DNA of 16,034 nucleotides from positions 1-16,034 of the forward strand of contig JBGSNL010000061.1 in NCBI GenBank assembly GCA_041739675.1, given 5' to 3'. Of the stretch, positions 1-16,034 are shown piece after piece; position 1 is the first letter of the stretch, and every line of letters starts with the position of its first letter. The stretch comes from a bacterium (GTDB lineage Bacteria > UBA10199 > 2-02-FULL-44-16 > DYJF01). Position numbers and translations under genes: made by a program. The notes beneath the pieces were generated by a model. That model was given only the letters and a program-made list of their open reading frames with translations. It did not search any database and had not been told where the DNA came from.

Positions 1-1
1 G

Positions 2-1108
2 AAGTTTGCTCTGGCCGCGCTTCACATGGTGAAACATCCTGCCAGATTTTTCTCGACGACGCTTGTCGGCACGAACATCTGCACGGTCACTGGTTCCGTT
101 GTCCTGACACTTTTCCTGATATCACGTTATGGTGAAGCGTATGCGCCGCTTGCAATTTTATACTGGCCTTTCACGTTGATTCTTGGGGAGATGGTTCCCA
201 AGAGCATTTATCAGTATTACGCGAATCGGATGGTCCTCAAGGTTGCACCCGTGCTTTTTGTCATTTCATGGGTGCTTACACCCATCATCTGGCCGCTCAC
301 GAAACTCACGGATCTTTTGCTGGGCGGGGTGAAGAAGCGTTTCGGGGCCGAGCCGCCGCTCACGCGCGAGGAGCTGGAGTTGATGCTCGAAGCCGGTGCG
401 GAGAGCACCAGCGACGTTAAACCGGCCGAACGCACAATGATCTCGCGCATCTTCGATCTCGCCGACAAAAAAGTGGCCAACATAATGACGCCGCTTGTAG
501 ATGTCGTTGCGATCCCCGCCGATTCGGCGCGCGAAGAGGCAGCAAAGGTTTTGGAGCAGACCGGGTACTCCCGCGTTCCTGTCTATCAGGGAAGAGTGTT
601 CAACGTCGTGGGGGTCTTGACCGGCACCGATCTTCTTTTCAGCGATGAAGACACTGATGTAAGCTCGCTTGTGAAGCCCGCCTATTACGTTCCAGAGGAT
701 ATGCCGTTGGACGAGCTTCTTTTGACGATGAAGCGAAAGCACCAGCCTCTGGCTGTCGTCGTCGACGAGTTCGGCGGCGCAACAGGCATCGTCACATCCG
801 AGGATCTTCTGGAAGAAGTGGTGGGCGAGATCAGAGACGAACATGATGTGGAGGCCCAGCTCTACTATAGAGTGGGCCACCATCATTATATAGCCAGCGG
901 CAGGATGGAAATAGAGCAGGCAAATGAGCGCTTAAAACTTCAGATTCCGCCGGGAGATTATGAAACGATCGCAGGTTTTTTGCTGAAAGAGGTGGAGCGA
1001 ATTCCGAAGGCGGGCGAGAGCGTTACAATCGACGGCTGGATCTACACGATCAGACGAGCAAACGAGAGGGCGATACAGGAAGTTGAGATAGTGGAGAAGC
1101 CCAAATGA
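2..1108 (+). CDS. CNNM/CorB (HlyC/CorC, 'hemolysin family') membrane protein with CBS pair and CorC domain; 5'-truncated by the window edge
   Basis: The frame is open from base 2 (KFALAALHM...), so the true start is upstream. It shows hydrophobic DUF21-type segments ([15 protein letters not shown]), CBS motifs ([40 protein letters not shown]) and a C-terminal CorC-like motif (YETIAGFL...RIP..GE). Confidence 0.9.
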
Positions 1109-2238
1109 GCGTTGCGTATTTCGACTGTTTTTCGGGAATAGCCGGCGACATGGTCCTTGGCGCCATGGTGGACGCCGGCATGCCGCTTTCATATTTGAAG
1201 CGCGAGCTTTCGAAAATCTCCATCGGAGGTTATGAGATCAGTAAAAAGCAAAAAGGAAGGGTGATAAGCGGGACGAATCTTCACGTGGCGACAAGGCGCG
1301 AGCTTGCCAGAAGCGACTATAAGACGATCAAAAATCTCATTGCAAAGTCGAAGCTTCATGACCGTGTGAAAAAAATCGCACAGCTGATTTTCTACCGGCT
1401 GGCAGAGGCAGAATCAAAAGTTCACGGCGTGGGGGTAGGGGATGCGCATTTTCATGAAGTGGGCGCGGTGGATTCGATCGTCGACGTTGTGGGGAGTGCG
1501 ATAGGTTTTGAATATTTCGGATTCAGGGAAATTTTTTCGTCTCCACTTCCGATTACAAGAGGAAGGGTACGCTCGATGCATGGGATGCTTACCGTTCCGG
1601 CGCCGGCGACATTGCATCTGATCAAGGGCGTTCCATTGGAGAAGGCCCCGGTCAAAGACGAGATCGTAACGCCCACGGGTGCGGCGATCATCACGACTGT
1701 CGCGAAACATTTTGGCGAATGTCCGCTTCAGAAAATTGAAAAGGTGGGATACGGATACGGAGACAAGACTTTTCCGGGAATTCCAAACGCGCTGCGCCTG
1801 ATGATAGGCGAGGGTTATCCTGTTATCGTGATCGAGGCGAACATCGACGACATGAATCCGCAAATTTTCGATTACGTGATGGAGCGCTTGTTTGATGCCG
1901 GCGCCGTAGATGTTGTGCTCCAGCCCGTACAGATGAAAAAGAACCGCCCAGCAATCCTTCTGCAGTGCCAGGTTCCGTGGGATAAGAAAGACAAAGCGAT
2001 AGATGTAATCTTGCGGGAGACGACAACGCTGGGCGTGAGATACTATCCGGTCGAGAGAAAGGTTTTAACGCGTGAGCTGAGAACGATTAAGACGAAAAGC
2101 GGAAGGATCAGGATCAAAATTGCGATGGATGATAAAGGTAAAATCGTGAAGCGCATCCCCGAATACGAAGATGTCAAACGCCTCGCTAAAAAAAGCGGAA
2201 AGTCGATTCAAGCCATTCTCAATGAAGTTAAAAATTGA
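1105..2238 (+). CDS. larC: Nickel pincer cofactor biosynthesis protein LarC (Ni insertase), single full-length ORF
   Basis: Motifs FDCFSGIAGDMVLGA, HFHEVGAVDSIVD, VPAPAT, TPTGAA, EANIDDM, MKKNRP, ETTTLGVR and PEYED. ATGA overlap with the upstream gene. Confidence 0.93.
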   Translation: MSVAYFDCFSGIAGDMVLGAMVDAGMPLSYLKRELSKISIGGYEISKKQKGRVISGTNLHVATRRELARSDYKTIKNLIAKSKLHDRVKKIAQLIFYRLAEAESKVHGVGVGDAHFHEVGAVDSIVDVVGSAIGFEYFGFREIFSSPLPITRGRVRSMHGMLTVPAPATLHLIKGVPLEKAPVKDEIVTPTGAAIITTVAKHFGECPLQKIEKVGYGYGDKTFPGIPNALRLMIGEGYPVIVIEANIDDMNPQIFDYVMERLFDAGAVDVVLQPVQMKKNRPAILLQCQVPWDKKDKAIDVILRETTTLGVRYYPVERKVLTRELRTIKTKSGRIRIKIAMDDKGKIVKRIPEYEDVKRLAKKSGKSIQAILNEVKN

Positions 2239-3319
2239 AAAACTCGTGCACGGAGGGGCCGGTGTCGGTGAAATAGACGGCAAGATAATCTTCGTGCCTT
2301 TTTCCGCGCCTGATGACGTGTTGGATGTTGAAATAACAAATGACCATGTCAACTTTGCAGAGGCAGAGATCACAAAAATTATTGAGGGGGCATCTTGCCG
2401 CGTAGATCCACCGTGCCCAGTGTTCGGCAGATGCGGCGGGTGCCAATGGCAGCACATTTCGTATGACGCTCAGCTTGAATGGAAGAGGTTGATACTTGTC
2501 GAGACGCTCAAACGCATAGGGAAAGTGGACTCCGATGTTCTGCCGACTTTGGCCTCACCCAAACAATGGAACTATCGTAATCGAATACAGCTGCACGTCG
2601 ACTCAAGAGGAAGGGTTGGATTCTATCGCACTAAATCGAAAGAGGTCGTTGAATTTGAAAAGTGCCTGATAGCAGACGAGAGACTCAACGAGCGTTTGAA
2701 TTCGATGCGCGAGTCGCTGAAATTCCGTTCAAAGGGAATTGCGCTTCGCCTTCAGGAGGGCCCCGCCCGCCATGCGAGCCTTGCGGCATCGCAAGGCGAG
2801 GCGGGCGGGCCCTCTTTTTCGCAGATCAACACGGAGCAGAATGAAAATCTGAAAAAACTGGTCTGCGAATGGATGGAAGAGGTTCCCCACGAATCTGTTC
2901 TTGAACTCTACGCCGGGGCCGGAAATTTCACATTCGGACTTGCGAAGATTGCAAAGAGGGTGGTCGCTTCCGACATCGACGGAAAATCGATCAAGTTCGC
3001 AAAGGAGAGGCAGCGGGAAGAAGAGGCCCGGAACATCGAATTTTTCTGTGCGCCGGCCGAAAAAGCCGCGGCGAAGTTTGAGGCGGGTTGCGACGCCGTC
3101 CTTGTCGATCCCCCGCGAACGGGTTGCGCTGAGGCGATAGAAGCGATCGTGAACCTTCAGCCCAAGGCCGTTATCTACATCTCATGCGATCCCGCCACCC
3201 TCGCCCGCGACGTCAAAACCTTCACTCTCCGCGGCTACACCCTCAAAAAAAGCCAACCAGTCGACATGTTCCCGCAGACCTTCCACATCGAATCGGTAAA
3301 TTTACTCATTCACAACTAG
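2222..3319 (+). CDS. rlmD: TRAM-domain 23S rRNA (uracil-C5)-methyltransferase, RlmD/RumA family
   Basis: Likely start is ATG 2222 (MKLKIEKLVHGGAG). It has the 4Fe-4S motif CPVFGRCGGCQWQH, YRNR, SFSQIN, the SAM motif LELYAGAGNF, VDPPRTG, catalytic YISCDPATLARD and DMFPQTFHIE. The exact target uridine cannot be determined from sequence. Confidence 0.88.
   Translation: MKLKIEKLVHGGAGVGEIDGKIIFVPFSAPDDVLDVEITNDHVNFAEAEITKIIEGASCRVDPPCPVFGRCGGCQWQHISYDAQLEWKRLILVETLKRIGKVDSDVLPTLASPKQWNYRNRIQLHVDSRGRVGFYRTKSKEVVEFEKCLIADERLNERLNSMRESLKFRSKGIALRLQEGPARHASLAASQGEAGGPSFSQINTEQNENLKKLVCEWMEEVPHESVLELYAGAGNFTFGLAKIAKRVVASDIDGKSIKFAKERQREEEARNIEFFCAPAEKAAAKFEAGCDAVLVDPPRTGCAEAIEAIVNLQPKAVIYISCDPATLARDVKTFTLRGYTLKKSQPVDMFPQTFHIESVNLLIHN
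2762..2809. repeat. 48-bp palindromic element located in frame inside rlmD
   Basis: Perfect 10-bp terminal inverted repeats CCCGCCCGCC (2762-2771) / GGCGGGCGGG (2800-2809), plus an inner 8-bp stem GCCTTGCG-gcat-CGCAAGGC (2778-2797). Encodes PARHASLAASQGEAGG. Confidence 0.75.
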
Positions 3320-3331
3320 TGCAAAATTCGG

Positions 3332-3371
3332 CCCACTGACCCCGCCGACCCGAAAGCCTCAGAGTTTTGTC
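3332..3371 (+). repeat. Dispersed intergenic motif, copy 1 (CCCACTG...CCCGAAAGCC-N3-GAGTTTTGTC)
   Basis: Shares three exact blocks (7, 10 and 10 nt) in the same order with the reverse complement of 15963-15993. Confidence 0.7.
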
Positions 3372-3409
3372 ATTACGTAATAACCTGAAATCATGGGGGT
3401 TTAATTGTG

Positions 3410-3438
3410 TTGACAAGGGGGTCGTTTGACACTAAAAA
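3410..3438 (+). promoter_or_regulatory. Putative sigma70 promoter of the rpsU-yqeY-dnaG-rpoD cluster
   Basis: TTGACA (3410-3415), a 17-nt spacer, then TAAAAA (3433-3438), about 50 nt upstream of rpsU. A second TTGACA lies at 3426-3431. Confidence 0.6.
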
Positions 3439-3488
3439 ACCAACACTTTACGGGCATTTAGGCCCGAAAGGAAGGGTGGTGATTTTTA

Positions 3489-3671
3489 ATGCCGGGTATC
3501 AAAGTGCGCGAGGGGGAAAGTTTTGAACAAGCCCTTCGCCGTTTCAAGAAACAATGCGAGAAAGCCGGTATCTTGTCCGAGCTCAGAAAGCGCGAGTACT
3601 ACGAGAAGCCGTCGATGAAGGAAAAGAAGAAAAGAGCTCAGGCAAAGAAGCGCGCGAAACGGGGTCGTTAA
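3489..3671 (+). CDS. rpsU: 30S ribosomal protein S21
   Basis: [42 protein letters not shown] is the typical bS21 signature. Purine-rich RBS upstream and canonical position before dnaG and rpoD. Confidence 0.97.
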
Positions 3672-3686
3672 ATCAAAGGGCAATGA

Positions 3687-4157
3687 ATGGGGCTCAAAGA
3701 AAAAATTGAGAGCGATCTCAAGGCGGCGATGAAGTCTAAGGACATAATTGCTGCCGGAGCGCTGCGCATGATCATTGCCGCCGTGCAAAACAAAGAGATA
3801 GAGGAACGAAGCATAAAAAAGTTGGAGCTTGGAAAGAGTCTTGACGATGCCGGTGTCGTGAAAATCATATCTACTCTTGCAAAGCAACGTCAGGAATCGA
3901 TTGAGATGTTCAAAAAGGGCGGGCGCGACGATCTTGTCAAAAAAGAGACCGCCGAGCTGGCCCTTATTTCACGCTATCTTCCCAGCGCGCTTTCGGAAGG
4001 TGAGATCGAAAAAATCGTCGAAGAAGCCGTCCGGGAGAGCGGGGCCGCCGGCCCAAAGGATATGGGCAACGTCATGAAACTTGTGATGCCCAAAATCGCC
4101 GGCCGCGCCGACGGGAAGATCGTAAACGAAATCGTGCGCAAAAAGCTTGCGCCATAG
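3687..4157 (+). CDS. yqeY: GatB/YqeY domain-containing protein
   Basis: LKEKIESDLKAAMKSKD...LRMI, KQRQESIEMFKKGGRDDL, YLPSALS, KDMGNVMK and GRADGK. Usual position after rpsU. Confidence 0.93.
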   Translation: MGLKEKIESDLKAAMKSKDIIAAGALRMIIAAVQNKEIEERSIKKLELGKSLDDAGVVKIISTLAKQRQESIEMFKKGGRDDLVKKETAELALISRYLPSALSEGEIEKIVEEAVRESGAAGPKDMGNVMKLVMPKIAGRADGKIVNEIVRKKLAP

Positions 4158-4168
4158 AATTTCAAAAC

Positions 4169-4230
4169 GCCGGAAGTCGGAAGCCAGAAGCCAGAAGATG
4201 AAAAATTTATTCTGACATCTGGCTTCTTAA
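4169..4230. repeat. Inverted array of degenerate heptamers (GCCAGAA / TTCTGGC) forming a hairpin between yqeY and dnaG
   Basis: Left units GCCGGAA, GTCGGAA, GCCAGAA, GCCAGAA; right units TTCTGAC, ATCTGGC, TTCTTAA. Segments 4180-4196 and 4210-4226 are complementary at 15 of 17 positions. Confidence 0.75.
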
Positions 4231-4243
4231 CTTGGATCCATCC

Positions 4244-6019
4244 ATGTTTGATCAGGCAATCCTATCGGACATTCGCGACCGCATCCCGATTGTCTCGTTC
4301 ATCGGCGAGCGTGTTCCCCTCAAGAAAGCGGGAAGAAACCACAAAGGCAACTGTCCTTTCCATCAGGAAAAAACGCCGTCGTTCATGGTGAGCGAAGAAA
4401 AGCAAATTTTCCACTGTTTCGGATGCGGCGAAGGTGGAGACGTTTTCAAGTTTCTGATGAAATTCGAAGGGCTCTCGTTTGCCGAAGCGGTGCGCCAACT
4501 TGCGGAGCGCGCGGGGGTTTCGCTCCCGAAGGACGCCTTTTCCAAGGATCCGGATGAGGAGATGGCGCGAAAAAAGAAGTGGTGTTTTCGCTTAAATCAG
4601 GTCGCTTGTGAGTATTTTCGGGGGATCCTCGCCGGCCCCTCCGGTGCTGGCGCCCGTAACTACTTGAAATCACGGGGTATATTTAATGAAACTTCAACGC
4701 AACTTTTTTTGGGATATGCCGAAAAGGGCTGGGACGGGTTAATCCGCCATCTTGAGGAGAAGAAGGTTCCGCTGGCTCTTGCGGAGGAACTGGGTCTTCT
4801 GAAGAGAAAGAGCGATCAGAAAGGATACTACGATTTTTTCCGCGACCGGCTCATGTTTCCGATCGTCTCGCAAAGGGGAGAGGTCGTAGGTTTTTCAGGA
4901 AGGGCGCTGGACGCGGCGGACAAAGAGGCCGCAAAATATTTGAATTCGCCAGACTCGCTCATATACCACAAGTCGAACTGTGTATACGGGTTGAACGTAG
5001 CTGCCGATGCAATCAGAAAAACGGACCAGGTGATTCTGGTCGAGGGAAATATAGATCTCGTCTCGCTTTATCAGGCGGGATTCAAAAATGTGGTGGCGCC
5101 GCTTGGGACCGCGCTGACGAGCGGCCACATAAGATTGCTCGCGCGATATTCGAAGAACATGGTCGTGATCTTCGACGGAGACGAAGCAGGGTCAAAAGCC
5201 TCTATTCGCGCGCTGCCTCTTTTCATAGAGGCGGGCTTAACGCCGCGGGCGGTTGCGATGCCCGACGGCGAAGATCCTGACAGCTTCGTCAGGAAAAACG
5301 GCGCTGAAAAATTGAGAGAACGTTTGGATGCGGCGCCTACGCTCTTTGAACATGCGATAGACCGGATTTCCCTGAAGGCCGGAGACGACACGGCGGGGAA
5401 GGTTCGTGCGATGCAGCAGCTCGTTCCACTCATGAATGAGATTAAAGATCCGGTCGAGCTTGGCATCTACCGCGGATACGCTGCGAAGAGATTGAAGTTG
5501 AAAGAGGAGATCATTCGCGAGGCGCTTAAGGGAGGCGTGAAGGGCGTGAAGAAGGAAGGCGCCAAACCGAAAGATGCGCCGAGAAAGAACGTGACTATAG
5601 TCGCCGAAAAGCTGCTCGTGGAAACGATGATCGGCGCGCCTCATCTTGTCGAAGCGGTTGCCGGCAGGATAAGTCCGGACCAGTTGAGCGACAGCTCATG
5701 CAGAACGATAGCCGAGCTCGTGTTCAACGAATTCAGGACGGGCGGCGAGTTCAACTTTTCAAGACTTCTCGAAACGGTGGCGGACGCGGAACTTGAAACC
5801 GAACTTCGCCAAATGGCGATGAATACTGCGAATCTGGATCAGGATGAGGCCCGGCAGATCGTCGACGATTGCATTGAAACAATTGAAAGAAAGCCGATCA
5901 CGGAGAAAATAGAGCAGGTCAATGAAGCGATACGCGGTGCGGAATCGGAAGGAAACGAAACGCTTCTTTTCGAATTGCTGGCAAAAAAACGGGATCTCGC
6001 GGCACAAGTCATGAAGTAG
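4244..6019 (+). CDS. dnaG: DNA primase
   Basis: CHC2 zinc finger (CPFHQEKTPSF...HCFGCG), FRDRLMFPI, KYLNSPDS and TOPRIM motifs VEGNID, FDGDEAG and DPD. Start is ATG 4244, with TTG 4232 as an alternative. Confidence 0.97.
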   Translation: MFDQAILSDIRDRIPIVSFIGERVPLKKAGRNHKGNCPFHQEKTPSFMVSEEKQIFHCFGCGEGGDVFKFLMKFEGLSFAEAVRQLAERAGVSLPKDAFSKDPDEEMARKKKWCFRLNQVACEYFRGILAGPSGAGARNYLKSRGIFNETSTQLFLGYAEKGWDGLIRHLEEKKVPLALAEELGLLKRKSDQKGYYDFFRDRLMFPIVSQRGEVVGFSGRALDAADKEAAKYLNSPDSLIYHKSNCVYGLNVAADAIRKTDQVILVEGNIDLVSLYQAGFKNVVAPLGTALTSGHIRLLARYSKNMVVIFDGDEAGSKASIRALPLFIEAGLTPRAVAMPDGEDPDSFVRKNGAEKLRERLDAAPTLFEHAIDRISLKAGDDTAGKVRAMQQLVPLMNEIKDPVELGIYRGYAAKRLKLKEEIIREALKGGVKGVKKEGAKPKDAPRKNVTIVAEKLLVETMIGAPHLVEAVAGRISPDQLSDSSCRTIAELVFNEFRTGGEFNFSRLLETVADAELETELRQMAMNTANLDQDEARQIVDDCIETIERKPITEKIEQVNEAIRGAESEGNETLLFELLAKKRDLAAQVMK

Positions 6020-6043
6020 TGCCGCCAAAGGAAGGGTGAAAAA

Positions 6044-7912
6044 ATGGCCAATACGCAAACCCAGGTGAAAAGCAAAACTTCGCGCGGCAAAGCGCCGCAG
6101 GGTAAGGCGCAGCAGACGAACGCGCAGCACGCGAAGGTGGACATAAAAGAGGTGAAGGAACTGATAACCGTCGGCAAGGAGAAGGGCTTTTTGACCTTCG
6201 AAGAGGTCAACGACGCGCTTCCGCCGAGCCTTGTGTCATCGGACCAGTTAGATGACGTCCTCACCATGTTCGACGATATGGACATCGAGATCGTCGACAC
6301 GGAGGAAGAGGGCAAGGTCCTGAAACAGAAACCTCAGATATCGGCCAAACCGTCTAAGGAAGAGGCTGCCGAGGAGGCGGAGGAAGCCGCCCCCATCGTC
6401 GTTGAGGCCGAGTACGCCGGGCGCACGACCGATCCGGTGAGGATGTATTTGAGAAAGATGGGACAGGTGGCTCTGCTCACACGCGAAGGCGAGGTGGAGA
6501 TCGCGAAGCGCATAGAGCAGGGGCAAGACGAGATGTTCAACATTCTTCTCTCGTCGCCTCTCGGCATCAAATCGGTTCTCACTCTGGGCGAACAGCTTTC
6601 AAGAAACAAGATTCGCGTCACGGAGGTAGTAAAGGAATTTGACGATCTTGAGGATCTCGAAGGATTCAACGAGCCGGAGCAGAAGGAAAAACTTTTAAAG
6701 CTCATCAGCCGCGTGCGTGCTTTCAACAAGACGTGCCTGAATCTTGACGACAAACTTCAGTCGACGCGCCTGACGCCGGCGGCGCGGCAAGCGCTTGAGA
6801 CAAAGAGAAACGACTCGCATCGCCAGATGCTGGAGTGCTTCAAGCAGATGAATCTCTCCATAAGGACGATAGGCAGGATCACCGAGTCTCTTCAGGAGAC
6901 GATCGAGGCGATCGAAGGCTGCCACAAGCAGCTCAAGGAATGCTCGCGCAAGATGAAATGCTCCGTTGATAATTTAAGGCAGGAGTGCCGCGAGTTCAAG
7001 AGAACCGATTATCAGAAGCGCAAGCTGGTTTCAAGAACGAGTCTTTCGCGAGATCAGCTGAACATCATCATCGAAACGGCGGGCAAGAGCGATTTGCAGG
7101 CTAAGAAGATGGAGCGCGAAGCGGGTCAGGATGCGGACGGATTACGTCAGACGCTCAAGGATATAAAAAAGTGGGAGTTTTTCGCAGAGAGGGCGAAAAA
7201 CGAGCTCGTCGAGGCGAACCTGCGGCTTGTGGTTTCAATTGCGAAAAAATACACGAACCGCGGCCTGCAATTTCTGGATCTGATTCAGGAAGGCAACATA
7301 GGTCTTATGAAGGCCGTGGACAAGTTCGAGTACCGCCGCGGCTACAAATTCTCGACATACGCGACGTGGTGGATCAGGCAGGCGATTACGCGCGCGATCG
7401 CCGATCAGGCGCGTACGATAAGGATCCCGGTCCACATGATCGAGACGATAAATAAGCTTGTGCGCACGTCGCGCTATCTGGTTCAGGAGCTGGGGCGCGA
7501 GCCGAATCCCGAAGAGATTGCGGAGAAGATGGAGCTCCCGCTCGAGAAGGTGCACAAGGTTTTGAGAATAGCCAAGGAGCCCATTTCGCTTGAGACGCCA
7601 ATCGGCGAGGAGGAGGACGGCCATCTGGGCGATTTCATCGAGGATAAATCGATCGTTTCGCCGACGGATTCCGTCGTGAATCTCAACCTTTCGGAGCAGA
7701 CGCGAAGGGTGCTCTCCACTCTCACGCCGCGCGAAGAGAAGGTTCTGCGCATGCGTTTCGGAATCGGCGAGAAGAGCGATCACACGCTGGAAGAGGTAGG
7801 ACGTGATTTTTCGGTGACGCGCGAAAGAATAAGGCAGATCGAGGCGAAAGCGCTTCGAAAGCTCAGACATCCATCGCGTGCGAAGAAGCTGAAGAGCTTT
7901 GTAGACTTTTAA
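6044..7912 (+). CDS. rpoD: RNA polymerase primary sigma factor sigma70
   Basis: Region 1.1 ([14 protein letters not shown]), region 1.2 ([11 protein letters not shown]), region 2 ([51 protein letters not shown]) and region 4 ([27 protein letters not shown]). Confidence 0.98.
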
Positions 7913-7915
7913 CAA

Positions 7916-7940
7916 GCCCGCCACTGAAACCTCGGCGGGC
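7916..7940. other. GC-rich hairpin between rpoD and the VKOR-DsbA gene
   Basis: GCCCGCC (7916-7922), an 11-nt loop, then GGCGGGC (7934-7940). There is no U-tract, so it is not a clear intrinsic terminator. Confidence 0.45.
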
Positions 7941-7951
7941 AAGGGGGAGTC

Positions 7952-9166
7952 GTGAGAAAGCGTGTACTTTTCGTCGTGGCGGTTGCCTGCCTCGCGGGCG
8001 CCGTTCTGGCCGCCATTTCAACTTCACAATATTTGAGAATTCATGAGAAGGGGATGGAGGAGAAAAGTTTTTGCGCGATCTCCGAAGTCATAGATTGCGA
8101 CATCGCCTCCGCCAGCTCGTATTCAAGTGTCGCCGGGATGCCAATTGCATGGTTCGGGCTTGTCGCCTATCTGCTGATCGGCAGCATGGCCCTCTTCGGC
8201 GCGATATCCAAAAAAAATCGGAAGTCCTCCGTCGCCGTCGCGTGGTTTCTCTCAATCTTCGCGCTTCTTTATTCTATAAGGATGGCCTACCTTCTCTTCG
8301 CGGTGCTGGGCGTTGCCTGCATTGAGTGCATCGGGATGTACATTGTCAATGTCATCGCCGCCTTCGGGCTCTGGCGCGCGCTTAATACCCCTCTGAAAGA
8401 TACGGGAAAATTCTTTTTGGATTACATCAGGGCGGTTTTCAAAAAACCTTCAGGTCTTGGCTTTCAACCGAAGATCGTGGCGCACGCATTCGTCGTAATA
8501 GCCGCGTTCGGTATCGGCGCGGCCGTCATCTACAATTTGCAGGGAGGACCGGCGCAGAAGGGCGTGACGCTCAAGGAAAAGATAAACGCACACTACATGC
8601 AGTCGCTGTATGATATTCCTGTGAACCCTGACTGGCCGGTGTGGGGAAACCCAGATGGTGCGGTCACGATAATCGAGTTTTCGGATTTCGAATGCCCGTT
8701 TTGCAGACTCGCCGCTTTCAACGTCAGGCCGTATCTTCAGGAGTTCAAAAAAGACGTGCGGTTCTATTTTGTGAATTATCCGCTCGACCAGTCGTGCAAC
8801 CCTTACCTTGAGCATCCGATGCACATGAACGCCTGCTTGGCTGCATATGCCGTCGAGTGCGCCAACAAGCTCGGCGATTTCTGGAGCTTTCACGACGACG
8901 TTTTCAAGTTGAAGAAAAACATGAACAGGGATGCCATCATCGGCCTTGCCGAAAAAAGGAACTGGAACCCGCAGGAATTCGCGGCATGCCTGGATTCGGA
9001 GGAGACAAAAAAACGAATTCTCGCCGATATCGAAGCCGGAAAGAGGGCCTACATATCGGGTACGCCTTCTCTGATAATCGATGGAAGAAGATTGAAGTAC
9101 TGGCGGGATCCCAATTTTCTGCAGGCGGTCGTGAAAGAGGAAAAAAAGCGCGCAAAGTCCCGCTAG
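7952..9166 (+). CDS. Vitamin K epoxide reductase (VKOR) domain fused to a DsbA-like thioredoxin-fold domain
   Basis: GTG start after GGGGAG. VKOR loop cysteines (FCAISEVIDCD..SSYS, GMPIAWFG), a CIEC redox motif in the transmembrane region, and a C-terminal DsbA domain (VTIIEFSDFECPFC, YPL, cis-Pro motif GTPS). Confidence 0.9.
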   Translation: MRKRVLFVVAVACLAGAVLAAISTSQYLRIHEKGMEEKSFCAISEVIDCDIASASSYSSVAGMPIAWFGLVAYLLIGSMALFGAISKKNRKSSVAVAWFLSIFALLYSIRMAYLLFAVLGVACIECIGMYIVNVIAAFGLWRALNTPLKDTGKFFLDYIRAVFKKPSGLGFQPKIVAHAFVVIAAFGIGAAVIYNLQGGPAQKGVTLKEKINAHYMQSLYDIPVNPDWPVWGNPDGAVTIIEFSDFECPFCRLAAFNVRPYLQEFKKDVRFYFVNYPLDQSCNPYLEHPMHMNACLAAYAVECANKLGDFWSFHDDVFKLKKNMNRDAIIGLAEKRNWNPQEFAACLDSEETKKRILADIEAGKRAYISGTPSLIIDGRRLKYWRDPNFLQAVVKEEKKRAKSR

Positions 9167-10383
9167 TCGTTGACGTGGCTTTGCGCCTCTATGGATTCGT
9201 AGAAGTTTATTGCCTTTCTCACATATCTTCTCTTGTCGGCGTAGTCCCCAGGGAAGAAGCTCCGTTTAAATCCGTATATAATGATGTCTTTCAAGCGCTC
9301 CGGCGAGATGTCAAAACCCTTCACTGCGAGGTCGATCTCGTTCGTCACCGTCGTATTTGAAACCAGTCTGTTGTCCGTGCAGAATGTCGTTGAAAGACGA
9401 TTCTCAAGCATCTTTCTGAACGGATGGTGTGAAAGCTCTTTCAAGTGCGGGATCGTCTGAAGATTCGAAGTCAGGCATATCTCTATGGTGATGCGCCTGT
9501 CCGCGATATGCTGCGCAAGATCTTTCACGTATTTTTCTTTTTCATTTTCGCCGGGCAGGTCGATCATATCTACGTCGAAAAGATGAGTGCCGTGTCCTAT
9601 GCGGTCCGCGTGGCAATCGGTGATGGCTTGGAAGATGGAGGCCGGCCCATATGCCTCGCCGGCATGGACCGTTTTCTTCAAAAAACTCTTGTTTGCAATG
9701 TCGTAGGCCTGGCGATGATCCTCCGCTGGGTAGCCCTTTTCCGCGCCCGCCAGATCCACCCCCACAACAGGTACGCCGTCAGAGTCGCGCGATCTTATTA
9801 GTGCGCGCGCAAGATCTTTTGACGCCAGCCCGAAGAGCTCTTCCTGGGGCATGTCTCGATGGAGTCCTATGAGGGTGCGGTAGTAGCCCGAAAAATGCTC
9901 GTTGAACATCCTGAGCGCGCAGCCGATGATCCCGTATTCGAACGGTGGCTCTCCCCCTTCCACGATCTCGGTGCGGGAATTTATCTCCTTCTTCGCGCGG
10001 TCGAAACCGCGGGCCACGCTTTTCAAAACTTCATCGATGGAAAGTGCCGCATTGACGTGAAGCTGCGGCGCGAATCTCGGTTCGATGTAGCGCACCCCCT
10101 CCGCGAATGCATCCTGTCCTAGTTCGTACGATATCCTTTCGATCGCCTCCGGCGTCTGCATCACCGCGCACGTGTATTGAAAACCCTGAAGGTATTCCAC
10201 AAGATCCTTGTAACGGTCCTTGAAGACAAGCTCTTTCAAGCCCTCCACCGTGTGCGAGGGCAGAGCGATCTTCTGGCTCTTGGCAAGCTCTATCAGCGTG
10301 GGGAGTCTCAAGCTCCCGTCAAGATGGCAATGGAGATCAGTCTTGGGGAGTTTTTTGATAAGATCTTTGGTGAGAATTTTCAT
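9163..10383 (-). CDS. add: Adenosine deaminase family amidohydrolase (406 aa)
   Basis: True start is ATG 10383 (MKILTKDLIKKLPKTDLHCHLDGSLR), overlapping the porB stop as ATGA. Motifs YIEPRFAP, GVDLAGAE, TVHAGEAYG, RIGHG, EICLTSN and TDNR. The exact substrate is uncertain. Confidence 0.88.
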   Translation of the reverse strand: MKILTKDLIKKLPKTDLHCHLDGSLRLPTLIELAKSQKIALPSHTVEGLKELVFKDRYKDLVEYLQGFQYTCAVMQTPEAIERISYELGQDAFAEGVRYIEPRFAPQLHVNAALSIDEVLKSVARGFDRAKKEINSRTEIVEGGEPPFEYGIIGCALRMFNEHFSGYYRTLIGLHRDMPQEELFGLASKDLARALIRSRDSDGVPVVGVDLAGAEKGYPAEDHRQAYDIANKSFLKKTVHAGEAYGPASIFQAITDCHADRIGHGTHLFDVDMIDLPGENEKEKYVKDLAQHIADRRITIEICLTSNLQTIPHLKELSHHPFRKMLENRLSTTFCTDNRLVSNTTVTNEIDLAVKGFDISPERLKDIIIYGFKRSFFPGDYADKRRYVRKAINFYESIEAQSHVND

Positions 10384-11288
10384 TGGGCCTGTTTTTTCAA
10401 CTGTTCCCAATTGTGATCTACCTGGCGCTGGATCTCGGCCACCTGCTCTTCTTTGAGATGTCTGAAGCGCCCCTGGATCTTCAAATATTCTTTGACCGGG
10501 ATGCCCTTCGGCTCGATGTTGATGACCGTGCGTTCGCCGTCGAAGATTTCGTACATCGGAAAGAGTTTCGATTCGACCGCGCGCCGCATCGACTCGACGC
10601 TTAACTCGCTCGCAATCTTCCAGCCGGCCGTGCACGAACAGAGAATGTGTATGAATCGGAACCCCTTGATTGTCTTGGCCTTGGCGAACTTTGCCATAAG
10701 ATCGTGCGGATATCCGGCCGATGTCGTGGCGACATATGGTATTTTGTGGGCCGCCATGATCTGGTCGATCGGTTTTTTGGGGACCATCTTGGGATAGTCG
10801 GTGGGAGTTGTCGTCGTCCACGCATAGAGTGGAGTTGCCGAGGAGCGCTGTATGCCCGTGTTCATGTAGGCTTCGTTGTCGTAGCAGACGCAGATGACGT
10901 TTTCATTTCTTTCCGCCGCGGCGGAAAGAGATTGAAGGCCGATATCGAACGTTCCGCCGTCCCCGGCCCAGCCCATTATAGTTGTTTCGGTTTTCCCCTG
11001 AATATCTAGCGCCGCTCGCACGCCTGAAACTGCAGCGCCGGTGGTTTCGAACGCCGTGTGCATGAGCGGAAGCTTGAGATTCGAGTAGGGGAAAGGTCCC
11101 GGGATAACCGCCCAGCAACAAGCCGGGATGACGACGACAGTGTCCTCTCCCAATGCCTTGAGTGCGAGTCTCATAGCGATAGCCGCTCCGCATCCGGGAC
11201 ACGCAAGATGCCCCGACGTCATTAGTTCGGATGCCGGATACTGCTGCGGCGCAACGCCTTGGCCTGATGTTCTGGGATCTGTTATCAT
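10380..11288 (-). CDS. porB: 2-oxoacid:acceptor oxidoreductase beta subunit (TPP-binding; PorB/VorB type)
   Basis: GHLACPGCG, ACC, TPP motif GDGGTFDIG...DNEAYMNTGIQRS and YLKIQGRFRHL. ATG 11288 overlaps the alpha subunit stop (ATGA). Confidence 0.9.
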   Translation of the reverse strand: MITDPRTSGQGVAPQQYPASELMTSGHLACPGCGAAIAMRLALKALGEDTVVVIPACCWAVIPGPFPYSNLKLPLMHTAFETTGAAVSGVRAALDIQGKTETTIMGWAGDGGTFDIGLQSLSAAAERNENVICVCYDNEAYMNTGIQRSSATPLYAWTTTTPTDYPKMVPKKPIDQIMAAHKIPYVATTSAGYPHDLMAKFAKAKTIKGFRFIHILCSCTAGWKIASELSVESMRRAVESKLFPMYEIFDGERTVINIEPKGIPVKEYLKIQGRFRHLKEEQVAEIQRQVDHNWEQLKKQAQ

Positions 11289-12460
11289 TTCTTGAGCCCC
11301 ACCCAAACCGGAGCGCTGCCCGGTTTATCCTGATCTTTTGCCGATTGATACGCTTCGATTATAGTGTCGACGGTGATGTCTCTGCCGCCAAGCCCCACAA
11401 GGAAGCTGAAGATTTCGGGGATCCTGGGCTGTCCGCACAACGCGGCTCTTATCTCCTGCGCCCAGATTCCGCCGGCCCCGTGGCTGATATTGCGGTCGAG
11501 AACCGCTATCTTCTTCACGATTGTCCTGCCGTCAACGTTTGCGATCGCGTTTTTAATCTCCTCGACCGGGAACGGCCTGAACATGCGGAGCTTCAGAAGG
11601 CCCACCTGTTCGCCTTTTTCGCGAAGTCTGTCCACGGCAACGCGCGCCGTTGAGGTCATCGAGCCGCTTGTCACGAGAACGATCTCCGCGTCTTCGGTTC
11701 TGTAAGTTTCTGCTATGTCGTGCATGCGCTTGAAACGTTTTGCATAATCCTTTGCGATCGCGCGGTATGTATCCCTCACCTTGGCGTGCGCCTCTTCCAT
11801 TATATATCTGAATTCCATGTAGTGTTCCGGGCCGGTGAGCGCGCTGAAGGTGAGAGGATTTTTAGGATCGAGAGTGAACTTGGCTTTTCTGGGAGGAAGG
11901 AACTTGTCGACATCGTCCTGATCGGGAATATCCACCGCCTCGTACGTGTGCGAAAGAATGAACGCGTCGTATATGACCATAACGGGAAGATCGGTCTCCT
12001 CGGCGAGTTTGAATGCCATGATCGTGGCGTCTAAAACCTCCTGGTTCGTTTCACAGTAGATCTGAATCCAGCCTGTGTCCCTTTGCGCGAGCGAATCTGT
12101 CTGGTCGCTCCAGATGGACCATCCCGGGGCCATTGCGCGGTTGACATCGGTCATGACGATGGGGAGCCTCGCGTATGCCGCCCAGAATAAAAGTTCGTGC
12201 ATCAGGGCGAGCCCCTGCGCGGACGTCGCGGTGAACGTGCGCGCTCCCGCCTGCGACGCGCCGATGAGGCAAGCCATTGCGGAGTGCTCCGATTCCACTT
12301 TTATAAACTGGGCCTTGAGCCGCCCGTCGGCGCACATCTCCGAGAGCTCCTCCACGATCTGCGTCTGCGGCGTGATTGGGTAGGCCGATATCACCTGCGC
12401 GCGCGCCAGGCGGACGCCGTGAGAGGTGGCATGATTTCCCATCAGGACTTCTTGCATCAT
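11285..12460 (-). CDS. porA: 2-oxoacid:acceptor oxidoreductase alpha subunit (PorA/VorA type)
   Basis: MGNHA, AYPITPQT, VESEHSAM, TATSAQGLALMHE, RDTGWIQ, RMFRPFP and GLGGRD. Start is ATG 12460 or 12457, after GGAG. Confidence 0.92.
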   Translation of the reverse strand: MMQEVLMGNHATSHGVRLARAQVISAYPITPQTQIVEELSEMCADGRLKAQFIKVESEHSAMACLIGASQAGARTFTATSAQGLALMHELLFWAAYARLPIVMTDVNRAMAPGWSIWSDQTDSLAQRDTGWIQIYCETNQEVLDATIMAFKLAEETDLPVMVIYDAFILSHTYEAVDIPDQDDVDKFLPPRKAKFTLDPKNPLTFSALTGPEHYMEFRYIMEEAHAKVRDTYRAIAKDYAKRFKRMHDIAETYRTEDAEIVLVTSGSMTSTARVAVDRLREKGEQVGLLKLRMFRPFPVEEIKNAIANVDGRTIVKKIAVLDRNISHGAGGIWAQEIRAALCGQPRIPEIFSFLVGLGGRDITVDTIIEAYQSAKDQDKPGSAPVWVGLKK

Positions 12461-14262
12461 ATCTCCGTGGGTTCTTCTATCAGTTCCAGCGCGGCCCGCG
12501 GGCACTCGTGCACGCAGACGCCGCATCCTTTGCAATATGTGAAATCAAAGGCATATCCGCCCGTGACCTTCGCGATCGATATGTCCGGGCAATAGATAAA
12601 GCAGTTGTCGCACTCCGTGCAGCGGCCGCAGTGGAAGCAGCGCGAAAGCTCGTCTGAAACGACGTCTTTCGACGGGGCCTGGTGCACTTCAGAGAAGGGG
12701 CGGGTGCCCAGCCTGTCTTCAACGGAGCGCATCGGATATTCGTTCGGTTTCGATTCCCAGAAATAGGCTGTATTGAGATCCTCGAATTTCGCGATCCTGT
12801 TCTTGGCAACGACGACGGGAGATGCTTCGGGCGTTTTTTCCGCCTCGAGATAGCGAAGGTAATCTCCCATCCTCACCGAATTCGAATCGCCTATTTTTAT
12901 TTTTTGGAACACCAGATCGAAATCGTCTTTTCTGAAAAAACAATCGATCGCGATAGCGGATCTTTTTCCCGCAGCCATTGCGTCAACCGCCGTGCGTGGC
13001 TGATTTATGAAATCGCCGCCGGCGAAGACGTTGTGCCATTCGGTCCTGCCGCCTTGCTTTGTTGCAAGCGCGCCCTTGTGAATGGCCAGGGCGGATGGGA
13101 TGATGGCGGTCTCAATCTCTTCTCCCACCGCGGAAAGAACCGAGTTGGCCTCAAATGTGATCTCGGAGCCCGGGACCGCGACGGGCGATCTTCTTCCGGA
13201 TTCGTCGGGTTCGCCAAGTTTCGCGCGGTCGCATACGAGCCCTGCGGCTCTGCCGTCCTTCACGACGACGCTCTTCGGCATGACGAGAAATTCGATCTTG
13301 ATGCCTTCGGCCAGCGCCTCTTTCACTTCCGATTCGAATGCCGGCATCTCTTCGCGCGAGCGGCGGTATAAAACCGTGACGTCGCCTCCGAAGCGCTTGG
13401 CGGTCCGGGCGGCGTCGATTGCCGTGTTGCCGCCTCCAACCACAAGCACCTTCTTGCCGAGCGGGGGCGCCTTGCCCTGCGCCGTGAGATCAAGGAATGT
13501 GAGCCCGGGCATCACGCCTTCCGTTTTTTCGTCTGGAATTCCAAGCGCGCGGCTCCTGTGAGCGCCTATCGCGAGATATATGGCGTCGTATTCCTGCCGT
13601 AGCATCTGCATGGCCGCCGCGTCTCTTATCGATTTTCCGAACTGGAACTCTACGCCCATTTTTTTCAGGCGGTCTATTTCGATATCGAGAACGTCTTTGG
13701 GAAGGCGGTACTCCGGAATTCCGTAGCGTAACACTCCGCCGCCTCTGGCGTTTCTTTCCATGACGACTGCCTTATGGCCAAGCCTTGTCAGATGATAAGC
13801 GCATGCCAATCCCGCCGGTCCGCTGCCAACGATCGCCACTTTTTTCTTCGACAGCGTCCTGAATGGTTTTGCAACCGGAGGATTCGCACCAACCTTGTCG
13901 GCCAGAACACGCTCTAACATCTGGATAGATATGGAGCCGCCAAGCTCTTTCCTGTTGCAGCCCTCCTGGCACGGATGGAAGCACACGCGCCCCATGAGGG
14001 CGGGAAACGGGTTTTCAATAATCGCCTTCTCCCACGCCTCTTCAACTTTGCCCTTCTCAAGAAGTTTGATCCATGCCTCGATGTTGTTTGCGGTGGGGCA
14101 TGACGCCTGACAGGCGGGTATCTGATCGACGTACTGCGGGCGAAGATAGCGCCACGTGCCTGTTTCGTTCCACGTCATGAGCGCGGCGGACATCGTGCAA
14201 TAGGGCATTTCAGAAGCGCCCTTGAAAGTCGTAGGTTTCGGATGTTTTTTCGTTTCCTTCAT
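12457..14262 (-). CDS. GltD/NfnB-like FAD- and NAD(P)-binding Fe-S oxidoreductase fused with a PorD-like 2[4Fe-4S] domain
   Basis: PACQASCP and NPFP..MGRVCFHPCQEGCNR Fe-S motifs; FAD motif VAIVGSGPAGL; GGVLRYGIPEYRLP; second dinucleotide motif VVGGGNTAIDAAR followed by YRRS..EMPA; VFAGGD; C-terminal RCFHCG, CTECDNCFIYCP and YCKGCGVCVHECP. GAGGTG RBS. Confidence 0.88.
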   Translation of the reverse strand: MKETKKHPKPTTFKGASEMPYCTMSAALMTWNETGTWRYLRPQYVDQIPACQASCPTANNIEAWIKLLEKGKVEEAWEKAIIENPFPALMGRVCFHPCQEGCNRKELGGSISIQMLERVLADKVGANPPVAKPFRTLSKKKVAIVGSGPAGLACAYHLTRLGHKAVVMERNARGGGVLRYGIPEYRLPKDVLDIEIDRLKKMGVEFQFGKSIRDAAAMQMLRQEYDAIYLAIGAHRSRALGIPDEKTEGVMPGLTFLDLTAQGKAPPLGKKVLVVGGGNTAIDAARTAKRFGGDVTVLYRRSREEMPAFESEVKEALAEGIKIEFLVMPKSVVVKDGRAAGLVCDRAKLGEPDESGRRSPVAVPGSEITFEANSVLSAVGEEIETAIIPSALAIHKGALATKQGGRTEWHNVFAGGDFINQPRTAVDAMAAGKRSAIAIDCFFRKDDFDLVFQKIKIGDSNSVRMGDYLRYLEAEKTPEASPVVVAKNRIAKFEDLNTAYFWESKPNEYPMRSVEDRLGTRPFSEVHQAPSKDVVSDELSRCFHCGRCTECDNCFIYCPDISIAKVTGGYAFDFTYCKGCGVCVHECPRAALELIEEPTEI

Positions 14263-14820
14263 CTATATTCTCACCTCGGCAAAGGCGTCGCGCGCGGCGG
14301 CGGCGTTTGCCTCCGGCTTGATCGGCACTCCCTTTTCGACGGCCTTGCAAACCGAATCTATCGAACAGATTTCCGTGACTTTTATGAACGCGCCAAGAAT
14401 TGCGGTGTTGACGATGGGGCTCGTGGCCGAACCCACTTTATGTTTTATCGCTATCGCGTTCGCGTCCACAGTCGCTATGCGATTCTCCGCGAGTCTTGGG
14501 TTCTTGCGAAAAACTTCCGGATCGTGCTTCGTGTTGATTAGAATCACGCCGCCCGGCTTGAAGCCGTCGAAAGTGGCGGGGTTGTTCATGAGTGTTGAGT
14601 CAAGGATGATGAGGTGATCGGGATGATAAATGTTGTGCCGCAGATTGATCTGATGATCGTCTATCCTCACGAACGCCGTGACCGGCGCGCCGCGTCTTTC
14701 GACGCCGAATGCCGGGAAGGCCTGGACGAATTTGCCTTCGGAAAAAACCGCGGTGGCCAGAATTTTGCCGCCGATGACCGCGCCCTGTCCGCCGCGTCCG
14801 TGGAGCCTGATCTCAATCAT
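14263..14820 (-). CDS. porC: 2-oxoacid:acceptor oxidoreductase gamma subunit (PorC type)
   Basis: MIEIRLHGRGGQGAV, QAFPAFGVERRGAPV.AFVRI and IVNTAILGA. Confidence 0.93.
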   Translation of the reverse strand: MIEIRLHGRGGQGAVIGGKILATAVFSEGKFVQAFPAFGVERRGAPVTAFVRIDDHQINLRHNIYHPDHLIILDSTLMNNPATFDGFKPGGVILINTKHDPEVFRKNPRLAENRIATVDANAIAIKHKVGSATSPIVNTAILGAFIKVTEICSIDSVCKAVEKGVPIKPEANAAAARDAFAEVRI

Positions 14821-14846
14821 AGGAGGTCCCCGCTAAAAGTGGCGAC

Positions 14847-14874
14847 ACATTATCTTTTTTAAAGTGTATGTCAA
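14847..14874 (-). promoter_or_regulatory. Putative sigma70 promoter for the oxidoreductase operon
   Basis: On the minus strand: TTGACA (14874-14869, overlapping the DUF362 stop codon), 16 nt, then TAATGT (14852-14847), 26 nt before the porC ATG. Confidence 0.5.
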
Positions 14875-15923
14875 CCCACCGTTATGAGCTCGTAGGAAGG
14901 GGTTCCCAGCCCCATTTTCTCGGCGTGAGCGAGCTGCACGGTGTAATCGATATTGGGGTGGGCCTTTTTGAGGACGTCGGTTGCATCCGCCTTCAGAACA
15001 AGATCCAGCGCCGCGCGGTCAATGGCCAGAGGATCGGCCGACGCAAGAATTCCGATATCTTCCAGAAGCGGTTTTTCGCCAAAACTTATGCAGTCGCAAT
15101 TGGGCGTGATGTGATAGACAAACGAGACGCAGAAGATTTTTTTATTCTTCACCGCGCCCGCCGCGTACTCCGCAAGTTTCTCCTGCACGTTTTTTCCGGG
15201 CTCGCTCCATTTGATGCCGAGCGCTTCTTCCGCGCACGCTATTATACACTCTCCGCAACCGGCGCATTTTGCCGTGTCGAGCTTTATCTTTCCGTCGACG
15301 ACCATGAGTGCGTCCTGCTGGCATACCTCGACGCACGCCCCGCAACCCGTGCAATTTTTTTCCGTGACGGCCGGCGAAACAGTGGAGTGCATCTCAAATT
15401 TTCCGAGGCGCGCGCCGCATCCCATTCCCAGATTTTTGATGGCGCCGCCGAATCCCGTGAGCAGGTGCCCCTTGAAGTGGGAGACGGCTATTATCGCGTC
15501 CGCATCCGCTATCCCCCGCGCGATCTTCACCTTTTTGAAATGACGGCCGTCAACTTCAATTTCCTCATAGGGTTTTAGGGCGTCTGCGTCGGCTATGACG
15601 ACGGGCACGCTCAGTTTTTCCTCCGAAAATCCGTGCTCGGCCGCAACGGCCAGATGGCCTGCCGTGTTGTTCCTCTCGCCGTGGTAGATCGTGTTCGTAT
15701 CGGTCAAAAATGGATGTGCCGTCGCTTCATGCGCCATCTTTATGACAGGTTCAAAATATACGGGCCTGATGTAACCGTCGTTTCCCTTTTCGCCAAAGTG
15801 CGTCTTGATCGCCACCGACTCATCTTTGCCTAGTATGTCCGACAAACCGGCCACCTCAAGCAACTCAGAAAGCTTTTCTTTCCGCGCCCACGGCAAAAAC
15901 CAAACCTTTGACCTTTTGTTCAT
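14871..15923 (-). CDS. DUF362 domain protein with inserted 2[4Fe-4S] ferredoxin domain
   Basis: VAIKTHFGEKGN, PFLTDTNTIY.G.R, SHFKGH..TGFGGAIKNLGMGC..R.GK..MH, ferredoxin motifs CTGCGACVEVC and CAGCGECIIAC, then ITPNCDC and DIGILASADPLAID. Confidence 0.88.
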   Translation of the reverse strand: MNKRSKVWFLPWARKEKLSELLEVAGLSDILGKDESVAIKTHFGEKGNDGYIRPVYFEPVIKMAHEATAHPFLTDTNTIYHGERNNTAGHLAVAAEHGFSEEKLSVPVVIADADALKPYEEIEVDGRHFKKVKIARGIADADAIIAVSHFKGHLLTGFGGAIKNLGMGCGARLGKFEMHSTVSPAVTEKNCTGCGACVEVCQQDALMVVDGKIKLDTAKCAGCGECIIACAEEALGIKWSEPGKNVQEKLAEYAAGAVKNKKIFCVSFVYHITPNCDCISFGEKPLLEDIGILASADPLAIDRAALDLVLKADATDVLKKAHPNIDYTVQLAHAEKMGLGTPSYELITVG

Positions 15924-15930
15924 GGATATT

Positions 15931-15960
15931 CTTATAGAATAATAAAGGTTGATCTATCAA
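15931..15960 (-). promoter_or_regulatory. Putative sigma70 promoter of the DUF362 gene, probably giving a leaderless mRNA
   Basis: On the minus strand: TTGATA (15960-15955), 18 nt, TATAAG (15936-15931), 7 nt, then ATG. No Shine-Dalgarno sequence is visible. Confidence 0.5.
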
Positions 15961-15962
15961 GC

Positions 15963-15993
15963 GACAAAACTCGTCGGCTTTCGGGGCAGTGGG
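15963..15993 (-). repeat. Dispersed intergenic motif, copy 2 (CCCACTG-C-CCCGAAAGCC-GAC-GAGTTTTGTC on the minus strand)
   Basis: The reverse complement matches 3332-3371 in three exact blocks. Confidence 0.7.
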
Positions 15994-16034
15994 GTTTGTT
16001 GTACGGCGTCGTTTTTTGGTTTACGCCCAAAAAA

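Follow-up and report, generated by a model that had tools for sequence, protein, structure and literature searches.

To our knowledge, 2-oxoacid:ferredoxin oxidoreductases are regarded as obligate ferredoxin or flavodoxin enzymes. The locus described here raises the question of whether some of them pass their electrons directly to NADP+, through a flavoprotein module built into the delta subunit. It lies in a bacterial contig (JBGSNL010000061.1, assembly GCA_041739675.1) that was analyzed as one stretch of 16,034 nucleotides, hereafter the window. The original prediction, made from the sequence of the window, held that the gene in the delta position consists of the two halves of a PorD subunit separated by a permuted GltD/NfnB flavoprotein, and that the complex either reduces NAD(P)+ or bifurcates electrons. 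We favour, with a probability of roughly 60%, the reading in which the gene product serves as the delta subunit in a four-subunit oxidoreductase of the pyruvate/2-ketoisovalerate type, with a permuted cassette inserted in PorD and NADP+ as the built-in acceptor.

The gene was found exactly where it had been placed, on the minus strand, which the prediction had not given (Table 1). It is an unbroken frame of 601 codons running from ATG to TGA, with a 66-kDa product. On the minus strand the order is porC, fused delta, porA and porB, and the gene thus does occupy the delta position, between porC and porA, of the gamma-delta-alpha-beta order. The porC stop codon abuts the ATG of the delta gene (TAGATG), the delta stop overlaps the ATG of porA (ATGA), and the porA stop overlaps the ATG of porB (ATGA); the four genes form a translationally coupled operon. 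The alpha subunit (PorA_Arch, 476.8; VorA PRK08366, 436.3) and the beta subunit (PRK11864, 385.7; PorB PRK11865, 360.3; cut-off of 405 in both cases) scored below every NCBIfam equivalog cut-off, so that pyruvate and branched-chain 2-oxoacids are both candidate substrates. Phenylglyoxylate oxidoreductase (Pad) models were among the weaker NCBIfam matches.

Table 1. The four genes of the operon and the parts of the fused delta subunit, with their positions in the window.
Feature	Positions	Strand	Evidence
porC, gamma subunit, 185 aa	14263..14820	minus	TIGR02175 PorC_KorC, 199.2 bits (cut-off 81.1); Pfam POR, E 5.2e-38
Fused delta subunit, 601 aa + stop	12457..14262	minus	NF009410 (PRK12771), 543.2 bits (cut-off 516)
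PorD-type N-terminal arm, residues ~20-46, NxTGTWRYLRP	14125..14205	minus	VorD/PorD profile; hhalign
Cassette Fe-S domain, residues 47-124	13891..14124	minus	Pfam Fer4_20, residues 49-124 on profile 30-108 of 113
FAD and NAD(P)H Rossmann domains, residues 140-446	12925..13845	minus	Pfam Pyr_redox_2, residues 140-432, E 1.6e-33
Return linker, residues 447-509	12736..12924	minus	NfnB/NfnL alignments end near 446; 9n5u_A aligns through 554
Displaced GltD/NfnB N-terminal segment, residues 510-546	12625..12735	minus	hhalign; phmmer
PorD 2x[4Fe-4S] ferredoxin domain, residues 547-601	12460..12624	minus	TIGR02179 and NF040684 cover residues 542-597
porA/vorA-type alpha subunit, 391 aa	11285..12460	minus	Pfam POR_N, E 6.6e-76; PFOR_II
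porB/vorB-type beta subunit, TPP-binding, 302 aa from ATG at 11288	10380..11288	minus	Pfam TPP_enzyme_C

The VorD model NF007202 was split between the two ends of the delta subunit, its positions 6-50 falling on the first 60 aa and its positions 51-103 on the C-terminus. The C-terminal half aligned with 12 canonical PorD proteins with a probability of 99.7 (E 2.8e-25, hhalign), and TIGR02179 scored 61.5 bits against a cut-off of 60.05, covering profile positions 23-77 of 78 only. This ferredoxin domain contains two CxxCxxCxxxCP motifs, at residues 548-559 (within CTECDNCFIYCPD, 548-560) and 577-588 (within YCKGCGVCVHECP, 576-588), and all eight of its cysteines were invariant among 105 sequences. 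The N-terminal half gave a P of 6.4e-5 against canonical PorD (hhalign); TGTWRYLRP corresponds to residues 34-42, of which T34, G35 and W37 were invariant. With an HMM of the canonical PorD arm, 104 of the 105 family members reached at least 5 bits, whereas a single one of 525 shuffles did; among 57 non-delta proteins with the cassette there were 3 such hits, two of them to delta-type genes cut by contig ends. The evidence for the arm is weak for each sequence, yet complementary and consistent across the family. With NF007202, TIGR02179, hhalign and the family-wide arm HMM in agreement, the termini are confirmed, at the level of sequence, as the two PorD halves that they had been taken for. 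All the motifs that had been quoted were located, namely the three above and the RCFHC and YRRS described below. Whereas the arm and the ferredoxin domain are contiguous in PorD/VorD, here they are separated by 500 residues.

These roughly 500 residues are a GltD/NfnB-type Fe-S/FAD/NAD(P)H module. Its Fe-S domain aligned with canonical residues 53-173 (E 7.8e-38, hhalign) and contains C51, C55, C94, C98, C102 and E117. The opening CxxC is absent from the N-terminus, as had been observed, and the Fer4_20 match begins only at profile position 30. The opening segment was recovered at the other end of the module: residues 501-547 aligned with positions 10-54 of 11 canonical GltD/NfnB N-termini (probability 97.2, E 2.8e-11, hhalign; P of 0.38 in the reversed control), and residues 510-545 paired with NfnL 12-45 in phmmer. 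The displaced segment ends in R541, C542, two further residues, C545 and G546, with RCFHC at 541-545. Circular permutation of the module, as originally proposed, is confirmed by these alignments. The return linker, found in Stn/NfnABC cassettes, has no counterpart in NfnB/GltD. The nucleotide-binding motifs are GSGPAGL (146-152), GGGNTA (276-281) and YRRS (299-302). The alignments showed YRR(S/T) to be common to 5jca_L (the NADP(H)-bound NfnI), 8oh5_C (StnC) and 9bov_A, and the assignment of the motif to NADP(H) is supported by its presence in these solved relatives. In the 105-sequence alignment (mean column identity 53%), 15 cysteines, E117, R186 and the glycine motifs of the FAD and NADPH sites were invariant or nearly so.

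The AF2 model of the 601-aa subunit had a mean pLDDT of 91.0 and a pTM of 0.89. Its best fold match was 9bov_A (model residues 41-569 on 94-608, Z 40.3, rmsd 2.6 Å, 479 aligned; VIA-align). 8oh5_C matched model residues 35-588 with a Z of 38.2, and the match to NfnL 5jca_L (Z 31.5, rmsd 2.1 Å, 400 aligned) ended at residue 445. A four-chain prediction was run with alpha, beta, delta residues 536-601 and, as the partner, delta residues 16-50, together with three controls. The arm docked with an ipSAE of 0.77, against 0.01 for the best control, a pass that points to likeness to the solved four-subunit PFOR 9bt4 and that memory of 9bt4 may explain. Arm residues 19-45 touched alpha, beta and the C-terminal ferredoxin domain in the prediction; contact agreement between the runs was 94% or higher, with a partner pLDDT of 77 or more. 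Of 157 solved complexes, 116 attained the ipSAE mark, as did 2 of 215 mismatched pairs.

The fused delta is a member of NF009410 (PRK12771, “NAD(P)-binding protein”), which it matched end to end (residues 23-597 on profile 22-565 of 566), and its homologues are alike in length and motifs. JGI names them “2-oxoacid:acceptor oxidoreductase delta subunit” or [quoted passage not shown]. Our synteny sample comprised 34 distinct delta-type places, 29 of which adjoin por-type subunits. The gene lies between gamma and alpha at 22 places, has alpha downstream only at two, on short contigs, and follows gamma-alpha-beta at five; three places (L094, L112, L114) are beside a distant alpha (28% identity), and two are without a por-type neighbour. 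Within the source phylum, full-length NF009410 matches were present in 19 of the 93 genomes searched, and homologues also occur in Thermodesulfobacteriota, Planctomycetota, Gemmatimonadota, Verrucomicrobiota, Actinomycetota and other phyla. The suspicion that the architecture is widespread but poorly characterised was well founded: it is catalogued, under a generic family name, and widespread, and no functional or laboratory study of the family was found in the literature searched. A mis-assembled or mis-called fusion of a gltD-like and a porD gene, conceivable in a draft genome of 88 contigs, is refuted by the unbroken frame and by the same architecture at the 34 places and in 105 aligned database proteins. 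Moreover, the arm lies upstream and the ferredoxin domain downstream of the cassette, an order that a simple end-to-end join cannot yield. The source genome also encodes a second, canonical porCDAB, whose PorD is an ordinary one of 99 aa, and, on another contig (C58), a short large subunit resembling those of Stn/NfnABC. The cassette thus occurs in this genome both in PorD and in a NuoG-like protein.

In the reading that we favour, the arm and the ferredoxin domain would seat the delta subunit on alpha-beta as PorD does, and electrons would leave TPP by way of the cluster in beta, cross the two clusters of PorD and enter the cassette. Alignment to dihydropyrimidine dehydrogenase suggests C542, C545, C51 and C102 as ligands of the distal cluster of the cassette, and C545 precedes the ferredoxin-motif cysteine C548 by only three residues. 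The distal cluster would feed the proximal one (candidate ligands C55, C94, C98 and E117) and this in turn the FAD, which would gather two electrons and reduce NADP+. The overall path would thus lead from TPP over five [4Fe-4S] clusters and FAD to NADP+, independently of ferredoxin. Judging from the cofactor motifs and homology, such direct wiring of 2-oxoacid oxidation to NADP+ is likely. The pyruvate couple lies at about -500 mV and NADPH at -320 mV; the reaction would be strongly downhill and therefore practically one-way, supplying NADPH without free ferredoxin. Since the canonical porCDAB and the short Stn/NfnABC-like subunit could make NADPH obtainable from ferredoxin anyway, the need for the enzyme is not obvious.

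Free ferredoxin might also dock at the ferredoxin domain. The PorD two-cluster domain is retained whole, with its eight invariant cysteines, which could mean that it still serves free ferredoxin. The complex would then be a three-way redox hub, an ordinary 2-oxoacid:ferredoxin oxidoreductase with a built-in ferredoxin:NADP+ reductase, electrons being split between ferredoxin and NADPH according to supply. Like cassettes do sit on ferredoxin-reducing machines (Stn, in the sections consulted of PMC10482914), and Azoarcus korAB, bzdV and an NADP-dependent oxidoreductase are described as a ferredoxin-regenerating system (excerpts of PMC5736913 and PMC8163825). However, the genome already has a canonical porCDAB of the ferredoxin type, and we regard this arrangement as possible but rather unlikely.

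Of the two functional options in the original prediction, NAD(P)+ reduction and bifurcation, the latter proved the less likely branch. The conservation check of the NfnB bifurcating-FAD residues found both E117 and R186 kept. E117 stands at the Glu cluster-ligand position of NfnB (“LER”), where StnC, 9bov_A and 9n5u_A have Lys, and R186 matches R201 of P. furiosus NfnL (roles in the available text of PMC10482914). Since an NfnB-type, Glu-ligated cluster appears to be kept beside the flavin, the cassette could be a bifurcating site on a 2-oxoacid oxidoreductase. Its FAD would act like the b-FAD of NfnB, for instance in NADPH-driven reductive carboxylation or the reverse, and the second electron would go to a higher-potential acceptor. 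However, R186 is also kept in the non-bifurcating StnC and hence does not discriminate, and E117 would fit a low-potential or bifurcating role and simple NADP+ reduction equally. Furthermore, the Stn/NfnABC cassettes are the closest relatives in both sequence and fold, no bifurcation takes place at the StnC flavin (same text of PMC10482914), a single cluster chain leaves the flavin in the sequence, and no NfnA/PyrK-type gene was found on the 16-kb contig; PF10418 (NfnA-type) was found in the source genome on contigs C64 and C72 only. Bifurcation or confurcation therefore seems doubtful. We consider it improbable, too, that the complex is a ferredoxin-free, NADPH-driven pyruvate synthase, in which 2-oxoacids would be made by CO2 fixation at about -500 mV at the expense of NADPH, one electron going down the five-cluster chain and the other to a higher-potential acceptor.

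The cassette might also not be a catalytic exit, and serve instead for reductive activation or protection by NADPH or as a redox sensor, ferredoxin being the true acceptor. The retained ferredoxin domain and the second canonical POR are compatible with such a role, and nothing specific speaks for it. A full five-cofactor module would be a costly device for this, the 53% mean column identity and the invariant ligands among the 105 sequences argue against it, and the top structural matches (8oh5, 9bov and 9n5u) are, by their titles and the StnC text, transhydrogenases with NAD(P)H as a substrate; we regard this role as very improbable.

If NADP+ is indeed the built-in acceptor, pyruvate or branched-chain 2-oxoacids would be a direct source of NADPH in many anaerobes and some actinobacteria, and genome-based reconstructions of redox and carbon flux would change, such genes being currently read as “glutamate synthase” or “ferredoxin oxidoreductase delta”. 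The findings also show the reuse of one permuted NADPH cassette as a plug-in before a cluster domain in different host proteins.

The system resembles PorCDAB/VorCDAB (e.g., the Methanosarcina acetivorans PFOR, 9bt4) in its gamma, alpha and beta subunits, in gene order, in the arm and the two-cluster domain of the delta subunit, and in the way the arm is predicted to dock on alpha, beta and the delta C-terminus. However, the delta subunit has 601 aa instead of about 85-105, with two further [4Fe-4S] sites, an FAD and a binding site for NAD(P)H, and the predicted acceptor is NADP+, not ferredoxin. PFOR forms with one, two, four and five subunits are surveyed in a review of PFOR diversity from November 2026, and the portion of it consulted (PMC13768988) describes none in which a pyridine-nucleotide module is built in.

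By sequence and by fold, the protein is best matched by StnC of Sporomusa ovata (8oh5), Nfn-ABC of Caldicellulosiruptor saccharolyticus (9bov) and NfnABC of Thermococcus sibiricus (9n5u). Their cassettes share the permuted topology, with an entry PCxxxCP, the return linker, an exit RCxxCG and then a cluster domain. According to the partial text of PMC10482914, the Stn cassette has been inserted in an Fe-S protein as its host, and that of StnC is an NADPH entry site feeding a cluster chain. In Stn/NfnABC the host is NuoG/HoxU-like, with a [2Fe-2S] domain and NuoE/F-like partners, and the proximal-cluster ligand position holds Lys; here the host is PorD and the position holds Glu (E117). The fused delta had no Fer2_4 or NuoG match in Pfam and NCBIfam, and its neighbours are por genes. 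NfnB/NfnL (4ylf_B, 5jca_L) and GltD agree with the fused delta in fold, in the motifs for FAD and NADPH, in the Glu ligand position and in an Arg close to the flavin; the seven cassette cysteines are invariant in the delta family. They have, however, the canonical order, with RCxxC at the N-terminus, an NfnA partner and neither return linker nor PorD parts, whereas the present protein is permuted and its gene has no NfnA-type neighbour.

The 2-oxoglutarate oxidoreductase (KGOR) of Azoarcus evansii, a TPP/Fe-S 2-oxoacid oxidoreductase, is said to reduce NADP+ (reportedly the work of Ebenau-Jehle, Boll and Fuchs in 2003). It is a 2-oxoglutarate-specific enzyme of the kor type, unlike the pyruvate/2-ketoisovalerate type found here. 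The alpha subunit of this 2-oxoglutarate:NADP+ oxidoreductase is GltD-like, according to the part consulted of PMC10134865. The three delta-type genes beside the distant alpha may be of this Azoarcus KGOR type.

Finally, in the pyruvate:NADP+ oxidoreductase of Euglena and Cryptosporidium, reportedly described by Rotte et al. in 2001, and in PadEFGHI, a PFOR-type core likewise passes electrons through a flavoprotein to a pyridine nucleotide. In Euglena the flavin module is of the P450-reductase type and is fused at the C-terminus; in Pad (phenylglyoxylate:NAD+ oxidoreductase) it is a subunit of its own. Their flavin modules are thus unrelated or separate, and the cassette inside PorD sets the delta subunit described here apart from both.

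The interval assigned in the original prediction to a delta (PorD-type) subunit of a 2-oxoacid oxidoreductase, interrupted by a GltD/NfnB-type module, encloses one open frame, and every motif quoted for it is present in the 601-residue product. Mis-assembly or gene-call fusion was considered as the origin of this frame and rejected. The gene lies in a co-oriented series running from a DUF362 gene through porC, delta, alpha and beta to a gene of the deaminase family (see table). The successive junctions are TAGATG (porC/delta) and then ATGA three times (delta/alpha, alpha/beta and beta/deaminase-family, the last being the overlap of the deaminase-family start codon with the porB stop codon). 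Thus, the four oxidoreductase genes form one translationally coupled unit, to which the deaminase-family gene also appears to be coupled. Neither the DUF362/Fer4 nor the deaminase-family neighbour was found by tblastn in any of 38 delta-type loci (34 distinct places), many with flanks of only ~1.5 kb, and we dropped both genes as conserved partners on this count. A promoter and terminator scan gave counts not above those in shuffles. The sequencing runs listed as holding this DNA are DNA runs, with none of RNA. One database gene call for the protein (P0002, 583 aa) starts at M19 (window 14208-14262, minus strand); residues 9-20, including those upstream of M19, are kept in homologues, which favours the first ATG, at 14262, as the likely start.

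Genes of the oxidoreductase region in the window
Feature	Position	Strand	Remarks
DUF362/2x[4Fe-4S] gene	14871-15923	minus	50 bp upstream of porC; 2x[4Fe-4S] domain inserted in DUF362 protein
porC (gamma)	14263-14820	minus	
delta-type gene	12457-14262	minus	601 aa; single open frame, ATG 14262 to TGA 12457
alpha, porA/vorA-type	11285-12460	minus	
beta, porB/vorB-type	10380-11288	minus	
adenosine/AMP-deaminase-family gene	9163-10383	minus	Pfam A_deaminase, E 2.3e-71
VKOR-DsbA fusion gene	7952-9166	plus	VKOR domain fused to DsbA/thioredoxin-like domain (404 aa); convergent with deaminase-family gene

The C-terminal half of PorD is unambiguously present: TIGR02179 scores 61.5 bits (cut-off 60.05) and NF040684 matches too, both models reaching residues 542-597 only, on the latter part of the profile (positions 23-77 of 78). 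The first 60 residues alone match the VorD model NF007202 at profile positions 6-50 (E 0.038), and the C-terminus takes up positions 51-103 of the same model, so that the two matches are complementary and collinear. Profile-profile comparison with 12 canonical PorD proteins from the same genome and its relatives aligned the family N-terminus to positions 18-53 (P 6.4e-5) and the family C-terminus to positions 40-93 (E 2.8e-25). When only the canonical N-terminal part (hereafter the arm, residues ~20-46 here) was made into an HMM, it scored at least 5 bits in 104 of 105 family members, against 1 of 525 shuffled N-termini. Of 57 sequences that precede the cassette in other host proteins, three reached this score, and two of these three are delta-type genes cut by a contig end. 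The profile comparisons and the HMM counts bear out the PorD split predicted from the termini of this one protein and extend it to the family. As a single sequence, the first 60 residues matched the PDB at chance level (E 0.16-0.82, including snake muscarinic toxins, with the PFOR chain 9bt4_G at 0.82); these matches were left unused in favour of the profile tests. The PFOR delta subunit is not among the fold matches listed, which are filled by the flavoprotein and have no bearing on the termini.

Between the two halves, Pfam places Fer4_20 at residues 49-124, the match to its 113-position profile not beginning before position 30, and Pyr_redox_2 at residues 140-432. The opening of the GltD Fe-S domain that is absent there lies at residues 501-547. 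In the family alignment these residues match, at probability 97.2 and E 2.8e-11, positions 10-54 in a set of 11 canonical GltD/NfnB-type N-termini taken from relatives, through to RCxxC; the reversed segment gave P 0.38. With phmmer, residues 510-545 pair with 12-45 of Pyrococcus furiosus NfnL; in the profile-profile comparison, residues 47-165 correspond to positions 53-173 of the canonical proteins (E 7.8e-38). Scanned on their own against Pfam and NCBIfam, residues 495-550 did not bring up the Fer4_20 start that the profile-profile comparison detects. Since this opening follows the flavoprotein, the inserted module (the cassette) is circularly permuted, which confirms this part of the original prediction and supports its anatomical interpretation as a whole.

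The best PDB sequence matches are large subunits of NfnABC/Stn transhydrogenases: 9n5u_A (531 bits, profile positions 16-545), 9bov_A (500 bits) and 8oh5_C (443 bits), with NfnB and NfnL lower (418 and 416 bits). The AF2 model of the protein (mean pLDDT 91.0, pTM 0.89; arm less confident, 64-78) gave the fold matches 9bov_A (Z 40.3, rmsd 2.6 Å, 479 residues aligned, model 41-569), 8oh5_C (Z 38.2, 4.2 Å, 487 residues, model 35-588) and NfnL, 5jca_L (Z 31.5, 2.1 Å, 400 residues, model 45-445). Judging from these ranges, the Stn/NfnABC cassettes share with our protein the return linker (447-509), the displaced RCxxCG and the beginning of the cluster domain after it.

We also predicted the docking of the arm (delta 16-50) on alpha, beta and delta 536-601 folded together. 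The ipSAE was 0.77 (best of three controls 0.01). Among solved complexes, 116 of 157 attain this mark; among mismatched pairs, 2 of 215 do. Our runs agreed in at least 94% of contacts, with a partner pLDDT of at least 77. In the predicted complex, arm residues 19-45 touch alpha (96-98, 157, 195-224), beta (24-31, 63-72) and the ferredoxin domain (547-598). Because a solved four-subunit PFOR (9bt4) exists, the result may reflect recall of such a structure by the predictor, and we read the predicted placement as likeness to PorD rather than as proof of binding.

The protein passes the family model NF009410/PRK12771 end to end. This model is over its cut-off in 17 of 93 genomes of the phylum and in none of 14 control genomes; matches running to profile positions 564-566 occur in 19 of the 93 (counted from the table). 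We compared 34 distinct places with genes of the split-PorD architecture (delta-type), 12 in relatives and 22 in contigs of named genomes. In 22 of them the gene lies between gamma and alpha. In five (Actinomycetota and a Sterolibacterium) it comes after gamma-alpha-beta, and in three it stands beside a distant alpha (28% identity); two, on short contigs, have alpha downstream only, and two have no por-type neighbour. Cultured carriers of a homologue include Micromonospora sp. NBC_00898 (L113) and Propionibacterium ruminifibrarum (L114). The arm is degenerate, with no TGxWR, at loci L094 (Gemmatimonadota), L112 (Acidobacteriota) and L114 (Propionibacterium ruminifibrarum); the alpha following the delta-type gene there is only 28% identical to that of the window, and these loci may carry the same design in a kor-type (2-oxoglutarate) form. 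L061 (a Solibacteraceae MAG) and L066 (a Betaproteobacteria MAG) have the cassette and a two-cluster domain with a degenerate first motif, ending in C-N or C-T as opposed to C-P; they lack the PorD arm and a por-type neighbour, yet branch inside the delta-type clade.

A FastTree phylogeny built on 115 cores, cassette and canonical, unites the permuted cassettes in a single clade (103 rows, support 97). One subclade (support 93) takes in 33 of the 34 delta-type cores, and L045 is placed elsewhere. On a quick IQ-TREE tree the delta-type label needs three changes. An AU test did not reject one clade of 38 rows (p-AU 0.551); since motif patterns defined the classes and two rows joined the group once the tree had been seen, a single origin of the PorD-inserted cassette is only "not rejected".

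Invariant in 105 homologues are C51, C55, C94, C98, C102, C542, C545, the eight ferredoxin-motif cysteines, E117 and R186; the two Rossmann glycine motifs are invariant at most of their positions. Cluster ligands were assigned via an alignment with dihydropyrimidine dehydrogenase (profile position 49 being chain residue 85) and the ligand assignment of that enzyme. We infer a distal cluster held by C542, C545, C51 and C102, and a flavin-proximal one held by C55, C94, C98 and E117. The PorD ferredoxin motif has its first ligand, C548, three residues past C545, a spacing that would bring the distal cluster of the cassette close to a PorD cluster. The YRRS motif (299-302), predicted to point to NADP(H), corresponds to YRR(S/T) of NADP(H)-binding relatives, and homology thus supports an NADP(H) preference.

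The most likely reading, plausible judging from sequence, is that 2-oxoacid oxidation is wired to NADP+ through the fused delta subunit. The latter would replace PorD on the alpha-beta-gamma core, and electrons would pass from the TPP-bound intermediate to the beta cluster, the two PorD clusters, the two cassette clusters and FAD, which would reduce NADP+. The result would be a ferredoxin-independent, practically irreversible 2-oxoacid:NADP+ oxidoreductase, the irreversibility lying in the redox values of this reaction. Rival explanations are that the complex still serves ferredoxin, as a three-way hub, or that the cassette has a non-catalytic role. NfnB-like bifurcation at the cassette flavin is a further rival: E117 argues for it, aligning with the Glu of the NfnB "LER" motif where StnC (K170), 9bov_A and 9n5u_A have Lys, but a second electron path and a partner are missing and the kinship of the cassette is Stn-type. 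R186, whose aligned counterparts are R201 in NfnL and R239 in StnC, does not discriminate bifurcating from non-bifurcating forms. As to the substrate of the proposed NADP+-linked enzyme, alpha (PorA_Arch 476.8 bits, VorA 436.3) and beta (Vor-type beta 385.7, PorB 360.3) score between the por and vor models, below all equivalog cut-offs.

The same genome encodes a canonical porCDAB with a 99-aa PorD (locus L004, 1480-1779, on contig C43); the alpha of this cluster is more por-like than that of the window (PorA_Arch 490.7, VorA 329.4). Contig C58 encodes a 703-aa protein (locus L122, 883-2994) with a [2Fe-2S] domain, a permuted GltD cassette 42% identical to that of the window and an Nqo3-type ferredoxin domain, adjoining a NuoF-like gene (3019-4182). 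This protein is an Stn/NfnABC-type large subunit of the short kind, lacking the FdhF-like domain. The permuted cassette therefore occurs in two different host proteins of one genome. The 703-aa protein scores 522.7 against NF009410, just above the cut-off of 516, so this model does not separate PorD and NuoG-like hosts. Two PyrK/NfnA-type genes lie on contigs other than that of the window.

The NF009410/PRK12771 family is catalogued under generic names only. Our literature searches, which covered few of the subscription journals, turned up no paper on a PorD with a GltD-type module inside it. A PFOR review lists one-, two-, four- and five-subunit forms, and a term search of it returned neither "glutamate synthase" nor "GltD" (PMC13768988). 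The present tests contribute an arm statistic across the family, the contrast between E117 here and Lys in the Stn cassettes, the arm docking prediction and the two-host cassette. StnC is described as a NuoG-like protein with a GltD domain (residues 102-565) that is the NADPH entry site and whose flavin is non-bifurcating, with modular evolution via domain insertion (PMC10482914); korAB with bzdV is mentioned as a ferredoxin-regenerating system (PMC5736913, PMC8163825). The cassette is of the same kind in the Stn/NfnABC proteins and here, the host being NuoG-like in StnC and PorD in our case. The nearest functional precedent is the 2-oxoglutarate:NADP+ oxidoreductase of Azoarcus evansii, whose "alpha subunit" is placed among GltD-like proteins in PMC10134865.

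What the first reader, a model, noticed from the sequence alone, without database searches (positions are those of the whole stretch)
14871..15923. DUF362-ferredoxin protein carries a LarA-like nickel-pincer binding motif: candidate NPN-dependent redox enzyme
Seen: residues 153-180 read HLLTGFGGAIKNLGMGCGARLGKFEMHS, i.e. H153-x9-K163-x15-H179 (nt 15467-15387), followed at once by a 2[4Fe-4S] ferredoxin insert. Established: in Lactiplantibacillus plantarum lactate racemase LarA, His174 is catalytic, Lys184 covalently tethers the nickel-pincer nucleotide and His200 ligates Ni. The spacing is identical, and the local context as I recall it (HFFAGFSGGRKS...NHS) is similar. The Ni-inserting enzyme LarC is encoded in this window, with no larA here. 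Inference: this protein may bind NPN and, instead of returning the hydride as a racemase does, pass electrons to its Fe-S clusters. That would make it an NPN-dependent 2-hydroxyacid dehydrogenase or oxoacid reductase, which fits its position directly upstream of a 2-oxoacid oxidoreductase operon. Caveats: larC is about 13 kb away on the other strand, the shared motif could reflect fold homology only, and I cannot check whether this link is already published.
Basis: partly seen in the sequence, partly recalled or inferred. Interest (0 to 1): 0.85.

Follow-up and report, generated by a model that had tools for sequence, protein, structure and literature searches.

The report
LarA-like ferredoxin protein, likely nickel-pincer enzyme
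This uncharacterised iron-sulfur protein is built like the cofactor-binding half of lactate racemase and keeps three of its key active-site residues, in a bacterium that has the genes to make the nickel-pincer cofactor but no known enzyme to use it, so it is a good but untested candidate for a nickel-pincer redox enzyme.

Summary
Observation confirmed. The gene at 14871-15923 (−) encodes DUF362 with an inserted 2[4Fe-4S] ferredoxin. H153/K163/H179 align with LarA H174/K184/H200 and are kept in 141, 143 and 142 of 144 homologues. The AlphaFold model's best matches are LarA structures (Z 16-19, next unrelated fold 5.7). The genome (94.6% complete) has larB, larC and larE; no LarA, aldo-keto reductase or ornithine cyclodeaminase was found. 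Full-length larC occurs in 18 of 19 relatives carrying the gene and 0 of 21 without it. Ferredoxin-less DUF362 genes abut larBCE in five loci. Against: in Clostridia 25 of 49 carriers lack all of larBCE (42 of 74 LarA carriers lack the full set too); no lar gene lay near this subfamily in 98 loci; cofactor binding is untested. The hydroxyacid/oxoacid reading is unsupported: LarA's substrate domain is missing, and the oxidoreductase operon follows the gene directly in only 1 of 16 relatives. Best reading: a nickel-pincer oxidoreductase wired to Fe-S clusters, substrate unknown (about 0.5). Pfam already groups the two families in one clan; no paper found proposes cofactor use. The scan noted DUF362 beside larBCE before, on other DNA.

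The parts
14871..15923 (-). DUF362 protein with inserted 2[4Fe-4S] ferredoxin (350 aa); LarA N-terminal-domain fold
15387..15467 (-). H153-x9-K163-x15-H179 segment, aligned to LarA H174/K184/H200 (also G168 = G189, and K175, invariant in the family but not a LarA residue)
15234..15353 (-). Ferredoxin insert, C191-C230: two CxxCxxCxxxC motifs starting 12 residues after H179
15090..15098 (-). C276-D277-C278 motif, kept also in ferredoxin-less relatives; no LarA counterpart found
15672..15806 (-). N-terminal conserved residues K40, H42, Y80, R84 (candidate phosphate or substrate contacts; inferred)
1105..2238 (+). larC, full length (LarC1 + LarC2); same genome, not the same operon. larB (contig C61) and larE (contig C41) lie outside the window
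10380..14820 (-). porC, GltD-like/PorD fusion, porA, porB: adjacent 2-oxoacid oxidoreductase operon; adjacency not conserved, probably a neighbour and not a part

Best explanation
The protein is a cytoplasmic nickel-pincer-dependent oxidoreductase. Shown: it is the LarA cofactor-binding domain without LarA's substrate domain, with a two-cluster ferredoxin inserted right after the His that matches LarA's nickel ligand. Inferred: it binds NPN made by the scattered larB, larE and larC genes, with H179 on nickel and K163 as thioamide tether (or non-covalently); H153 takes a proton while a hydride passes from substrate to the cofactor; with no second base to hand the hydride back, the cofactor is re-oxidised one electron at a time (through nickel, perhaps through a site formed by the Cys-Asp-Cys motif) into the two [4Fe-4S] clusters and on to the ferredoxin pool, or the reverse. 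The substrate is unknown; K40, H42, Y80, R84, H149 and K175 suggest an anionic one. A 2-hydroxyacid is possible (about 0.15 overall) but has no specific support.
For: Fold: LarA chains are the five best of 48,161 (Z 19.1, rmsd 3.1 A over 221 residues for 9eia; Z 16.1-18.8 for four others; best non-ferredoxin, non-LarA row Z 5.7); all 14 rows shown from Foldseek ranks 1-19 are LarA-family. Profile alignment puts H153/K163/G168/H179 on H174/K184/G189/H200; conservation 141, 143, 144, 142 of 144. Genome has larB, larC, larE over cut-off; Lar_N, TIGR00300, PF02423 and PF00248 not found. Relatives: full larC in 18 of 19 carriers and 0 of 21 others, larE in 18 of 19, larB in 4 of 4 tested, Lar_N in 0 of 26. 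Distant carriers: larC in 17 of 22 without LarA and 22 of 27 with LarA. Clostridia: larBCE in 22 of 49 carriers against 59 of 250 others; LarA gives 32 of 74 against 49 of 225. Ferredoxin-less relatives with the same K40/Y80/R84/H149/H153/K163/K175/H179/CDC lie beside lar genes in G368, G527, G568 and in 2 of 80 metagenome loci; two carry a flavodoxin domain. Precedent for NPN in intermolecular hydride transfer: NphT, PMC13524815.
Against: No binding or activity data. 25 of 49 Clostridia carriers lack all of larB, larC and larE, 13 of them also lack LarA, and the motif is intact in all 18 such loci read. B. thetaiotaomicron has a DUF362 and no larC (controls). 10 of 50 distant carriers lack larC. 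No larB, larC or larE near this subfamily in 98 loci. In the own class, carriers are also the Fe-S-rich genomes, kin are not independent, and 7 of the 21 non-carriers have larE plus a LarC2 domain. In Clostridia, carriers with larBCE have larger genomes than carriers without (sizes), a confound not corrected. The profile match is modest (probability 56, E 1e-4) and unreliable in the N-terminal half, so R75, D72 and H108 could not be placed. Many ferredoxin-less relatives begin with what look like signal or lipoprotein peptides, which is awkward for a cofactor made in the cytoplasm. Coupling of NPN to Fe-S clusters has no precedent in the papers read.
Confidence: 0.5

Rival explanations
1. An NPN-independent Fe-S or metal protein that shares an ancestral fold with LarA. 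The Lys, His and Arg residues bind another phosphorylated ligand or a metal (with the Cys-Asp-Cys motif), and co-occurrence with larBCE reflects anaerobic lifestyle and genome size.
For: 25 of 49 Clostridia carriers lack larBCE with the motif intact; B. thetaiotaomicron control; no lar neighbour in 98 loci of this subfamily; family-specific invariants with no LarA counterpart; lifestyle and size confounds.
Against: The residues shared with LarA are two of its three named NPN ligands and one catalytic His. LarA itself lacks the full larBCE set in 42 of 74 genomes of the same sample, so absence of larBCE does not separate the two. Sister proteins abut lar genes in five loci. No other NPN client was found in this genome.
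Confidence: 0.28
2. An NPN carrier, salvage or repair protein, not a metabolic enzyme: it binds the cofactor or a precursor at the LarA-like site, and the ferredoxin keeps it reduced or supports maturation; exported relatives with an ArsP-type permease move the cofactor across the membrane.
For: No substrate domain. ArsP_1 permease in 49 of 80 loci of the ferredoxin-less clade; G368 and G568 join DUF362, larBCE and the permease. Among genomes lacking larBCE, carriers have LarA more often (9 of 25 against 30 of 182).
Against: This genome has no other known client for a carrier to serve. H153 and the many invariant polar residues look catalytic. LarBCE alone load LarA in E. coli (PMC11796402).
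Confidence: 0.14
3. An NPN-dependent isomerase or racemase with hidden redox, as in LarA, in which the ferredoxin insert replaces the C-terminal lid or only activates the enzyme.
For: All characterised LarA-fold proteins are racemases or epimerases (PMC11770544, PMC13524815); H174 equivalent kept; other conserved His residues (H42, H149) could be a second base.
Against: K298/Q295 domain absent and no H108 match; fusion to ferredoxin at two positions and to flavodoxin points to net electron transfer.
Confidence: 0.08

Closest known systems
LarA superfamily (DUF2088, Lar_N PF09861 + LarA_C PF21113; PDB 5HUQ, 6C1W, 9EIA, 7S91, 4NAR, 9Q3J)
   Same: N-terminal cofactor-binding fold (Z 16-19); H174, K184, G189, H200 equivalents; similar co-occurrence with larBCE; same Pfam clan CL0471 (PMC11770544).
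   Different: No C-terminal substrate domain; no clear H108, R75 or D72; 14-18% identity in the structural alignments; 2[4Fe-4S] insert after the Ni-ligand His; own invariants K40, H42, Y80, R84, H149, K175, C276-D-C278; below the Lar_N cut-off.
DUF362 family (PF04015), ferredoxin-inserted type annotated 'uncharacterized Fe-S center protein'
   Same: The protein is an ordinary member: 160 bits; 6,414 hits at E <= 0.001 among 7,999 candidates scored; 516 50%-identity representatives at E <= 1e-30.
   Different: Nothing; no function is assigned to the family in the sources searched.
NphT, NPMN-dependent hydride transferase of the aldo-keto reductase family (PMC13524815)
   Same: Non-racemase use of the nickel pincer; His and Lys ligands; found in larBCE genomes without LarA.
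   Different: TIM barrel, no Fe-S clusters, hydride moves between two sugars; no aldo-keto reductase found in this genome.
NPAD-dependent ornithine cyclodeaminase (Desguin 2025; seen only as cited in PMC13524815)
   Same: A further client of larBCE-type genes in genomes without LarA.
   Different: Dinucleotide cofactor, non-covalent; TIGR00300 (my recalled guess at its family) and PF02423 not found in this genome.

Membership tests
DUF362 (PF04015) | Score over the Pfam cut-off | tested here: met
   160.2 bits against 24, profile positions 1-200
2[4Fe-4S] ferredoxin domain | Two CxxCxxCxxxC motifs in a ferredoxin fold | tested here: met
   C191-C201 and C220-C230; seven Cys in 144 of 144, C194 in 139; Z 9.5 to 1dur
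LarA superfamily | N-terminal NPN-binding domain fold | tested here: met
   Z 16.1-19.1, rmsd 3.0-3.7 A, 213-229 residues; Foldseek E 1.4e-7
LarA superfamily | Nickel ligand H200 | tested here: met
   H179 by profile alignment, 142 of 144; sequence-level only, no coordinates available
LarA superfamily | Cofactor-tethering K184 | tested here: met
   K163 by profile alignment, 143 of 144
LarA superfamily | Catalytic H174 | tested here: met
   H153, 141 of 144
LarA superfamily | Catalytic H108 | tested here: inconclusive
   Two alignments give different registers and neither places a His there; low confidence in this stretch
LarA superfamily | R75 (NPN contact) and D72 | tested here: inconclusive
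   Fall on the K40-N48 loop with a gap; K40, H42 or R84 could substitute
LarA superfamily | C-terminal substrate domain with Q295 and K298 | tested here: not met
   No LarA_C hit; residues 240-350 give probability 0.6 against the LarA alignment; the protein ends 110 residues after the insert
LarA superfamily | Lar_N score over cut-off | tested here: not met
   16.4 bits against 23.3
Nickel-pincer-dependent enzymes | Host encodes LarB, LarC, LarE | tested here: met
   All three over cut-off in this genome; only 22 of 49 Clostridia carriers have all three
Nickel-pincer-dependent enzymes | Binds NPN and needs it for activity | not testable with these tools
   Needs mass spectrometry, nickel analysis and an assay
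NphT-type aldo-keto reductases | TIM-barrel aldo-keto reductase domain | tested here: not met
   No PF00248 hit at E <= 0.01; the fold matches LarA

The most novel reading that the evidence does not exclude
DUF362 is a large, overlooked family of nickel-pincer enzymes, and this type is a nickel-pincer/iron-sulfur oxidoreductase that converts hydride transfer into single-electron transfer, the first link between this cofactor and ferredoxin-level metabolism. The family would then explain a share of the genomes that have larBCE without larA (in the control set, Synechococcus elongatus has larB, larC, larE and DUF362 but no Lar_N or TIGR00300 hit), and its exported members with an ArsP-type permease would imply that the cofactor is moved between cells or compartments.
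Probability: 0.4. Interest if true: 0.88.

Novelty: new variant of a known kind. Interest (0 to 1): 0.66.

Why it matters
About 15% of genomes in an early survey have larBCE without larA (PMC11796402, Introduction), and only two other client families are named in the papers read. DUF362 is widespread, has no function, and was used by LarA specialists only as an outgroup. A one-step mass-spectrometry test exists. A positive result would assign a cofactor to thousands of proteins, add a nickel enzyme class, and show new chemistry: a pincer cofactor wired to iron-sulfur clusters. This small genome is a clean case because no other known client was found in it.

Tried and rejected
Sequence search of the PDB finds only ferredoxin matches, and NCBIfam has no family over cut-off among the 25 rows shown. 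ESM Atlas returns only DUF362-ferredoxin clusters, with no structure search. Neighbourhood gives no substrate clue: no gene family recurs in more than 12 of 98 loci, apart from the gene itself and frames overlapping it. Operon link to por genes rejected as not conserved. larC-in-window as operon evidence rejected: opposite strand, housekeeping genes between; the same regional order in G002. Promoter and terminator scan uninformative (2 sites against 0.9 expected; no terminator on the gene's strand). The class of G082 held one weak hit in 200 sampled genomes, so no co-occurrence test was possible there. No RNA holder listed. Residue-level 3D superposition could not be done because model coordinates are not returned. 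No complex prediction was run: the cofactor is not among the ligands. The 2025 ornithine cyclodeaminase paper is not held. PMC10134865 and PMC8305020 say nothing on DUF362 in the passages seen.

Full report
1. Observation. The window is the whole of contig C38 of a 1.91 Mb genome, 94.6% complete. The ORF at 14871-15923 (−) gives 350 residues. Pfam gives DUF362 (160 bits, cut-off 24), ferredoxin hits at 186-235 and a weak Lar_N hit on residues 131-178 (E 0.0052, under cut-off). larC (1105-2238, +) is full length, and porC, a GltD-like/PorD fusion, porA and porB follow the gene after 50 nt. The bare spacing H-x9-K-x15-H occurs in 18 of 1405 ORFs of 250 aa or more in this genome; only this one of the 18 also has LarA's two glycines.

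2. Homology to LarA. I aligned the protein with 143 full-length homologues picked (A1). H153, K163, G168 and H179 are present in 141, 143, 144 and 142 of 144. K40 (144), H42 (134), Y80 (132), R84 (143), H149 (143), K175 (143) and C276-D277-C278 (143, 140, 142) are as well kept. The AlphaFold model is confident (pLDDT 95.9, pTM 0.92). Against 48,161 representative chains the five best are LarA-family structures (Z 19.1, rmsd 3.1 A over 221 residues for 9eia; 18.2 for 5huq; 16.1 for 4nar); ferredoxin-domain matches follow, and the best other fold scores 5.7. Foldseek agrees, as does a weaker model of a ferredoxin-less relative (Z 14.5-16.3, next 5.5). Profile alignment with 24 LarA proteins (A3) puts H153, K163, G168 and H179 on the columns of H174, K184, G189 and H200, numbered from the L. 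plantarum chain printed (probability 56, E 1e-4). PMC7583248 names R75, K184 and H200 as cofactor contacts and D72, H108, H174 and K298 as catalytic; PMC11851776 assigns carboxylate binding to R73, H107, H173, Q295 and K298 of the I. pallida enzyme. Here the C-terminal domain bearing Q295 and K298 is absent; H108, R75 and D72 cannot be placed, and neither of two registers puts a His on H108. Coordinates are not returned, so the overlay is shown at fold and alignment level only.

3. This genome. larB (258 bits, cut-off 175), larE (286, cut-off 150) and larC are present on three contigs. Lar_N was not found. That search misses C. glutamicum, which has LarAH19 (control), so I also searched all six-frame ORFs with the A3 profile, whose only hit at E <= 0.5 was this protein, and with eight more divergent LarA homologues, which gave one hit at E 0.1. 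No aldo-keto reductase, TIGR00300 or PF02423 was found; that TIGR00300 is the family of the NPAD enzyme is my recalled guess. A second DUF362, with a C-terminal ferredoxin and H-x9-K-x14-H, lies on C82, so it is an equal candidate for the cofactor.

4. Co-occurrence. Among 40 relatives from the same genus to the same class, 19 carry the gene (one split over two contig ends) and 21 do not. Full-length larC is in 18 of the 19 (the miss is 78% complete) and 0 of the 21; 7 of the 21 have a LarC2 domain only. larE is in 18 of the 19 and in all of those 7; the other 14 were not searched. larB is in 4 of 4 tested. Lar_N was found in 0 of 26. These are kin, and carriers are the Fe-S-rich genomes (3-11 ferredoxin-type matches against 0-2). 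Of 80 distant GTDB loci I took 50, chosen for spread: larC in 40 of 50. Leaving out one duplicate of a class relative, larC is in 17 of 22 genomes without LarA and 22 of 27 with LarA. In 299 genomes of the class of G067 (Clostridia by its record title; centre and one unscored genome left out; a 90% completeness filter was asked for but cannot be checked), using a ferredoxin-free profile (A2): all three lar genes in 22 of 49 carriers of this subfamily (E <= 1e-60) against 59 of 250 others; in 45 of 103 with any hit against 36 of 196; among genomes without LarA, 10 of 24 against 36 of 188. LarA (E < 1e-30) gives 32 of 74 against 49 of 225. So the gene tracks larBCE as well as the known client does, but 25 of 49 carriers have none of the three genes, 13 of these lack LarA too, and the motif is intact in all 18 such loci read. 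No correction for phylogeny or genome size was made; carriers with larBCE are the larger genomes. Of 14 control genomes, 4 of 5 with DUF362 have larC; B. thetaiotaomicron does not.

5. Neighbourhood. For this subfamily no larB, larC or larE lay in 98 loci (80 of up to 10 kb per side, 18 of 1.5 kb), and no neighbour recurs in more than 12. In three relatives larC is on the same contig 10-27 kb away, which is regional synteny. The por operon follows directly in 1 of 16 wider relative loci (same genus), 4-7 kb away in two more, and in 1 of 80 distant loci. A ferredoxin-less sister clade keeps K40, Y80, R84, H149, H153, K163, K175, H179 and the Cys-Asp-Cys motif. It abuts larBCE in G527, G368 and G568, which I fetched because their coordinates showed adjacency (3 of 23 genomes with another DUF362 type and larBCE), and lies near lar genes in 2 of 80 metagenome loci, 2 of 47 among those of 5 kb or more. 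Its constant partner is an ArsP_1 permease (49 of 80), most members start with what look like signal or lipoprotein peptides by eye, and two are fused to flavodoxin.

6. Mechanism. Shown: LarA cofactor-domain fold, two of three named NPN ligands and one catalytic His, a ferredoxin starting 12 residues after the nickel-ligand equivalent, a genome able to make NPN with no known client found. Inferred: NPN binding (about 0.65-0.7); net redox through the clusters and not racemisation, because the substrate domain is missing and the domain is fused to electron carriers in three ways (about 0.5 overall); the Cys-Asp-Cys motif as a metal site or two-electron relay (a guess). Rivals: an NPN-independent Fe-S or metal protein (0.28), a cofactor carrier or salvage protein (0.14), a LarA-like isomerase (0.08).

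7. What is known. Searches for DUF362 (14 papers) and for PF04015, IPR007160, COG2768, COG2006, DUF362 or CL0471 (15 papers), and four on nickel-pincer terms, found no paper proposing that DUF362 binds NPN. The library lacks most subscription journals. PMC11770544 (abstract, passages, section 4 seen) uses DUF362 as outgroup because it shares clan CL0471 with LarA, so the homology is known. PMC13524815 (abstract, first two of ten parts, Discussion, passages; 12 supplementary files searched without a DUF362 hit, 5 not searched) describes NphT and cites the NPAD ornithine cyclodeaminase, a paper I could not see and which may list DUF362 among larE neighbours. PMC11796402 (Introduction, passages) gives the 15% figure and the expression system. 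Passages only were seen of PMC7583248, PMC11851776, PMC12611868, PMC13510736, PMC7955657, PMC8305020 and PMC10134865. Eight earlier notes of this scan report DUF362 beside larBCE in other genomes; they are unchecked and not counted as support.

8. Verdict. The feature is real. The protein is a member of DUF362 and works most likely like the cofactor half of LarA, but it is not a member of the LarA superfamily as defined (substrate domain and cut-off not met). It is a credible, untested nickel-pincer/iron-sulfur oxidoreductase of unknown substrate. Novelty: new variant of a known kind. Interest 0.66.

Noticed in passing
window 10380-14820 (-): The 2-oxoacid oxidoreductase operon has its delta subunit fused to a GltD-like flavoprotein (NF009410 over cut-off), an arrangement recalling NAD-linked enzymes of the PadEFGHI type (recalled); seen also in G001, G007 and G018.
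   Followed up: partly
G000:C82:61961-63016 (L002): Second DUF362 of another type, with C-terminal ferredoxin and H-x9-K-x14-H; cut by the contig end. An equal candidate for the cofactor in this genome.
   Followed up: partly
L183, L184 (G368:C34, G568:C7); L192-L271: Exported ferredoxin-less DUF362 proteins travel with an ArsP_1 permease (49 of 80 loci); two loci join DUF362, larBCE, the permease and a LysR regulator. Possible export or salvage module for the cofactor.
   Followed up: partly
class of G067: 42 of 74 genomes with a strong LarA hit lack the full larBCE set. Unexplained: salvage, another route, or incomplete assemblies.
   Followed up: no
G006, G010, G012, G028, G031, G033, G035: These relatives have larE and a LarC2 domain but no LarC1 match at E <= 1e-15, no Lar_N and no homologue of this protein; a nickel-free or variant pathway is possible.
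   Followed up: no
control genomes: Synechococcus elongatus rings for larB, larC, larE and DUF362 but not for Lar_N or TIGR00300; Methanocaldococcus jannaschii rings for larBCE and TIGR00300 but not DUF362.
   Followed up: no
G000:C41:11639-12625: LarE here has CxxC plus a distal Cys, which would fit the [4Fe-4S]-dependent type (motif recalled).
   Followed up: no
window 7952-9166 (+): VKOR-thioredoxin (DsbA-like) fusion between rpoD and the adenosine deaminase gene; conserved in G001, G002, G004 and G014.
   Followed up: no
L274, L278, L279: A DUF4438-like gene lies directly downstream of the DUF362 gene in three relatives (Pfam-confirmed in two).
   Followed up: no
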